DNA of 64,000 nt from an uncultured Gammaproteobacteria bacterium (GCA_965231095.1 OZ246416.1:741595-805594), one strand, 5' to 3'; counted from the stretch's first letter, positions 1-64,000 are shown. The notes: generated from the sequence alone by a model not told the origin. Made by a program: numbers and translations.

Positions 1-2
1 CC

Positions 3-653
3 TCTGGGGCCGGCGGAACAAATTTCGGAGTTTACGGTGACGTAACTTCCGCGGCAGGTTGGGCGGGATATTTTACCGGTGGTAATGGACTTTATGCTTC
101 AAGATTTAGCATTGCCGATACAACGAGCGCAACAGCCTACAACACGATTGGCGCTCCCGGGGCGACGCATACGGCAGCCGGAGAAATTGAAAACGCGTCA
201 GATCTTTTTATCGCTGATGATTTGGAAATCGGCGGCACTGGTTGGTCAACCGGTGGTTATACTGACTTGGCGGAAATGATTGCCTACACGGGAGTTGGCG
301 AGGCCGGCGACCTGATTGTGATTGATAAAAATAGCGACAACACGGCAAAAATTGCGACCGAGCCATACGACAAAAGTGTTTTGGGAGTAATTTCCGAAAA
401 ACCGAGTTTGGTTATTACTGGCGGAATCAAGGAAGGAAAATTGTTGGCTATAGCCGGGAGAATTCCGACCAAGGTGTCAAACATAAATGGCGCAATCTAT
501 CGCGGAGATTTATTGACAACATCTTCGCTTGCTGGTTACGCCATGAAAGCGACCGAAGCCGGACCAATTGTCGGCAAGGCATTGGGCGAGTGCAATGAAA
601 GAGAATGTAATATCTGGGTTTTCTTGAATGTTAGTTGGTACGGTGGGAATTAG
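3..653 (+). CDS. hypothetical Gly-rich protein, C-terminal fragment (5-prime end outside window)
   Basis: The frame is open from window start with no in-frame start or stop before 222. The translation is Gly/Thr-rich and adhesin/tail-fibre-like and ends at 653. The track ORF 222..653 is only the portion after the first TTG. Confidence 0.45.
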   Translation, partial: SGAGGTNFGVYGDVTSAAGWAGYFTGGNGLYASRFSIADTTSATAYNTIGAPGATHTAAGEIENASDLFIADDLEIGGTGWSTGGYTDLAEMIAYTGVGEAGDLIVIDKNSDNTAKIATEPYDKSVLGVISEKPSLVITGGIKEGKLLAIAGRIPTKVSNINGAIYRGDLLTTSSLAGYAMKATEAGPIVGKALGECNERECNIWVFLNVSWYGGN

Positions 654-735
654 AGGTTGGAAGATAGAAGTTTGAAATTTAGAAAAATAGCTCCTCGCCC
701 AACGGCGGGGAGTTTTGTTTATGATAAGATGAGGA

Positions 736-764
736 TTGACAAAAGGCAAAAAATGTGTTATTAT
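736..764 (+). promoter_or_regulatory. sigma70-like promoter, TTGACA-17-TATTAT
   Basis: Exact TTGACA at 736-741, 17-nt spacer, TATTAT at 759-764. It lies upstream of a GC-rich leader and the lipoprotein ORF. Confidence 0.5.
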
Positions 765-928
765 AAACTGTAAAATTAAGGAGTGGAGATTAGGTGAAAT
801 TGGCGCTAAAATTAGCCATTTTCGGGTGATCTTCACAAAGATGTGAACAACCGTTCCGCCAACGTGCGGAACAAGGCCGCCTTCGTCCCGCGATGCGGGA
901 CTTCGGCAAGCCAAGGAGGGCTTGACAA

Positions 929-1555
929 ATGAAGAAGGGAACGACGATGATCGTGGCGCTCGGGTTCGTGTTTCTCGGCGGTTGCTACGAGAGCTACCAG
1001 CGGTACGGTACGGACATGACGCCGCTCGAGACCTGCGTGGTCGCGGTGACCACGAATGCGCTGGACGGCGCGGACGTCACGGTCGACGGTGAGCCGATCG
1101 ACGGCGAGGTGGAACTCGCGGTTGGCTCGACACACACCTTCGCCGCTTCGGCGATCGGATACTTCCCGACAAGCGTGGTTGTGGAAGTGGCCGACGAGTG
1201 TGCACCGGTCGAGATTCAGCTCCTGCCGAACCTGAACGGCTGGTACGACCTCGTGCTTGATGGCCGGAGCTACCGTCGGTTCACGATGCAGATCCGCCAA
1301 GATGAGGGGAGCGAAGACCTCGTCGCCGACATCTGGCGGGAGGGAACTCCTGCGTCGGAACATCCCTACCAGCATTTCGCCGGCGCCGTTACCTACGACA
1401 GGGATGTTCATCTCCTCTCCGAAGATTCTGCGAGGCTGGATCTTTGGGGGGTGTGGACGCCGCCACGTCTCGGTGGGATCGCTCGGATCGGGGGCGGATT
1501 CAACTACCTGTCCACTGATGAGGACGGCGACTGGCTCGCCGAGTCGCGGCCGTAG
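929..1555 (+). CDS. GC-rich lipoprotein (signal peptide with LGGC lipobox), unknown function
   Basis: N-terminus is MKKGTTMIVALGFVFLGGC. Codon usage is strongly G/C-ending, unlike neighbours. Own promoter, SD AAGGAGGG and downstream hairpin terminator. Confidence 0.6.
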   Translation: MKKGTTMIVALGFVFLGGCYESYQRYGTDMTPLETCVVAVTTNALDGADVTVDGEPIDGEVELAVGSTHTFAASAIGYFPTSVVVEVADECAPVEIQLLPNLNGWYDLVLDGRSYRRFTMQIRQDEGSEDLVADIWREGTPASEHPYQHFAGAVTYDRDVHLLSEDSARLDLWGVWTPPRLGGIARIGGGFNYLSTDEDGDWLAESRP

Positions 1556-1572
1556 CATCGGTCGCACTCAAA

Positions 1573-1632
1573 CCGGCATCTGGCAGAACGTTTGCAAACA
1601 AGCAACGTCTCTGTCAGGTGCCGGACTTTTTT
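1573..1632 (+). terminator. intrinsic terminator-like hairpin plus T-run
   Basis: ccggcatctggcag...ctgtcaggtgccgg followed by TTTTTTATT. Confidence 0.4.
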
Positions 1633-1982
1633 ATTAACTGGCCAAAAATTTTGGAGCCGCAGGCGAAAAAAATTTTTCTGGCAGTTAATAACCCCGTTAG
1701 AAGTAAAGGTTATTAAAACAGATAAACAAAATAATTTTAATAAAATATTCTTTGCTCCGCCGAGAGGGTGGATTTACATAAACTTCTAATGGGGTATTTC
1801 CGCCCTCCCCTCACCCCTCCCATCAAGGGAGGGGAATTTAAATTGTGGATGAAATTTTTCTTGACTTAATTTTTATGTTATAATTACTTAATATAAATTA
1901 AATGCGGTACGGAGGAATGTGAATTAACATGCGAGTAAAATTATATGTTCGCATGCATTCGTATATTCGCATCGCATAAATT

Positions 1983-4331
1983 ATGAATACCCTCGCACAC
2001 ATCTGTGACAAATTGGTAAAAATTTGTCTTTCTCTTTTGGTTTTTGTTTTGCCGATTTTCTTTTTGCCGTGGACTTTTGAGGCGTTGGATTTTAATAAAC
2101 AAAATCTGCTTGTTGTTTTGACACTGCTCGCCGGCCTGGCTTGGCTTGGAAAAATGGTGGCTTCAAGGCAAGTTATTTTACGCCGCAGTTTTTTGAATGT
2201 CCTTATTCTGGTGTACGCGGCGATTTATACTCTTTCAACAATTTTTTCTCTGGATAAAATCAGAAGTTTTATCGGCTCTTCCGGTTTGGAAAAAGAGGGG
2301 CTTGTGACAGTTCTCTGTTTCGTAGTTTTGTATTTTGTTATCATCAACAATTTCCGCGACATGAAGGCGGTGAAAAATTTGCTTTATTCATTTCTTTTGG
2401 GCGCGGGACTTGTGACTATCTGGACATTGCTTTCTTTCTTGGGCGTCTTGCCCGCCTTGCTTGTCCCAAGCCAGGCTCTAAATTCAGTGGGTACGCTAAA
2501 CGCCCTGGGAGTTTTTCTTGCCGCCGCGTTTGTTTTGCTTTGCCCCTTGTTTTTGGGCGGTGAGGCGGAAAAGGCGGCTGGCCGTAAAAAAGCCCTGATC
2601 ATGAATATCGTGATGGCAATTTTTGCCGCGTTCATGATTTTTATTTTAGCAACAATTGATAACTGGACAGTTTGGACAATATTTATTCCGGCAGTTGCTT
2701 TGGTTTTAGCTTTTGCGATAATCCGGGCTCATGAAATAAAAAATTTGGGGTGGTTGTCTTTGCCTATGGCGGCGTTTGTCGTGGCGGTTTTATTATTTTT
2801 TATCAATACGCCAATCACTTCGCGGCTTCCGGCGGAAATCATGCCGTCTTTTTCCGCGAGTAGCGGGATTGCAAGGGATACTCTTCGCGAGTCGCCGCTT
2901 TTGGGGTCGGGGCCCAGCACTTTTGTTTTTGATTATGCAAAGTACAAACCGGCCGGCGTTAATGAAACCCAGCTTTGGGATGTAAAATTTGACCGCTCCG
3001 CTTCAAGAGTTTCAACCATGCTTACAACCACCGGGCTTTTCGGAATTATTTCATGGTTGTTCGTGGTTGTTTTTGTCGGCGTTTTGTTTGTTTCAAATTT
3101 AATCAAGGAAAAATCCGGAGTGTTGTGGCTGAATCAGTTGGCGGTTGGGTCAGCGTGGTTTGCCCTGCTCCTTGGAAAATTTCTCTATTCTTCAAATTTG
3201 ACTTTGGAATTTTCTTTTTGGATCTTGACGGCGATTTTGGTGGTAATGACTTCGCATAAATTCTGGGAAATTTCTTTGGGGAGCGCGCCTCGCGTTTCCT
3301 TGATCTTGTCTTTTATTTTGGCAATGGGTTTGATTATCGCGGCTTCATCTTTTTATCTTATTGGCGAACGATACGCGGCTGACGCGAAGTTTGTCCAGGC
3401 GATAAACTCTTTCAATAAAGGAGAAGAATTAAGCAAGGCGACAGAACTTTTGAATCAAGCGGCGTTGTTGAATCAACGCAACGATGTTTATCTCAGAAAT
3501 TTGGCGCAAAGTTTACAGGCGGAAATTAGTCAAGAATTGTCTTCGGAGGCAACAGAGGAAAATGTGAAAAAAATTCAGGATCTGGTGGCGGCGGATATTA
3601 ATGTAGCCAAGCGCGCGACAGAAATTTCTCCAAAAAATTCCGCCAACTGGGCGGCTCTGGCATCAATTTACCAAACGGTTATGCCGATTATTTCCGGAGC
3701 GGACGAGTGGGCGATAGCTTCCTGGCAGAAGGCAATTGAGCTTGAACCGACGAGTCCTTATCTCTATGCCGAGCTGGGAAAAACGTACGCCGCTCTCGCC
3801 GATTTGCTCGCGCCGAATCTCCAATCAAAAGATGATAAAGTTAAAGCCGAGGCCGAAACAAAAATTAAAGAAAATTTAGCCAAAGCCGAAGAGCAACTCA
3901 ACAAGGCGATTGAAACAAAGACTGATTACGCGCCGGCTCATTTTGAACTGGCCATGGTCTATAGCCGGCAGGGGAAGATAGAGGAGGCGATTAAAAAACT
4001 TGAGGCGATCAAAGCTGATCTGCCGAGCGACATTGGCGTGGCGTTTCAGCTCGGACTTCTCTACGCGCAGAATAAAGAATTGAATAAAGCCGTTGCCGAA
4101 CTAGAACGAGCCGTGGAGCTTGCGCCGGCTTTTGCCAACGCTCGTTGGTATTTGGCCGCGATTTACGAAGAGCAGGGCAAGAAAGATTTAGCACTCAGAG
4201 AGCTGGAAGAAATTTTAAAGACCAATCCGGATAACGAAATTGTAAAACAAAAAATTGACGCTCTGAAAAATCCGCCGGCTCCCGGCGCGGCATTGCCGGA
4301 ACCAATTTCTGAAGCAACGCCGGCCGAGTAG
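1983..4331 (+). CDS. polytopic membrane protein with C-terminal TPR repeats (O-antigen ligase/polymerase-like)
   Basis: Roughly 12 hydrophobic segments in the N-terminal 450 aa. The C-terminal about 300 aa are TPR-like repeats (AxxLxxAxxL, YxxLG patterns). Confidence 0.55.
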   Translation: MNTLAHICDKLVKICLSLLVFVLPIFFLPWTFEALDFNKQNLLVVLTLLAGLAWLGKMVASRQVILRRSFLNVLILVYAAIYTLSTIFSLDKIRSFIGSSGLEKEGLVTVLCFVVLYFVIINNFRDMKAVKNLLYSFLLGAGLVTIWTLLSFLGVLPALLVPSQALNSVGTLNALGVFLAAAFVLLCPLFLGGEAEKAAGRKKALIMNIVMAIFAAFMIFILATIDNWTVWTIFIPAVALVLAFAIIRAHEIKNLGWLSLPMAAFVVAVLLFFINTPITSRLPAEIMPSFSASSGIARDTLRESPLLGSGPSTFVFDYAKYKPAGVNETQLWDVKFDRSASRVSTMLTTTGLFGIISWLFVVVFVGVLFVSNLIKEKSGVLWLNQLAVGSAWFALLLGKFLYSSNLTLEFSFWILTAILVVMTSHKFWEISLGSAPRVSLILSFILAMGLIIAASSFYLIGERYAADAKFVQAINSFNKGEELSKATELLNQAALLNQRNDVYLRNLAQSLQAEISQELSSEATEENVKKIQDLVAADINVAKRATEISPKNSANWAALASIYQTVMPIISGADEWAIASWQKAIELEPTSPYLYAELGKTYAALADLLAPNLQSKDDKVKAEAETKIKENLAKAEEQLNKAIETKTDYAPAHFELAMVYSRQGKIEEAIKKLEAIKADLPSDIGVAFQLGLLYAQNKELNKAVAELERAVELAPAFANARWYLAAIYEEQGKKDLALRELEEILKTNPDNEIVKQKIDALKNPPAPGAALPEPISEATPAE

Positions 4332-4405
4332 GAGTTGAGAGGTGATTGACAATTTTGGGGGTTAAATGTAATCTAGAAAAACCTCCTGCCAGGATTTTTG
4401 GACCT

Positions 4406-4476
4406 GGGCCTATAGTATAGTAGTAAAACGCCTCCATGGCATGGAGGAGTCGAGGGTGCGATTCCCTCTAGGTCCA
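4406..4476 (+). tRNA. tRNA-like gene, probably tRNA-Ala(GGC); atypical D-arm
   Basis: 7-bp acceptor stem with G3:U70. Anticodon stem CCTCC/GGAGG with loop ATGGCAT (anticodon GGC). T-arm GAGGG-TGCGATT-CCCTC. The D-region does not fold canonically. Confidence 0.45.
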
Positions 4477-4529
4477 TAGATTCCGGCGGGAGGTTTTTAA
4501 ATTGGTGCTGACAACTAATAACTAAAATT

Positions 4530-5624
4530 ATGTCTTTCAAGGTCGGGATTGTTGGTTTACCAAATGTTGGGAAGTCAACCCTTTTTAAAGCGTTGACTCG
4601 TAAGCAGGTGGACATTGCCAATTATCCCTTTTGTACGATTGAACCAAATGTCGGGACGGTCGCCGTGCCTGATTTTCGTTTACAAAAATTGAATGATTTT
4701 TATAATTCAGCAAAAATCGTCCCGACCGTGATTGAATTTGTGGACATTGCCGGTTTGGTAAAGGGAGCGCACGAAGGTCAGGGTTTGGGAAATAAATTCT
4801 TGTCGCATATTAGGGAAGTTGATGCCGTCTGCCAGGTGATTCGGGCATTTGAAGATCCAAATGTAATTCACGTGGACGGAAAAATTAATCCCGTTTCTGA
4901 TTTGGAAGTTATAAATTTGGAATTAATTTTTGCCGACGAAGATTCAGTGAAAAAACGGTTGGCGAGTCTAGAGAGCGAGCTTAAGAGCGGAAAAGAAAAA
5001 AATCTTTTAAAAACCAAAGAGACGCTTTTAAAAATTAAAGATGGTTTGGAAAAGGGAGTAATGGCTGCGGGGCTGGGGCTTGATTCGGAAGAAAAGTTTT
5101 TAGTGAAAGAATTGAATTTGTTATCTTTGAAGCCGGCGCTTTATGTATTAAATGTGGCCGAGGAGGATACCAAGGCGGATAAAAATGAAATTATAAAAAA
5201 ATTTAATTTGCCGCTTGATTCGGAAAAAGTAATTTTGGTGTCGGCGAAAATTGAAGCGGAGCTGGCCGAGCTTCCGCCCGAAGAGGCAAAAAATTATTTA
5301 AAGGAATTGGGGTTGGAAGAGTCGGGTTTAGATAAACTGATTCGGGCAAGTTATCATGAATTAAATTTGATTACATTTTTTACCGCCGGACCGAAGGAAG
5401 CCCATGCCTGGACGATTGTCCGGGGAACCTCGGCGCCGCAGGCCGCCGGGAAAATTCATTCTGATTTTGAACGGGGATTTATCGCGGCGGAAGTTATTAA
5501 TTGGAAAGATTTATTGGATGCCGGTGGCGATGTCGGCGCGAAAGAAAAGGGGCTGATTAGGTTAGAGGGGAAAGAGTATGTGATGAAAGATGGGGAGGTG
5601 GTGGAATTTAGATTCAATGTATAA
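4530..5624 (+). CDS. ychF: ribosome-binding ATPase YchF
   Basis: N-terminal GIVGLPNVGKSTLF P-loop, Obg-like GTPase fold, and TGS-like C-terminus with conserved IHSDFERGFIAAEV motif. Confidence 0.93.
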   Translation: MSFKVGIVGLPNVGKSTLFKALTRKQVDIANYPFCTIEPNVGTVAVPDFRLQKLNDFYNSAKIVPTVIEFVDIAGLVKGAHEGQGLGNKFLSHIREVDAVCQVIRAFEDPNVIHVDGKINPVSDLEVINLELIFADEDSVKKRLASLESELKSGKEKNLLKTKETLLKIKDGLEKGVMAAGLGLDSEEKFLVKELNLLSLKPALYVLNVAEEDTKADKNEIIKKFNLPLDSEKVILVSAKIEAELAELPPEEAKNYLKELGLEESGLDKLIRASYHELNLITFFTAGPKEAHAWTIVRGTSAPQAAGKIHSDFERGFIAAEVINWKDLLDAGGDVGAKEKGLIRLEGKEYVMKDGEVVEFRFNV

Positions 5625-5630
5625 TAAAAA

Positions 5631-5659
5631 AATCTCCTCGTTTGACGAAGAGATTTTTT
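5631..5659. terminator. bidirectional intrinsic terminator
   Basis: atctcctcg-tttga-cgaagagat hairpin flanked by an A-run and a T-run. Confidence 0.5.
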
Positions 5660-5667
5660 AGTAAAAT

Positions 5668-6897
5668 TTATTTTTGAGTGAAAATTAGTATTTCTCTAAA
5701 AACTTTTTGGTCGGGGCGGAAGTAAAGAATGGAATTGCGCGGAGTGGTTTCTAAAAATGGGTATTTTTTAAATTCTTCGGGTAGTGGGTCGGCAACGGTA
5801 AAGCCGATTTTTTTTATTTCATCAATAATAGGTAAAAAGAAATCCTGCTTTTCTGTATGGAAAACCGGGAAGAGCATAACGATTTTGCCGGCAGGTTTAA
5901 GAATTTTTTTAAATTCCCGGAAAGCGGCAAGATATAATTCCGAAAGTTCTTTGATAATTTGTTGAATTTTTTCCGGCGGCTCGTTACCGTGAAGAGGCGG
6001 GCCCAAGTACGGCTCGGTGACAATGGCATCAACTGATTGTGGTGGAAGCTTTTTGGATAATTCCCGAACATCCGTTTCGATTAACTGATAACCGTCGGCA
6101 GATAACTGATAACTATTTTTTAGCCATTCCAAGTTTTCTTTTGCTCCGGCTAAAGTTTCAGCGTTAATATCCGAACCGATTAAATTTTCATAGCCCCAAA
6201 GTAGAGCTTCTTCCAAAATTGTTCCAAAACCGCAAAAGGGATCGATGATAGCGGAATCTTTTTTAACTTGCGCAAAATTTAACATTGTTTTAGCGAGTTT
6301 GGGCGGCATTAAGCCAACGCGCATGCTTCGAGCCGGCCGGCCGTAGTCGCGGAAACTCAAATCTTCAAATTCTTGGACAGCCAAGGTTTTGCCAAAATAA
6401 ATTTTTTCTTTTCCAATTAAAAAAACCAATTCAGCGCCGGCCTCAGTCAGTAATTTATTTTTTTTCACCACCACGGAACTTAAATTATCTTCTCTTGAAG
6501 TCACCCACCTGGCTTGAATTTTTATGCCCTTAAGCAAATTTTTGATTTCCATCGCCTGATTTTTTATTTTCTGACTTTCTTTTTTAAGATGCGCGGTGGA
6601 AACAGATTCTTCCAATTTGTAAAAACTAAAACCAAAATAGATTTTTTTAGCTGGAGAGTTTTTCAAAATTTCGGCGATATCTTCCGCGGAGATATCGGGC
6701 GATTCTTCTAGAATTTTCCCAAACTTTAGCGTGCCGCCGAGGCGGGACATAATTTCTTCGGCCGGAAGTTCATTTTTAACGTCAACCACGGCGGCTTGGG
6801 CTGTGAGGTGTAAAAATTTTGCTTGGTTGCCTAAAACCGCGCCGAGCTCGGCGCCCGATAAAGTTGGATTTCTGCCTAAAATAAAGAAGTATTTCAT
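5668..6897 (-). CDS. THUMP-type RNA methyltransferase (class I SAM MTase, DPF/CGFGT and NPPY-like EPYLG motifs)
   Basis: Motifs DPFCGFGT and TEPYLG are typical of the RlmL/Trm14 family. The start is chosen at MKYFFILG (6897); the track ORF extends to 6969. Confidence 0.65.
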   Translation of the reverse strand: MKYFFILGRNPTLSGAELGAVLGNQAKFLHLTAQAAVVDVKNELPAEEIMSRLGGTLKFGKILEESPDISAEDIAEILKNSPAKKIYFGFSFYKLEESVSTAHLKKESQKIKNQAMEIKNLLKGIKIQARWVTSREDNLSSVVVKKNKLLTEAGAELVFLIGKEKIYFGKTLAVQEFEDLSFRDYGRPARSMRVGLMPPKLAKTMLNFAQVKKDSAIIDPFCGFGTILEEALLWGYENLIGSDINAETLAGAKENLEWLKNSYQLSADGYQLIETDVRELSKKLPPQSVDAIVTEPYLGPPLHGNEPPEKIQQIIKELSELYLAAFREFKKILKPAGKIVMLFPVFHTEKQDFFLPIIDEIKKIGFTVADPLPEEFKKYPFLETTPRNSILYFRPDQKVFREILIFTQK

Positions 6898-7065
6898 ATT
6901 GCCAATAATTGTTAATTTTCGCGAATGGCGCGAATTTGATTTTATTGTATTATACCATTTATGGGGCATCTTGCGTAATTTTTGAGGTTATGATAAAGTT
7001 GTAGAAACTAATTTTAGATCTCCGCGTAAAATCTGCGTTTAGATCTGCTTACATTATATATTAAT

Positions 7066-7509
7066 ATGAAACACTACGAATTATTGTACATCCTCCCCGG
7101 AAAATACACCGAGGAAGAGATGGAGGGCATCAGCGTAAAAATCAATGAATTAGTAAAAAAGCACGGCGGGGAAATTACCTCATCCGATAATTTAGGTTCA
7201 AAAAAATTGGCCTATCCTATTGGTGACGCCCAGGTAGGAAATTATTTAGTTGTGGAATTTAACAACGAGCCGGAAAATATCAAAAAACTCGGAGGGGAAT
7301 TAAAGTTAACTCCCGAAGTTTTGCGATTTGCCATTGTTTTTAAAAAGTTAAAAACCCAAGAAGAGATAGAGGCGGAAAAAGTTAGAAAAGAAAAAATGGC
7401 GGCCAGAGATTTAAAAAAGGAAGAGGAAAAAACAGAGTCGGCGCCAAAAGTCAGTTTAGAAGAATTGGATAAGAAGCTCGGAGAAATTCTTGAAGGAGAT
7501 ATTATTTAA
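7066..7509 (+). CDS. rpsF: 30S ribosomal protein S6 (with acidic/Lys-rich C-terminal extension)
   Basis: MKHYELLYILPG ... GNYLVVEF. Conserved rpsF-ssb-rpsR arrangement. Confidence 0.9.
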   Translation: MKHYELLYILPGKYTEEEMEGISVKINELVKKHGGEITSSDNLGSKKLAYPIGDAQVGNYLVVEFNNEPENIKKLGGELKLTPEVLRFAIVFKKLKTQEEIEAEKVRKEKMAARDLKKEEEKTESAPKVSLEELDKKLGEILEGDII

Positions 7510-7536
7510 AACAACTAACAGCTAACGTTTAACCTT

Positions 7537-7989
7537 ATGAATTTAAATAAAGCGATGATTATCGGAAACGTCACTCGCGACCCGGAGGTTAAAACAACTC
7601 CTTCCGGTCAGAGCGTAACTTCTTTTTCCGTGGCGACCAACCGTGTTTGGACAAACGCCCAAGGACAAAAACAAGAGGCGGTAGAATATCATAATATCGT
7701 CGCCTGGGGAAAGTTGGCGGAAATTTGCGGGCAGTATTTAAATAAAGGTAAAAAGATTTACGTTGAAGGGCGGCTTCAGACACGGGATTGGCAGGGGCAA
7801 GACGGGGTGAAAAGATATAAAACCGAAATTGTCGCCGAGAATATGATTATGTTGGACCGCGGCGGCGCCGCGGGGGGCGCGGGAGGCGGCGAGCGGGTAA
7901 CGTCTGCGGCAAGCCAACCGGCGGAAGAGCAGGGTCCGGCCGAAGAACCGCAAGAAGAAGAAATTAAAGTTGAAAATATTCCTTTTTAA
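7537..7989 (+). CDS. ssb: single-stranded DNA-binding protein
   Basis: OB-fold N-terminus (MIIGNVTRDPEV...YHNIVAWGKLAE), Gly-rich linker and acidic tail ending IPF. Confidence 0.9.
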   Translation: MNLNKAMIIGNVTRDPEVKTTPSGQSVTSFSVATNRVWTNAQGQKQEAVEYHNIVAWGKLAEICGQYLNKGKKIYVEGRLQTRDWQGQDGVKRYKTEIVAENMIMLDRGGAAGGAGGGERVTSAASQPAEEQGPAEEPQEEEIKVENIPF

Positions 7990-8039
7990 TTTTGCAAAGA
8001 CGCAAGGAGCCGCAGAAATAAAAAACGCGGCGTAAAATT

Positions 8040-8306
8040 GTGTCAAAGAATAAAAAAATAATAACTATGATGAGACGTCAAAATACAAGCGCAACAGCTG
8101 CCACAAAGAAGGCCTGCTATTTCTGCGCCACAAATGTTAAGGAGATTGATTTTAAAGATGAAACAACTCTCAAAAAATTTATTTCATCTTACGGAAAAAT
8201 TGTTCCGCGCCGAAGAAGCGGGGTTTGCTCCAAGCATCAGCGCAAATTGGCCCTGGCGATAAAACGCGCGAGAATTCTCGGGATTTTACCTTTCACAAAT
8301 AAGTAA
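8040..8306 (+). CDS. rpsR: 30S ribosomal protein S18
   Basis: CYFC...IDFKD...LKKFIS..GKIVPRRRSGVCSKHQRKLALAIKRAR. The start may be at 8067. Confidence 0.85.
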   Translation: MSKNKKIITMMRRQNTSATAATKKACYFCATNVKEIDFKDETTLKKFISSYGKIVPRRRSGVCSKHQRKLALAIKRARILGILPFTNK

Positions 8307-8381
8307 TATGGCAAAGAGATAAAATCCACTCTTTAAAACCGGAGTGGATTTTGTAATGAGTTAAGCGAAAAAAGAAATTTT

Positions 8382-9455
8382 ATGGCGCCTAATTGGATGA
8401 TGCTAAAAAAAGAAAAAGCGCGGCAAGAAAAATTTTTTATAAGAGCAAAGATCCTTTCATTGATCAGGGATTTTTTCAAAAAAGAAAATTTTTTGGAAGT
8501 GGAGACACCAAGCCTTGTAAAACTTCCGGGAATGGAGCCGCATCTTGACCCGCTGAAGGTTTTTGCGCCGGCCTCGGGCGGCCGAGAGGAGGGTTACCTC
8601 ATAACTTCGCCGGAATACGCCATGAAAAAAATTTTGGCGGCGGGGTTTAAAAATATTTTTCAGATTTGTAAAAGTTTTCGCGGAGGGGAGGCGGCGGATA
8701 AATTACATAATCCAGAATTCACGATTTTAGAGTGGTACCGAGCGCGCGCTGATTACGAGGATATAATGTATGACGTGGAAAATTTATTTAAACACATAGC
8801 CATCAATTTAAATTTAAACGAACGTGCAAATTCAAAATTCAAAATTCAAAATTCAAAATTACAGATCAAATATCAAAATCAAAAAATAGATTTAACGCCG
8901 CCCTGGCCGAGATTGACAGTGAAGGCCGCATTCAAAAAATATGCTAAAATAGATTTAGATAAAGCGCTGACTCGCGAATCAATGGCGCAAGCGGCAAAAG
9001 AGAAGGGTTATGATGTTTTTGGAGATGATAGTTTTGATGATATTTTCTTTAAAATATTTTTGAGTGAAATCGAAGCCCGTTTGGGCCGGGGAAAGCCGAC
9101 AATCCTTTATGACTGGCCCGCGCGGATGGCGGCGTTAGCTCGTCTTAAAAAGAACGATCCGCGGTATGCCGAAAGATTTGAAGTTTATATTGGCGGGCTG
9201 GAATTGGGGAACGCCTTTTCGGAATTGGTGGATTCGGCCGAACAGCGGGGGAGGCTGGTCGCGGAAAGAAATTTAAGGAAAAATTTGGGAAAAGAAATTT
9301 ATGATATTGATGAGGATTTTTTGAGGGCGCTTCAAGATGTCCCTCCCTCCGGCGGAATAGCTATGGGAATTGATCGAATTGTGATGTTATTTACCGACGC
9401 GAAAAGCATTGATGAAATTTTATTTTTTCCAGCTAAGGAAATTTTCAAATCTTAA
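8382..9455 (+). CDS. epmA: EF-P lysine ligase EpmA (PoxA/GenX, truncated class II LysRS paralog)
   Basis: Class II aaRS core motifs (ETPSL, FRGGEAADKLHNPEFT, GGIAMGIDR). No anticodon-binding domain. Immediately upstream of efp. Confidence 0.8.
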   Translation: MAPNWMMLKKEKARQEKFFIRAKILSLIRDFFKKENFLEVETPSLVKLPGMEPHLDPLKVFAPASGGREEGYLITSPEYAMKKILAAGFKNIFQICKSFRGGEAADKLHNPEFTILEWYRARADYEDIMYDVENLFKHIAINLNLNERANSKFKIQNSKLQIKYQNQKIDLTPPWPRLTVKAAFKKYAKIDLDKALTRESMAQAAKEKGYDVFGDDSFDDIFFKIFLSEIEARLGRGKPTILYDWPARMAALARLKKNDPRYAERFEVYIGGLELGNAFSELVDSAEQRGRLVAERNLRKNLGKEIYDIDEDFLRALQDVPPSGGIAMGIDRIVMLFTDAKSIDEILFFPAKEIFKS

Positions 9456-9485
9456 ATCTAAAATCTTAAATCTAAAATTAAATTT

Positions 9486-10052
9486 ATGGCTTCAACGCAA
9501 GACATTAAAAGAGGCGTGGTAATTTTATGGAAAAATGATCCGCATCTGGTAACGGAATTTGAACATATTATGCCGGGCAAGGGCTCTGCTTTTGTGCGGA
9601 CAAAATTAAAAAATTTAAAAACGGGAAAAGTTTTAGAAAACACCTTTAAGGTTGGTGAAAAAATTGACTTGGTTGATTTGGAAAAAAGAAAAGTCCAATA
9701 TCTTTACGCGAGTGGGGATAAGTTCGCTTTTATGGATAATAATACTTATGAGCAATTTGAATTGGGCGTTGAGGTTTTGGCGGGGTTTGAAAAATATTTG
9801 AAAGAAGGGTTGGAAATTGTTTTACTTTTTTCCGATGGAACGCCGATTACCTGTGAATTTCCCAAAAAGATTTCTTATAAAGTCACCGAGGCCGATCCGG
9901 GCGTGAAGGGTGACACGGCTTCCGGACGGGTGACAAAAGAAGTTACCATGGAAACCGGTTTAAAAATTCGCGCGCCGCTTTTTATCAAAGAAGGGGATAT
10001 GGTTGTGGTCAATACTGAAACCGGTGATTACGCGGAAAGGGGAGGAGAATAA
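9486..10052 (+). CDS. efp: elongation factor P
   Basis: Three-domain EF-P with KPGKG loop (MPGKGSAFVRTKLKN). Confidence 0.92.
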   Translation: MASTQDIKRGVVILWKNDPHLVTEFEHIMPGKGSAFVRTKLKNLKTGKVLENTFKVGEKIDLVDLEKRKVQYLYASGDKFAFMDNNTYEQFELGVEVLAGFEKYLKEGLEIVLLFSDGTPITCEFPKKISYKVTEADPGVKGDTASGRVTKEVTMETGLKIRAPLFIKEGDMVVVNTETGDYAERGGE

Positions 10053-10067
10053 AAATTGGAAAATTAA

Positions 10068-10099
10068 AAAACCCGCCGATGAGGCGGGTTTTTGTTTTT
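10068..10099 (+). terminator. intrinsic terminator
   Basis: aacccgcc-gatg-aggcgggtt hairpin plus TTTTGTTTTT. Confidence 0.5.
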
Positions 10100-10104
10100 G
10101 ATGT

Positions 10105-11139
10105 CTATTCGGCAGTCTCAGTATTTTCCGCCACGGCCTCGGAGGCGTCCATAACTTTTTTTCTGATTTCCGCCATGAGTTTTGGGTTTTCTTTCAAAAA
10201 TCTCTTCGCTGTTTCTCGGCCGACGCCAAGTTTTGTTTCGCCGTAATTATAGGAATTTCCGCTTTTGTTTATTACCTTGTAAACCACGGAGGTATCAAGC
10301 AAATCGCCGGAAAGAGAAATTCCTTCGTTGTACATAATATCAAATTCACAAAATCTGAAAGGTGGGGCAACTTTATTTTTTACAATTTTTGCCTTAACGC
10401 GATTGCCAATAATTTGGTCACCCTGTTTGATTTGCGCCGCTCGCCGCACTTCTACGCGCACTGATGAGTAAAACTTTAGCGCGGTCCCGCCAGTTGTCGT
10501 TTCCGGATTGCCAAAAACAATCCCGATTTTATGCCGAATCTGATTGATAAAAATTAGGACAGTTTTTGTTTTAGAAATTATGCCAGTCAGCTTACGCAAA
10601 GCCTGAGACATCAATCTCGCTTGTAGCCCCATATGAGAGTCGCCCATCTCTCCCTCAATTTCCGCTTTCGGCACAAGCGCCGCAACCGAATCCACGACAA
10701 TGACGTCAACTCCGCCCGAGCGAACCAGCGTTTCCACAATTTCTAATGCTTGTTCTCCGGTGTCTGGCTGGGAAATTAAGAGCTCGTCGATGTTCACGCC
10801 AATTTTTGTCGCGTATTCCGGATCAAGGGCGTGTTCAGCATCAACAAAAGCCGCGATGCCTCCTACTTTTTGGAGCTCGGCGATAACATGCTGGGCTAAA
10901 GTGGTTTTGCCGCTGGCTTCCGGGCCAAAAATTTCAATAATTCTTCCTCGAGGCATCCCGCCAATTCCTAAAGCCAGGTCAAGGGAAAGGCATCCGGAGG
11001 GAACGGATTCAACTTCCATTTTTTTTGCTTCCCCCAATTTCATTATTGAACCGTCGCCAAATCTTTCTTTTATTTGGCTGATTGCTTCTTCCGCCGCCTT
11101 GAATTTTTCTAAATTTTTTTCTTTGTTTTCTTTGGTCAT
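10105..11139 (-). CDS. recA: recombinase RecA
   Basis: [11 protein letters not shown] Walker A, L1/L2 loops, full-length. Confidence 0.95.
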
Positions 11140-11159
11140 ATTTTTATGGTTTATTTAAA

Positions 11160-11819
11160 TTATTTTAAAATAACTTGCCGATAGATGATGTTTTCTCGAC
11201 TGCGTTTTTTGGCCGCAGAGACTTTAATAATATTTAAACCACTTTTGAGACTGATTACTTCATTAAAATTTCCCGCCGCGTCGGTTTGGATTGCCTGGTC
11301 ATTTATTTTAACATTTACTTCTTTTTCCGTGTAGCCGGCGATTGTGATTGTCGGGTTTTCGGTTGTTAAATTATTTTCCGGGGCGGAGAGAAAAAGGTCC
11401 GGCGGAGAAAAGATGTTATTTATTTCAAAACCAAGATAAGTAAGAAGGGCAAGGACAAAAAGGGCGGCAACGGCGATTTCAATTAGGCGGGGTGTAACCA
11501 AGAATTTTTTGGGAGAGATTTTTTGAAGAAAAGTATTTTTTCCCCCGCGCCCCTCCGCCAAATTTTCTTTTTCAAAAAGTTTTTTTAATCCGCCGAGATC
11601 TAAATTTAAAAAATCAGCATAGACTTCCAAAATTTTTTCAGAATAAACTCCGCCGGGAAGATTTACATAATCTCCCTCCTCAAGAGCGGCCAGCTGCTTC
11701 GCGTGAATATGAGTTTTGTCCGCCGCTTCCCGGAGAGTGAGATTTTGTTCCCGACGGGTTAGAGAAAGAATTTCACCAACAGATTTATTTTTTATTTGAG
11801 TAGTGGAAAATTTATACAT
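11160..11819 (-). CDS. RodZ-like membrane protein with N-terminal XRE-type HTH
   Basis: HTH (LTLREAADKTHIHAKQLAALEEGD), one TM, and an extracytoplasmic C-terminal domain. Start at MYKF. Confidence 0.5.
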   Translation of the reverse strand: MYKFSTTQIKNKSVGEILSLTRREQNLTLREAADKTHIHAKQLAALEEGDYVNLPGGVYSEKILEVYADFLNLDLGGLKKLFEKENLAEGRGGKNTFLQKISPKKFLVTPRLIEIAVAALFVLALLTYLGFEINNIFSPPDLFLSAPENNLTTENPTITIAGYTEKEVNVKINDQAIQTDAAGNFNEVISLKSGLNIIKVSAAKKRSRENIIYRQVILK

Positions 11820-14031
11820 TTTCTTCGGAGTCCTCTTCCTCCGGAGGGTCATCGCTAAAATTATTTTGTTGCGGAGTAGGCACCCCGGCGATTAAAATAT
11901 CGCGCGGTTTCGCGCCGTCTGACGGGCCGATTATTCCTTGTTCTTCCATAAGGTCAAGAAGCCGCGCGGCTCTGGCGTAGCCAACTTTTAACCGGCGCTG
12001 AAGGAGAGAAGCGGAAGCCTTGCCGGCCTGGACAATTACTTCTTTGGCGTCGGAAAGCAACTCGTCGTCAGAGTCATTCCCCAGGTCAAGGCCGGGGACA
12101 GAAATACCAAAGGCCGGCTTTTGCGTAACTTCTTCAAGGTATTCCGGGTCACCTTCATTTTTTAAACAATCAATAACTTTTTTAATTTCATGATCGCGAA
12201 CGAGCGCGCCTTGCAGCCGTTTTGGTTTACCAAGATCCGGGCAGGTGTAAAGCATGTCGCCGCGGCCAAGAAGTTTTTCCGCGCCGGAAGTGTCCAAGAT
12301 TGTTCGCGAATCCATATTGGAAGCCACGGCGAAAGCAATGCGCGTCGTGATATTGGCTTTAATCAAACCGGTGATGATATTAACCGACGGCCGCTGCGTT
12401 GCCAAAATTAAATGAATGCCGACAGCGCGCGCCATTTGTGCCAAACGAATAATCGCGGCCTCAACTTCCGCGGCAGCTACGGCCATCAAGTCAGCCAATT
12501 CATCAATAATTAAAACAAGATACGGCATCTTTTCGCCGGTCTCGCTATTGAAAGCTCCGATGTCGCGTTTGCCGTGTTTGGATAATAATTCAAAGCGGCG
12601 ATCCATTTCTCCGATTACCCATTTTAGGGCGTTTACGGTTTTGACTGTGTCGGTAATAACCGGCGTTAAAAGGTGCGGGATACCATTATAAACCGTAAAT
12701 TCCACACGTTTTGGATCAACCATAATTAAGCGCAAATCATCCGGGCTGTTTTGATAAAGTAAACTGATAATCACGGCGTTTAAGCAGACGCTTTTACCGG
12801 AACCGGTTGAGCCGGCAACTAATAAGTGGGGCATTTTTCCCAAATCAGAAACCCAAACTTTTCCGGAAACATCTTTCCCGAGCGCGACCGTAAGATTTGT
12901 TTTTCTTTGTTTAAATTCTTGCGCCCGCAAAATTTCTTTCAGATTAACCGCCGCAACTTTTTGGTTTGGCACTTCAATGCCAACTAAAGATTTTCCCGGA
13001 ATCGGTGCTTCAATTCTGATCGGATGGGCGGCGAGAGCCAAAGACAAATCATTATGAAGATTTGTAATTTTGGAAAGCTTTACGCCGTCGGCCGGTTTTA
13101 AAGTATATTGCGTCACCGTCGGCCCAACGGAAACGTCGCTCATCTCCACCATAATACCAAAATTCTCCAAAGTTTTTTGGATAATATTCATCTGGGTTTT
13201 TATGTCGCCGCTTGTCGGTTTTTCCGATTGGTCGTCCAGGAGATCAAGAGGCAAATCAATTTTTTTCCGCTCGGTCTTAACAACGATCGGGCTCCCTCCC
13301 GGCAAGAGTCCCGCCTCCGCTTCGCTTGGCACACTTTTATTTTCAAAAGAGGGAGTTGTTGCGGCTGGTGTTTCCGGTAATTCTTTGACGGGTTCATTCC
13401 CTTCTTCAGCGGGAGCTTCTTCTTGTGCTTTTCCGCTAAATTTCATACCCAAAAAGAAGAGCTTAATATTTTGATAAATTTTTTTCCAGAAGTTTCCTTT
13501 TTCAGCGATAGTGTGGAGAGAAGTATTAAAAGTTAAAAGGATTGAAGAAATAAAAATGGCAAAAATAATTAGAATAGTGGCGACCTGTCCCAAAGAAATC
13601 AAAAGAGGATAAGAAAGAATTAATCCCAAATAACCACCGCCGCTCCGAAGGCTGGCAAAAGAAAACGGGTCATCATAGGAAAATCCAAGATGGAGGAGGC
13701 TTTCGATGGAGAGAATTAAAAAGAAAAGTCCGACGTAATTTGACGCGCCAAGTTCGTATTTCTCTCCGTTTAAAATAATATATCCCAGAGCGAGAAAAAC
13801 GATTGGAATCACAAAGCGGCCCAAACCGAAAAAGGAAGACAGAGTGTTATCCAAGTGCTCTCCGGCGCCGCCGGCCAAATTGAAAAGACTTAAAATGCTG
13901 ATTCCGGCCAGGGCGAAAAGAAAAATGATTACAATTCCCCGTTTTGTGTCGGGATTGATTTTTCCGTTACTTCTCCGGCCATTTTTTCTTCCCTCATTTT
14001 TTTCTTCTTTTGAGTATTTTATTTTTGGCAT
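11812..14031 (-). CDS. ftsK: DNA translocase FtsK
   Basis: N-terminal TM segments, linker, motor domain with VAGSTGSGKS Walker A, and C-terminal gamma-domain-like region. Confidence 0.9.
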   Translation of the reverse strand: MPKIKYSKEEKNEGRKNGRRSNGKINPDTKRGIVIIFLFALAGISILSLFNLAGGAGEHLDNTLSSFFGLGRFVIPIVFLALGYIILNGEKYELGASNYVGLFFLILSIESLLHLGFSYDDPFSFASLRSGGGYLGLILSYPLLISLGQVATILIIFAIFISSILLTFNTSLHTIAEKGNFWKKIYQNIKLFFLGMKFSGKAQEEAPAEEGNEPVKELPETPAATTPSFENKSVPSEAEAGLLPGGSPIVVKTERKKIDLPLDLLDDQSEKPTSGDIKTQMNIIQKTLENFGIMVEMSDVSVGPTVTQYTLKPADGVKLSKITNLHNDLSLALAAHPIRIEAPIPGKSLVGIEVPNQKVAAVNLKEILRAQEFKQRKTNLTVALGKDVSGKVWVSDLGKMPHLLVAGSTGSGKSVCLNAVIISLLYQNSPDDLRLIMVDPKRVEFTVYNGIPHLLTPVITDTVKTVNALKWVIGEMDRRFELLSKHGKRDIGAFNSETGEKMPYLVLIIDELADLMAVAAAEVEAAIIRLAQMARAVGIHLILATQRPSVNIITGLIKANITTRIAFAVASNMDSRTILDTSGAEKLLGRGDMLYTCPDLGKPKRLQGALVRDHEIKKVIDCLKNEGDPEYLEEVTQKPAFGISVPGLDLGNDSDDELLSDAKEVIVQAGKASASLLQRRLKVGYARAARLLDLMEEQGIIGPSDGAKPRDILIAGVPTPQQNNFSDDPPEEEDSEENV

Positions 14032-14148
14032 ACCCCCTAAATAAATGATAATTTGTTCTTAAATTATAGTATTATTTAGGTAAAAAGTAAATCCCCACGC
14101 CGATATGTTGGTGTGGGGATAAATCCCGATCGTCAAGGTCTTGACAAG

Positions 14149-14183
14149 GGGAAAAATTTCCTTTAAAGTAACAAAAAATAGCA
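14149..14183 (+). promoter_or_regulatory. sigma70-like promoter, TTGACA-17-TAAAGT
   Basis: ggtcTTGACAaggggaaaaatttccttTAAAGT, in a 430-bp gap between two minus-strand genes. Confidence 0.35.
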
Positions 14184-14189
14184 GAGAAA

Positions 14190-14340
14190 GAACTGGAGGC
14201 AGTGAGCTTGGCTTAGTCTCGCAAAACTGCGGGACGCCAGACTCGGGATTGGTTAAAGTGAAAAATTGAGTGTGCACCCGATTTTTACTATTCCAATCCT
14301 TCCCGACCCCCATTTCTCTTTCTGCTATTTTTCGTTTAAT
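14190..14340 (+). ncRNA. candidate small structured RNA (5-prime and 3-prime ends pair; 6S-like long imperfect hairpin)
   Basis: 5-prime aatagcagagaaag pairs with 3-prime ctctttctgctatt followed by TTTTTCGTTT. Internal complementary segments ctcgggattgg/ccaatccttcccg. Confidence 0.3.
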
Positions 14341-14459
14341 GTTAGCATTTTTTAAGTACTAACATCTAATCATACCATAAAATTATAATTTTGTCAATAC
14401 TCATTGACAAAACCGCCCGGGAAGGCGGTTTTTGGTTTGTTTTAGATTTAATTTTTCTG

Positions 14460-16076
14460 TTATTGATTTTTTACTCTATAAATTGTCACTTCGCTATTTT
14501 GATAAACATTTTCCAGGTATTTATCGTCATTTGGATCAAAGTTGGCCGCGGATTTTTCTTCGGGCCCGAAAAAGAGGTAACTAATATTATGGAGTTTTAA
14601 AAAAGCAAACCTTTCTTCGGTGCGGAAGCTATGGAAAAATTTTTCCAGCCACCCGGCTTTTGTTGCCTGGTCGGCGGTTAGACTCCACTGGCCGGCATAA
14701 ACCGGCCGTAAAGAAATAGCCGGGATGAGATTGCCATTCGCCATGGAGGCCAAGACAACGTTTTCTTCGATTGATTTATTTTTTAACCAGGTCATTGCTT
14801 CGTTTTTATTTTTTGATAAATAGGCTGAATAAATTTGGGGAGGAGCGGAATAGTAAATCAAGTCGTCAATAATTAAGAAATAATTAGAAAGGCCAAAAAT
14901 AATAAAAACAAACCATAGTAAAATTTTTCGTTTATCAAAGTTTTTCTTAAAAATAGCGCTAGTGTCCATTAAATAAAATAAACCAATCGCCGCGAGTAGC
15001 GCCATTATAATTTGTAGCCCAGCCGTCATCCGGCGTTGAAAATTAACCGGAGCATAGATTAAAGTTATTTGGGCGAAAAACCAAGCGAGAAGAAAAAGTG
15101 ATTTTTCGGTTTTTTCTTTTTTAAGAAGAATATAAGCGCCAAAGCCGGCTGAAAGAAAAAGAAAGCCGTAACTTAATAATGTGATGCCAAGAGCGGGGGT
15201 GAGGCAGATGTTTTGCAGAGCAAACTGCTGGCGGGTCCAAAAATTTTTCAAAGTCCAGAGATGATAGATAATTGCCGGAAGGGAAAGCATCAATAAAATA
15301 AAATAGTGCTTCAAAACGTCCCAGCGGATTTTTTTATTTTTCAGACATAAAAATAGAAAGTATAATGTTAAAATTCCGGCGATGGTGGGCGCGTTGTATG
15401 GATGAAATTGAAAAAGAAAAAGTGTGGTAAGCCCGGCACTAAAACTATAATTTTTTTTATTTTTTTCAATTGCAAGAAGCGTCAAAAATAAAGTCGCGAT
15501 AAAAAGCGTGAGTGAAGCGATAAAATGCGGAGAATTATAGATTGTGGAAAAAGTAAAAGCTTCGGGAACCCAGAGGTCCATGGGTAAGGTTGAAGGGGCG
15601 GTAGAAAATAAATTAGAGATAAGCCAAACTACCCATCCGAAGCCCGAAGCAAAAATTAAAAAAAGAAAAGTTATTTTTCTTTTTTTCTCTTCTGTGAAAA
15701 AGTGGGAAATAAAAATATAGGAAACAGCCAAAAAAATTGGGATTAAAAATATTCTCGCGAGTTGGTAGACAACGGGCGCCGAGAGGGAAAATGATTTGGC
15801 GAAAAGACCGACGCCGAGCCAAAATGGATCAAAAATAAATCGTCCTTCGTCCTCGGAAGTATATAAATTTTTAAAAAGAAAATGCCCTTCTTTTGTTTGT
15901 TCAATCCAGGAGTAATAGACAGGAGTATCTATGTGGTCAACAAATTGTAAGCCGAGAAAAACGCTATCGTCGGGGGTAGAAAAAAATCCGAACAATATCG
16001 GGAGAGAGACGACGACAATTAACAGTAAACCCACTAATCCGACAAATTTCCATTCCTTAAAATTAATTTCGGGCAT
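14460..16076 (-). CDS. GT-C fold membrane glycosyltransferase (ArnT/PMT-like)
   Basis: More than 12 TM helices. It is the last gene of the operon with the GT2 and second GT-C genes. Confidence 0.5.
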   Translation of the reverse strand: MPEINFKEWKFVGLVGLLLIVVVSLPILFGFFSTPDDSVFLGLQFVDHIDTPVYYSWIEQTKEGHFLFKNLYTSEDEGRFIFDPFWLGVGLFAKSFSLSAPVVYQLARIFLIPIFLAVSYIFISHFFTEEKKRKITFLFLIFASGFGWVVWLISNLFSTAPSTLPMDLWVPEAFTFSTIYNSPHFIASLTLFIATLFLTLLAIEKNKKNYSFSAGLTTLFLFQFHPYNAPTIAGILTLYFLFLCLKNKKIRWDVLKHYFILLMLSLPAIIYHLWTLKNFWTRQQFALQNICLTPALGITLLSYGFLFLSAGFGAYILLKKEKTEKSLFLLAWFFAQITLIYAPVNFQRRMTAGLQIIMALLAAIGLFYLMDTSAIFKKNFDKRKILLWFVFIIFGLSNYFLIIDDLIYYSAPPQIYSAYLSKNKNEAMTWLKNKSIEENVVLASMANGNLIPAISLRPVYAGQWSLTADQATKAGWLEKFFHSFRTEERFAFLKLHNISYLFFGPEEKSAANFDPNDDKYLENVYQNSEVTIYRVKNQ

Positions 16077-16782
16077 GGGATTTTTTTAGGCGCCAAATTT
16101 CTTTTAAATATCCAAGAGAAACTTTTAGAAAACTCACTCGGCTCCTACGGCCGATTTTTTTGTGTTCAGTCCAAATGACGGGGATTTCTTTCACGCGATA
16201 ATTTTGTTTTTCCGCCAACACTATCATTTCCGTGTCAAAAAACCATTCATTATTTTTTATTTGCGGCAGAATATTTTTAATGACTTTATAATTCACGGCT
16301 TTAAAACCGCAGGGTGCGTCTTTTATTTTTGAGCGCAGAGCCAGACGTAAAATAAAGCGGTATGCCCGAGAAATAAATTTTCGGAGTAATGATCTTTTAA
16401 CTTTAGAATCTTTGTGAAAACGCGCGCCGGCGGCGAGGTCGTAATTTTCCCGGCCAATCGCAGAAATTAAATCGGGCAAAGTAGAAAGATCGGTCGCTAA
16501 ATCCGCGTCCATAAAAACGTAAATGTCGGAGTTAACACTTTCCCAGGCGGCGCGGATGGCGCGGCCTTTTCCTTTTTGAGGAATATGTAAATATTTTATT
16601 CCCCCCAAACTTTTTTCCAGATCTTGTCCGATTTTTCCGGTTTGGTCAATGGAATTATTGTCGGCAATAATAATTTGCCAATCGTCAAAGATATTTTTTT
16701 TTAAGAAATCATAAAGTTTTATGGCGTTCTCCGCTAAAATTGATTCTTCGTTATAAACTGGAATGGCAATTAAAATTCTCAT
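16063..16782 (-). CDS. family 2 glycosyltransferase (polyprenyl-phosphate sugar synthase, DPM1/GtrB-like)
   Basis: IPVYNEE, ADNNSID, DAD motifs of GT2. Confidence 0.85.
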   Translation of the reverse strand: MRILIAIPVYNEESILAENAIKLYDFLKKNIFDDWQIIIADNNSIDQTGKIGQDLEKSLGGIKYLHIPQKGKGRAIRAAWESVNSDIYVFMDADLATDLSTLPDLISAIGRENYDLAAGARFHKDSKVKRSLLRKFISRAYRFILRLALRSKIKDAPCGFKAVNYKVIKNILPQIKNNEWFFDTEMIVLAEKQNYRVKEIPVIWTEHKKIGRRSRVSFLKVSLGYLKEIWRLKKSHARN

Positions 16783-18425
16783 TATGGTATTAGTTTATAA
16801 ACTTTTCCCTCGTCATCTTTATAAACCATTGTAAAATGCCCGTCGCTTTTTAAATTATTTTCCAAGGCAACGTGATCTTTATCCACAAAAACATATTCGG
16901 AATGAAAATCATTTTTTACAATTTCGGAAATGTTCGGGCGTCGGCCGGTCGTAATATCAACCCAAACTTTATGCAGGTCTTTATCATAATCATACATAAA
17001 GGTTGGGTCAAGGCCGGCAATATAATAATTATGAGTATTATAATAGAAAAGCGCGGGAAAATCATCCCAGTCATTATGGAAAATAATTGCTCCTTCTGGG
17101 GTATTATTTTTTAACCATTCAGCCACGCCGCGGTATTTATAAATTGATCCACCAGAAAGATAAAGTTGTTTTATTGACCAAATATTTCTTCCAGCCGTAA
17201 AAGGTGTCATAAACAAAATATAAATAATAGCAAGACTCGAAAGAATTTTTCTTTTCTGCCGCCAAGCATTAATCGCAGGCAGATATTTTTTTATTAAAGA
17301 AAGGGGCTGGCTCAAAATAAAAGCGGAGGCAAGAGTAGCAAAGGGAATAAAGTATTCAACATTACGGCGGGAGCGTAAAGTTAGGGCGAGAAAAAAAAGT
17401 GCAAGAAAGGTAAGGGTAAGGGTCTTAACTTTCATTTCAGGATTTATTACAGAAGATTTTTCATGACTCGTAAAATTTTTAAGAAAATTTACAAAAACTA
17501 CGGCAAAAGAAAGAATCAGCAAAATAAAAATAAAAGAAGAGTTGGCGATAAGGTCGCCCAAACCGTACGGATACCACTCGGCTCCTACGCCGATTTTATT
17601 TTGGTAATTAATGACGGCGATTTTGATAATTTGCTGCCAATAAAAAGATAAATTTTTTGGAAAAAAGGGATTAATAATGAGACCGGCTAAAAGTCCTCCG
17701 AAACAGGCCGTGAAAAGTTTGATGTTGTCTTTTAAAAAAATATTCTTAAATAAATTTACAATTTCCAATTTCCAATTTTCAATCAATTCAATAATTTTGA
17801 CTTTTGACTTTTGACTTTTGACTTTCTGGCTATGGAAGAAAAGCGTTTTAATAAGTGAATCGCTAAAAATATAAAAAATTGTCAGTACTAAAATTAATGG
17901 CCAACCGCCGTAAGTCCAGACATAAATAAATGAAAGAACAAAAAGCGGCCAAAGTTTTCGGTGGAAAATAAAATAAAGTCCAAAGAGTAAAATGATGAGC
18001 GAAAGCGAAGAGGCTTTGGCCAGGTTTATCCTGAAAATAAGCGGGCTTGAAACGAGGAGAATCAGGGAATAAAAAATTGCGCCTTTGACGCGGAATTTTT
18101 TAAGAAACCAGTAAAAAGTTAAAATTAGGGCCGCGGCGGAAAGGGCGGTAAAAAGTTTTATCCCAACTAATGGATCAAAAAAAGTGACGAAAGGAACGAG
18201 GGTGGCGTGGTAGAGAAAATGGTGGTCGGCGAAATTATCTTTTAAAACGGTAAATTGCAGCCAAGGAAATTCCGTAGTGACTCCTTGGTCGCGAATTAAG
18301 ACTGCCATCTTCGCGTGGTAAAAAGAATCGGGGTCGGGGAAAGTCGGAGAAATTTGAAAGTACGAAAAAAGAGAAAACGCGACGATGAAAAGCAAAAGAT
18401 ATTTTAACAATTCTGTTTTTTTCAT
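16782..18425 (-). CDS. GT-C fold membrane glycosyltransferase with extracytoplasmic C-terminal domain
   Basis: Polytopic N-terminal region and a soluble C-terminal roughly 120 aa. Contains an in-frame TTTTGAC x4 repeat. Confidence 0.5.
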   Translation of the reverse strand: MKKTELLKYLLLFIVAFSLFSYFQISPTFPDPDSFYHAKMAVLIRDQGVTTEFPWLQFTVLKDNFADHHFLYHATLVPFVTFFDPLVGIKLFTALSAAALILTFYWFLKKFRVKGAIFYSLILLVSSPLIFRINLAKASSLSLIILLFGLYFIFHRKLWPLFVLSFIYVWTYGGWPLILVLTIFYIFSDSLIKTLFFHSQKVKSQKSKVKIIELIENWKLEIVNLFKNIFLKDNIKLFTACFGGLLAGLIINPFFPKNLSFYWQQIIKIAVINYQNKIGVGAEWYPYGLGDLIANSSFIFILLILSFAVVFVNFLKNFTSHEKSSVINPEMKVKTLTLTFLALFFLALTLRSRRNVEYFIPFATLASAFILSQPLSLIKKYLPAINAWRQKRKILSSLAIIYILFMTPFTAGRNIWSIKQLYLSGGSIYKYRGVAEWLKNNTPEGAIIFHNDWDDFPALFYYNTHNYYIAGLDPTFMYDYDKDLHKVWVDITTGRRPNISEIVKNDFHSEYVFVDKDHVALENNLKSDGHFTMVYKDDEGKVYKLIP

Positions 18426-18457
18426 CGGTCAGTTTCCTCCTTTAAAATCTTTTATGT

Positions 18458-19480
18458 TTAGCCGAGTTGTTTTTTAAAAAAATCAACCCAGGGGACGGGG
18501 GAGGGATCTAAATTATAATCCATTGCCAGATAAAAACTGGCGTAATTGCCGAAGAGTAAGGTTTCTATTGATTGCTGGAATTTTGTTTTGGTTTTGGGCC
18601 GGTATTCAATAAAATCAATTTTATTCTTTCGCAAAACTTCTTTTAAAATTTGATATCTTTTTTGGTTTCGCGGATGGTAAAGGTTGGAATTTATAAGAAT
18701 GAATTTTAAATTTTTATTGGCGGCCGGATTTTTCAGGCCCTCCATCAAATGGTGGTTTAATTCAGGAAGTTCAAAGTAAGTCGCGAAACATTTAGCGTTT
18801 TCATTGATTTGATTTGTAAACACATGAGCGTTGCCAATCAAAAATTCCGAAGCAACGATGACAGGGATTTTATTTTTTAATTCTTCCGCGAAAGTTTTGG
18901 CCGTGCCGTCTTCGTGATTTAGGAGAATAATGGCTTGATTAATTTCTTTCTCTTCAATTTTCAAGAGGCCGCACTTTGCCAGGAGGCCGAGTTGTCCGAA
19001 GATCGAATATCCCAGACCCATGCGAGGCTGGTTTGACGGATTATAAGTTGGTTTGAAAATATAGGCTGGGTATTTGTTGTCGCGCAAAAATTTTTCCAAC
19101 TTTCCGCCAGCAGCCAGGCCTAAAATTCTCGCTTTTCTTTTTTTACCTTCAGTGGCAGCGGCTAAAGTTTCTTCCGTGTTGCCCGAGTAACTGGAAAGAA
19201 TCAGAAGGGTTTTTGGCCCGACATAAGCGGGCAGAGTATAGCCTCGAACAATTTCCACAGGCAGCTTTAATTTATCAGCGAAAAGAAATTGGATAAAATG
19301 TCCGCCCAGGGCCGAGCCGCCCATTCCGGAAACGACAATATTTTCCACGCCGCGGTAACTGGCAGGAATTTTTATTTTTTTAACGTCTCGCCACGCCTCG
19401 GCGCATTGTTTACCCAAAAGTTTAATTGACCCGAGGAGATTTGATTTGTCTAATTTTTTGATTTGTTGTTGGGAAATCAT
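18458..19480 (-). CDS. bifunctional phosphoglucose/phosphomannose isomerase (SIS domain, archaeal type)
   Basis: VSGMGGSALGG and SYSGNTEE SIS motifs. Confidence 0.8.
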   Translation of the reverse strand: MISQQQIKKLDKSNLLGSIKLLGKQCAEAWRDVKKIKIPASYRGVENIVVSGMGGSALGGHFIQFLFADKLKLPVEIVRGYTLPAYVGPKTLLILSSYSGNTEETLAAATEGKKRKARILGLAAGGKLEKFLRDNKYPAYIFKPTYNPSNQPRMGLGYSIFGQLGLLAKCGLLKIEEKEINQAIILLNHEDGTAKTFAEELKNKIPVIVASEFLIGNAHVFTNQINENAKCFATYFELPELNHHLMEGLKNPAANKNLKFILINSNLYHPRNQKRYQILKEVLRKNKIDFIEYRPKTKTKFQQSIETLLFGNYASFYLAMDYNLDPSPVPWVDFFKKQLG

Positions 19481-19573
19481 GTTTGCAAAGTCATTATTTA
19501 TTTATCTATTTTAACACTTTTATGACAAATAAAAAAGCCCGGCCGGACGGCTGGGCAAAAATGCGGCGTTTGG

Positions 19574-20839
19574 TTATTTATTAAGTAATTTTTTTCGCCG
19601 GAGAAGCTTATGATACCTAATGGCAAAACGGTGGGCTTCGTCGCGGACGTGGAGAAAAATATCTTTGTGCAATTCGGCGACGCGAATGAGTTCCGGATTT
19701 TGAGGATCAACGAGCAGGCGATCTTGTTTTCGATCAAAACCCTTGGCGACGCCGAGCACGGGGATTTTTATTTTTTTCTCGTCTAAAATTTTTTGCACGG
19801 CATTGATTTGTCCCCAGCCGCCGTCGACGAGAATTAAATTTGGAAGTGACCAATTGGAGTGCACCAGTCGGCGCGTCATTATTTCTTTCATCATGCCGAC
19901 GTCATTCGGTGTAGTAAGGGTTTTGATGCGGAATTTTCTATATTCATTTTTAGCTGGTTTGCCTTCGTTAAAAACAACCATACTGCCCGTGGCGGAGGTG
20001 CCGCTGATATTTGAAATATCATAACCCTCAATCCGGCCAAAAATATTAATGTTTTTCTTTTCGCTGTTAACCGTTAATTGTTTACTGTCAACTGTTAATA
20101 CTGCGACGTCTTGAATATGCTCCAAGGAAAAAATTTGGTTGCGGAGCCGCGCCGCTGTTTCAAAATCTTCCTCGCGGCTGGCGGCAGTCATTTCTTTTTT
20201 TAAATTTTTTATAATTTTTTCTTTTTTCCCTTCGAAAAACAAAATCAAATTGCGAATCAAGCGGCGATAATCTTTTTGTGAAATTAAATCAGCGCAAGGT
20301 GCCGGACATTGTTTTAGATGATAATGCAAACACGGCCGTTTCGGCGTTGAGACGCAATCGCGGAAAGGGAAAATTCTCCGGCGTAAAATATCCAGCGCGG
20401 CGCGGAGCGATGAAGCGCTTGTGTATGGTCCGAAAAGCTTGATAATCTGTTTTTTTTCTTTCGGTGTCATCCGTTTTAATTCCAAACCGCGTAGCAAAAA
20501 GATTCTCGGAAATTTTTCGCGCGTGAAAGCCACATAAAGGAATGACCTGTCATCTTTTTCTTTAACATTATATTTTGGTAGATATTTTTTTATGAGATTG
20601 GCTTCTAAAATAAGCGCTTCAATCACGGTGGGAGTTTTTTTATAATCAATGTCAGAAATTTCCGTGACCAAGTTTTCCAGGCGTCGGTCGTGGGGCCGCG
20701 TAAAATAACTTCCGACGCGATCGCGGAGCGAAGTGGCTTTCCCGACATAAATAATTTTACCCGCGGCGTTTTTCATTAAATATACGCCCGGGGTTTTGGG
20801 AAATTTTTTAATTTTATTTTTTATCAGCATTTGATTCAT
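19574..20839 (-). CDS. uvrC: excinuclease ABC subunit C, compact form lacking C-terminal HhH domain
   Basis: GIY-YIG N-terminus (PGVYLMKN...IIYVGKATSLRDRV), Cys-rich region, and RNase H-like domain ending ...DEAHRFAIRYH. Confidence 0.85.
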   Translation of the reverse strand: MNQMLIKNKIKKFPKTPGVYLMKNAAGKIIYVGKATSLRDRVGSYFTRPHDRRLENLVTEISDIDYKKTPTVIEALILEANLIKKYLPKYNVKEKDDRSFLYVAFTREKFPRIFLLRGLELKRMTPKEKKQIIKLFGPYTSASSLRAALDILRRRIFPFRDCVSTPKRPCLHYHLKQCPAPCADLISQKDYRRLIRNLILFFEGKKEKIIKNLKKEMTAASREEDFETAARLRNQIFSLEHIQDVAVLTVDSKQLTVNSEKKNINIFGRIEGYDISNISGTSATGSMVVFNEGKPAKNEYRKFRIKTLTTPNDVGMMKEIMTRRLVHSNWSLPNLILVDGGWGQINAVQKILDEKKIKIPVLGVAKGFDRKQDRLLVDPQNPELIRVAELHKDIFLHVRDEAHRFAIRYHKLLRRKKLLNK

Positions 20840-20843
20840 ACGG

Positions 20844-20873
20844 TTGACAGTTTGGGGGACTTTGTTTTAAGAT
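20844..20873 (+). promoter_or_regulatory. sigma70-like promoter, TTGACA-17/18-TAAGAT
   Basis: TTGACA at 20844-20849. Divergent from the uvrC start. Confidence 0.4.
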
Positions 20874-20897
20874 AAATTTGCGAAGGGAGGGTGACGC

Positions 20898-21161
20898 ATG
20901 AAAATCGTCCTCATCAAGAGGAGCTGGCTAGGGGGATGGGTTCTTTCCCTCTACGACCTCGGTGCGAGCAAATACGTTGGAAACGAATTATTCATCCTGC
21001 CAGGGAACGATGATCTCGTCGCGAAGCAGCTCACGGCAGTTCTCGGCGAATTCGGTAAGGACGCCAGGGTTGTCGGCATCATGGATACTCTCAAGGAACT
21101 CTGTGCGAGATACGGCGTTGCCGTGAATCCGAAATGGAGAACTCACCGTGTTCCGAAGTAG
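20898..21161 (+). CDS. GC-rich small hypothetical protein (87 aa)
   Basis: SD GGGAGGG is 6 nt upstream of the ATG. Composition unlike flanking uvrC/uvrA. Confidence 0.45.
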   Translation: MKIVLIKRSWLGGWVLSLYDLGASKYVGNELFILPGNDDLVAKQLTAVLGEFGKDARVVGIMDTLKELCARYGVAVNPKWRTHRVPK

Positions 21162-21197
21162 GGGGGCGGTACAAACGGTTACAAGAAATTGTGGCCG

Positions 21198-23858
21198 TTA
21201 TTTTTTACTCAAAATTTTTTTCAGATATTGTCCGGTGTATGATTTTGGATTTTTTGCCAAATCTTCCGGAGTGCCGGTCGCGAGCAATTGTCCGCCCGCG
21301 TCGCCGCCGTCGGGTCCGAGGTCAATAACCCAATCCGCTGTTTTTATAAAATCCAAATTATGTTCAATTACAACAACGGTGTTTCCCAGGCTGACTAAGC
21401 GATGTAGTACTTCCAATAATTTTTCCACGTCGGCATAGTGCAGGCCAACTGTCGGTTCATCCAAGATATAAATCGTCCGGCCGGTGGAACGGCGGGCAAG
21501 CTCAGCCCCGAGTTTTATTCTTTGCGCCTCGCCGCCCGATAGTGTTGTCGCCGCCTGTCCGAGCGTTAGATATTGTAAACCGACTTCGCGAAGAATTTTC
21601 AGCCGATCATAAACCGGAGGAATATTTTTGAAAAATCCTTCGGCCTCTTCGATCGTCATCTGTAAAATTTCGTGAATATTTTTTTCTTTGTATTTTATGG
21701 CCAACGTCTCCCGGTCAAAACGGGTGCCGTTGCAGACCGGACAGGTGACGTAAACCGCTGGCAAAAAATGCATTTCAATTTTAATCAAGCCGGCGCCTTC
21801 GCAATTTTCACAACGTCCGCCGGGCACATTAAAACTGAAACGCCCCGGTTGATAGCCTCTGGCGCGGGCTTCGGGCAGGGCGGTAAAAAGTTCGCGGATG
21901 TGAGTCCAAGCGCCGGTGTAGGTGACCGGGTTTGAGCGCGGAGTGCGGCCGATTGGTGATTGGTCAATGACAATAACTTTATCCAAATAATCCAGCCCTT
22001 CAATCCGAGCATGTTTTCCCATTTGCCAGCCGGTGTGGTTGAGTTTATTGGAGAGGCCCCTATACAATATATCATTTATAAGCGTACTTTTTCCCGAGCC
22101 GGAAACGCCGGTCACACAAACAAAACGTTTCAGCGGAATTTTAACATCAATATTTTTTAAATTATTTTCCGTGGCGCCGACGATTTTAATTTGCCCCGAA
22201 GAAAAATATTTTTTTTCCGCATCAACATGGCGGCGTTTTTCGGGAATTTTAATTTCTTTATCTCCGCGCAAATAAGCCGCGGTCAGAGATTTTTTATCTT
22301 GCAGGACATCGGGCATAGGACCGGCCGCGACAATTTCTCCGCCGTGTACGCCGGCGCCCGGGCCGAGATCAACCAAATAATCAGCCATCCAAATTGTTTC
22401 CGGATCGTGTTCAACAACAATCACCGTGTTTCCGATATCGCGTAAATTTGCGAGCGTCGCCAATAATTTTTCATTATCTTTGGGATGAAGACCAATTGTC
22501 GGTTCGTCTAAAATGTAGAGCGCGCCGACCAGCCGCGAGCCAACCTGCGATGCCAGACGAATGCGTTGCGCTTCGCCGCCGGAAAGGGTGCCGGCCGTGC
22601 GGCCCAGAGTTAAATATCCCAAGCCGACGTTTAGCATAAATTCCAATCGGTTCATAATTTCTTTTAAAACGGTTTCCGCGATTTCTAAATCCGTTTCACC
22701 TAATTTTTGTAGAGTTACTCCATTTTTTTCTTTGCCAGATAACGCGGCAAAAAAAGTGCGCGCTTCTTCAATCGACATTTTTGTCACCTCTACAATATTT
22801 TTTTTGCCGACTAAAACAAATAAACTTTCTCTCCGAAGGCGCACTCCGCCGCAATCAGGACAAACTTTTTCAGAAAATAAAGATTCGGTGCCAAGGCCAT
22901 GACAAGTCGGACAGGCGCCGTAAGGACTATTGAAAGAAAAAAGGCGCGGTTCAATTTCCGGAAAAGAAAATCCGTCGTCCGGGCAAGAATATTTTGCCGA
23001 CATTATCATTTCTTCGCCATTATCCAAAATAGTCGTCACCACTCCCTGGCCGTATTTTAGCGCGCTCTCCACCGCTTCGGCTAAACGCGCCCGCAAGCCC
23101 TTATTATTTTCAAGCGGCCAGCCGAGCGTCACGCGGTCCACGACCAAATCAATGTTGTGTTGTTTGTAGCGAGCCAGAACAATTTTATTTTTTAAATCTC
23201 TGAATTTTCCGTTGACGCGCACTTCGGAAAAACCGTCGTTGTATAAATCATAAAGTAATTGATAATATTCTCCTTTTCGTCCGCGGACAACCGGGGCGAG
23301 AATGGTGATCGTGTCATTCTGAGTGACCGCAGGGAGCGAAGAATCTCCCGCGAATGCGGGTTTCCGGGACAAGCCCGGAGATCCTTCGCTACGCTCAGGA
23401 TGACGAGACGCGTCATGAATTTCCGTAGTTTTTTTCAAAATCAAATCAACCATTTCTTCGGCCGTCATTTTTTTAATTTCTTTTCCGCAGATTGGACAAT
23501 GTGGCTTGCCAACGCGCGCGAAAAGAACGCGAAGATAATCATAAATTTCCGTGATGGTCGCGACCGTGGAGCGGGGATTGGCGCTGTGGGCTTTTTGGTC
23601 AATGGAAATCGCCGGCGAGAGTCCTTCAATTTCGTCAACGTCGGGTTTGTCCATTTGTCCTAAAAATTGCCGGGCGTAGGCCGATAGTGATTCAACATAG
23701 CGCCGCTGGCCTTCGGCAAAAATCGTATCAAAAGCCAAGGAAGATTTTCCCGAACCGGAAAGTCCGGTAAAAACCGTCATTTTATTTCGCGGAATTTCCA
23801 GAGATACATTTTTTAAATTATGTTCTCGAGCTCCTTTAATTATAATTTTATCTTGCAT
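21198..23858 (-). CDS. uvrA: excinuclease ABC subunit A, with in-frame insertion of a GC-rich palindromic element
   Basis: Two ABC ATPase modules ([36 protein letters not shown] x2) and Zn-finger Cys pairs. Confidence 0.93.
23313..23404. repeat. GTCATT...AATGAC palindromic element, in-frame inside uvrA
   Basis: gtcattctgag...gcgaagaatctcc-cgcgaatgcggg-...ggagatccttcgc...ctcaggatgac. Same architecture as the copies at 42438, 44314, 62361 and 63036. Confidence 0.5.
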
Positions 23859-23863
23859 AATAT

Positions 23864-23892
23864 TGACTTATTTTAATATATTTGTAATAATT
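23864..23892 (+). promoter_or_regulatory. promoter-like TTGACT-16-TAATAA driving the GC-rich insert 23920-24180
   Basis: TTGACTtattttaatatatttgTAATAAT. Downstream is the mini-ORF ATG at 23959 with SD GAAGGAGG. Confidence 0.3.
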
Positions 23893-24179
23893 TATTTTGT
23901 ACGGTTTTGGTTTGCCGTTTGGCGGACCACCGTCCGAGGAAGAAGGAGGTGGGAAGGGAATGAATCACGAGTTCGTGCGCGTTCGTTCGCAGGGTCCGCC
24001 GGGTCGTTCGTCCTGATCCCTCAACGCCGAATTGGGAGGAGGTGACAGGTCGAGGGTACCCTTGACACGGGACGGAGGTCGTCGGTTTAGCGGCTTAAGT
24101 GTCGCCGCAGAAATGTGAATCGGCGAAAGCTCCGGCAGCCCTCAAATCTTCTTTTTCCCACCCAGTCCCCGGGACGCGT

Positions 24180-26186
24180 TCACTCGCGTTTCGGGGCTTT
24201 TTTTAATACTTTTATTTCATCTCGTAGCAGTGCAGCTAATTCAAACTCTAGATTCTGCGCCGCGGCCCTCATTTGCTTTTCTTTTTCTTTGATTATTTCT
24301 TCAAGATTTTTTCCTTTTTGGGCGGCGAGATCCAGATCCAAAATACTTTTAACTTTTTCTGTTTTAGTTTCCTCGCCAATAATGTCTTTAATTTTCTTTT
24401 CAATCGTGCGCGGCGTAATGCCGTGTTTTTTGTTATAGGCAATTTGCGTTTTTCGCCGGCGAAAAGTTTCTTTAATCGCTCGTTCCATGGAGCCGGTCAT
24501 TTGGTCCGCATAAAGAATAACCTGCCCGCGAACATTGCGGGCTGCTCGGCCGATTGTCTGGATGAGTGAAGTTTCACTTCGTAAAAATCCTTCTTTGTCC
24601 GCGTCCAAAATGGCGACGAGCGTCACTTCCGGCAAATCAAGCCCTTCGCGCAATAAATTAACGCCAACCAAAATATCAAATTTTCCTCGGCGAAATTCGG
24701 TCAGAATTTTTATCCGATCTAAAGTTTCCACTTCGCTGTGAATATATTTTACTTTAATTTTTTTCTCCGTTAGATAATCGGTTAAATCCTCGGCCATTTT
24801 TTTGGTTAAAGTTGTGACCATCACCCGTTCATTACGCCCGACGCGCTCGATAATTCTGTCCATTAAATCATCAACTTGGGATTTTTCGCCGGGATTTCTT
24901 GGCGTGATCGGTTTAACAATAATTTCCGGATCAATCAGGCCGGTTGGGCGAATAATTTGCTCAACAATTTGCGAACTTTTTTCCAGTTCATAATTGGCCG
25001 GCGTGGCAGAAGTATAAATTGTCTGCGGTATCCGCGTTTCAAATTCCCCGAATTTTAACGGCCGGTTGTCGGCGGCGGAAGGCAGACGAAAACCGAATTC
25101 AACCAAGGCGCGCTTTCGTGAAGCGTCGCCTTCATACATTCCGGAAAGTTGCGGCACGGTGACGTGGGATTCGTCAATTACCATTAACCAATTTTTATCT
25201 TTTCCAAAGTAATCGAGCAAGGTTTCCGGCGGTTCGCCCGCCTCGCGGCCCGACAGGTGCCGTGAATAATTTTCAATCCCGTGGCAATAGCCGACTTCTT
25301 TTATCATTTCCAAATCGTAATTTGTTCGGCGCTCTAATCTTTCCGCCTCAAGCAATTTTCCGTTTTTATTAAAATATTCCAAACGGTCTTTTAATTCTGC
25401 CTGGATAGTTTTAAACGCCCGTTCACGTTCCGGGCCAAGCGTCACGAAGTGTTTTGCCGGAAAAATCCAGACATCGGCCGGCTCATCTTTTATTTTTCGC
25501 GTCACCGGATCAATCGCAAAGATTTTATTTATTTTTTGCGCGCTTGATTCCACTCGATAAATAATTTCTTGGTTCACCGGCATGATTTCTAAAGTTTCCC
25601 CGCGCAAACGAAATTCGCCGCGTTTCAAATCAGAATTTGTCCGATTAAATTGCATGGTGATTAATTGGCTTAACAAATCCGTGCGGGTAATAGTTTGGCT
25701 AGTACTCAAATGTAAAACAATTTTTTCATAAGTTTCCGGTGCGCCCAAACCATAAATGCAAGAAACTGAAGCAACAATAATCACGTCGCGGCGAGTGAGC
25801 AAGGCCTGGGTCGCGGCGTGGCGGAGGCGGTCAATTTCGTCGTTGATCATTGACTCCTTTTCAATATAAGTATCGGTTCGCGGCAAGTAGGCTTCGGGTT
25901 GATAATAATCGTAATAAGAGACAAAATATTCCACGGCATTATCCGGGAAAAATTCGCGGAACTCATTGCAGAGTTGGGCCGCCAAAGTTTTGTTGTGGGC
26001 GATGACGAGGGTGGGTTTGTTAATTTTCGCGATAACATTGGCTACAGTAAAAGTTTTGCCCGAACCGGTCACACCAAGCAACGTTTGGTGGCCGTAGTTT
26101 TTTTTCAAACCATTAACAAGTTTGGTGATGGCTTCTGGTTGATCACCCGATGGTTTGAATTTGGATTTTAATTTGAATTTGTTCAT
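24180..26186 (-). CDS. uvrB: excinuclease ABC subunit B
   Basis: [21 protein letters not shown]-terminus, [10 protein letters not shown] Walker A, helicase motifs, and C-terminal UVR domain. Start chosen at 26186. Confidence 0.93.
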
Positions 26187-26316
26187 ATACGCAAAAAATT
26201 CCCCAAGATTCCTCCTCACTAGGGAGGAGCGGGGCATGTTTGTAAAGAAACAGAAATCTTTCCGTTCTTATTGTAAACGTATAGTAACACGAAAAATTTT
26301 GTTTGTCAACAGCGAC

Positions 26317-26345
26317 TTGACAAATTAGATTTTGTGGCTTAAAAT
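26317..26345 (+). promoter_or_regulatory. sigma70-like promoter, TTGACA-17-TAAAAT, with ttgtcaa/ttgacaa inverted repeat over -35
   Basis: gtttgtcaacagcgacTTGACAaattagattttgtggctTAAAAT. Confidence 0.5.
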
Positions 26346-26379
26346 ATAAAATCACGGATAATAAGGGGAGGAAAGGAGG

Positions 26380-27156
26380 ATGGCCGTGAGTGAGGAAAAT
26401 GGAAAAGAAAAGGGGTCCGACTCGGAAGAGCAGTCGCCTTCGGGCGAAGAGACGTTGAACGGAGCGACTGGGCGCTATGACCTGCCCGGCGAAGGTTCAG
26501 AAGGCGAGCTTCTCGCGAGGAAGGTTAGGGAGGCCTCGATCAAGAAGTTCGAGGTCGGGGAGCACCTCTTCCACGCGGGACAGCCGGCTACTTGCTTCTG
26601 GATGATCAGGTCGGGTAGGGTCGCTCAGTACAAGGGCGAAACCCGAATCAGTGAAATGGGCCCGAATCGTTTTCTCGGGATGAGGACCTTCATGCTCGGC
26701 GGGAAGTTTGAGACGACAGCTCAGGTCATAGAGCCGAGCAAGATCATTGAGCTCGGCCAGGCATTCCTCGAGGATTTTCTCAAGTTGCCGACCGCGGTAC
26801 TGGCATTTCTTAAGGAACAGGAGCTGGAGCTCTTCCGTCTCACAGAGGCCGGCCGACGGTGCGACATCTTCCTTGTTGCTGCTCGAGAGGAGAACACTCG
26901 ACTCAAAGAGCAGCTGAAGCGGGGAGTGAAAGCCACTGCGGGGAATGGCGCTGTTGGCGAATTGACTCTGCAAGAAGTGAAAGCTAAGGTCAATGCAGCG
27001 TCAAAGGCTCTGGATGATCTGGCTAAGAGTGGATCCGTCCCCTGGAAAGTTTTGCAGAAGGAGGAAAGCTTCCTGCTGCTTTACCTTGCCATCAAGGATG
27101 CGGCGGAGAAGCTTGGGGGAATTGACCTTTCCAGCCGTGCCAGTCGTCACGAGTAG
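26380..27156 (+). CDS. GC-rich stand-alone cyclic-nucleotide-binding (CAP effector domain) protein, no HTH
   Basis: cNMP-binding fold signature FEVGEHLFHAGQPATCFWMIRSGRV...GPNRFLGMRTFMLGG. Acidic N-terminus and coiled-coil C-terminus. SD GGAAAGGAGG. Confidence 0.6.
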   Translation: MAVSEENGKEKGSDSEEQSPSGEETLNGATGRYDLPGEGSEGELLARKVREASIKKFEVGEHLFHAGQPATCFWMIRSGRVAQYKGETRISEMGPNRFLGMRTFMLGGKFETTAQVIEPSKIIELGQAFLEDFLKLPTAVLAFLKEQELELFRLTEAGRRCDIFLVAAREENTRLKEQLKRGVKATAGNGAVGELTLQEVKAKVNAASKALDDLAKSGSVPWKVLQKEESFLLLYLAIKDAAEKLGGIDLSSRASRHE

Positions 27157-27172
27157 GAGGATCTCGCCGGTT

Positions 27173-27207
27173 GTGTGAAAACGCAGCCGGCTTTTTTTAT
27201 TTTGCAA
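27173..27207 (+). terminator. intrinsic terminator
   Basis: gccggttgtgtgaaaacgcagccggc plus TTTTTTTATTTT. Confidence 0.5.
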
Positions 27208-27214
27208 AAACGCA

Positions 27215-27256
27215 GAAATTTTTCATAAAAAAATCCCACACCAAGTTGTGATGTGG
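27215..27256 (-). terminator. intrinsic terminator for the convergent gene
   Basis: cccacatcacaacttggtgtggg hairpin followed (minus strand) by TTTTTTTAT. Confidence 0.45.
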
Positions 27257-27298
27257 GTTGCCGAGATTTTTGGTCTCGGCAAAGAGGAGGACGTCCGG

Positions 27299-28057
27299 TC
27301 ACGGCTCGGGCGGAGGGCAGCCGGTTATCGGACACTTGGCTGCGGTCCACTCGCCGAGGTCATCGCCGGTTGATTCGCTGACGACTCGGCCGACGACGTG
27401 TTCGTGATCCGCGAACTCGCCGGTGTAGCGGTAGTCGCCGGAAGTGAATTCAATTTGCCGGCCGTTGATTTCCGGCTCAAAAGAAGCGGCGAGGAGTTTT
27501 CGTCCGTTTTGGGAAACGTGGAGTTCGAACGCGAAGGGGAAAGTCGCCCCTTGAATTATCCAGTTTCCTTCGGCATTTATCACCGCTCGGATGGTGCGCG
27601 GAGCGCTGCAGACTTCGGGGACGCACGGCGCGCATCCGCTTCCGCCGAGGTAGTTTCTGCAGTCGTTTGTGGCGCAAACTCGGATTGTTGTTTCCGGTTC
27701 GCCCTCGCCGCCGGAATCCAAAATGTCAACCAGAGTGGAAATGATGGCCGAAGCGTCGCGGTAGGTTTCGGGGTCAGCGTCAATAGTCGCAAGATGGACA
27801 AGTTCCGAATCAACAATTTGCCACTCCACTCTCTTGAACGTGTCCATGCCCCGCCCGTTGATGACGCGGGCGAGAAGCTTGTAGTCGTCGGTGTTAGTTT
27901 CATCTCCGACCGGAACAGCCGACGCGCCATCTTCACTGCTGCCCGAAACTGCCACGGCTGTCGCGATATAGAATTCTCCGGGACAGAGTTCCATGTAGGT
28001 TTCCCGGCAGCCGAAGAAAACCGCGGAAAGAACCACGAACGTAATTTTTGTCTTCAT
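27299..28057 (-). CDS. GC-rich Cys-rich secreted lipoprotein, unknown function
   Basis: Signal peptide MKTKITFVVLSAVFFGC. Cys cluster CATNDCRNYLGGSGCAPCVPEVC. SD AAAGGAGGAAG. Confidence 0.55.
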   Translation of the reverse strand: MKTKITFVVLSAVFFGCRETYMELCPGEFYIATAVAVSGSSEDGASAVPVGDETNTDDYKLLARVINGRGMDTFKRVEWQIVDSELVHLATIDADPETYRDASAIISTLVDILDSGGEGEPETTIRVCATNDCRNYLGGSGCAPCVPEVCSAPRTIRAVINAEGNWIIQGATFPFAFELHVSQNGRKLLAASFEPEINGRQIEFTSGDYRYTGEFADHEHVVGRVVSESTGDDLGEWTAAKCPITGCPPPEP

Positions 28058-28128
28058 GAGCTTCCTCCTTTGCTCATTTTTATTTTAACAAAATTGTAAT
28101 AAAATTAAAATATTTATGATAATAAAAA

Positions 28129-28180
28129 AACGGAAGGCCTGCGCGACGTCTGTGACGCCCTGCAAACCTTCCGGTTGGTC
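28129..28180 (-). terminator. intrinsic terminator immediately upstream of 27299-28057 gene (attenuator-like)
   Basis: Minus strand: cggaaggtttgcagggcgtcacagacgtcgcgcaggccttccg plus TTTTTTTATTAT. Confidence 0.45.
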
Positions 28181-28840
28181 TCTTGGGAGTTATCCTTTGT
28201 TTTCGGATCTCACCCGTGAGACCGTGGTCGAGCGACTGTGCCCAACCTGTTCGGGAATTTAATCCCTACTTTTGTGCCCGTTTTGCCCGTCGGGCGGCGG
28301 GGCGCGATTTTTTAAACCGGAATGACTGGACACTTTTGCCAGCCCGCGGTCTTAACGAGGTAATCGCTACTTTGCGCGGCAGTCGCTGCTTTGCGCAAGG
28401 AGCGCCGTACTTGCGACCTCGTCGCGCTACCCCGACTGGTAAATTCCGCTTGGGGCGCATTCCATTTTGTCCCCAAACTCTGGTTTCCCGTCCACCAGGG
28501 ATCAGACAATTTCATTGCTGTTGCCGCGCCGTCTGCCGGGGCGCTTTAGTTCAGCTTGAGCCGCAACGCCCAGCTCTGCCAGGCTCGCATCACACTCCCT
28601 TTCCATGCCAGATTTACTGGAGAAGGCGAAGAGGTGGAGTCGCCAATTTACCAAAAGACGACGACCCCGATCGTTGACCCGCGGTTGCAGGCCAGCCAAG
28701 TCAATGGGCAGACCAATTTGTGTTTGCCGCGCCAGTCTGCCGTGGCGCTTTACTAATTCATTCCCGTGCCCTATTCCTCCTTCCACAAAGAAAAATAATT
28801 ATTTATTCAGCTTTATGGAAAGAGGCATTTGCGCAAAGAA
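28181..28840 (-). ncRNA. candidate large GC-rich structured RNA or leader (about 650 nt)
   Basis: Bounded by a minus-strand TTGACA-17-TATTAT promoter (28875-28847) and the terminator at 28180-28129. No convincing ORF. Two roughly 50-nt internal direct repeats (28516-28560 and 28722-28760). Confidence 0.25.
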
Positions 28841-28846
28841 TTTTTA

Positions 28847-28875
28847 ATAATATCATGGCCTTTATTTTTTGTCAA
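28847..28875 (-). promoter_or_regulatory. sigma70-like promoter on minus strand, TTGACA-17-TATTAT
   Basis: Minus strand reads TTGACAaaaaataaaggccatgaTATTAT. Confidence 0.4.
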
Positions 28876-29174
28876 GAGTTTCTATAAAACAAAAAAGGCC
28901 GCTTAGCCCCTCTTGTTAATTCTCCTAAAATTAGCAACAGCAACAAGAACATCCTTTTAATCTTTTGGTGTGTTTGCGTAATTCTTTGCCCTTTTTAGTA
29001 TTTTTTAAAGCCTGCTTTGTTCTGGCTTTCGCCGCGCTGTTTTGTCCCATATGTTTTGGATTAGTTATTTAATAAATTTATTTTGCCATATTTTTAGCGA
29101 GTGGTCAACTTCATTGATTTTTAATGATAAATATTGTATGATTAAATACGCATTAAGTCCTAACTTTAAAAGTT

Positions 29175-29945
29175 ATGTGGAACACTTTAATTACAATCGG
29201 CGTTATCGTTCTCGCGATTCTTTTGGCTTCCATCCGCCAAATCAACCAGTATCAGCGGGGCGTAAAATTCACGATGGGTCGATATACCGGAGTCATGGCG
29301 CCGGGCTGGCGTCTAGTGATTCCCGTTTTTCAAACCGCCAGAAAAGTTGATATGAGAATCAAGGCGGTTGACGTTCCGGATCAGGAAGCGATTACCAAAG
29401 ATAATATTTCCGTCCGCGTGAACGCCGTGATTTATTACAAAGTCCGCGACGCGAATCAAGTGATTATTGAAGTGGAAGATTTTGGTTATGCCACTTCGCA
29501 ACTTGCTCAAACGACGATGAGAAATGTGGTCGGCGAAGTGAATCTTGATGAATTACTTTCCAGCCGCGAAGCCATCGCGGAAAAAATTAGAGAAATCGTG
29601 GACAAGGCCACTGATGCCTGGGGGATTGAAGTTCATTCGGTGGAATTGAAAGATGTGACTTTGCCGGAAGAAATGAAACGAGTCATTGGCAAACAAGCCG
29701 AGGCGGAACGGGAAAAGAGATCGGTAATTATTAAAGCCGAAGGTGAAGTTATCGCCGCGGAAAATTTAGCCAAAGCGGCGCAGACTTTAGCCGCGTCTGA
29801 CGGGGCGCTGCATCTTCGCACTTTGAGCACGATTAATGATGTAAGTTCGGACCAATCAAATACAATTGTTTTTGCTATTCCGCTTGAAGTTTTGCGGGCG
29901 TTTGAAAGAATGGGGAGAAAAGATAAAGAAAAAGAGCAGGCGTAA
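29175..29945 (+). CDS. SPFH/band 7 family membrane protein (stomatin-like)
   Basis: N-terminal TM, then the SPFH domain (QYQRGVKFTMGRY...ISVRVNAVIYYKV). Confidence 0.85.
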   Translation: MWNTLITIGVIVLAILLASIRQINQYQRGVKFTMGRYTGVMAPGWRLVIPVFQTARKVDMRIKAVDVPDQEAITKDNISVRVNAVIYYKVRDANQVIIEVEDFGYATSQLAQTTMRNVVGEVNLDELLSSREAIAEKIREIVDKATDAWGIEVHSVELKDVTLPEEMKRVIGKQAEAEREKRSVIIKAEGEVIAAENLAKAAQTLAASDGALHLRTLSTINDVSSDQSNTIVFAIPLEVLRAFERMGRKDKEKEQA

Positions 29946-29998
29946 AAATATATTAAAAAACGTCCTGGGAAATCCGGGGCGTTTTTATTTTTATAAAT

Positions 29999-30415
29999 TT
30001 ATTTTATTCCGTGTTCATTAAAAAATTCCGTGTAGTGTTTATCCATTAAAGTGACGTGCCCCAAGAGCCAATCCACGGCAAAATCGGAAAGTTCGCGACC
30101 GATTTTTTTTACGTCCGCGTTCGGACTTTGTGCTTTGGCTAAAAATTCTTTTATTTTTTCACGGTAGCGGTTGTGCTCGGCAATATGAAGTTCGCTTCCC
30201 GGAAATTTGTATTCTTCAAAATAAGTTTCTTCGGAAGAGAAGTGTAGTGAGGCGTAGTTGCTAAACTCAATTAGGCTCATTAATATTTTTTCTTGGCTGA
30301 TCTCGTCTTGCATGGAGAAGGCGTCAATTTGGTTTGCAAGATCAATATAACGTTTGTGTTGGTCATCAAAAACTTTTACGCCAACGCTGTAATTTTCGTT
30401 CCAAGTGAAAGGCAT
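29999..30415 (-). CDS. hemerythrin-like metal-binding protein (bacteriohemerythrin)
   Basis: MPFTWNENYSVGVKVFDDQHKRYIDL... with H/E iron ligands at hemerythrin spacing. Confidence 0.8.
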   Translation of the reverse strand: MPFTWNENYSVGVKVFDDQHKRYIDLANQIDAFSMQDEISQEKILMSLIEFSNYASLHFSSEETYFEEYKFPGSELHIAEHNRYREKIKEFLAKAQSPNADVKKIGRELSDFAVDWLLGHVTLMDKHYTEFFNEHGIK

Positions 30416-30534
30416 AGTATTTTTTAAAATTAATTTTTAAGTATATTTATATTACAACAAAAAATATTTTTGGGCAAGATAAAAAATCTCCCACAAGAGT
30501 GTTCTCGTGGGAGTAGCGGTGCGTATCGGGCGCA

Positions 30535-30867
30535 TCAAGTGCAGCCGTGGGGGACATGGCCGGGATGGCCGATGGGGTGGGCGCAGATCTCATCGTCCCA
30601 TTCCTTGATCGCGCGATCTTCGGCTTCTTCGGCGAGACGGCGTTCCTCGGCTTGTCGCGCCAGAAGGTCTTCTAGGGTTTCTGGGCGCAAGAGGTCGCCG
30701 GCGCGGAGCGTCCGCGGGACACGCTTCTTCTTACGGCTCTTGCGGCGCGTGATTGCGACATCGGCTCGTCCGCCCGATCGGTTTGTGGCAGGCGTGAGAG
30801 GAACCGCAGTCTGTCGGCACCCCTCATGGAATGCTTGCACGCCCCTTTGTTTTTGACGGGAACTCAT
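30535..30867 (-). CDS. GC-rich basic small protein (110 aa), unknown
   Basis: SD AAGGAGG. Arg/Lys-rich, with C-terminal HPIGHPGHVPHGC. Divergent from 31054-31308. Confidence 0.45.
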   Translation of the reverse strand: MSSRQKQRGVQAFHEGCRQTAVPLTPATNRSGGRADVAITRRKSRKKKRVPRTLRAGDLLRPETLEDLLARQAEERRLAEEAEDRAIKEWDDEICAHPIGHPGHVPHGCT

Positions 30868-30955
30868 GTCAAGTCCTCCTTCTTGTCCGCTCTTGGCGGA
30901 TTTTTTCGCTGATTAAAGTTTAGCATTTTAAAAATTTTTGTAAATATAAAAATTC

Positions 30956-30984
30956 TTGACAAATTTTTAAAAAAGCTTTATTGT
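30956..30984 (+). promoter_or_regulatory. sigma70-like promoter, TTGACA-17-TATTGT
   Basis: TTGACAaatttttaaaaaagcttTATTGT. Confidence 0.4.
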
Positions 30985-31053
30985 ATAAAGCCGATAGTTT
31001 TTTTGCGGGGCAAGGCTCCAAAAGGAGAGGAGGAGGAGACGGACGGAAGGTTC

Positions 31054-31308
31054 ATGGATCTGACGAGGGACAGAAGGCTTCACCTGACGGATTTTCTCAA
31101 GACGCACGTCGGGCGCGGCGAGGAAATCGTCGCGATCAAGGAGGTGCCGGTCGACAACCACGTGCGAGTGGCGCGTGAAGAGGACGGGACCACGAGTTTC
31201 GTCGTGGTCTACGTGACCGAGGTCGGACCGGAAAGGGTCGTGGCGCGGGGTCTGCGCGACGGCGAGTTCGCTTTCAGCCCCGACTATCCCTGCATCGTGC
31301 GCGTGTAG
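31054..31308 (+). CDS. GC-rich small hypothetical protein (84 aa)
   Basis: SD GGAGGAGGAGGAG then ATG at 31054. The track ORF starts earlier at 31003. Confidence 0.45.
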   Translation: MDLTRDRRLHLTDFLKTHVGRGEEIVAIKEVPVDNHVRVAREEDGTTSFVVVYVTEVGPERVVARGLRDGEFAFSPDYPCIVRV

Positions 31309-31332
31309 TCTCCGCGGTAGTACAACCAATTC

Positions 31333-31365
31333 GGCTCGTAGCCACCTGAAATATGGTGGCTTTTT
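31333..31365 (+). terminator. intrinsic terminator
   Basis: agccacc-tgaaatat-ggtggct plus TTTTTTTAT. Confidence 0.5.
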
Positions 31366-31437
31366 TTATATAATTTTTCAAACAAAAACACCTCGCCCTA
31401 ATGACGAGATGTTTTTATGCGTGGTGTAGGGAAGTAT

Positions 31438-31884
31438 TCAGAGTTTTGGACGGAGTGAAGATTCGGGAGGAACTGCTATTTTTCTTTTTTCAAACCAGCC
31501 AATCAAAAATAAAATTCCCACAAGAAACGCCGGCGCGCCGACTATCAGCGAAATGGTAAAAGAGATGTACCAGGGTTCGGCGTCCATTCGTGTAAGTGAA
31601 AAAATTATGTGTAATATACTCGCGAGAATAAAAGTGACCCCGCCAACAATTTCATATTTCCACGAGATTATGAGAATGATCAACAATATCAAGGCGGGGA
31701 TATTATGCATAAACAAACCGAGGGCTATTTGTCCGAAAGTCAGCCCTGGTTCAAAAACATCCAGTGAAAACATCATTAAAAAAATAACAAAGATTATTGA
31801 TAATATCCTTGGCGCCCAATATATAAATTTATTAATTTTTTTATCCATACATTTATTATACTCTACTTTCCAAAACCAAAACAC
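31438..31884 (-). CDS. small polytopic membrane protein
   Basis: Four hydrophobic segments. Confidence 0.45.
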   Translation of the reverse strand: MFWFWKVEYNKCMDKKINKFIYWAPRILSIIFVIFLMMFSLDVFEPGLTFGQIALGLFMHNIPALILLIILIISWKYEIVGGVTFILASILHIIFSLTRMDAEPWYISFTISLIVGAPAFLVGILFLIGWFEKRKIAVPPESSLRPKL

Positions 31885-31997
31885 CTCCCGCGAAGGAGAT
31901 GTTTTGGTGGGGTCACGTAGTGGAGTCTATTGGAACTATTTTTAGAAGTTTAAACGGAGATATCTATATTCCCCAACTCACTGGCTGAGATTGAAAT

Positions 31998-32783
31998 TTA
32001 TTTTATCTTGGTCCAAGTGCCGCATCTTGAGGATTTGAAACCTTTATCGGTGGCGGCTATCGTTACAACTGCTGATGAGTCCGTATTTTCATTTGCGATT
32101 ATATCACCAAGGGCACCACTGAATCCCCGTAATCTTGAATAATAACAACCCTCGCTGCCGCTGCTTCTATAGGTGCCTGGCGAGATATCAGTTCCTATAA
32201 TAAAAATCCCATCTCCAAAGGTGGTTTGATCTGTGGTAATTGCCGAGAGGTCTTGCGTCCATATTCCGCAACGAGATGATTTAAAGCCCTTATCAGTGGC
32301 GGCGATTGTTACGACGGCGGGAGCATCCGTATTTTCGTTAGCAATGATTTCACTTAACGATCCACCAAAACCGCTAAGACGAGAATAATAGCAACCAGAT
32401 GAAGCTACCCGAGTTCGATAAGTTCCTGGTTGGATGTCTGTTCCGACGATATGATTACCGTCTCCAAAATGAGGTTTTGATAGCGCCTCTTGCAAGGCTT
32501 TTTCTTCGGCTTCACGTCTAGCTTGTTCCTCGGGGCTTAATTGTGCAGTTTCAGTTTCGATTTGAGTCGTATCTGGAGATTGAGACATTGATTCTTTCTT
32601 GCTCGTATCTGCCGTTAGCCCAAACAAAACAAAAGAGGCGAGAGCGGCAATGCCAAATATTAAACCAATTTTCTTTCTCGTGACGCCGCTTTTAATAAGG
32701 CGCGAAAATAATGTTGGTTTAATTAGTCCAATTATTAGACAAACGAACGAAGTGAGAAATAAAAGTAAAAATAAATTGTCCAT
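31998..32783 (-). CDS. membrane-anchored protein with two tandem roughly 75-aa repeats
   Basis: N-terminal TM. The unit GDG.HI.GTDI.PGTYR...GCYYSRL.GF.G.L..IIANENTD..AVVTIAATDKGFKSSRCG occurs twice. Confidence 0.55.
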   Translation of the reverse strand: MDNLFLLLFLTSFVCLIIGLIKPTLFSRLIKSGVTRKKIGLIFGIAALASFVLFGLTADTSKKESMSQSPDTTQIETETAQLSPEEQARREAEEKALQEALSKPHFGDGNHIVGTDIQPGTYRTRVASSGCYYSRLSGFGGSLSEIIANENTDAPAVVTIAATDKGFKSSRCGIWTQDLSAITTDQTTFGDGIFIIGTDISPGTYRSSGSEGCYYSRLRGFSGALGDIIANENTDSSAVVTIAATDKGFKSSRCGTWTKIK

Positions 32784-32814
32784 AATATTTCTTTAATTTT
32801 TTAAATATTATAAC

Positions 32815-33015
32815 TTAATCTATAAGACCACTTGCGCCATGTTTTCCGAGAAATAAAGGTAAGGCGGAAAATAACCCTACGCCTATCCAATACCAGACCG
32901 GCAAAGTAAATAGAGTAAAAGGTGATCCGGTAATTCCTATCCGAGTAATAAGAACAAAGCATAAAAATAGAACGAGAGAAGCAGTAATTCTTTTTCTTAA
33001 ATTGTTATTTTTCAT
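32815..33015 (-). CDS. small membrane protein
   Basis: Two hydrophobic helices; weak. Confidence 0.3.
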   Translation of the reverse strand: MKNNNLRKRITASLVLFLCFVLITRIGITGSPFTLFTLPVWYWIGVGLFSALPLFLGKHGASGLID

Positions 33016-33027
33016 AAATTATTTTTG

Positions 33028-33987
33028 CTAAATGTTTTTTATTTCTTTTTGGCTATAATTTTCGACGCCCCATACTCTAGATGTAATATTCAACAAATAA
33101 ATTTCAATACCGAAAGTTATCATCAGGGTGATTGGAATAGCCAGTTGTAAATAATTGAATAAATACAATATTGCTAAAATGATGTAAGAAATTTGTGATA
33201 TATACACGCCCAAAATTGAGGCAAGGGCGTCGGGGCCCTCTTTACTAGCCATATAACTAAGTGGACCAGTAGCAATGCCGTAGCCAAATAAGAGAAATGG
33301 AAAGATATTTATGCTAAGTTTTTCGGCTGACGAAACTGCATAGCCAAAAATATAGAAAGTATAAAATAAAATAACAAAATGAGTAATCAACATCGAGATA
33401 AAACCGATTACTAGTGCAAATATTTTTTTATTTTTTGTATAAGCATAGGTTACCAAACCCGCTAGGGGTATTTCTATCAACAAAACGATTGAAAAAATGA
33501 AGGGAGCAATTATATCAATTAAAATACCACTAACAACCAATCCCCATTGTCTTAAAAATAACAACCATATTGCCCCTGCTATTATTCCGAAAAAGTTTAG
33601 AAAAATTATTGGATAGATTGTAACTTTAAGAATATTAGAAAAAATATTTTCGATAGTATCAGTTTTACCCTGGATATCTAGATAGGCGTAGTAGGACAAG
33701 GCTAGCTGAATAAGCCACCTTATTATTTCCGCGATCGCGTCATCGTAGCTATATAAGAAAATGTTTGGTAAAAAGAACAATAAAAAAACAACGATCGCCT
33801 TTTTCCAAGAATAATATAAAAAACCGAAGGCACCAAAAATAAAAACTAGAATAGCGCCTAGCCAGGGGTTCTTCTTCTTTTCTACCTTAAGCGTTTTTTT
33901 AATTTCATCCGAATCAATCTTCACTCCACACTCTATACAAAATTGTCCATTGTCTAAAATTTTAGTGCCGCATCGTTCGCAAAACAT
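33028..33987 (-). CDS. Zn-ribbon (CxxC-x-CxxC) polytopic membrane protein, paralog 1
   Basis: MFCERCGTKILDNGQFCIECG then multiple TM helices. Confidence 0.55.
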   Translation of the reverse strand: MFCERCGTKILDNGQFCIECGVKIDSDEIKKTLKVEKKKNPWLGAILVFIFGAFGFLYYSWKKAIVVFLLFFLPNIFLYSYDDAIAEIIRWLIQLALSYYAYLDIQGKTDTIENIFSNILKVTIYPIIFLNFFGIIAGAIWLLFLRQWGLVVSGILIDIIAPFIFSIVLLIEIPLAGLVTYAYTKNKKIFALVIGFISMLITHFVILFYTFYIFGYAVSSAEKLSINIFPFLLFGYGIATGPLSYMASKEGPDALASILGVYISQISYIILAILYLFNYLQLAIPITLMITFGIEIYLLNITSRVWGVENYSQKEIKNI

Positions 33988-33996
33988 TATTATAAA

Positions 33997-34575
33997 TTAG
34001 TTGATAAATAGTTGGTTAAAATTTTTACCTGCTCTAAATATATTGTCGATATCATTATTAAACAAATCAAAAAGTTGACCGAAAACTTCTTTAGAATATT
34101 GGCCGGTATAGATCCCTTCAAATCTTAATGTAACTAGTCCTTCATTTGTTATATCATAAAATGCTCTAGCGCAGTTGAAAGATTTATTTGCGTTATTAAT
34201 AAAATCGCCCATTTTATCATTCCATTTTTTATTTGTAGTTAGACTGATTTTTAATAGCATTACATTCGGGATTAAACTAAAGATGGCCATATTATTCCGT
34301 TGGTCGTGATTCGCAAAAAGGACATCTTTCTCGCCGCCTATTTTTGCTTTTTCAATTACGGTTTTATATCCAAGAAAACTAAGATGGTTACTGATATCGT
34401 CAAGGACCGAAGAGCCACGTTTAATTTCTTCTTTATTTGGGATATTTACCTTGCTTCCACACTTCGGACAAAATTTTGAATTTTCGGGCGTCTCGAAATT
34501 GCAATTTTGACAGTTCATAAGTTTTAAGTTAAATAATTTAATAATTAGAAAAATTTTTTCAATTCTTTTTGCCAA
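33997..34575 (-). CDS. Zn-ribbon domain protein, paralog 2 (soluble C-terminal domain)
   Basis: CQNCNFETPENSKFCPKCG N-terminus. Confidence 0.5.
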   Translation of the reverse strand: MAKRIEKIFLIIKLFNLKLMNCQNCNFETPENSKFCPKCGSKVNIPNKEEIKRGSSVLDDISNHLSFLGYKTVIEKAKIGGEKDVLFANHDQRNNMAIFSLIPNVMLLKISLTTNKKWNDKMGDFINNANKSFNCARAFYDITNEGLVTLRFEGIYTGQYSKEVFGQLFDLFNNDIDNIFRAGKNFNQLFIN

Positions 34576-34937
34576 TCGGGCTTTCGGCCTAACATAACAT
34601 AAAGAAAAGAAATTTTAATCAGTCTAATAATTGCTAAATAAATCACTAGCGTTAGTAGTGAATACCAAAATGCTTTTTCGCTTGTATCAACGGTAGAGCG
34701 AGTTAAATAATCATAGGACGACCTATTTTCCTCCCAAGCAATCAAAATAACTAGTGGCAGAGGAAAATATAAAAGGATATAAAAAATTTTAGCTAGCCGA
34801 TACCACCATCGCTCATCGGGGCGAGACACGGACTTTATTTTTTGTGTAGGTTCAGTATCCGGCGAAGTAGGGCGCCCGCACTTTATACAAAATTTATCAG
34901 TTTCGTTTAGGGGAGCGCCGCAATATGTGCAAAACAT
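34545..34937 (-). CDS. Zn-ribbon membrane protein, paralog 3
   Basis: MFCTYCGAPLNETDKFCIKCG plus two TM helices. Confidence 0.5.
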   Translation of the reverse strand: MFCTYCGAPLNETDKFCIKCGRPTSPDTEPTQKIKSVSRPDERWWYRLAKIFYILLYFPLPLVILIAWEENRSSYDYLTRSTVDTSEKAFWYSLLTLVIYLAIIRLIKISFLYVMLGRKPDWQKELKKFF

Positions 34938-34939
34938 AT

Positions 34940-36070
34940 TTAGGGGTTGAATTTAAAGGAATTAATAAAATTAGACAATTTTATATCGGTCGATAGAGTG
35001 TCATTATCTGTGAAATAATCCAGAGAGATATTATACAGACGGTTGCCATTAAATAATAAAATTCCTTTTAAAATTTCGCTGTCAATCCGTATTTCATATT
35101 TTAATGCCCCCTTACCTAGTAGTTGTTCAAAATTACTAGAGATTAGTTTAGTATCTTCTACATTATTTAGCATTCCATTTAGCGCCCCCTCAAGGCCGGC
35201 AGATACATTGAAATCTTCTAAAGTGTCGTCTATCCTTGGATCAGAATATTCATAAATAAAAACGTAGTAAGTCATTTCGTTCTTAGAAGAGGAATAAGTA
35301 ATCGTTTTTGTTTGACCAATATCTTCATCAAATGTCACTTCTTCTTTTTGTTGAGGTTGGTCCGGAAAGGTTATGGAAAATTTTTGATCAATTGAGGTAA
35401 ATTCGTAATTAGCCGGAGTAGATTGGTTTGAGTTGGTTGTATTGGTTGAGCCATTCGATTGAAAATAGAAATACAACCAAACGCTTAATATCGTTACTGC
35501 GCCAATACACGCCACAATGAAAATTATAAATTTCTTCCAAAAAAGTTTATTGCTTTCTTGCCGCGCCATTTTTTGTTCTTTGCTAAAAGACAACGACGCT
35601 GGCGGCAGCTTTTCTCCAGCGATAATCTTTAGTGGTTCTACAATTTCTGGATAAAACCAGATCCAACTGAGGGGAGCGAGTAGAATGGTAAAAATAGCAT
35701 TGGCACGAGAAATTTTTTCGGCTCGGAGAACTATTACACAGTAGACAACAAAATATACTAGCAATGCCAAATACGCCCAAAAAATTAAAGCGTAAACGTC
35801 AACATCAATATCTGCCGCAGCTCTCGTTAAAATCATGCCGATAAACACAGAGACAAACAGTATTCTTAATCGAAGTAAATATTTTTTTGCCTCGTCAACG
35901 CTTTTTATATTTGTATGTGCCATGTATTGTTCCGCCGTCATGCCGGGAGTTGAGATTTTGGTTTGATCGGCTGAGGACGCTGTCTCGGTCGTCTCTAGTG
36001 CTTTGCCACAATTATGGCAAAATTTACTGTCAGTCGAAGTTTGTTTTTGGCCGCAATTTTTACAAAACAT
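34940..36070 (-). CDS. Zn-ribbon membrane protein, paralog 4, with extracytoplasmic C-terminal domain
   Basis: MFCKNCGQKQTSTDSKFCHNCG, TM helices, and a soluble C-terminal domain. Confidence 0.55.
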   Translation of the reverse strand: MFCKNCGQKQTSTDSKFCHNCGKALETTETASSADQTKISTPGMTAEQYMAHTNIKSVDEAKKYLLRLRILFVSVFIGMILTRAAADIDVDVYALIFWAYLALLVYFVVYCVIVLRAEKISRANAIFTILLAPLSWIWFYPEIVEPLKIIAGEKLPPASLSFSKEQKMARQESNKLFWKKFIIFIVACIGAVTILSVWLYFYFQSNGSTNTTNSNQSTPANYEFTSIDQKFSITFPDQPQQKEEVTFDEDIGQTKTITYSSSKNEMTYYVFIYEYSDPRIDDTLEDFNVSAGLEGALNGMLNNVEDTKLISSNFEQLLGKGALKYEIRIDSEILKGILLFNGNRLYNISLDYFTDNDTLSTDIKLSNFINSFKFNP

Positions 36071-36092
36071 AATTTTAGATTAAAAAATAAAA

Positions 36093-36120
36093 CACCCCCT
36101 GCGGTGTTTTTTGTTATCTT
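36093..36120 (-). terminator. bidirectional terminator hairpin
   Basis: aacaccccctgcggtgtt flanked by an A-run and a T-run. Confidence 0.45.
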
Positions 36121-36381
36121 TCTTCTATTATATTAATACTCATATTTTTAAATTATACCACTAATTATAATTTATAAACACAAAGCTCCCCGTCAGCTAG
36201 CAACCTTTCGGCCGCCCATACCCCTTTCGGGATATGACCCATCCCTGAGTCACTGAACGAGGAGCTCAATGTCAGGGATGGGTTTTGGAACCATGCCTCG
36301 CGGAGGGAGCGAGGTTTAGGCTTTTTTGTTGTATTTATATTTTAGCAAGAAAAGCTGAGTAATGGAAATGATGATTTAATC

Positions 36382-36627
36382 TTATAACTCTTTTTTGATT
36401 TCTCCCCATGTTATCCCGCTGTATTGTTCAATCTCCTTTAAGATGTAGCATAAAACGTCTTTTCGTAATTTGGACGGAATAGTGATCGATTTTTGTGTTC
36501 TGGGCCAGAGCGCCTTGTAATGACTTCCATCTCCGCCCTTAGTATTAATAACAAAACCAAGACGTTTTAAGGCCTTGGTAAATTTTTTTCTTTTTATTTC
36601 CCCGGGTAATTCGCTAAGAGAAGGCAT
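36382..36627 (-). CDS. HicA/YcfA-like mRNA-interferase toxin family protein
   Basis: KKFTKALKRLGFVINTKGGDGSHYKALWP...ITIPSKLRKDVLCYILKEI matches the HicA fold pattern. Start chosen at MPSLSEL. Confidence 0.5.
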   Translation of the reverse strand: MPSLSELPGEIKRKKFTKALKRLGFVINTKGGDGSHYKALWPRTQKSITIPSKLRKDVLCYILKEIEQYSGITWGEIKKEL

Positions 36628-36985
36628 ATTCTTCTTTTTTCTCTTCGGTCCTACGAATATCTGCCTCTTTTGCGTAGGACGACGGGACTTCAAAAGAGGT
36701 AAGAATGGCATCTTTTACTTTTTTATCTAATTCTTCTGGATTTTTCCCGAAGGTTATTATAGACCCATATCTAAAATTTGTGCTAGTAGCGACAATTACG
36801 TTACCTTCTTTTTTGTTTTTAAAATTTATAGGGCCGTATACTCTAAAATAATGATTTAATTCGGAGAGGCCCCGGGGGACAATTGTTTCACCTAGTATAA
36901 ATTTAAAGAAAGCGTCTTTTGTTTTCTTTAGTATTGGCATAATGGGCAATTTTAGCACGTTATCTTTATAAGTCAAGTATAACAT
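36614..36985 (-). CDS. hypothetical protein, possible HicB-like antitoxin partner
   Basis: Overlaps the HicA-like start by 14 nt. Weak RNase H-like HicB resemblance. Start chosen at MLYLTYKDN. Confidence 0.3.
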   Translation of the reverse strand: MLYLTYKDNVLKLPIMPILKKTKDAFFKFILGETIVPRGLSELNHYFRVYGPINFKNKKEGNVIVATSTNFRYGSIITFGKNPEELDKKVKDAILTSFEVPSSYAKEADIRRTEEKKEEYAFS

Positions 36986-37088
36986 AGTTTGTTGTTTAGC
37001 ACCAATATTAAAGCATTGATTTTTTATAAGAAATTGGTAAAGTTTAGATACGGTGGTTTGATAATGAAAATGAAAATATAACATTATT

Positions 37089-37844
37089 ATGAACAAAAAA
37101 GAATCAGAGGTGTGGATAGCCAAATATCATAAAAAAATTGAAGAATATTATTTATCGCAGGGCTACAAGAAAGTTTGGAATTATTTTTTGGCAATTACTA
37201 AAACGGATTATTTTTTACAAACGATAGGGGAATTGAGAAAAAAATATAATATACCGCCGGAAGGGTTCAAGCCTAAAGATAAGCACTATCTTTTTCCACC
37301 GTCCGGAGTCAGTTTTGAAGACTCCAAAAAGATGAGAGATGAGATAAGGGATAAAATATGCAAAAAATATAAGCTGCACGGTTTTGATTACGGCGAGGTG
37401 ATACAAGAATATGTATATTATGGTTTTTTCCATCCGATATCCCAGATTAATGCTTGCGGTTTATTTTATACTTATGATTTTATTTTGGATAAGAAAGAAC
37501 CCTTTGACGAGATGGTCCAAGAAAGCGATGATTTGGCTTACCCCATTGCGATAAGAATGAGTCCTTATGCCACTCAAAGGGATTTAATCAATTACATAAA
37601 AATAGTTTGGGATAATGAAATAGATTTTTTACGGAAAAAATACGCAGATCCCAATATCAAAATCGGGAAAATAAAATCTAGAAAAATAAGTATTCAAGAA
37701 AGAAATGATTTTATATACAAACATAGAGATAAGCCATTAAAAGAAATTATGAGGGTTCTAAATAGGGAGAGGGGGATATTATTAGACTGGGGCCATATTG
37801 CTAAAATAATATCCCTTGAAAGAAAAAGAAGAAAAGAAGTGTAG
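37089..37844 (+). CDS. hypothetical protein (251 aa)
   Basis: Long ORF with AT-rich host-like codon usage; no recognisable motif. Confidence 0.45.
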   Translation: MNKKESEVWIAKYHKKIEEYYLSQGYKKVWNYFLAITKTDYFLQTIGELRKKYNIPPEGFKPKDKHYLFPPSGVSFEDSKKMRDEIRDKICKKYKLHGFDYGEVIQEYVYYGFFHPISQINACGLFYTYDFILDKKEPFDEMVQESDDLAYPIAIRMSPYATQRDLINYIKIVWDNEIDFLRKKYADPNIKIGKIKSRKISIQERNDFIYKHRDKPLKEIMRVLNRERGILLDWGHIAKIISLERKRRKEV

Positions 37845-37924
37845 TACAGAAAATTCTTATTTAAAAAATATAAAAAAGAGTAGCCTAAAATAAAAGGCTG
37901 CTTTTTTATTAATCTAAAATTTTT

Positions 37925-38176
37925 ATGAACAAAAAATTACAAGAAAAAGATTTTTTTAAAACTTCCGATTTGGCTTTGTGCGCGGCACTTTGCTACTGCG
38001 GCTACAAAGTGGAAGCCGTAGACCGACAAAATCCGACAAAAGTGATTTTTCTCATTAAAAGGGACGAGGAGTTGGACGATCTTATTCGTCTTTACTTTAC
38101 CCATGAACTCAAGGTAGAACCATTGAGTTTTTTTAATTGTCTTAAGGAAATAAAAACCAGGATTTATAACATCTAA
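37925..38176 (+). CDS. small hypothetical protein (83 aa)
   Basis: ORF preceded by an AT-rich spacer. Confidence 0.45.
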   Translation: MNKKLQEKDFFKTSDLALCAALCYCGYKVEAVDRQNPTKVIFLIKRDEELDDLIRLYFTHELKVEPLSFFNCLKEIKTRIYNI

Positions 38177-38359
38177 CTAAAATGTTGACGGACGTGCAGA
38201 CAACCGAATTTCAGCGGCTATATAAAAAATGTTTTGGCCGAGAGATCAGCCGCCAAGAAGCCTACGAGAAAGGGATTAAACTTGTTCGTATTATTGAATT
38301 AATGTTCAAAAGTTCAAAATCTAGTCCCGGATTAATTAATCAAAATAAATATTAAAATT

Positions 38360-38614
38360 ATGAAGTCATTAGGGCGAAGATTTAAAAACATCGTAAGCAA
38401 AAATCCTCTTTGGAGCTCCCTCGTTTGTTTTACGGAGGCAGTGAATGGGCAGGGATTTGGTCGACAGACGATCCATCGTTGGTTTCAAAATTTGGTGGAA
38501 AAAGATGATTACAATTTGGGAGACAAAAGAAATATTCTGGCCCATCTTGAGGATTTGTCAAAAGTGGCTGAGGACGACAAAAAACGAGGTCAATTTTGCC
38601 CGCCACGAAGTTAA
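38360..38614 (+). CDS. small hypothetical protein (84 aa)
   Basis: ORF only. Confidence 0.3.
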   Translation: MKSLGRRFKNIVSKNPLWSSLVCFTEAVNGQGFGRQTIHRWFQNLVEKDDYNLGDKRNILAHLEDLSKVAEDDKKRGQFCPPRS

Positions 38615-38638
38615 TTTTACAAGTATGAGTAAATTACT

Positions 38639-38968
38639 ATGACCATAAATATTGATGATTTAAAATTCAAATTCAAATTTAAAGACGACCCGGAAATGCC
38701 CGCTACGATGGTTTTAATAATCGGGCAATTTGAAGTTAGGGGCTTTAGGGTTTTTAAAACGAAGTTTGTGGAGAATACTGGTCGGTATTATATAAAACCG
38801 CCCGCAAATAGGACGGGCAGCGGCAAATGGGTAGATATATTCTGGGTTAACGTGCCAAAAGACTGGAAGTTGCTGGAAAAACTCGCCCTTGAGCAGTTCG
38901 AGAAAGAGCAAGAGGAAAAACTCTTGGGAGAATTCGGATGCACAGAGAAGGGAGAATCACCAGTATAG
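38639..38968 (+). CDS. small hypothetical protein (109 aa)
   Basis: ORF starts 4 nt after the previous stop. Confidence 0.4.
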   Translation: MTINIDDLKFKFKFKDDPEMPATMVLIIGQFEVRGFRVFKTKFVENTGRYYIKPPANRTGSGKWVDIFWVNVPKDWKLLEKLALEQFEKEQEEKLLGEFGCTEKGESPV

Positions 38969-39396
38969 TAATATAATACTATATTACTAAAATAGGACTA
39001 TATAGTTTTATTCCTTTAAGGTGATAATACTTTAGTATATTACTTTTATAGTGTAAGAGAATTAATATAGATTAAAAAATCAAAAAAATCAGAAATAATG
39101 ATTATAGGAAAACATTGGACGATCCGCCTATCAAAAATAGTGGAAAATTATGGGAATAGACGCTGATAAACAGTATAAAAAACAGTTAGAATTTAGGTTT
39201 TTAGGTTTTTAACCTAAATTTGAAAAGTCGTTGTTTTTCAATTTTTCAAGTTTTTAGTTAATCCAAACTAATTTCCGATTATTTCGGTTGAATAACGGCT
39301 TAATGGGTTAAACTGCGATGCCACAGAAATTGGTGGATACTGGTGACATGAAGCCTATTTGGAGTAGTTTTTAAAAAGTGGTATAATATAAGCGTT

Positions 39397-39500
39397 GACC
39401 CAGTTTCAAACTAAATCCGCGAGATTTTTTGTAGATTTCTGCCCTTTAAGGGGCGGTCTGCCAGAAGCCTATCCTCGCGGAGAAGCAACTGGGTCAACCA
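39397..39500 (+). promoter_or_regulatory. structured leader / inverted-repeat site upstream of recombinase gene
   Basis: 12-bp inverted repeat GTTGACCCAGTT...AACTGGGTCAAC enclosing nested stems ccgcgag/ctcgcgg and gcccttt-aaggggc. An extended -10 TGGTATAAT lies at 39378-39386. Confidence 0.35.
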
Positions 39501-39533
39501 GACCGTCCCTTTTGGTTTTTAAATTAAAATTAT

Positions 39534-41150
39534 ATGCAACAAATCAACGCCAAAATTAAATTTTTTCTCTATGCTCGGAAATCGTCGGAGAGTGAGGACC
39601 GGCAGGTGCAGTCTATTGAGGATCAGGTTAATAAACTGAAAGAGTTGGCAAAAGATTTTGATTTAGAAGTCGTAAAAATTTTTACTGAGGCGAAGTCTGC
39701 TAAACAGCCAAATAACAGACCGGTATTTGAAGAGATGCTCGGTAAGATTGAACAAGGTGAGGCCGATGGGATTTTATGTTGGCAAATAAATCGTTTATCT
39801 AGAAATCCGGTGGATAGCGGGAGAATAAACTGGATGCTCCAGCAGGGAGTCATAAAAGTTATTAGAACCGTTGATCGCCAGTATCTCCCAGAGGATAATG
39901 TTTTGATGTTTAGTGTGGAAAGCGGAATGGCAAACCAGTTTATTTTAGATTTAAGAAAAAATACAAAAAGGGGATTGAACGGCAAGGCAGAGAGAGGATG
40001 GTTTCCCTCAAAGGCGCCGCAAGGATATTTAAACGACGCATTAAACAAAACAATCATTAAAGATCCGGAAAGATTTGCCTTGATTAGAAAAATGTGGGAT
40101 TTACTTTTGACTGGGAATTTTTTAATCCCTCAGATTTTAAAAATTGTCAATGATGAGTGGGGCTACCGCACGGAAAAAACTAAAAGAGAGGGAGATCGGC
40201 CGCTTTCCATGAGCGGGCTTTACAGATTATTTCATGATCTGTTTTACACCGGCTATTTTAAATATGACGGCAAGTTATACAAAGGCAACCACGAGGCAAT
40301 GATTACGATGGGGGAGTTTGAGCGAGCACAGGAAATTTTACATAAAAAAGAAAAACCGCGACATGCAACGCATGAGTTTGCTTTCACTGGTATTATTAGG
40401 TGCGGATATTGTGGATGTTTGGTAACCGCCGAAGAAAAGAAAAAATTTATTAAAAGTAAAAATGAATATGCAAAATATGTTTATTATCACTGCTCAAAAA
40501 AGAAACGGGAAATAGATTGTCGGGAGCCAGCGATTCGATTAAAAGATTTAGAAGAGCAGATCGTCCAAGAGATTAGCAAATACACAATATCAGAAGATTT
40601 TAAAAATTGGACGTTGGGAGTTTTAAAAGAAAAAAATAGTAAAGAGGTTGAAAGCCGGAGCCAGGCCTACGAAATGACAAATAAAACTTATATTGATTTA
40701 CAAAAGCAGTTAGATAATTTAACGGAGTTACGGATCAAGGAAATGATTAGCGACGGGGAATTTACGGCTAAAAGGTTAGAACTGCAAGAGAAAATAACAA
40801 AGATAAGGGAGGTGTTGAACCAAACGCAGGATCGCGGACAAAATTGGGTTGAGTTGGTTGAGCGGGCGTTTAATTTTGCCGCCCATGCTAGAGAGGCGTT
40901 TATAAAAGGCGATTTGCAAACCAAAAGAGAAATTTTATCGGCCCTGGGCCAAACTTATATTTTGAAGAGTGGGAGTTTGCGGATAGAGCCAGTGGAGTGG
41001 CTCGTGCCCATTTCTAACTTCCTGGAAACAGGGAAAAAACAGGCAAAAGGGTTAGAACCGGCGAATTTTGTTTCAAACAAAACAAAAACACCTCGCCCTG
41101 ATGACGAGATGTTTTTATGGGGTGGCTACTGGGAGTTGAACCCAGGCTAG
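39534..41150 (+). CDS. large serine recombinase (resolvase/invertase catalytic domain plus recombinase and zinc-ribbon domains)
   Basis: N-terminal YARKSSESEDRQ...GILCWQINRLSRN catalytic region and C-terminal Cys-rich (CGYCGC...HCS) Zn-ribbon. The annotated 3-prime end runs into the terminator and tRNA-His, so the true stop is uncertain. Confidence 0.8.
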   Translation: MQQINAKIKFFLYARKSSESEDRQVQSIEDQVNKLKELAKDFDLEVVKIFTEAKSAKQPNNRPVFEEMLGKIEQGEADGILCWQINRLSRNPVDSGRINWMLQQGVIKVIRTVDRQYLPEDNVLMFSVESGMANQFILDLRKNTKRGLNGKAERGWFPSKAPQGYLNDALNKTIIKDPERFALIRKMWDLLLTGNFLIPQILKIVNDEWGYRTEKTKREGDRPLSMSGLYRLFHDLFYTGYFKYDGKLYKGNHEAMITMGEFERAQEILHKKEKPRHATHEFAFTGIIRCGYCGCLVTAEEKKKFIKSKNEYAKYVYYHCSKKKREIDCREPAIRLKDLEEQIVQEISKYTISEDFKNWTLGVLKEKNSKEVESRSQAYEMTNKTYIDLQKQLDNLTELRIKEMISDGEFTAKRLELQEKITKIREVLNQTQDRGQNWVELVERAFNFAAHAREAFIKGDLQTKREILSALGQTYILKSGSLRIEPVEWLVPISNFLETGKKQAKGLEPANFVSNKTKTPRPDDEMFLWGGYWELNPG

Positions 41151-41191
41151 CGGGACCACAACCCGCTGTTCTACCGTTAAACTATAGCCAC
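41117..41191 (-). tRNA. tRNA-His (GTG)
   Basis: Minus strand: GGTGGCTATAGTTTAACGGTAGAACAGCGGGTTGTGGTCCCGCTAGCCTGGGTTCAACTCCCAGTAGCCACC. Anticodon loop TTGTGGT. Confidence 0.8.
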
Positions 41192-41194
41192 CAT

Positions 41195-41266
41195 ATGCGC
41201 CCGCGAGGAATCGAACCTCGATATCCAGCTTAGAAGGCTAGTGTTCTATCCATTAAACTACGGGCG
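41195..41266 (-). tRNA. tRNA-Arg (TCT)
   Basis: Minus strand: GCGCCCGTAGTTTAATGGATAGAACACTAGCCTTCTAAGCTGGATATCGAGGTTCGATTCCTCGCGGGCGCA. Confidence 0.8.
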
Positions 41267-41325
41267 CGTAATGTTAAAAAAGTATTTTTTATTTTAGCAA
41301 AAAATTTTTTCGTTGTCAAGGATTT

Positions 41326-42243
41326 TTACTTACCACGCCGCCGGCCGTGAAAACTTTTGTGGACATCGCGAAGTTGTTGATTGGTAATATGGGTATAAAT
41401 TTGGGTGGTCGTAATTGATGAATGGCCGAGCATGGCCTGGACCGAACGGATGTCGGCGCCGTTCATCAGCAAATCGGTGGCGTAAGAATGGCGCATGGTG
41501 TGCGGCGTCACTTTTTTGGTGATGCCGGCGATTTTGGAATATTTTTTCACCAGCCGTTCCACGCTCCGGGGAGTGAGCGCGCCTTCACTCTCGTGCGCCC
41601 GGTCGTGGGAGACGAATAAAAACGGTGAAACATCTTGGCGCGCTTCCAGATATTTTTTGATCCAAAATCTTGATTGGTTTGATAAAAAGACCACGCGCGG
41701 TTTGTCGCCCTTGCCGCGAACGGTAAATTCATCTTTTTTCAAATTAACTTGTTCTTTTTTTAAATTTGCCAATTCGGAAACGCGGAGCCCGGTGGAAAAA
41801 AGCATTTCAATAATTGCCTTGTCTCTTTGTTTAATAATTTCCGGGGAGTCGGCCAGAGTTGGCGCTTCAAGGATTCTTTCTAAATCAGAACCTTCCAAAA
41901 AATCAACAATTCTCTCCGGCATTTTTCCCAATTCTATCTTTTCCGCGGATAAAGTTTTGATGTCGCGTTTGGCCAGATATTTTAGAAAAGCCCGGAGAGC
42001 AATCAGATGATAGTTCTGAGTATTTTTTTTCAGAGCGCGGCCGTGCTCGTCGGTAAAACGATTAAGCCAAAGGCGATACTGCCGGACTTTTTCCTGGGTG
42101 ATGGCCGAGGGAGAAACGTCGCCGCCCCAGAGAGCGAAACGTTTTAAATAAAAATCATAATTCCGGATAGTTTTATCCGAACGGTTTCTTTCTATCTCCA
42201 GGTATTCTAGAAATTGAGTTATGAGGGTGTTAAGTTGCGCCAT
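41326..42243 (-). CDS. tyrosine recombinase XerC/XerD family
   Basis: C-terminal catalytic motifs ...HTMRHSYATDLLMNGADIRSVQAMLGHSSITTTQIYTH. Confidence 0.85.
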   Translation of the reverse strand: MAQLNTLITQFLEYLEIERNRSDKTIRNYDFYLKRFALWGGDVSPSAITQEKVRQYRLWLNRFTDEHGRALKKNTQNYHLIALRAFLKYLAKRDIKTLSAEKIELGKMPERIVDFLEGSDLERILEAPTLADSPEIIKQRDKAIIEMLFSTGLRVSELANLKKEQVNLKKDEFTVRGKGDKPRVVFLSNQSRFWIKKYLEARQDVSPFLFVSHDRAHESEGALTPRSVERLVKKYSKIAGITKKVTPHTMRHSYATDLLMNGADIRSVQAMLGHSSITTTQIYTHITNQQLRDVHKSFHGRRRGK

Positions 42244-42323
42244 AAAATACTATATACAATATACTAGAGACTAAATACACAATTAAGCGTCGTACAATTT
42301 TATTTTATCCTAAAATCAACGGC

Positions 42324-42352
42324 TTGACAAATTCTCAAAAACGTGTTATTAT
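42324..42352 (+). promoter_or_regulatory. sigma70-like promoter, TTGACA-17-TATTAT, near-identical to the one at 736
   Basis: TTGACAaattctcaaaaacgtgtTATTATaaa, compared with 736 TTGACAaaaggcaaaaaatgtgtTATTATaaa. Confidence 0.5.
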
Positions 42353-42437
42353 AAAATGTTGAATAATCGTTCTTTTTAAGCTATAATTTGGCTAAAATAA
42401 GGATAAATTTCTATCTTTCTTTTGGCGGTTTTACACT

Positions 42438-42518
42438 GTCATTGCGAGGACCCGCCGAATAGGCGGGGACGCGGCAATCCCACGGTTATGAGATTGCTTC
42501 GCTGCGGCTCGCAATGAC
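42438..42518. repeat. GTCATTGCGAGG...CTCGCAATGAC palindromic element, copy A (in 5-prime leader of DGR target)
   Basis: Shares termini and the core gacgcggcaatcccac...gagattgcttcgctgcggctcgcaatgac with copy B at 44314-44414. Confidence 0.6.
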
Positions 42519-42624
42519 AAAAGAACAGACCCTCAAAAGAAGGCTGGGAATGAAAACCCAAGCCAACCTCCGGGCCACTTCGGTTCGGAGTATCCGCCTA
42601 CTTTGGGTGGAAAGGAAATGAGTC

Positions 42625-43332
42625 ATGAAGGAACGGAAGGCGTCGTGGCGGAGTATCGTGGCGATGCTGGGCGATCTGGACGAGCCGGAACTCCTGGCCC
42701 TTGCGGACAATCCGCAGGAGGTTGGGAAACTGGCGCGGGAGCTCGTCGCCCGGGCGGTGGAGAGCATCTTCTTCACCCCTGTCTCGGACAAGGATCTCGC
42801 CGAGGAACTCCGCGGCCTCGCCGCGAAGTGGCGGCGTCTGGCGGCCGAACTCGGCTACGCCGGGCCCGTGGCCTGGAAGGTCAAAGCCGGCTTCACCCTG
42901 AAGCAGCACGCCCCGAAGGCCGGACCGTGCGAGCAGAACTTCGCCTACCTCCGGGACTGGGAATTCCGGAACGACGAAGCCACGAAGGACGGCATCGTCT
43001 TCTGGATCCCGCGGCTCCTGCCGGGAAGCACGGCGAAGACCGTGAACGAACAGATGAAGCTCCTCGCCGATCTCCGGCAGAGGAACGATCTGCCCGCCAC
43101 CCACCTCACCTCGTTCGGTTCGGCGGCGCTCCTCGCCGGCCTCGTCCTCGCCCACTTCAAGATCACGGGCGAGCGGGTGCCTCTGGACCGCTACTGGGTC
43201 CGGACCGACACCCGGCGCGCGGACGGCATCCGTCTCGGTCTCGGCGACTTCGACGAGAGCGGCCTCTGCTGCTACTCCTACTGGGGCGACTACCGGTACG
43301 TCGACTTGGGCTGCTTCGCTCTGGGGGTGTAA
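42625..43332 (+). CDS. DGR variable (target) protein, GC-rich, 235 aa
   Basis: The C-terminal 117 nt are the VR. No signal peptide. ATG at 42625 preceded by GGAAAGGAAATG. Confidence 0.7.
   Translation: MKERKASWRSIVAMLGDLDEPELLALADNPQEVGKLARELVARAVESIFFTPVSDKDLAEELRGLAAKWRRLAAELGYAGPVAWKVKAGFTLKQHAPKAGPCEQNFAYLRDWEFRNDEATKDGIVFWIPRLLPGSTAKTVNEQMKLLADLRQRNDLPATHLTSFGSAALLAGLVLAHFKITGERVPLDRYWVRTDTRRADGIRLGLGDFDESGLCCYSYWGDYRYVDLGCFALGV
43215..43330 (+). repeat. DGR variable region (VR)
   Basis: Aligns to the TR with about 17 substitutions at TR adenines, one T-to-G near the 3-prime end, and a one-codon gap. Confidence 0.75.
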
Positions 43333-43341
43333 TGGTGCTTG

Positions 43342-43361
43342 GAGCCTAGGACACTAGGCTC
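43342..43361 (+). other. GC hairpin immediately downstream of VR (8-bp stem, GACA loop)
   Basis: GAGCCTAG-GACA-CTAGGCTC, 10 nt after the stop. DGR targets commonly carry such a hairpin needed for homing. Confidence 0.55.
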
Positions 43362-43375
43362 TTGGCCCAGCCCTC

Positions 43376-43420
43376 GGACGCTTGGACCCTGACGCGAGAA
43401 ATCGTGTTGGGGTCTTTTTT
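43376..43420 (+). terminator. terminator-like hairpin plus T-run
   Basis: ggaccc-tgacgcgagaaatcgtgtt-ggggtc plus TTTTTTTATT. Confidence 0.4.
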
Positions 43421-43753
43421 TATTATCAAGTGAGTGAGAGAAATGAAGTCGCAATTTCATTTCCGAGCGAGCGCAGATAATATGTAATATTTCTAAATTA
43501 TGATATAGTTTAAAACTGCGTCGCAAGATGCCGTCGCCCGTGGGCGACGGCCGGCAGGACAAGATATTTGTTGGGCCGGAATGGCGTTGTCTTTATTGAT
43601 CGCGCCAGCGCGCCGGCAGATATCTAAAGAGAACATTGTACACACCCCGTGCCGTAAGTTAGCGGGCTTAAAGACCGCGAATAAAATACAGCTTGGAGAG
43701 TATTCAACAAGCAGTGGCGCGGACGACTTACGGCATATTTTAAAGTTGACCCT

Positions 43754-43872
43754 GAACGCGAACGGCAACCGTCTCGATCTCGGCAACTTCGACGAGAGCG
43801 GCCTCAACTGCGACAACTACAACTGGGACGACAACCGGAACGACAACTTGGGCTGCTTCGCTCTGATGGTGT
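43754..43872 (+). repeat. DGR template repeat (TR)
   Basis: Encodes ...NANGNRLDLGNFDESGLNCDNYNWDDNRNDNLGCFAL with about 10 AAC codons. Followed by hairpin aagaaggcggg-tttgt-cccgccttctt. Confidence 0.75.
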
Positions 43873-43879
43873 GTAGAAA

Positions 43880-43910
43880 AAAGAAGGCGGGTTTGTCCCG
43901 CCTTCTTTTA
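43880..43910. terminator. bidirectional hairpin after TR and at avd 3-prime end
   Basis: aagaaggcgggtttgtcccgccttctt. Confidence 0.4.
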
Positions 43911-44318
43911 ATGAGAAGATTTTTTAAAAATATTTATCCACCCGCCAATCATTTTTCCGGAGGCGGCGAGCGGCAAGGAAAGGGCGGAATATTTTTTATA
44001 GTCTAATCCGTTCAATTCCCAAAGAGTTTTAAGAAAAAATTTCAGACAGTCAAGTTTGGCGCTTAATTTTTGAATGATTTTTGATTTATCTTCGCGGTTC
44101 GCGTAGCCGGCGAGAAGCGTAAGTTCCAAACAATCGGTAAAAAGATTATCAATTTTCACGCCAAGCGAGAAACGGGTCAGGCGCGGCAGGCGGGAAAGAA
44201 AAGAGTGCCAAAGTTTGTACGCCTCGCTAAATTTCGCGAGAAGCGGCAGGTCGGTTTGTGAAGCGTTGGGGGGGGGGATTAGAGGAATAGAATTGGGGCA
44301 TAGGGTTGTTAGCGTCAT
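43908..44318 (-). CDS. avd: DGR accessory variability determinant (Avd, four-helix-bundle family)
   Basis: SEAYKLWHSFLSRLPRLTRFSLGVKIDNLFTDCLELTLLAGYANREDKSKIIQKLSAKLDCLKFFLKTLWEL...LPLAASGKMIGGWINIFKK matches the Avd pattern (LP.K......Q..R...SI..NI.EG ... IGKMLGGWI). The start is uncertain. Confidence 0.65.
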   Translation of the reverse strand: MTLTTLCPNSIPLIPPPNASQTDLPLLAKFSEAYKLWHSFLSRLPRLTRFSLGVKIDNLFTDCLELTLLAGYANREDKSKIIQKLSAKLDCLKFFLKTLWELNGLDYKKYSALSLPLAASGKMIGGWINIFKKSSH

Positions 44319-44414
44319 TGCGAGGGGTCCGCCAAAGTTTTGCGGCGCAAAATTTAGGCGGATGACGCGGCAATCCCACTGTCCGGAGATTGCTTCGCTG
44401 CGGCTCGCAATGAC
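44314..44414. repeat. GTCATTGCGAGG...CTCGCAATGAC palindromic element, copy B (between avd start and RT start)
   Basis: Same termini as copy A; the internal hairpin differs (ccgccaaagttttgcggcgcaaaatttaggcgg). Confidence 0.6.
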
Positions 44415-44428
44415 AATTATTGATAATT

Positions 44429-45457
44429 ATGAAAAAGCAATTAGATAAAATCTTTGAAGAAATTATTTCCTTAGAAAATTTGTTTTTGGCCTGGCAAGAA
44501 TTTTTGGTCGGTAAAAAGAAGAAAAGGGATGTGCAAGAGTTTTTCCGGCATCTGGCTGATAACATTTTAGCGCTTCACGAAGATTTAGCCAATAAAACTT
44601 ATCGCCACGGCGGGTATGAAAGTTTTTATGTCAACGATCCCAAGCGCCGCCATATCCATAAAGCCAGCGTCCGCGACAGATTATTACACCACGCCGTCTA
44701 TAAAATTCTCTATCCGTTTTTTGAAAAAACTTTTATTGCTGATTCATATTCTTGCCGACTTGGTAAAGGAACACATCGGGCACTCAATCGTTTCCGGGCG
44801 GTGGCTTTTCGCGTAAGCAAAAACCACACAAGGACGGTTTGGGTTTTGAAATGTGATATTAAAAAGTTTTTTGCGAGCATTAATCATAAAGTTTTGTCGG
44901 AAATTTTAAGAGAATATATTCCGGATAAAAATATTGTTTGGTTGTTGAAAAATATTATTGGAAGTTTTGTCACCAGCCCCCTCACCCCAACCCTCTCCCC
45001 GAATGGGCGAGGGGACATTGGCCTGCCGCTTGGGAATTTGACCTCGCAGCTTTTTGCCAATGTTTATATGAATGTTTTTGATCAATGGGTGAAACATAAA
45101 CTGAAAACCCAAAATTACTTACGCTACGCCGACGACTTTGTTTTCCTGTCAGAAAATCGCGAGCAACTTTTGAAGATTGTCCCACAAGCAGAAAAGTTTT
45201 TGGCGGAAAAGTTAAAATTAACTTTTCACCCCGAGAAGATTTTTTTTAAAACTTTTGCTTCGGGTGTTGATTTTTTGGGGTGGGTGAATTTCCCGCGTCA
45301 TCGCGTCTTGCGGCGGACAACCGAGCGGCGGATGTTCGCGCGCATTTTGGAAAATCCCGCGCCAGAAACCATGCAGTCGTATTTAGGCCTTCTGAAGCAC
45401 GGAAACACTTTTGGAGTACATCGGCAGGCGCTTATAAAGTATTGGTTATGGCGGTAG
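44429..45457 (+). CDS. DGR reverse transcriptase
   Basis: RT motifs: RHIHKASVRDRLLHHAVY, the GLPLGNLTSQLFANVYMN DGR hallmark, and the YADDFVFL catalytic box. Start chosen at the ATG at 44429; the track starts at TTG 44420. Confidence 0.9.
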   Translation: MKKQLDKIFEEIISLENLFLAWQEFLVGKKKKRDVQEFFRHLADNILALHEDLANKTYRHGGYESFYVNDPKRRHIHKASVRDRLLHHAVYKILYPFFEKTFIADSYSCRLGKGTHRALNRFRAVAFRVSKNHTRTVWVLKCDIKKFFASINHKVLSEILREYIPDKNIVWLLKNIIGSFVTSPLTPTLSPNGRGDIGLPLGNLTSQLFANVYMNVFDQWVKHKLKTQNYLRYADDFVFLSENREQLLKIVPQAEKFLAEKLKLTFHPEKIFFKTFASGVDFLGWVNFPRHRVLRRTTERRMFARILENPAPETMQSYLGLLKHGNTFGVHRQALIKYWLWR

Positions 45458-45575
45458 ATGAATTTTTTCAATAATCCTTGCCAAATAAAAAAGGCTGTGT
45501 TAATATATGAAAGTAATTTATTAATGACGGTTGGCTGGGCCAGGGAGTGGGTGGACTCGGCAACCCGTGACAAAA

Positions 45576-45836
45576 ATGTTAGACAAAAAAGCAAAAGACA
45601 AAATTATTGAAAAATTTCGGATTCACGCGACCGACACCGGTTCGCCGCAAGTCCAGGTCGCTATTTTGACCGCGGAAATTAAAGAATTGGTGGAGCACCT
45701 GAAAGAACACAAAAAAGATTTTTCTTCTCGGCGCGGTCTTTTGAAAAAAGTCGGTGAAAGACGCCGGCTATTGAAATATTTGGAGCGAGAAGATAAAAAG
45801 GGTCATGCCGAGCTCATGGAAAAATTAAAATTATAA
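45576..45836 (+). CDS. rpsO: 30S ribosomal protein S15
   Basis: [69 protein letters not shown]. Start at 45576; the track ORF starts at 45531. Confidence 0.9.
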
Positions 45837-45842
45837 TTTTAG

Positions 45843-45868
45843 AGCCCCTCCTCTCGGAGGGGTTTTCG
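45843..45868 (+). terminator. intrinsic terminator
   Basis: cccctcc-tctc-ggagggg plus TTTTCG. Confidence 0.5.
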
Positions 45869-45892
45869 TCTAAAAAATAAGGAGGAAATTTT

Positions 45893-46414
45893 ATGGTAAC
45901 TTATAAAGAACAACGCGTCGGAGTTTTTATTGACGTGCAAAACATGTATTATTCCGCGAAAAACCTTTACAACGCAAAGGTTAATTTTGGAAATATTTTA
46001 GAAACGGCGGTTGGCAACAGAAAATTAATCCGCGCCATCGCTTATGTCGTGAAAACTAAAACCGGCGAGGAAAAAGTTTTTTTTGAAGCGTTGGAAAAAT
46101 TAGGTCTGGAAACTCGGGAAAAAGAATTGATGGTCTACGACGGCGCGAAAAAAGCAGATTGGGATGTGGGAATTTGTATTGACTCTATTGCCCTGGCGGA
46201 AAGACTGGACGTGATCGTTATTGTTTCCGGTGACGGAGATTTTATTCCGCTCGTGCAATATTTAAAGATGAACAAGGGTTGCCGGGTGGAATCAATTGCT
46301 TTTCGCGAAACGACATCCAGCAAGCTCGTAGAAACAGTTGACAATTTTGTAGATTTGAGCCATGATAAAAGACGCTATTTGATTAGCGGGAGGACGAAGA
46401 GAACGATCATTTAA
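45893..46414 (+). CDS. NYN domain (LabA-like, PIN-fold) protein
   Basis: VGVFIDVQNMYYS...VIVIVSGDGDFIPLV is typical of the NYN/DUF88 family. Confidence 0.75.
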   Translation: MVTYKEQRVGVFIDVQNMYYSAKNLYNAKVNFGNILETAVGNRKLIRAIAYVVKTKTGEEKVFFEALEKLGLETREKELMVYDGAKKADWDVGICIDSIALAERLDVIVIVSGDGDFIPLVQYLKMNKGCRVESIAFRETTSSKLVETVDNFVDLSHDKRRYLISGRTKRTII

Positions 46415-46440
46415 AAATTATAAAATTTATTAATAACTTT

Positions 46441-46500
46441 GGCCGTCAGACAAGTAGGCTTCTTCTGGGTAACCAGAAGTCTGAAGTTTGACGGCCAGAA
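46441..46500 (+). promoter_or_regulatory. long hairpin in pnp leader (RNase III-type processing/autoregulation site candidate)
   Basis: ggccgtcagac...cttcttctgg-gtaacc-agaagtctgaag...gtttgacggcc. Confidence 0.4.
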
Positions 46501-46509
46501 CAAAAAATT

Positions 46510-48690
46510 ATGGTAAAAAAATTCGAGTTGGAGTGGGGAGGAAAGAATTTGATTGTGGAGACCGGAAAATTCGCCGGACAAGCGAACGGCAGCTGCACGG
46601 TTCGCTACGGCGATACGTTGGTTTTGGCTACAGCTACAATGTCGGGAAATCAGAGGGAAGGAATTAATTTTTTTCCTTTGATGGTTGAGTACGAAGAAAA
46701 ACTTTACGCGGCGGGAAAAATAAAAGGTTCTCGTTTTATAAAACGCGAGGGCCGTCCGACCGATGAAGCGATTTTAACAGCGCGGCTGATTGATCGTGCG
46801 ATCAGGCCGTTTTTTGATGACCGGATGAGAAATGATATCCAGGTTGTCGCTTCAACATTGTCTTGGGATCAAGAAAATGATCCGGACATTCCAGCGTTGG
46901 TTGGCGCTTCAATCGCTCTTTCCATTTCCAATATTCCCTGGAAGGGACCAATCGCCGCGGTGCGCGTCGGGCAAGTAAACGGTGAATGGGTTTTGAATCC
47001 GTCTTATGAAGCGCGAAGCAAAAGCGCGATGGATATCGTTGTCGCCGGCACGGAAGAAAAAGTTTGTATGCTTGAAGCCGGAGCCAATGAAGTTTTGGAG
47101 GCAGATGTTTTGGAAGGAATAAAATTTGGGCAAAAACATTTGAAAAAAGTTATAGAGTTGATTGAGAAAATCCGTGAAGAAATTGGAAAAACAAAAATTT
47201 CCATCGTGGAGGAAGATTTGGAGGCGGCGGCGGAAAAAGAAGGATTAAAAAATAAAGTTAAAGAATTTTTACGCGAGAAACTTGCGACTTGCCTTTTTGA
47301 CAGTAAAAAAGAAAACAAGGCGTCGCGCCAGGAAGTTTTGGATAAATTGGAACACGACCTTGAAGAATATTTAAAAGAAGAGGGGATTGGCAAAGATCGC
47401 CGCAAAGACGCGATGGGATTTTTCTATGGAGTTGTTGAAGAAGAAATCAGCCGGGTAATTTTAGAAAAAGAATTGAGGGTTGATTGCCGATCATTGCTTG
47501 ATATCCGGCCGCTTGGCGCGGAAGTGTCTCTTTTGCCGCGCACTCATGGTTCAGGATATTTTACGCGCGGTGATACGCACGTTTTGTCCGCCGTAACGCT
47601 CGGTTCGCCGGGTGATGAGCAAACTTTGGACGGAATGGAAACAAACGGCAAAAAAAGATTTATGCATCATTATAATTTTCCGCCCTTCTCGGTTGGTGAA
47701 GCTTCGCCAATGCGCGGACCGGGCCGGCGGGAAATTGGTCATGGCGCTCTGGCGGAACGCGCTCTTATTCCGGTTTTGCCGAAGACGGAAGATTTTCCAT
47801 ACACTATTCGCGTGGTCTCTGAAGTTTTAAGTTCCAACGGATCATCTTCCATGGCTTCAACTTGCGCTTCAACTTTGGCCTTGATGGACGCGGGCGTGCC
47901 GCTCAAATCTCCGGTGGCCGGAATTGCCATGGGACTTGCGTCGGATGAAAAAGGAAATTTTAAAATTTTAACCGACCTTCAGGATTTGGAAGATAGCAAA
48001 GGCGGCATGGATTTTAAAATCGCCGGAACAAGAACCGGGGTGACCGCCATTCAGATGGATACAAAAACTTTGGGTTTAACGCAAGAGATGGTGGAAAAAA
48101 CTTTGACGCAAGGCCGCGAAGCAAGAATGAAAATTTTGGACGTGATGGAGAGCGCGATTGCCGCGCCGCGACCGGAGCTTTCGCAATATGCTCCGAGAAT
48201 CATTACCTTTAAAATTAATCCGGATAGAATTCGCGACGTGATTGGTCCCGGCGGAAAAATCATTAATGAAATTATTGACGCGACCGGCGTATCAATCGAT
48301 ATTGAAAATGACGGAACAGTGGTAATTTGTTCATCTCAACCGCCGGCGTTGGATAAAGCCGTGGCTTGGGTTAAGAGTTTGACGCAAGAGGCGGAAGTCG
48401 GAGAAATTTATCAAGGACCGGTGACACGCATTTTGGACTTTGGTGCGTTCGTGGAAATTTTTCCGCACAAAGACGGGTTGGTTCATATTTCCGAACTCGC
48501 GCCTTATCGCGTGGATAAAGTCACGGACATTGTAAAAATCGGCGACGTGGTCCGCGTGAAAGTGATAAAGATTGATGAACAGGGCCGAGTTGATCTTTCA
48601 ATCAAACGATTACAAGAAAATGGAGAGCGTAACGGTGGACACGATGGAGGCAGCGGACGCCCGCCGCGCCAGGATCGCCCGAGAAGGTAG
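46510..48690 (+). CDS. pnp: polynucleotide phosphorylase
   Basis: Two RNase PH domains, KH and S1 domains; C-terminal Gly/Arg-rich tail. Confidence 0.93.
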   Translation: MVKKFELEWGGKNLIVETGKFAGQANGSCTVRYGDTLVLATATMSGNQREGINFFPLMVEYEEKLYAAGKIKGSRFIKREGRPTDEAILTARLIDRAIRPFFDDRMRNDIQVVASTLSWDQENDPDIPALVGASIALSISNIPWKGPIAAVRVGQVNGEWVLNPSYEARSKSAMDIVVAGTEEKVCMLEAGANEVLEADVLEGIKFGQKHLKKVIELIEKIREEIGKTKISIVEEDLEAAAEKEGLKNKVKEFLREKLATCLFDSKKENKASRQEVLDKLEHDLEEYLKEEGIGKDRRKDAMGFFYGVVEEEISRVILEKELRVDCRSLLDIRPLGAEVSLLPRTHGSGYFTRGDTHVLSAVTLGSPGDEQTLDGMETNGKKRFMHHYNFPPFSVGEASPMRGPGRREIGHGALAERALIPVLPKTEDFPYTIRVVSEVLSSNGSSSMASTCASTLALMDAGVPLKSPVAGIAMGLASDEKGNFKILTDLQDLEDSKGGMDFKIAGTRTGVTAIQMDTKTLGLTQEMVEKTLTQGREARMKILDVMESAIAAPRPELSQYAPRIITFKINPDRIRDVIGPGGKIINEIIDATGVSIDIENDGTVVICSSQPPALDKAVAWVKSLTQEAEVGEIYQGPVTRILDFGAFVEIFPHKDGLVHISELAPYRVDKVTDIVKIGDVVRVKVIKIDEQGRVDLSIKRLQENGERNGGHDGGSGRPPRQDRPRR

Positions 48691-48773
48691 GGCAAGCCCT
48701 TTTCCGTTTTGTTTGGGTTTGCAAAATAGTATTTGTGTTTACCACCTCACTAGTTAAAAATAAACATGAAATA

Positions 48774-49868
48774 ATGTTTTTTGAATTCTTTAAAAAGTTG
48801 GAAACAAAAACCTTGCTCATTGCGGCAGGGTTTTTGGTTCTCACAGGAGTTTTGGGATTTTCTTTTTGGTTTTATTTTAATTTTTTAAAGAGCGACAATT
48901 TTTTGGAGGCGGTACCGGCGGAAGCGGCGATATATTGGCAGAGTGATTTTAGCGGAGGAGCGGATGAGGCTTGGCTTTGGGCGATGGGGAGGACGGCGCT
49001 CTCACGCGACGCGGCCCAGCAAATTAAATTTTTGGAAGAAGTTGTCGCGCCGGAAGCGGGAAGATTGGGCTTTGCTATTTTGCCGGATTTTTCAGATTTT
49101 ATTTTTATTGGCCAGATGACTGACGAGAGTTTTTATTCCCTTAAAAACAGATTGGAAGAATTAAATTATCATTATATTTTTGGGGACAAGAAAAGAGTGA
49201 TAATTTCCAATTCAAGATTTGGGTTAGAAAAGGCGGCGGCGGTCTTGGGCCATGAAAAAAAATCTTTGGCCGATGATAAAATGAAACTGTTTTCTTTCAA
49301 TAAGGCAAAACGGCATTCCTCCTCGCAAATTTATTTTGGAGAAAATTTCAAAATTGGAGATTTCCGCGCCATGCTTTGGTTTTCCGACTTCTGGTCAAAT
49401 AATAAATTGGTCGTGGCCCCGAAGGGCGAGAGGGAGTCGCCGCAAAATTTGGCGGATTTTAGTTTTTTGGCCGTTTCAGATGATAAATATTTAAAGAATG
49501 GTATGGAGGAGATAATAAAAGATGATTTGTCCGTATTATTTCCGGAGGTTCAAGATAAAACTTTGCCTGACGGAACAAAAGTTAAAGAACTTTTGGCCAA
49601 TCCGGATATTTTTGTGTTTCAGAACGAAGAGATTCTTGGTATGCCAGTGCATTATCTTTCCGCGGGAGCCCTGAATCAAGAATTTTTAGTTGGAAGAGAA
49701 GGCCAGCGGGTAATATTTAGTGATTCGACGGAAAGTTTGCAAGATTTTTTAGTGAACACTCGCCGCAAGCCGGATTATTATGGTAAAAGTTTGGGAGAGT
49801 TGATTATGGATTGTCTGAAATCGGTTACACCTGATTTTAGTGGGATAATTTTTGAGATAAATTTGTAA
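48774..49868 (+). CDS. membrane-anchored hypothetical protein
   Basis: N-terminal TM (LLIAAGFLVLTGVLGFSFWFYF) then a soluble domain. Start chosen at MFFEFF. Confidence 0.5.
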   Translation: MFFEFFKKLETKTLLIAAGFLVLTGVLGFSFWFYFNFLKSDNFLEAVPAEAAIYWQSDFSGGADEAWLWAMGRTALSRDAAQQIKFLEEVVAPEAGRLGFAILPDFSDFIFIGQMTDESFYSLKNRLEELNYHYIFGDKKRVIISNSRFGLEKAAAVLGHEKKSLADDKMKLFSFNKAKRHSSSQIYFGENFKIGDFRAMLWFSDFWSNNKLVVAPKGERESPQNLADFSFLAVSDDKYLKNGMEEIIKDDLSVLFPEVQDKTLPDGTKVKELLANPDIFVFQNEEILGMPVHYLSAGALNQEFLVGREGQRVIFSDSTESLQDFLVNTRRKPDYYGKSLGELIMDCLKSVTPDFSGIIFEINL

Positions 49869-50069
49869 AAAATTCCAGCAACGTACGAAAGGGAGGTGGA
49901 AGAGTAGACCGATTAGAGTAATGTTTAAAGATTTTTCGCTTGTAAGAAGATATTTGAGCGTAAATTTCGTGTATTGTGGATAACTTGTGAACAGACATTG
50001 TATTGATTTGGGGATAACTCGGGACATATTTATTATTTAAAATTATTTTTCTTTTAAATAAGCCAAAGT

Positions 50070-50104
50070 TTAGGGATTGACAAGAATGATGATTTCATGA
50101 TATA
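50070..50104 (+). promoter_or_regulatory. sigma70-like promoter, TTGACA-18-TATAAT
   Basis: gggaTTGACAagaatgatgatttcatgaTATAATaatc. Confidence 0.45.
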
Positions 50105-50110
50105 ATAATC

Positions 50111-50432
50111 ATAGAACATTGAAACCAGAGACGTTTCGCCGAACAGTCGGCGCAATTTCTCTCTTCTCTACTCTTCGTCAAAGGTCTTCGGCTGGCAAGA
50201 CCTGACCTTAAAACAAAAACAAAAATTATCTTTTCGGTGAGTTCCCCTCTGGAGTTCACCATAAGAATGGTAGAGGAGCACTTCGCTTTGAAGTCAGCAA
50301 AAAGCGTTCCTTCCCCAAGACCGGTATCTCTTTAATCCTCTTCGGAGGACAAAAGGGTGTGTCGAGGGGCACAAGGGCGCAACGGCCATTTATTAATTAT
50401 ATTATATAAGGGCGCAGTTGCGCCCTTTTAAA
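50111..50432 (+). ncRNA. candidate roughly 320-nt noncoding RNA (promoter to intrinsic terminator, no ORF)
   Basis: Multiple local hairpins (cgccga-acag-tcggcg; ggtcttcggctggcaagacc; cctc-ttcg-gagg). Terminator gggcgcagttgcgccc plus TTTT at 50408-50432. The downstream dksA-like gene has its own promoter. Confidence 0.35.
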
Positions 50433-50487
50433 GTTGTTGAAGGTTGGGCACTCGGAAAATACGCGGTGGAAGGCATCTCTTTGCCCC

Positions 50488-50522
50488 TTGAAATAAATCG
50501 TCCTTTTATGTATACTTTATTA
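50488..50522 (+). promoter_or_regulatory. promoter TTGAAA-17-TATACT
   Basis: cTTGAAAtaaatcgtccttttatgTATACTtta. Confidence 0.4.
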
Positions 50523-50554
50523 AGGGGAGTATTTTATTAATTAAGGTTAAATCT

Positions 50555-50938
50555 ATGGCAGAAAATAATGCTTTTGATAAAGAATTTATAGAAAAAATAA
50601 AAAACCAGCTTTTGGCGGAAAAAAGCCGCTTGGAAAAAGAGCTGGCGGAATTTACGCAGAAAAATCCGCACAATGCCGCTGATTATGATGCGAACTTTCC
50701 GACCATTGGCGACGCGGAAGATGAAAACGCGGCCGAAGTCGCCACTTATGGCGATAATTTAACTTTAGAGAGAACGCTTGAATCAGCCCTGCGCGATGTG
50801 AATGCCGCCCTAAAACGAATTGAGGAAGGGAATTATGGAATTTGTAAATATTGCGGCAAACCGATAGATCCGAAACGCTTGGAAGCGCGCCCGGCATCAT
50901 CAGCTTGTATGGAATGCAAATCCAAGTTTAGCAAATAA
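50555..50938 (+). CDS. DksA/TraR-family C4 zinc-finger protein
   Basis: Coiled-coil N-terminus and C-terminal CKYCGKPIDPKRLEARPASSACMEC. Confidence 0.8.
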   Translation: MAENNAFDKEFIEKIKNQLLAEKSRLEKELAEFTQKNPHNAADYDANFPTIGDAEDENAAEVATYGDNLTLERTLESALRDVNAALKRIEEGNYGICKYCGKPIDPKRLEARPASSACMECKSKFSK

Positions 50939-50948
50939 GATTTCCCAA

Positions 50949-51425
50949 ATGTCATTTTTTAGAAAAATAATGCTTATCAATTTTTTGGTAAGCATTTTGT
51001 TTTTGGCTGACCGCCTGACAAAGTGGTTGGCGGAGAAAATTCCCGCGGGAGGAGTTTTTTTATTTTCGGAAAAATTCGTCGGGTTAAAATTTTATAAAAA
51101 TTTTAATTTGATTTTTAATATTGCGCTGCCGGGATGGGTGATGTACGGATTGATTTTTATAATTTTGGCGAGTCTTCTTTGGTTGCTTGTGAAAAATTAC
51201 CGAAAGAAAAATGCTTTTCTAATTTTTTCTTTGAGCTTGATTGTGATTGGAGCGATAAGTAATTTGATTGACCGGTTATATTTTGGATTTGTGGTGGATT
51301 TTTTAAGTTTTTTTGATTATTCAATTTTTAATTTATCCGACGTTTACATTGTTGGGGGGGTGGGATTGATTTTGATCTGGGAACTGGCAGACAAAAAATT
51401 GAAAATTGTAAATTGTAAATTGTAA
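50949..51425 (+). CDS. lspA: lipoprotein signal peptidase II
   Basis: Four TM helices; NLIDRLYFGFVVDFLSF and LSDVYIVGGVGLIL motifs. Confidence 0.85.
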   Translation: MSFFRKIMLINFLVSILFLADRLTKWLAEKIPAGGVFLFSEKFVGLKFYKNFNLIFNIALPGWVMYGLIFIILASLLWLLVKNYRKKNAFLIFSLSLIVIGAISNLIDRLYFGFVVDFLSFFDYSIFNLSDVYIVGGVGLILIWELADKKLKIVNCKL

Positions 51426-51436
51426 ATTTTTGGAAT

Positions 51437-53038
51437 ATGTCTTCAAAAATTTTATCCGCGGCAATCGTGGGTTTGGACGCCGAGCTTGTGGAAGTGGAAG
51501 CCGACATCTCGCCCGGGCTTAGCCATTTTACCATTGTTGGTTTGCCGGATATGGCCGTGCAGGAATCGCGCGAGCGGGTGCGGGCGGCGATAAAAAACAG
51601 TGATCTCCCATTTCCCCGAACTCGCGTCACGGTGAATCTTGCTCCGGCTGATTTAAAAAAGGAAGGCCCGTCTTATGATTTGCCGATTGCCATCGCCATT
51701 CTTTTGGCTTCAAAATTTCTGTCGTTGCCGGAAAAAACAAAGGAGAGTGAAATAAAAAATTTGGAAATTTTGCCGGAAAAGAAAACTACGGCCAATCTTT
51801 TTTGTCCGGACGCGCTTTTCGTTGGCGAGTTGGCGCTTGATGGAATTTTGCGGCCGGTAAACGGAATCTTGGCCATTGCCGCGGCCGCCCGGGGGCGCGG
51901 AATAAAAATTTTATATGTTCCCGAAGCGAACGCCCGCGAAGCGAGCTTGATTGAGAATTTGGAAATTATTTCCGTAAAAAACATTTTTCAGCTAGTGGCG
52001 CATTTGGCGGGAAAAAATTTGATCGTGCCGTTTTCTCGCGAAGAACCTTTTGACTTTAGGGATCCCGCGAGTTTGGATGAGGAAAATTTTGATATGGCCT
52101 ATGTCCGCGGACAGGAATATGCCAAGCGCGCCCTGGAAATTGTCGCCGCCGGCGGGCATAATCTCCTGATGTCCGGCCCGCCCGGTTCGGGAAAAACATT
52201 ATTATCAAAAACACTGCCGTCAATTTTACCGGCGCTCACGATTGACGAAGCGCTTGAAGTGACGCGGATTTATTCCGTCGCCGGGCTCCTGCCGCCGGAT
52301 CTTCCGCTTATGATTCGTCGGCCGTTTCGGAGCCCGCACCATACCGCCTCAAATGTTTCGCTTGTGGGCGGAGGGACTTGGCCGCGGCCGGGAGAAGTGA
52401 GCTTGGCCCATCGCGGCATATTGTTTTTGGACGAACTTCCGGAATTTAATCGCGCCGTGCTTGAAAGTTTGCGCCAGCCGCTTGAAGACGGGATGGTGAC
52501 GATTTCCCGCGCGGCCGGCAGCCTGCAGTTTCCGGCAAAATTTATCTTGGTCGCGGCCAGAAACCCATGTCCCTGCGGCTACAACACCGATCCGGAAAAA
52601 TTTTGTACTTGTTCGCCGTCAACAATTTTACGTTATCAGAAAAAAATATCCGGGCCGCTTTTGGACAGAATTGATTTACACATTGAAGTGCCGCGAGTAA
52701 AGTTTGAAAAATTAGCTGAAGAAAAAGTGGCGGAAAGTTCCGCGGAAATTAAAAAACGCGCCGAGCGGGCGCGGAGTTTGCAGAGGGAAAGATATAAGGG
52801 CTGTAGGATTTTGACCAATGCCGAGCTGTCATCAAAATTGATTAAAGATTTCTGCCAGATTGACGGTCCGAGTCAGGAGTTTTTAAAAAATGCCGTGACG
52901 CAGCTGCGGTTATCGGCTCGAGCTTATTATCGTCTCCTAAAAATTTCTCGGACCATTGCCGATCTCTCCGGCGAAGAAAAAATTTTATTGCCGCACGTGG
53001 CCGAAGCTCTGCAATACCGGACAAAAGCGGCGGAATGA
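51437..53038 (+). CDS. Mg-chelatase-like AAA+ ATPase YifB/ComM
   Basis: Lon-like N-terminus, MSGPPGSGKTLLSK Walker A, ChlI-type Zn motif CPCGY...C.C, and C-terminal helical domain. Confidence 0.9.
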   Translation: MSSKILSAAIVGLDAELVEVEADISPGLSHFTIVGLPDMAVQESRERVRAAIKNSDLPFPRTRVTVNLAPADLKKEGPSYDLPIAIAILLASKFLSLPEKTKESEIKNLEILPEKKTTANLFCPDALFVGELALDGILRPVNGILAIAAAARGRGIKILYVPEANAREASLIENLEIISVKNIFQLVAHLAGKNLIVPFSREEPFDFRDPASLDEENFDMAYVRGQEYAKRALEIVAAGGHNLLMSGPPGSGKTLLSKTLPSILPALTIDEALEVTRIYSVAGLLPPDLPLMIRRPFRSPHHTASNVSLVGGGTWPRPGEVSLAHRGILFLDELPEFNRAVLESLRQPLEDGMVTISRAAGSLQFPAKFILVAARNPCPCGYNTDPEKFCTCSPSTILRYQKKISGPLLDRIDLHIEVPRVKFEKLAEEKVAESSAEIKKRAERARSLQRERYKGCRILTNAELSSKLIKDFCQIDGPSQEFLKNAVTQLRLSARAYYRLLKISRTIADLSGEEKILLPHVAEALQYRTKAAE

Positions 53039-53061
53039 GAAAGTAAAAATAAATAAATAAA

Positions 53062-53090
53062 AACGCCGGTGGACCGCCGGTGTTTTTATA
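53062..53090. terminator. bidirectional intrinsic terminator
   Basis: aaaaacgccggtggaccgccggtgttttta. Confidence 0.5.
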
Positions 53091-53097
53091 ATATTAT

Positions 53098-54471
53098 TTA
53101 TTTGATGTAATTCAGCGGGTTGTAAATTTTTCCGTTGATTCTAACTTCAAAATGTAAGTGTGGTCCGGTGGAGCGGCCGGTTGAACCCTCCGCGCCAATT
53201 TCTTGCCCCCGTTTTACTGTTTCTCCCACTTCAACAAATATTTTTGAAAAATGTCCGTAAAGAGTTACAACTCCTCCGCCATGATTAATCATCACATTAT
53301 ACCCATATCCGGTTTTGAGATATTGGACGCGAGAAACTACGCCGTCGTCAGCGGAGCGAATTGAGGTGCCGGACGGGCAAGCGATATCAACGCCAGTATG
53401 CCGCCAGCCGAAATATTGGGAAATGCGGCTGCAGCCGTTTGGCCAGAGCATTTTTCCGCTGGTTGGGACAATGGATGAAGAAGGAATATTAACAGAATTT
53501 CTCGCGGCGATGGTTCGCGGAGTCGGCGGGGGCGGCGGAACTTTGCCCTCGGGAACAACTAAATATTCGCCGATTTTAATGTCGCTTGAGTCAGGTAGAG
53601 CATTAAAGGATAATATTTTTTCCGATTCAGAACTGTAATATTTGGCAATCTTATCAACCGTATCGCCGCTTTTAACTTTATGCAAAACGCCGCTTGTGGG
53701 CAAAATCACTAATTTATCTCCCGGACGAATTGTACTGCGACTTGTTAAATTGTTGGCCCAGAGAACCGTGTTCACACTAATACTAAACTTTTCCGCGATC
53801 GTACCAATAGAATCTCCTCCTTCAACTAGATATTCAATAACTTTAGTTCTGGTAGATTCATTTATGGAAGAAGGCAGGTTTGGATTTAAAAGTGCGCCTT
53901 CGTCGCCGACCGAGGCAATAGGCAGCTCACCGATAAGATCGTCGGTGCCAAGATTTGAGGCGAGAGGGGCAGCTTCCAATTCTGATTCAAGATAATTTGT
54001 TGCTTTCGTCGTTTCGCCCAAATCGGCCATTTCTTGGACATAGCCAAGAGATTCGTAATCTCCGCTGTAGGTTAGGGAATAAAGAATACTCTTTTGCCCA
54101 ACTTGTTCCGAGTTTTCGAGGGAGGCCGCCTTGGCGCTTAAACTTGAGGCAACGGAAAGGAGGGTTATTAGGGCGATAATGGAATGAGTGACATAACGGC
54201 GGGTCAGAGGATAAATAATTTTATCTTTGATCGGGCCGTAAATTTTATCCCACCAACTTATTTTTACAAAAAGAGCAATTTTATAAATTTTTACCGCAAA
54301 TGAAAAAAGGACAGTTTTAGCCAGCCACCGTAGTGGTTTCGCGACTGTCCAGGTCAGGAGGAAAACGGTGAGGTTTTTAAGATGTACTAGTCCGTTCAAG
54401 AGGCCAACCAGAATCTTGATGCCGGCTTTTTTCAGCAAGAATAAAGCGTTTTGAGCCATATTATAATTCAA
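53098..54471 (-). CDS. M23 family metallopeptidase with LysM domains
   Basis: C-terminal HxxxD...HLHFE M23 signature. Two LysM-like repeats (DTVDKIAKYY..., DSIGTIAEKF...). N-terminal TM. Confidence 0.85.
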   Translation of the reverse strand: MNYNMAQNALFLLKKAGIKILVGLLNGLVHLKNLTVFLLTWTVAKPLRWLAKTVLFSFAVKIYKIALFVKISWWDKIYGPIKDKIIYPLTRRYVTHSIIALITLLSVASSLSAKAASLENSEQVGQKSILYSLTYSGDYESLGYVQEMADLGETTKATNYLESELEAAPLASNLGTDDLIGELPIASVGDEGALLNPNLPSSINESTRTKVIEYLVEGGDSIGTIAEKFSISVNTVLWANNLTSRSTIRPGDKLVILPTSGVLHKVKSGDTVDKIAKYYSSESEKILSFNALPDSSDIKIGEYLVVPEGKVPPPPPTPRTIAARNSVNIPSSSIVPTSGKMLWPNGCSRISQYFGWRHTGVDIACPSGTSIRSADDGVVSRVQYLKTGYGYNVMINHGGGVVTLYGHFSKIFVEVGETVKRGQEIGAEGSTGRSTGPHLHFEVRINGKIYNPLNYIK

Positions 54472-54669
54472 TTGTTAGTATATCAGAAAGGGGGCGAGGT
54501 GTCAATGATAATGGCAGCTCAAGTTTCTGGATCACCGGATCAAGGCCACTCGTGGCTTTAAGATTGAGGATGACAAAATGAGGGAAAACACCCTTTACAA
54601 TTTTTAGGTTTTAATGTAAATTTAATAAATAACTTTTAACAATTAACAGCTAACAATTAACAAATTTGT

Positions 54670-56691
54670 ATGATTTACTCTCTGCTTTTCGCTCTGGGTG
54701 CGGCGGTTGTCGCCATCGTTTTTGGGTTTATTCTCATGCGGTGGATTTTACGCCTTCCGGCCGGAGATGAAAAAATGCAATCAATTGCCAGGGCCATCCA
54801 AGAAGGGGCCAAGGCCTATTTGAATCGGCAGTATAAAACCGTGGCAATTGTCGCGGCCGTTTTATTTATTCTGCTTTTGTTCCTTGGAATTTACGCGTCG
54901 CTCGGATTTTTAGTTGGTGCGGCGGCTTCGGCTCTGGCTGGATATCTCGGAATGTATATTTCCGTGCGGGCCAATGTCCGGACAACCGAGGCGGCAAAGA
55001 GCGGATTAAAAAATGCTTTGAATGTCGCTTTTCGCGGCGGGACAGTAACGGGCTTGTTTGTTGTCGGTCTGGCCCTGCTTGCCGTGACTGGATTTTTTAT
55101 GCTTTTGGTTTACGGATTTAAACAAGATGCGGCGGATGCGGTTAAAGCCCTCGTTGGATTAGGATTTGGCGGTTCGTTAATTTCAGTGTTCGCTCGTTTG
55201 GGCGGTGGCATTTACACCAAAGGCGCGGATGTCGGGGCGGATCTCGTGGGAAAAGTTGAAGCTGGTATTCCGGAAGATGATCCGAGAAATCCGGCGGTGA
55301 TTGCCGATAATGTTGGTGATAATGTTGGCGATTGCGCGGGCATGGCCGCGGATCTTTTTGAAACATATGCCGTCTCGGCGATTGCCGCGATGTTGCTCGG
55401 CGTGTTGCTCTTACCAAATTTTTCTAACGCCCTGATTTATCCTTTGGTTTTGGGCGGGGTGGCAATTGTTTGTTCAATCATTGGAACATTTTTTGTCCGG
55501 CTTGGAAAAAAGCAGGGGATCATGGCGGCGCTTTACAAAGGATTGGTGGCGAGTGCCGTGCTCGCAGCCGCGGCGTTTTATCCGATTACCGCGTGGATCA
55601 TGAAAGGCAACGGATCATTTGAAGTTTGGAAATTATATGTCGTGTCGCTCGTCGGTATTATCATAACTTTTGGCATGATGGCCATTACCGAATATTATAC
55701 TTCAAAAAAATATCGGCCGGTGCGGGAAATTGCCAAGGCGTCAACAACAGGACACGGGACAAATATTATCACTGGTCTCGCGATGTCTATGGAATCAACT
55801 GCCATGCCAGTCCTTTTGATTGTCGCGGGAATTTTGGTTTCATTTTGGCTCGCGGGAATTTACGGGGTGGCGATCGCGGTGATGACCATGTTATCAATGA
55901 CAGGAATTATTGTGGCGATTGACGCGTTTGGTCCAATCACGGACAACGCTGGCGGCATTGCCGAAATGGCCGGGCTTCCCAAAGAAGTTCGCGACGTCAC
56001 CGATCCCTTGGACGCGGTGGGCAACACGACCAAGGCCGTGACCAAAGCTTATGCCATTGCTTCCGCGGGTCTCGCGGCGCTTGTACTTTTTGCATCTTAC
56101 GTCCATGAAATTACGGCGCTCGGATTTAGTGATAAAGTTTTTGATTTGTCTGATCCAAAAATTATTGCCGGATTATTTATCGGCGGTTTGCTTCCATATT
56201 TATTTGGTTCCATGGCCATGCGGGCGGTCGGCAAGGCCGGGGGAAAAGTGGTTGATGAAGTGCGACGCCAGTGGAAAGAAATTCCTGGTCTGATGGAAGG
56301 TACAGCCAAAGCCGATTACGCGGCTTGCGTGGATATTGTTACAAAGTCAGCGATTCGCCAAATGATTGTGCCGGCTCTTTTGCCGGTTGTCGCCCCGATT
56401 TTGGTTGGTTTGCTTTTGGGACCGAAAGCCCTTGGAGGATTATTGGTGGGTTCGATCGTGACAGGAATTTTTGTCGGAATTTCTATGACTTCGGGCGGCG
56501 CGGCTTGGGATAATTCCAAAAAATTTATTGAAGAAGGAAATTTTGGCGGCAAAGGATCTTTTGCCCATCAGGCGGCAGTGACCGGCGACACGGTTGGCGA
56601 TCCATACAAAGACACAGCCGGGCCGGCGATTAACCCGATGATAAAAGTGTTAAATATTGTTGCGCTTTTGATTATTGGATTTTTGATCTAA
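54670..56691 (+). CDS. hppA: membrane-bound H+/Na+-translocating pyrophosphatase
   Basis: [40 protein letters not shown] and [15 protein letters not shown] motifs. Confidence 0.93.
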
Positions 56692-56705
56692 CGGCAAAAA
56701 AGAAA

Positions 56706-56737
56706 AAATCCCGCTCGTTTAAAACGGGCGGGATTTG
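56706..56737 (+). terminator. intrinsic terminator
   Basis: aaatcccgc-tcgtttaaaac-gggcgggattt. Confidence 0.5.
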
Positions 56738-56740
56738 AAT

Positions 56741-56769
56741 TTGACAAAAAATTGGCCGTCAGTTAGAAT
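56741..56769 (+). promoter_or_regulatory. sigma70-like promoter, TTGACA-17-TAGAAT
   Basis: TTGACAaaaaattggccgtcagtTAGAAT. Confidence 0.45.
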
Positions 56770-56999
56770 GGGTTCATATGGAAGTTGGGAAGTTAAGAAT
56801 TTTGATTAGCATTATTATTTCTGACCCAGGGCGGTCTAGGCGTTTTTAATCTTTGTAAATTAAAAATGAACTGGCCGCCAAACGCGGTCAGTTTTCTTTT
56901 TAAAAGAGGTTTGTCTCTCCAAAATAGTCGCGAAAAATTTCGCCGCTGTTTTGGGGAGGGAAGGGCATGGGTGCAAGAGGCACCGGGAGGAGGAGAAAT

Positions 57000-57561
57000 G
57001 GGAAAAGAAGATGAGGTGAGGGTTTGCCGGGTGCATGATGGCGTGATGATGGTTTTCCGTCCGGACGGGTTTCACTGTTTGAAGTGCCAGGAGCTGGCCG
57101 CCAAGGAGAGCGTGATTGTGGCCGCTTGCCCGCACTGCTACGAGTCGCTACTCGTGCCCAGGCCCTTGATCGAGGGGTTACCGTCGGTCTGCCTCCAGTG
57201 GCAGAACGCCGACGAGTTCAAGGCTACGATTGCGGGCCTTCTCTACGTTTCGTCGAGACGGGACAGCGTAGAGTTGATTTCCGTGCCGCCGATCGAGAGG
57301 GGTGAAGTGCTCCGCCTTTCCTGCCCGCGCTGCATGAAGGCTCTGCCCCTGGCCTCTGATCCGGAATGTCGGATCTGCGGAGCAAGGGTGGTGGTGATCG
57401 ACGATCGGTACCCCCACGGAAGGGACGGGAGGAGTAAGCGCTGGGTCTGCAGCCGTCGCGGTTGCTCCGGGCACCATTTCGGCGAGGAAGGGCCGAGTCT
57501 CGATGCCCAGGTGGTGGCCATGATGGCGCAGAGAAGACTTAGCGCCGACGAAACGATGTAG
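57000..57561 (+). CDS. GC-rich Cys-rich (multiple CxxC) zinc-ribbon protein, 187 aa
   Basis: SD GGGAGGAGGAG then ATG at 57000. CxxC pairs CLKC, CPHC, CPRC, CRIC, CSRRGC. A 230-nt leader contains a hairpin-plus-T-run element (actggccgc-caaa-cgcggtcagt tttt). Confidence 0.5.
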
Positions 57562-57600
57562 GAGGGATGACCTAAAGCACAAAAAAGTGAAATAGGTCCA

Positions 57601-57655
57601 GGGCGAATCTGTAAAGTCACGTCATGCGTGATGGAGCAGGTTCGCCCGCTTTTTT
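57601..57655 (+). terminator. intrinsic terminator
   Basis: gggcgaatctg...caggttcgccc plus TTTTTTTATTT. Confidence 0.45.
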
Positions 57656-57666
57656 TATTTAACCCT

Positions 57667-57695
57667 TGACAAGATTTTTATATATGTTAAAATAA
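57667..57695 (+). promoter_or_regulatory. promoter TTGACA-16/17-TAAAAT
   Basis: cTTGACAagatttttatatatgtTAAAATaacc. Confidence 0.4.
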
Positions 57696-57699
57696 CCAG

Positions 57700-57836
57700 T
57701 TGGATTATTGGACTAAAAAACCACCGGAAACCTGCAGACACGACAAGCACGGGGGTTAATCCTGCGTTCGCCTGGCCTTGGCTCGGCAAAACGCGGGAAT
57801 AACTCTCTTGTCTGCAGATTCCCGGTGGCTTTTGTT
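57700..57836 (+). ncRNA. candidate roughly 135-nt sRNA with closing 5-prime/3-prime stem and intrinsic terminator
   Basis: 5-prime ccaccggaaacctgcagaca pairs with 3-prime tgtctgcagattcccggtgg plus CTTTTGTTTTT. It is convergent with vanW, so it is not its leader. Confidence 0.35.
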
Positions 57837-57837
57837 T

Positions 57838-59838
57838 TTAAAAAGTAAGAGGAAGTAGAGCCGGGTCAGGAATTCCGTCCGGGCTCGTGGGGATTGTCGG
57901 CGTTTCGGGGGGAGTCGGAGTCGGTTCTTTTCCCACTAAACAAACCGCGCTCCAGGGAACGTAGTGGCTTGACCAGGTTTCGGTTTTTATTTCTCCATCT
58001 TTATAAGTAATGGTGCGGTCAAATTCCGCGTCCGCGCCGGTGTGCGCCCGTTCCGTGCATTTTTTAACTCCCGGAGCAAGATCGGCGGTTTCAATAATTT
58101 TTGTCGGACCGGGACTGACAAAGTTGAAAACTCTTGGCGTGGTCATTTCCACTTTGCGCCCGTCGGGCGTGCCCCAGAGTTCAAAAGTTAATTCATCTCC
58201 GTCAATTCTTGTTTGGAGTAGCAGGTAAGCAGGTGTGTCATTTACAAATTTTAAATCAGGACGAGGGCTATAAATGGTCGCATCCATTCCGGCCGGTTCA
58301 TAATAAACTACGCGATAGGAATGCGGCCGGCGTTCGGTGATGGGCAATCCGGCATCAAGCGCTACGCGGAAAGCAGTTGTCCCAATTTGGCAGAGGCCCC
58401 CGCCGTACTCGGGGATAGTTTTATCGCCTTTGATAACAAGCTCCGGAAGATAGCCAGTAGAAGCATCAATCTCCCCCAAGGTTTTAACTAAAGAAAATTC
58501 TTCGCCCGGAGCGATTAAAACACCGTTTAATTTTGTCGCCCCGACTTTGATGTTATGGCGGCGATTTGTCGGGCTGCCGGAGAAATCAGATGTGCCCGTC
58601 CCGACCAATTCTTGAATTCCCAAATTGTTGATAGTGCCGATGGGAACTTGCGGCGCGGTAATTGTCACAATCATCTGAATAATTTCTTCTTTGTCCGGTA
58701 CGGGATTTTTTGGGCAAGCGGCTTGAATTTTTGTTTCATCAAAATTTTTTACATAGTTGTTTAAAAGATCATAGCTCGCTTCAATATTTAATTCTTTTCC
58801 GCCCTGATGCAATTGGAATTCTTCAACCAAGCCGTTTTCTATTGTGAATTTCGCGTTTTGCGGGAGAACGTCAATTTCGGCAGCCAACTTTTTTAAATAT
58901 TCCTCAACTTTTTCTTTATTCAACCCGACGGTTAGCCCATCTTTTGTTTGTTGGAATTCAAAGTTATCTCTTAGCTCAGCTTGATTTATAACCCAGGTTT
59001 TTTTTGTTTCGCCCAAAGCCAGAAAACACAGCCCGGCTAATTTTTCGGCGCGACCCGCGGCGAGGGCGGTTTCAGCTTTTTTTATTTTTGCTTTTTCCGC
59101 AGTCAGTTCAAGTTTGGCGGGCGAGTCAATCAATTTAGAGATTTTAAGAAAAGCATCATTGATAGCAAAAGAATAATTAAAAGTGCGGCCGTCTTGCTCA
59201 TCGCTCACCACGACTTGTGTGCCATTTCCGTTTTTAACATAATTTATTTTTGCGTCTTGCGGTTCTTTTTCCAAATAGCCAAAACTTTCTTTCAAAACTT
59301 TTATCATTTCATCTTCATTGATTTGGTATTTCAGGGGAATACTTTTTCCAAGCAGTAAAAATTTTACCTGGTTTCCGAGATTGGCCAGAAAATTTTTATT
59401 GCGGCCGAGGGCGAAAGCTTCTTTTACGGTTTGTTCGTTCTCTAAAGAAAAAACCGTTCGGGAAAGATCAGGATCATTGGCGGCCGTGACAAGAGGAGCA
59501 AGCGAGGCGGTTTTATTTTGATAAACAAAAGTGACGCCTTCTTCATTAAATTTTTTTGTCGCTTCCCGAAGCGCCACCATTGCCTCGTCTTTTGTTTTTC
59601 CACCGAGTTTTAAATCATTGATTTTTATGCCGGGATATATTTTATCAGAAAATATTTTTTCAAAGCCAAACGCCGTGCCGGCCGGCAGGACGACGAGCAA
59701 TAAAAAAATGGCGATAATAATTTTCAGCCATTTTTTAACGACAAATTTTTTCGGAAGTTCCGCGGTTATTTTCTGTGAAACTGGGTCTGGAGATTTGTTA
59801 AGTTCCTTTTTGCCCATCTTTGTTTTGTAAAATTTCAT
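57838..59838 (-). CDS. VanW family protein with N-terminal TM and peptidoglycan-binding-like domains
   Basis: VanW core ...EYGGGLCQIGTTAFRVALDAGLPITERRPHSY...; Pro/Thr-rich C-terminal tail. Confidence 0.85.
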   Translation of the reverse strand: MKFYKTKMGKKELNKSPDPVSQKITAELPKKFVVKKWLKIIIAIFLLLVVLPAGTAFGFEKIFSDKIYPGIKINDLKLGGKTKDEAMVALREATKKFNEEGVTFVYQNKTASLAPLVTAANDPDLSRTVFSLENEQTVKEAFALGRNKNFLANLGNQVKFLLLGKSIPLKYQINEDEMIKVLKESFGYLEKEPQDAKINYVKNGNGTQVVVSDEQDGRTFNYSFAINDAFLKISKLIDSPAKLELTAEKAKIKKAETALAAGRAEKLAGLCFLALGETKKTWVINQAELRDNFEFQQTKDGLTVGLNKEKVEEYLKKLAAEIDVLPQNAKFTIENGLVEEFQLHQGGKELNIEASYDLLNNYVKNFDETKIQAACPKNPVPDKEEIIQMIVTITAPQVPIGTINNLGIQELVGTGTSDFSGSPTNRRHNIKVGATKLNGVLIAPGEEFSLVKTLGEIDASTGYLPELVIKGDKTIPEYGGGLCQIGTTAFRVALDAGLPITERRPHSYRVVYYEPAGMDATIYSPRPDLKFVNDTPAYLLLQTRIDGDELTFELWGTPDGRKVEMTTPRVFNFVSPGPTKIIETADLAPGVKKCTERAHTGADAEFDRTITYKDGEIKTETWSSHYVPWSAVCLVGKEPTPTPPETPTIPTSPDGIPDPALLPLTF

Positions 59839-60034
59839 TCAAAAGAGTTTTGGCCAGTTTTGCCCTTTCTTCTTCATCGGATTGGTTGGTGGAAATTCCG
59901 AGCCGGACGGCCGAGCCTTCTTTCGCGTCTTCTGGCAGGTCAAGTTTTGGCCAGCGAAGTTCTTGCCCATCTTCAGTTTTTATGATGGCGAAATCTTCTT
60001 CAAATCGATCAATTGCCGCTTTTATAAATTTCAT
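59798..60034 (-). CDS. DUF3006-like small protein
   Basis: MKFIKAAIDRFEEDFAIIKTEDGQEL... Confidence 0.5.
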   Translation of the reverse strand: MKFIKAAIDRFEEDFAIIKTEDGQELRWPKLDLPEDAKEGSAVRLGISTNQSDEEERAKLAKTLLNEILQNKDGQKGT

Positions 60035-60038
60035 AAAT

Positions 60039-60476
60039 TTAAAACTCCTCCTTAACTTTAATTTGCGCGTCGGAAATTGCTTTGGGCAAGACGATTGTCA
60101 AAAGCCCGTTTTTTAAAGTGGCTTTTATTTTATCCGCCTTAACGTCTTCGGGCAAAACTATAGTTCGGGAAAATCCGCCCCAATAGCATTCGCGATATAA
60201 ATAATCGGATGAGTTGATATTGGCTTCGGCTTCCCGTTTTCCGCGGATAGTTAAGAGGTCGTTGTTTACAAGAATGTTCAAATCTTCCGGCCGAACGCCG
60301 GCCATGGTTGAACGGACGACAATTTCTTTATCATTATGATAAACATCAACTGAGAGCTGGCCTTCATAATCTTGGGAGAGCCAGGCGCGAGATTCTTCAC
60401 CAGCTTCTCTTTGAACCGGAAAAAAATTTTCCTCTTGAGGAGTTTGATTTTTAGCGGGGAAGAGGTTTTTGAGCAT
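60039..60476 (-). CDS. Hsp20/alpha-crystallin family small heat-shock protein
   Basis: ACD core: GKREAE...YLYRECYWGGFSRTIVLPEDVKADKIKATLKNGLLTIVLPK. Confidence 0.85.
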   Translation of the reverse strand: MLKNLFPAKNQTPQEENFFPVQREAGEESRAWLSQDYEGQLSVDVYHNDKEIVVRSTMAGVRPEDLNILVNNDLLTIRGKREAEANINSSDYLYRECYWGGFSRTIVLPEDVKADKIKATLKNGLLTIVLPKAISDAQIKVKEEF

Positions 60477-60560
60477 AGGCTTGAAATAAGTTATATAATT
60501 GTAGAGGATTTTTAAATAGTTGTCAAAATTTATATTCTTTGTTATTATGGTAAATAACTT

Positions 60561-60635
60561 GGCCCTATCGTCTAGTCTGGTCTAGGACACCACGCTTTCA
60601 ATGTGGTAACACGGGTTCGAATCCCGTTGGGGCTA
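60561..60635 (+). tRNA. tRNA-Glu (TTC)
   Basis: GGCCCTATCGTCTAGTCTGGTCTAGGACACCACGCTTTCAATGTGGTAACACGGGTTCGAATCCCGTTGGGGCTA is near-colinear with canonical bacterial tRNA-Glu. Acceptor has G1:U72 and U6:G67 wobbles. Confidence 0.7.
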
Positions 60636-60804
60636 TTTAAAAAAATCGAGAATTAAAATAAAACTCTGAAAATAATCTAATCAAGAAATGACACCCTGAG
60701 GGATTCGAACCGGGAAGGGGTCGGGAAACGGGAGTTTCCCGATTCGCGGAAATATTAAAACCGCAGGGTTTTAAAACGCAGCGAACGAAGTGAGTAGTGA
60801 GAAT

Positions 60805-60822
60805 TCCCGTTGGGGCTATTTA
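60805..60822 (+). repeat. 18-bp direct duplication of tRNA-Glu 3-prime end (tcccgttggggctattta)
   Basis: Identical to 60623-60640. Bounds a 165-bp hairpin-rich segment (60641-60804). Confidence 0.5.
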
Positions 60823-60839
60823 GGATTAAAAGAAGATAG

Positions 60840-61898
60840 ATGAAAATTTTAGGCATTGAAACGTCTTGCGATGAAACATCAGCGGCAGTTCTTGAAATGA
60901 AGAACGGCCGTTTTTTGGTTTTATCAAATGTTGTTTCTTCACAAATAAAAATTCACGCCAAGTACGGCGGAGTGGTGCCGGAGGTGGCGGCGAGGATGCA
61001 TGTGGAGGCAATTTTGCCGGTCGTGGAAAAAGCGCTCGGAAAAGATGGCCTCGAAAAAATTGATGTGATTGCCGTGGCGGCCGGACCGGGTTTGATCACT
61101 TCGCTTTTAGTGGGAAACGAAACAGCAAAAATTTTGTCTTGGTTTTGGAAAAAGCCGCTTGTCGCATTGAATCATATGGAAGCGCACATTTACGCGAATT
61201 GGCTCGCTAATAAAAAAATAAATTTTCCGGCATTATGCCTTGTGGTGAGCGGGGGACATACAGAATTAATTTTGATGCGCGGGCATGGGAAATATGAAGT
61301 GATTGGCGAGACGCGCGATGACGCAGCCGGAGAATGTTTTGATAAGGCGGCAAAAATTTTGGGGCTCGGGTATCCCGGTGGACCGGCGATTGCAGCAGAA
61401 GCCGCGAGATTTAAGATTGAAGATTTAAGATTTAAGATTGAGTTGCCGCGGCCGATGATTGATACTAAAGATTTTGATTTTTCTTTTTCCGGATTGAAGA
61501 CGGCGGTGCTCTACGCGGCGCGCGATTTAAAAAATAAACACAACCACCCCCAGCCCCTCCTTCAAAAGGAGGGGGGATCCGAATTTGTGCCGGCGATGGC
61601 GCATGAAGTTCAGGAAGCGATCACAGATGTACTTGTGGCTAAAACAATTCAGGCGGCAAAAAAATATAAGGTAAAAACGGTAATGCTTGCTGGCGGCGTT
61701 TCGGCCAATAAGAGGTTGCGCGAGCGATTTGTGGAAGCAATGAAAAGTGAATTACCAAATACGAAATACCAAATACCGGAGACTAAATACTGCACCGACA
61801 ACGCGGCGATGGTTGCGGCAGCCGGATATTTTCACGTCGCGAAAAAAGATTTTACGAGTTGGCAGAAATTAAAAGTTGATCCGAATTGGGAATTATGA
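60840..61898 (+). CDS. tsaD: tRNA N6-adenosine threonylcarbamoyltransferase TsaD
   Basis: Kae1/TsaD fold: GIETSCDETSAAV...HMEAHIYA...GGVSANKRLRE. Carries two in-frame low-complexity insertions. Confidence 0.88.
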   Translation: MKILGIETSCDETSAAVLEMKNGRFLVLSNVVSSQIKIHAKYGGVVPEVAARMHVEAILPVVEKALGKDGLEKIDVIAVAAGPGLITSLLVGNETAKILSWFWKKPLVALNHMEAHIYANWLANKKINFPALCLVVSGGHTELILMRGHGKYEVIGETRDDAAGECFDKAAKILGLGYPGGPAIAAEAARFKIEDLRFKIELPRPMIDTKDFDFSFSGLKTAVLYAARDLKNKHNHPQPLLQKEGGSEFVPAMAHEVQEAITDVLVAKTIQAAKKYKVKTVMLAGGVSANKRLRERFVEAMKSELPNTKYQIPETKYCTDNAAMVAAAGYFHVAKKDFTSWQKLKVDPNWEL

Positions 61899-62332
61899 AA
61901 AAAGTTTTTAAAAATGAAAAAGAAACTTTGGCTTTTGCTGAGAAATTTTCCAAAACGCTCCATGGGGGGGAAGTGGTTGCTCTCGTTGGCGAACTCGGTG
62001 CCGGAAAAACGGTTTTTACGCGTGGGTTGGCGCGCGGGCTGGGAATTAAGCAAAAAATAAAAAGTCCGACATTTTTATTGATGAAAATATACAAAGTAAA
62101 AATTCAAAATTCAAAAGTCAAAAGCTTGGTACACGTGGATGCTTATAGGCTAAGTGGCGCGAACGAACTCGTGGACATTGGGCTCCTAGATTGGCTCGAC
62201 CGGCCGGATACGGTGACGGTGATTGAGTGGGCGGATAAAGTTTCGGAAATTTTGCGCGGAAGAAAAGTGATAAAAATAAAAATGGAATTGGGAAAGAGGG
62301 AAGCGGAGAGGATTGTCAAAACAACAAAATAA
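61886..62332 (+). CDS. tsaE: tRNA threonylcarbamoyladenosine biosynthesis ATPase TsaE
   Basis: GELGAGKTVFTRGLARGLG P-loop; overlaps the tsaD end. Confidence 0.8.
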   Translation: MGIMKKVFKNEKETLAFAEKFSKTLHGGEVVALVGELGAGKTVFTRGLARGLGIKQKIKSPTFLLMKIYKVKIQNSKVKSLVHVDAYRLSGANELVDIGLLDWLDRPDTVTVIEWADKVSEILRGRKVIKIKMELGKREAERIVKTTK

Positions 62333-62360
62333 CAAAATAACAAATAAAAAATTCCTTTAA

Positions 62361-62388
62361 AAGGGATTTTTTTGTCATTCCCGTAAAA
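62361..62388. repeat. short GTCATTCCCG-loop-CGGGAA palindrome
   Basis: ttgtcattcccgtaaaaacgggaaccc. Confidence 0.4.
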
Positions 62389-62450
62389 ACGGGAACCCAG
62401 TAATTTGAATCGGATCACCAATAGAGTTGGGAATGGCATTTAGAAATGGC

Positions 62451-62479
62451 TTGACAGAAATGGAGCGGCATGATATAAA
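62451..62479 (+). promoter_or_regulatory. sigma70-like promoter, TTGACA-17-TATAAA
   Basis: TTGACAgaaatggagcggcatgaTATAAAT. Confidence 0.45.
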
Positions 62480-62518
62480 TTAGAGTCTTAGCGGCGACAG
62501 AGTTAAGGAGGATTGAAG

Positions 62519-62869
62519 ATGGCGAGGACGAAGAAGCCGAACCAAACCGAAGAAGTCGAAATCAATCTGGGAAGGTTGTTACACGAGCAGCTGTGTACCG
62601 GGGATCACGTCGAGATGTGTTTTTGGGACAGGCGCGACTCTTGGGTGATTGGTGGGCCGAATGCTAGTCGCCCCGAGGGCAACGTTTACTGGATGATGGC
62701 CCGCAGAGTCCTCGAGATCGCAAAGCAGAGGGGGCTGACCGCTGCCGATGTGGTCGCGTTTGTCAATGCGTTACGAGAGCGGGTGGATACAGATGGCTAT
62801 TACGGCGCTTCGTACCGTTGCTACCGCCGTCTGTGCCGCCGTTTTCTTAAGTCGGCAAACCGGCGCTAG
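62519..62869 (+). CDS. GC-rich small hypothetical protein (116 aa)
   Basis: SD AAGGAGG then ATG at 62519. Followed by terminator ccgacaag...cttgtcgg plus TTTTTTTATTTT (62872-62916). Confidence 0.45.
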   Translation: MARTKKPNQTEEVEINLGRLLHEQLCTGDHVEMCFWDRRDSWVIGGPNASRPEGNVYWMMARRVLEIAKQRGLTAADVVAFVNALRERVDTDGYYGASYRCYRRLCRRFLKSANRR

Positions 62870-62871
62870 TG

Positions 62872-62916
62872 TTCGGCCGACAAGTTGGTTTCAAGCCTTC
62901 TTGTCGGTCTTTTTTT
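62872..62916 (+). terminator. intrinsic terminator
   Basis: ggccgacaagttggtttcaagccttcttgtcggtc plus TTTTTTTATTTT. Confidence 0.5.
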
Positions 62917-63035
62917 ATTTTCAAAATTTATTGTTCGAGCGAAGTCGAGAACCAATAAGGTTTAGCTTCTCGATTCTCCCGCCAAGGCGGGATCGCTCGA
63001 AGAATAATAAAAACGGCCACTCGGCCGCTTCTGGA

Positions 63036-63085
63036 TTCCCGCCGGAGTTTATCCCGTACTTGATGCGGGACGGGAATGACATTGT
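63036..63085. repeat. ATTCCCG...CGGGAATGAC palindromic element
   Basis: attcccgccggagtttatcccgtacttgatgcgggacgggaatgacattg. Confidence 0.4.
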
Positions 63086-63092
63086 GAAAATT

Positions 63093-64000
63093 TTATTCCG
63101 CCGCGGAGAAAATTTCGGAAACGGAAGTGACGCCGGCCAGGGCTTTCAGTAATCCGTCCTGAACCATGGTCACCATCCCGGCTTTGGTCGCGATCTCTTG
63201 CATTTGATATTCGGAAATTTCGCCCGACAAAATTATTTTTTCAATGTCTTTGCTCATTATCATAATTTCATAAATACCGATTCGGCCCTTGTAGCCGAGA
63301 TTGTTGCACGCGTCGCAACCAGCGCCTTTATAAAATTTCATGGCTGATAAATCTTTTTCATATTTCTCTTTTGCGGTGTTTGGCAATTCATCAAGAATTT
63401 TTTTCACCCGCGCCATATTTTCCGCGTCCAATTTATCTTCCACTTTGCAACTTTCGCAAATTTTTCTGACCAAGCGCTGACCAATCACCGCGTTTAGAGC
63501 CGGCGCCAACAAAAACGGTTTTACGCCCATGGACATAAAGCGGGGAATGGCGCCCGAAGCGCTGTTAGTGTGAATGGTGGAAATTACCAAATGCCCGGTG
63601 AGCGCGGCCTGAATGGCAATGTCGGCGGTTTCAATGTCGCGGATTTCACCGACCATGACGACGTCCGGGTCTTGGCGCAAAATTGATTTCAAACCTTTGG
63701 CAAAAGTATAATCACGGGAATAATCAACTTGGCTTTGATTTATTCCTTCCAATTTATATTCCACCGGATCTTCCAAGGTGATAATTTTTACGCCCGGTTC
63801 GTTTAGTTTATTTAAAATGGAGTAAAGAGTAGTAGTTTTACCAGAACCAGTTGGACCGGTGGTGATAATCATGCCGTTTGGCCGTTCGGTCTGGGCTTTA
63901 ATTTGGGAAAAAGCCGGTTCCCAAAGTCCAAGTCCGTCAAAACTTAGTCCGGCGGTGGAAGGCATTAAGAGCCGCATGACAACCGATTCGCCGTATGAAG
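63093..64000 (-). CDS. type II secretion / type IV pilus assembly ATPase (GspE/PilB family), 3-prime portion; N-terminus beyond window
   Basis: GPTGSGKTTTLYS Walker A, DPVEY, GEIRD, tetracysteine motif CESCK...GCDACN. Confidence 0.85.
   Translation of the reverse strand, partial: SYGESVVMRLLMPSTAGLSFDGLGLWEPAFSQIKAQTERPNGMIITTGPTGSGKTTTLYSILNKLNEPGVKIITLEDPVEYKLEGINQSQVDYSRDYTFAKGLKSILRQDPDVVMVGEIRDIETADIAIQAALTGHLVISTIHTNSASGAIPRFMSMGVKPFLLAPALNAVIGQRLVRKICESCKVEDKLDAENMARVKKILDELPNTAKEKYEKDLSAMKFYKGAGCDACNNLGYKGRIGIYEIMIMSKDIEKIILSGEISEYQMQEIATKAGMVTMVQDGLLKALAGVTSVSEIFSAAE

Follow-up and report, generated by a model that had tools for sequence, protein, structure and literature searches.

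The diversity-generating retroelements (DGRs) of CPR/Patescibacteria were reportedly the subject of work by Paul et al. in 2017. In this group the arrangement known as architecture B3, TR-(avd)-RT, accounts for 90% of the elements (Wu et al. 2018, PMC5758913), and the variable proteins of CPR ("clade 2") elements are small and lack membrane signals and known domains (Roux et al. 2021, PMC8144416). The Bordetella BPP-1 DGR has the order mtd - avd - TR - Sp - brt. Handa et al. (2024, bioRxiv 10.1101/2023.10.23.563531) locate Avd-binding stem-loops directly after the TR, and in the same study the upstream sequence examined for each TR extended to only 40 nt.

The locus described here, part of a 64-kb stretch of DNA (the window), is best read as a complete, chromosomal and probably active DGR of the Patescibacteria (CPR) type, with the order target - TR - (avd) - RT (Table 1); judging from its sequence, we place the probability of this reading at roughly 0.88. 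A first-pass annotation had already proposed a complete DGR, and every test that was run upheld the proposal. The TR/VR repeat, RT, Avd and target gene were all recovered within 5 nt of the coordinates given then, and the three protein-coding frames are intact. The same annotation considered the layout unusual in that avd is convergent with the TR and divergent from the RT gene. This is, however, architecture B3, the norm among CPR elements (PMC5758913): TR and RT lie on the plus strand with avd inverted between them, no further accessory gene is present, and the order TR-(avd)-RT is found in 31 of 31 related cassettes that carry both avd and RT (25 related ones and 6 picked solely by RT similarity). 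The DGR is of the ordinary CPR kind and its layout is usual for that group; the clade is large and has been known since 2017, so that the claim of an unusual layout carries little weight and the locus adds one member. Layout, adenine bias and the IMH/IMH* pair all recur in the related cassettes. In one of these (L002) a single TR serves two targets, and in L013/L015 the TR serves a remote target.

Table 1. Positions of DGR components and neighbouring elements, counted from the first nucleotide of the window
Feature	Position	Strand	Remarks
Two promoter-like sites upstream of target	42324..42387	+	Consensus scan; consensus matches only
Palindromic repeat copy 1, target leader	42438..42518		Termini GTCATTGCGAG / CTCGCAATGAC; three-way junction fold
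Target (variable-protein) gene	42625..43332	+	235 aa, C-type-lectin fold
Variable repeat (VR)	43210..43330	+	Last 40 target codons; alignment to TR
IMH-like VR end	43305..43329	+	GC-rich stretch with terminal CTGGGGGTG
Hairpin/cruciform just after VR	43341..43362	+	9-bp stem, GACA loop (fold)
Target-gene intrinsic terminator	43384..43425	+	14-bp stem, then T run
Extended -10 promoter element of TR RNA	43501..43509	+	TGATATAGT; read from alignment, not a statistical test
Conserved structured 5' domain of DGR RNA	43515..43748	+	Helices H1-H7; covariation
Long-range duplex, 5' strand	43635..43646	+	Pairs with 43868-43879
Template repeat (TR)	43749..43872	+	124 nt; alignment to VR; 31 adenines, 30 at aligned positions
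Long-range duplex, 3' strand	43868..43879	+	Overlaps last TR bases
Post-TR stem-loop	43879..43909		GC core 43883-43905; between A run and T run; fold
avd (accessory variability determinant)	43908..44318	-	NF033474 and PF22296 profile matches; N-terminal boundary uncertain
Palindromic repeat copy 2, between avd and RT	44314..44414		Right half 92% identical to copy 1
DGR reverse transcriptase	44429..45457	+	RVT_1 match, 8ub7_A, LGNLTSQ, YADD

The best alignment of TR to VR, whose ends are shifted by at most 5 nt from the TR at 43754-43872 first delineated, contains 19 substitutions, 17 of which are at TR adenines (30 A in 121 aligned positions; Fisher p = 7.2e-11), and the adenine bias reported earlier is thereby borne out. 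By codon position in the VR frame, 12 of these adenines fall in position 1, 18 in position 2 and none in position 3; the TR, described as packed with AAC codons, indeed has 10 of them. It had also been said that every substitution except one T-to-G near the 3' end faces a TR adenine, which holds for the 17 and for T43867>G; in the alignment used here there is a second exception, T43753>G, where the repeat begins on its 5' side. The one-codon gap noted earlier is present as a single in-frame 3-nt gap, the VR having no equivalent of TR 43811-43814. Wu et al. (2018, PMC5758913) document indels beside AAC among the products that DGR reverse transcription yields, and a one-codon gap adjoining AAC codons is a known outcome of this process. 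Adenine-specific differences between TR and VR are also found in seven related cassettes (L002, L004, L007, L008, L015, L016 and L017), and, in comparison with the six closest homologs, identity in the VR is 16-23 percentage points below that of the protein body. No second VR was found within the 64-kb window.

The ends of the two repeats are well conserved. VRs terminate in an invariant CTGGGGGTG in 16 of 17 cassettes, and TRs in CTGATG(G/A)TG in 20 of 21, with L017 the odd one in both cases (TTGGGGGTG and TTGATGATG, respectively). Across the compared cassettes the IMH (CTGGGGGTG) of the VR thus differs from the IMH* of the TR, the exception in L017 being a first-base C-to-T, and on this comparison of sequences it is the conserved IMH/IMH* difference that gives the T-to-G mismatch near the TR 3' end. 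Not all DGRs have a GC-rich inverted repeat after the IMH (34% do; Wu et al. 2018, PMC5758913); the hairpin that follows the VR is such a repeat here. Its conservation among relatives is partial: equivalent palindromes of other sequence occur in L004, L008, L015, L017 and L041, and are weak in others.

The predicted structure of the target protein has the canonical C-type-lectin scaffold, a CLec/FGE fold whose C-terminal strands carry the VR (at the 3' end of the ORF). The protein gave no match to the Pfam FGE-sulfatase or DUF1566 models, and none of its hydrophobic segments is signal-like or of transmembrane strength (maximum KD over 19 residues = 1.47). GC content of the gene is 0.67 versus 0.43 in the rest of the window, and the gene constitutes a "GC3 island" (0.89 versus ~0.45), a property general for the related cassettes. 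A small, GC-rich target without a signal peptide had been taken as atypical. The facts stand but not their rating as atypical; the GC-richness is real and family-wide rather than peculiar to this locus, and small size and absence of membrane signals are reported for CPR targets (PMC8144416). Upstream of the gene are two promoter-like sites, TTGACA-17-TATTAT (11/12, with TG) and TTGAAT-17-TATAAT, which are consensus matches only.

The RT ORF contains YADDFVFL and GLPLGNLTSQLFANVYMN, and both features pointed out in the first pass, the catalytic box and a motif of the [I/L]GxxxSQ type (LGNLTSQ), are present. The protein matches RVT_1 with E = 2.8e-25. Its best solved relative, over residues 6-320, is 8ub7_A (E = 1.4e-39), which we take to be the Bordetella DGR RT (bRT; a chain of 328 aa, in a series with nine entries); retron and group II RTs follow at ~1e-17. 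With LGNLTSQ, YADD and this greater proximity to 8ub7_A in a structure-chain sequence search, the enzyme is of the DGR type. Phage matches listed for it are 33-39% identical, five Bordetella phage records occur among the 172 matches, and the listed phages include DGR carriers such as ANMV-1 and FP_Lagaffe; thousands of Patescibacteria proteins are 59-80% identical. Avd, recognized earlier by its signature, has the C-terminus GKMIGGWI and matches both profiles over their length, though with scores below the curated cut-offs: NF033474 (DivGenRetAVD) at E = 1e-17 and 64.3 bits (cut-off 80) over profile positions 1-103 of 104, and PF22296 (bAvd) at 36.8 bits (cut-off 40). No PDB sequence match was obtained for Avd; its homologs in L182-L187 have precomputed PF22296 matches.

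A structured 5' domain of ~230 nt, with a core three-way junction at 43640-43741, lies directly 5' of the TR and has its own predicted promoter. In 22 aligned sequences it comprises 49 pairs, 37 of them changed on both sides, and 96% of cells are paired versus 34-43% when the partners are slid; in 30 sequences, including six cassettes with unrelated targets in which a covariance model detects the domain, the values are 94% versus 36-48%. In most sequences of alignment A5, and likewise in L183-L187, reading of the alignment shows an extended -10 element (TGnTAnnnT) 6-12 nt ahead of where the conserved RNA starts. The domain has no Rfam match, even at E up to 10, and no prior description of structured RNA before the TR was found in the literature consulted or in Rfam. 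A long-range duplex spans the TR: in the anchored alignment A6, 85% of cells are paired versus 45-57% when slid, with 34 double-change cells versus 3-11, and the duplex is kept in subgroup 2 as AAUGAAGA/UCUUCAUU. The interval between the TR and the avd stop codon is only ~35 nt long, both in this locus and across 21 cassettes, and is filled by an A-rich linker and one stem-loop (-23 kcal/mol, z = -6 in this locus). A post-TR stem of 8-13 bp is found in 21 of 21 cassettes with a TR, the stem sequences being unrelated; by position and fold it looks like a bidirectional terminator placed where an Avd-binding stem-loop would be.

These features suggest how the element may work. A separate transcript of ~390 nt (ends predicted) would start near 43515 at the extended -10 promoter and end at the stem-loop and T run at 43879-43909, and would consist of the covarying 5' domain, the 124-nt TR and the terminal stem-loop, and the long-range duplex joins the sequence immediately before the RNA core to that immediately after the TR. 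If the Bordetella phage system is a guide, RT and Avd would bind this RNA, reverse-transcribe the TR and misincorporate opposite adenines; the cDNA would then take the place of the final ~117 nt of the target gene, guided by the IMH end (VR, CTGGGGGTG; TR, CTGATGGTG) and by the hairpin after it. The predicted outcome is up to ~20 variable codons in the C-terminal part of a 235-aa protein with a modelled C-type-lectin fold and no export or membrane signals. Roles of the RNA parts in protein docking, priming and termination are ones that we infer.

Other explanations bear on both the enzyme and the state of the element. That the RT might derive from a retron or group II intron, with a coincidental TR/VR repeat, is an idea favored by nomenclature: its homologs are entered in public records as "retron-type" or "group II intron" RTs, and the best named NCBIfam match is a group II intron RT/maturase. 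That match is far under its cut-off (139.8 bits versus 300), retron and group II RTs trail the best solved relative by 22 orders of magnitude, intron or retron RNA families were not detected, and the adenine-specific repeat, Avd and a target with the C-type-lectin fold are all in place; retron/group II identity is refuted by this evidence and we give it practically no credence. It is quite improbable, if less remote, that the locus is a relic that no longer diversifies, disabled by the repeat inserted between avd and RT, by an insertion in the RT, or by the difference in TR/VR length. The 3-nt gap could be so read, as could a 10-aa loop insertion in the RT and palindromic copy 2, which parts the RT from its usual upstream region and contains the only canonical avd start codon; decayed cassettes do occur in the clade (L055, L059 and L005), and the sole other assembly of the target gene is identical. 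Against this, the ORFs are intact and the catalytic motifs present, the spectra of L008 and L002 are clean and adenine-only although their RTs have larger insertions in that loop, and active DGRs typically produce in-frame indels next to AAC (PMC5758913). The non-adenine differences occur only at the 5' edge of the repeat and at the conserved IMH/IMH* position, and there has therefore been no random drift since the last transfer.

The upstream RNA and the palindromes invite alternatives of their own. The RNA might be a regulatory leader, riboswitch-like or protein-binding, that acts on TR transcription or stability outside the machinery of reverse transcription. It does stand at the 5' end of its transcription unit as many cis-regulators do, has a multi-helix junction with invariant unpaired nucleotides, and differs in place from the essential non-template RNA of Bordetella, which is mostly 3' of the TR. 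We regard this as unlikely, however, as the RNA pairs across the TR with sequence directly 3' of it in a duplex that covaries, it is conserved where targets are unrelated but RT and Avd are related, it persists with TR remnants in decayed cassettes, and these cassettes have almost no space for a 3' spacer because the avd stop codon overlaps the terminator. The two palindromes, remarked on earlier as bracketing elements in the target leader and the avd-RT gap, are both present, but they belong to a widespread repeat without DGR association that most related cassettes lack. They could in principle mark the ends of a mobile or recombining target-RNA-TR-avd unit, or form regulatory RNA structures in the target and RT leaders: no other copies occur in the 64-kb window, both have the same orientation and each precedes a DGR gene on the plus strand, a copy is found ahead of the target in L007, and in L008 the avd-RT position holds a three-way palindrome, though a different one. 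Moreover, the target-RNA-TR-avd block at 42245-44430, which differs from the syntenic genome L182 and which the sequence comparison indicates was exchanged relative to it, stops 15 nt past copy 2. Its left breakpoint (42244) is nevertheless ~195 nt outside copy 1, L002, L004, L015, L016, L017 and L182-L187 lack the element (the avd-RT gap in compact relatives is only ~15-55 nt), a transposase is absent, and at least 135 copies of the GTCATTGCGAG...CTCGCAATGAC family are spread over at least 120 unrelated viral contigs (36-73% GC), with no RT, Avd or target homolog nearby. A functional role is very improbable, and by their distribution the copies are unrelated insertions of a ubiquitous repeat rather than DGR components. 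The repeat, for which no named family was found, is MITE/REP-like in its short terminal inverted repeats, many dispersed copies and lack of coding capacity.

To return to the DGR itself, a broader reading, conceivable but short of probable, is that the template RNA of Patescibacteria DGRs is organised unlike the Bordetella paradigm: a ~230-nt 5' domain for docking, and possibly priming, would be duplex-clamped to the TR 3' end next to CACCCCGU (invariant in the window's subgroup), leaving only a short stem-loop 3' of the TR, with GC3-island targets and exchange of the target-RNA-TR-avd block as a module as linked features. If true, it would mean an undescribed RNA family that explains how B3 can function with an inverted avd in the place of the spacer. 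The covarying 5' domain and TR-spanning duplex provide a concrete, testable model for CPR-type DGRs, and the covariance model is an annotation aid for elements whose RTs are recorded as "retron-type" or "group II intron". As a simple signature, so far unexplained, the GC3 island could aid the search for DGR targets, and it may reflect the mode of cDNA integration. In the published CPR DGR literature searched, no mention of the 5' RNA domain, the GC3 island or module exchange was found.

Compared with the CPR/Patescibacteria DGRs (B3; PMC5758913, and "DGR clade 2" of PMC8144416), the element has the same gene order and orientations, no difference in layout and the same host group; its target is likewise small, unclassifiable and free of membrane signals, and belongs to a family without a name or Pfam model. 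Among other variable proteins of the C-type-lectin/FGE fold, Treponema denticola TvpA (2Y3C), Thermus TaqVP (5VF4) and Mtd (1YU0) are only ~10% identical to the target, which differs from them in its three-helix N-terminal region, its length of only 235 aa and the lack of a lipoprotein or signal sequence. The RT-10 RNA motif (Weinberg et al. 2017, PMC5737381) and the BPP-1 spacer RNA (Handa et al. 2024) are likewise conserved structured RNAs that adjoin a DGR TR and are presumed to serve reverse transcription, but the RNA here is 5' of the TR and outside the families of Rfam at the threshold given above. With BPP-1 the element shares adenine-specific TR-to-VR transfer, the pair of Avd and RT, a C-type-lectin target, IMH and IMH* ends and a hairpin after the VR, as well as a stem-loop directly 3' of the TR and pairing of the sequences that flank it, the last two being likenesses of sequence and fold only. 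Unlike BPP-1 it is chromosomal rather than phage-borne, and its target is not a tail fibre. The 140-nt 3' spacer of BPP-1, with its primer adenosine and RT-binding stem, would find no room here; in place of a long structured 3' spacer of the Bordetella type, ~230 nt of conserved structure precede the TR.

The locus is a genuine and complete diversity-generating retroelement (DGR), and a typical representative of the B3 class of Patescibacteria, in which the template repeat (TR) is followed by an inverted accessory variability determinant gene (avd) and the reverse transcriptase (RT) gene. The first-pass annotation had recognized the RT as DGR-type by its catalytic box and a diagnostic motif. 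Both are present (YADDFVFL and GLPLGNLTSQ), and the closest solved relative, 8ub7_A (328 aa, "Reverse transcriptase"; E = 1.4e-39, residues 6-320), is the DGR RT of Bordetella phage; the solved retron and group II enzymes get no further than about 1e-17. The protein matches Pfam RVT_1 (E = 2.8e-25), and its best hit in NCBIfam, which is without a DGR RT model, is a group II intron RT at 139.8 bits, far under that model's cut-off of 300. Annotated phage genomes gave 172 hits, five of them Bordetella phage records; identities among the matches listed are 33-39%, and these include ANMV-1 and FP_Lagaffe, phages that carry a DGR. Close RT homologs number at least 8000. Those of the homologs P0121-P0240 that have source names are from Patescibacteria; where a source gives the protein a name, it is "retron-type", "group II intron RT domain" or "RT/maturase", and DGR is never used.

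The minus-strand ORF assigned to Avd does end in GKMIGGWI and aligns over the full length of the available models (NF033474, E = 1e-17, profile positions 1-103 of 104; PF22296, whole-length, E = 6e-9), but both scores lie under the curated cut-offs, and a PDB sequence search for it returned no match. Its sole canonical start codon (44316-44318) sits in an arm of palindrome copy 2 (see table). A G10 run at 44269-44278, close to the avd 5' end, is read as CCC CCC CCC proline codons and may be slippage-prone; runs of G5-G9 occupy the same place in five related cassettes (L002, L004, L007, L008, L017). The target protein gave no match in Pfam, NCBIfam or PDB sequence searches. Clade 2 (CPR) targets typically have no transmembrane or other recognisable domains, and new C-type-lectin variants have been predicted among them (Roux et al., PMC8144416).

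Features of the DGR cassette, in window coordinates
Feature	Position	Strand	Remark
Palindrome copy 1	42438-42518		target leader
Target ORF	42625-43332	+	intact
Post-VR hairpin	43341-43362	+	9-bp stem, GACA loop
Intrinsic terminator of target gene	43384-43425	+	
Extended -10 element, TGnTAnnnT	43501-43509		TGATATAGT; candidate promoter, read from alignments
H1	43520-43523 with 43552-43555		5' hairpin domain
H2	43530-43538 with 43543-43551		5' hairpin domain
H3	43574-43576 with 43612-43614		optional middle domain
H4	43582-43591 with 43598-43607		optional middle domain
Invariant CACCCCGU	43643-43650		before RNA core
H5	43649-43660 with 43725-43736		core three-way junction
H6	43664-43669 with 43673-43677		core three-way junction
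H7	43691-43698 with 43705-43712		core three-way junction
Avd-like ORF	43908-44318	minus	intact
Palindrome copy 2	44314-44414		between avd and RT
RT ORF	44429-45457	+	intact

Pairwise alignment bore out the adenine bias reported for the repeats. The best plus-strand pairing joins the variable repeat (VR) at 43210-43330 to the TR at 43749-43872, and 17 of the 19 substitutions fall on TR adenines, which make up 30 of the 121 aligned positions (Fisher p = 7.2e-11). Of the other two, T43753>G sits on the repeat's 5' edge; T43867>G is close to the 3' end. The latter is the single T-to-G that had been noted there, and the one-codon gap noted with it is also present: 3 nt, optimally placed so that TR 43811-43814 has no VR equivalent, with AAC codons adjoining. 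Such TR/VR length differences occur in about 7% of DGRs, mostly in-frame beside AAC, and have been blamed on RT slippage (Wu et al., PMC5758913). In the VR frame, TR adenines are confined to codon positions 1 and 2, and AAC accounts for 10 of 40 codons. A search across the window found no second VR-like copy of the TR. The 3'-end T-to-G mismatch belongs to a conserved IMH/IMH* pair and is not noise: 16 of 17 cassettes have a VR ending in CTGGGGGTG, and 20 of 21 a TR ending in CTGATG(G/A)TG, the exception (L017) carrying T for the first C at both ends. Palindromes of other sequence follow the VR in some relatives; in others they are weak and lie partly over the conserved LGS-stop codons. CTNGG motifs (CTTGG, CTAGG, CTCGG) are dense after the VR (43336-43390, spaced by ~8-12 nt), as they are in the target 3' UTRs of most related cassettes.

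Several features would speak in favour of an active element, as judged from sequence: the intact ORFs and motifs, and the lack of non-adenine TR/VR drift beyond the IMH position and the repeat edge. The RT carries a 10-aa in-frame insertion, SPLTPTLSPNGRGD (44976-45016), in the loop just before GLPLGNLTSQ; the insertion resembles a palindromic repeat of the target leader in a Falkowbacteria locus (L182). The same loop holds longer insertions in L008 (the closest relative among the genome loci) and L002, yet the substitution spectra of these two cassettes are cleanly adenine-only, which would likewise favour activity. The VR diverges more than the target body in the six closest homologs (67% vs 87% identity for the homolog P0002). 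Clusters searched for VR variants contained nothing but an identical sequence: the one other assembly of the target gene shows no difference, and its contig ends at the two palindromic repeats. Run SRR8863431 is the source of an identical contig.

The layout had been called unusual, a view that comparison with relatives overturns. Among 27 genome loci fetched because they encode target homologs, the seven with an RT are without exception arranged as target(+), TR(+), avd(-), RT(+), and their TR/VR pairs are adenine-biased. The same order and avd orientation recur in 21 further metagenome cassettes located by an RNA pattern (avd and RT both kept in 18 of them), and in 6/6 cassettes picked by RT similarity alone from Falkowbacteria, Magasanikbacteria, Parcubacteria and Yanofskybacteria. 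All three supposedly atypical features are there, but two of them are typical of the lineage and the third, the palindromes, has nothing to do with the DGR. A single TR can serve more than one target: that of L002 matches two VRs, and that of L015 matches the VR on L013, a separate contig from the same MAG, where 19 of the 21 mismatches fall on adenines. This accounts for the many orphan target homologs. Decayed cassettes are also seen: in L055 the TR is missing and avd comes directly after the leader RNA; L059 lacks avd and RT but keeps the RNA, a ~50-nt TR remnant and the stem-loop; the L005 locus is without an RT, though the RNA and a TR-like repeat are present.

A GC-rich target in an AT-rich genome was the second flagged feature. 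The contrast is real (0.67 GC in a 0.43-GC window), but it is not atypical, as it holds in every homolog and in targets of unrelated families. The excess sits at synonymous sites, with a GC3 of 0.89; the RT and avd of the cassette have 0.45 and 0.48, and nine other genes of the window 0.34-0.50. The excess is found in each of the 27 homolog loci, and the 11 cassettes broken down by codon position show it too; a GC-rich island covers the target region in all six RT-selected loci, four of which have unrelated, definable target ORFs with GC3 of 0.55-0.84 vs 0.28-0.40 for their RTs. Recent transfer from a GC-rich donor was rejected as the cause: the excess scales with host GC and persists across homologs only 42-83% identical. 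Simple avoidance of adenine fails on the equal depletion of A and T in targets; a gradient centred on the VR fails on the nearly uniform GC3 along the gene (0.79-0.95 over six bins). The edges of the excess are sharp.

The palindromes had been described as bracketing. Two copies do lie at those sites, and they are the only ones in the 64 kb, but they are mostly absent from relatives and widespread in viral contigs. Each copy folds as a three-way junction; the right halves are 92% identical, and the first inner hairpin differs between copies in sequence and length, with both versions still pairing. L007 is the sole related cassette with a copy, likewise upstream of the target, and compact relatives have an avd-RT spacing of about 15-55 nt. 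Viral contigs hold at least 135 copies in at least 120 contigs of 36-73% GC, and no RT, Avd or target homolog was found near the copies among the matches listed. The family consensus is GTCATTGCGAG-(C/G)GAAGCGAAGCAATCC-loop-GGATTGCTTCG...CTCGCAATGAC; it matched no Rfam family, and a literature text search for its sequence gave unrelated primers only and no named description. At the avd-RT position taken by copy 2 in the window, L008 has an unrelated three-way palindrome (CCTGAGC...GCTCAGG; L008 coordinates 1441-1493).

A block exchange has affected the same region. L182 and the window have the same neighbours: tRNAs and a gene of the integrase family to one side, and to the other the genes for S15, an NYN-domain protein and PNPase. 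Flank identity of 82-87% stops at 42244 and resumes at 44431, the RT start. The block between (window 42245-44430 vs L182 1622-3490; leader, target, RNA, TR and avd) has as its counterpart in L182 a module that is only distantly related: its target is unrelated and its RNA belongs to the other subgroup; Avd is only 54% identical while the RTs are 79-80% identical. The right breakpoint lies 15 nt past palindrome copy 2 and the left about 195 nt outside copy 1, and we consider it improbable that the palindromic repeats took part. Flank synteny as a general feature was discarded, the window's neighbours being common to L182 only. Homology to L182 begins only at 41078, so the DNA left of tRNA-His (41118-41191, minus strand) may be an integrated element; a large serine recombinase ORF (39534-41150) ends within this tRNA. 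Elsewhere in the window are a LOOT RNA (RF03000) match at 36199-36322 on the minus strand (85.5 bits vs a gathering score of 46.4) and inverted repeats at 4377-4498 and 57716-57833 (28-29 nt, starting AAAAACC and ending GGTTTTT or GGCTTTT, 62-64 nt between arms), the former exactly flanking tRNA-Ala and the latter with no annotated RNA inside.

What lifts the locus above the routine is the GC3 island together with a structured leader RNA. The target stop codon and the TR are separated by 416 nt, in which eight cassettes share blocks; an RNAalifold fold of these gave 38 pairs, 25 with compensatory changes. The RNA was then sampled independently of proteins by a metagenome scan with a pattern of invariant unpaired positions only, which gave 34 matches: 20 in cassettes of the same type, the decayed remnant L059, and about 13-15 chance matches in coding DNA. 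Viral contigs gave no match to the pattern. The consensus of 22 sequences has eight helices and 49 pairs, 37 of them changed on both sides; 96.0% of cells pair, vs 34-43% with partners slid by 1-3 columns, double-change cells number 208 vs 20-41, and 0/500 shuffles matched the observed values. The middle domain is absent from 6 of the 22. In most sequences the extended -10 element, as read from alignments, lies 6-12 nt ahead of the conserved RNA 5' end. In all 21 TR-bearing cassettes the TR gives way to an A/G-rich linker, then to a GC stem-loop of 8-13 bp whose sequence is unrelated between cassettes, and then to a T run, directly followed by the 3' end of the convergent avd; the window's own avd has a stop codon that overlaps this run.

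When the predicted transcript (about 43515 to 43909) is folded as a whole, ACACACC, which lies just 5' of the core, pairs with GGUGUGU, made up of the final TR bases and those directly after the TR. In an anchored, gap-free alignment of 21 cassettes, 84.9% of the cells of this 12-bp duplex pair vs 45-57% when slid, a percentage somewhat inflated by AT-rich runs at the outer end, so that the weight is carried by the central covarying pairs (34 double-change cells vs 3-11). In subgroup 2 the 5' strand is AAUGAAGA and the post-TR sequence UCUUCAUU, and the duplex is kept there with a completely different sequence.

A covariance model trained on 16 subgroup-1 cores only finds exactly one copy in the window (43640-43741) and detects the RNA in 6/6 RT-selected cassettes, whose targets are unrelated to that of the window (75-82 bits, E about 1e-16 to 1e-18); the hits all stop a few nucleotides ahead of the TR. 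It also detects the RNA in L005, L055 and L059, and finds none beside orphan targets without a local RT. Over the combined 30 sequences 94.3% of cells pair vs 36-48% slid, in an alignment that leans towards the model structure because it was fitted to it. The existence and conservation of the leader RNA structure are well supported by this comparative evidence. That the RNA is at once real, at work in reverse transcription and not yet described is a more tentative joint claim, which we put at about 40%. An Rfam search of the cassette, at gathering thresholds and at E up to 10, yielded only terminator-like noise, and no description of the 5' domain was found in Rfam or the literature, although one may exist in a 2026 preprint that mentions DGR non-coding elements or in Paul et al. 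2017 (PMC5436926).

In known systems, Handa et al. (bioRxiv 10.1101/2023.10.23.563531) confined their analysis to the 40 nt ahead of each TR and the 100 nt after it, and reported Avd-binding stem-loops just 3' of the TR as well as upstream-downstream duplexes in many DGRs, CPR included. We infer that the leader RNA would serve the RT and Avd as a scaffold for docking and priming, its arrangement being permuted compared with that of Bordetella.
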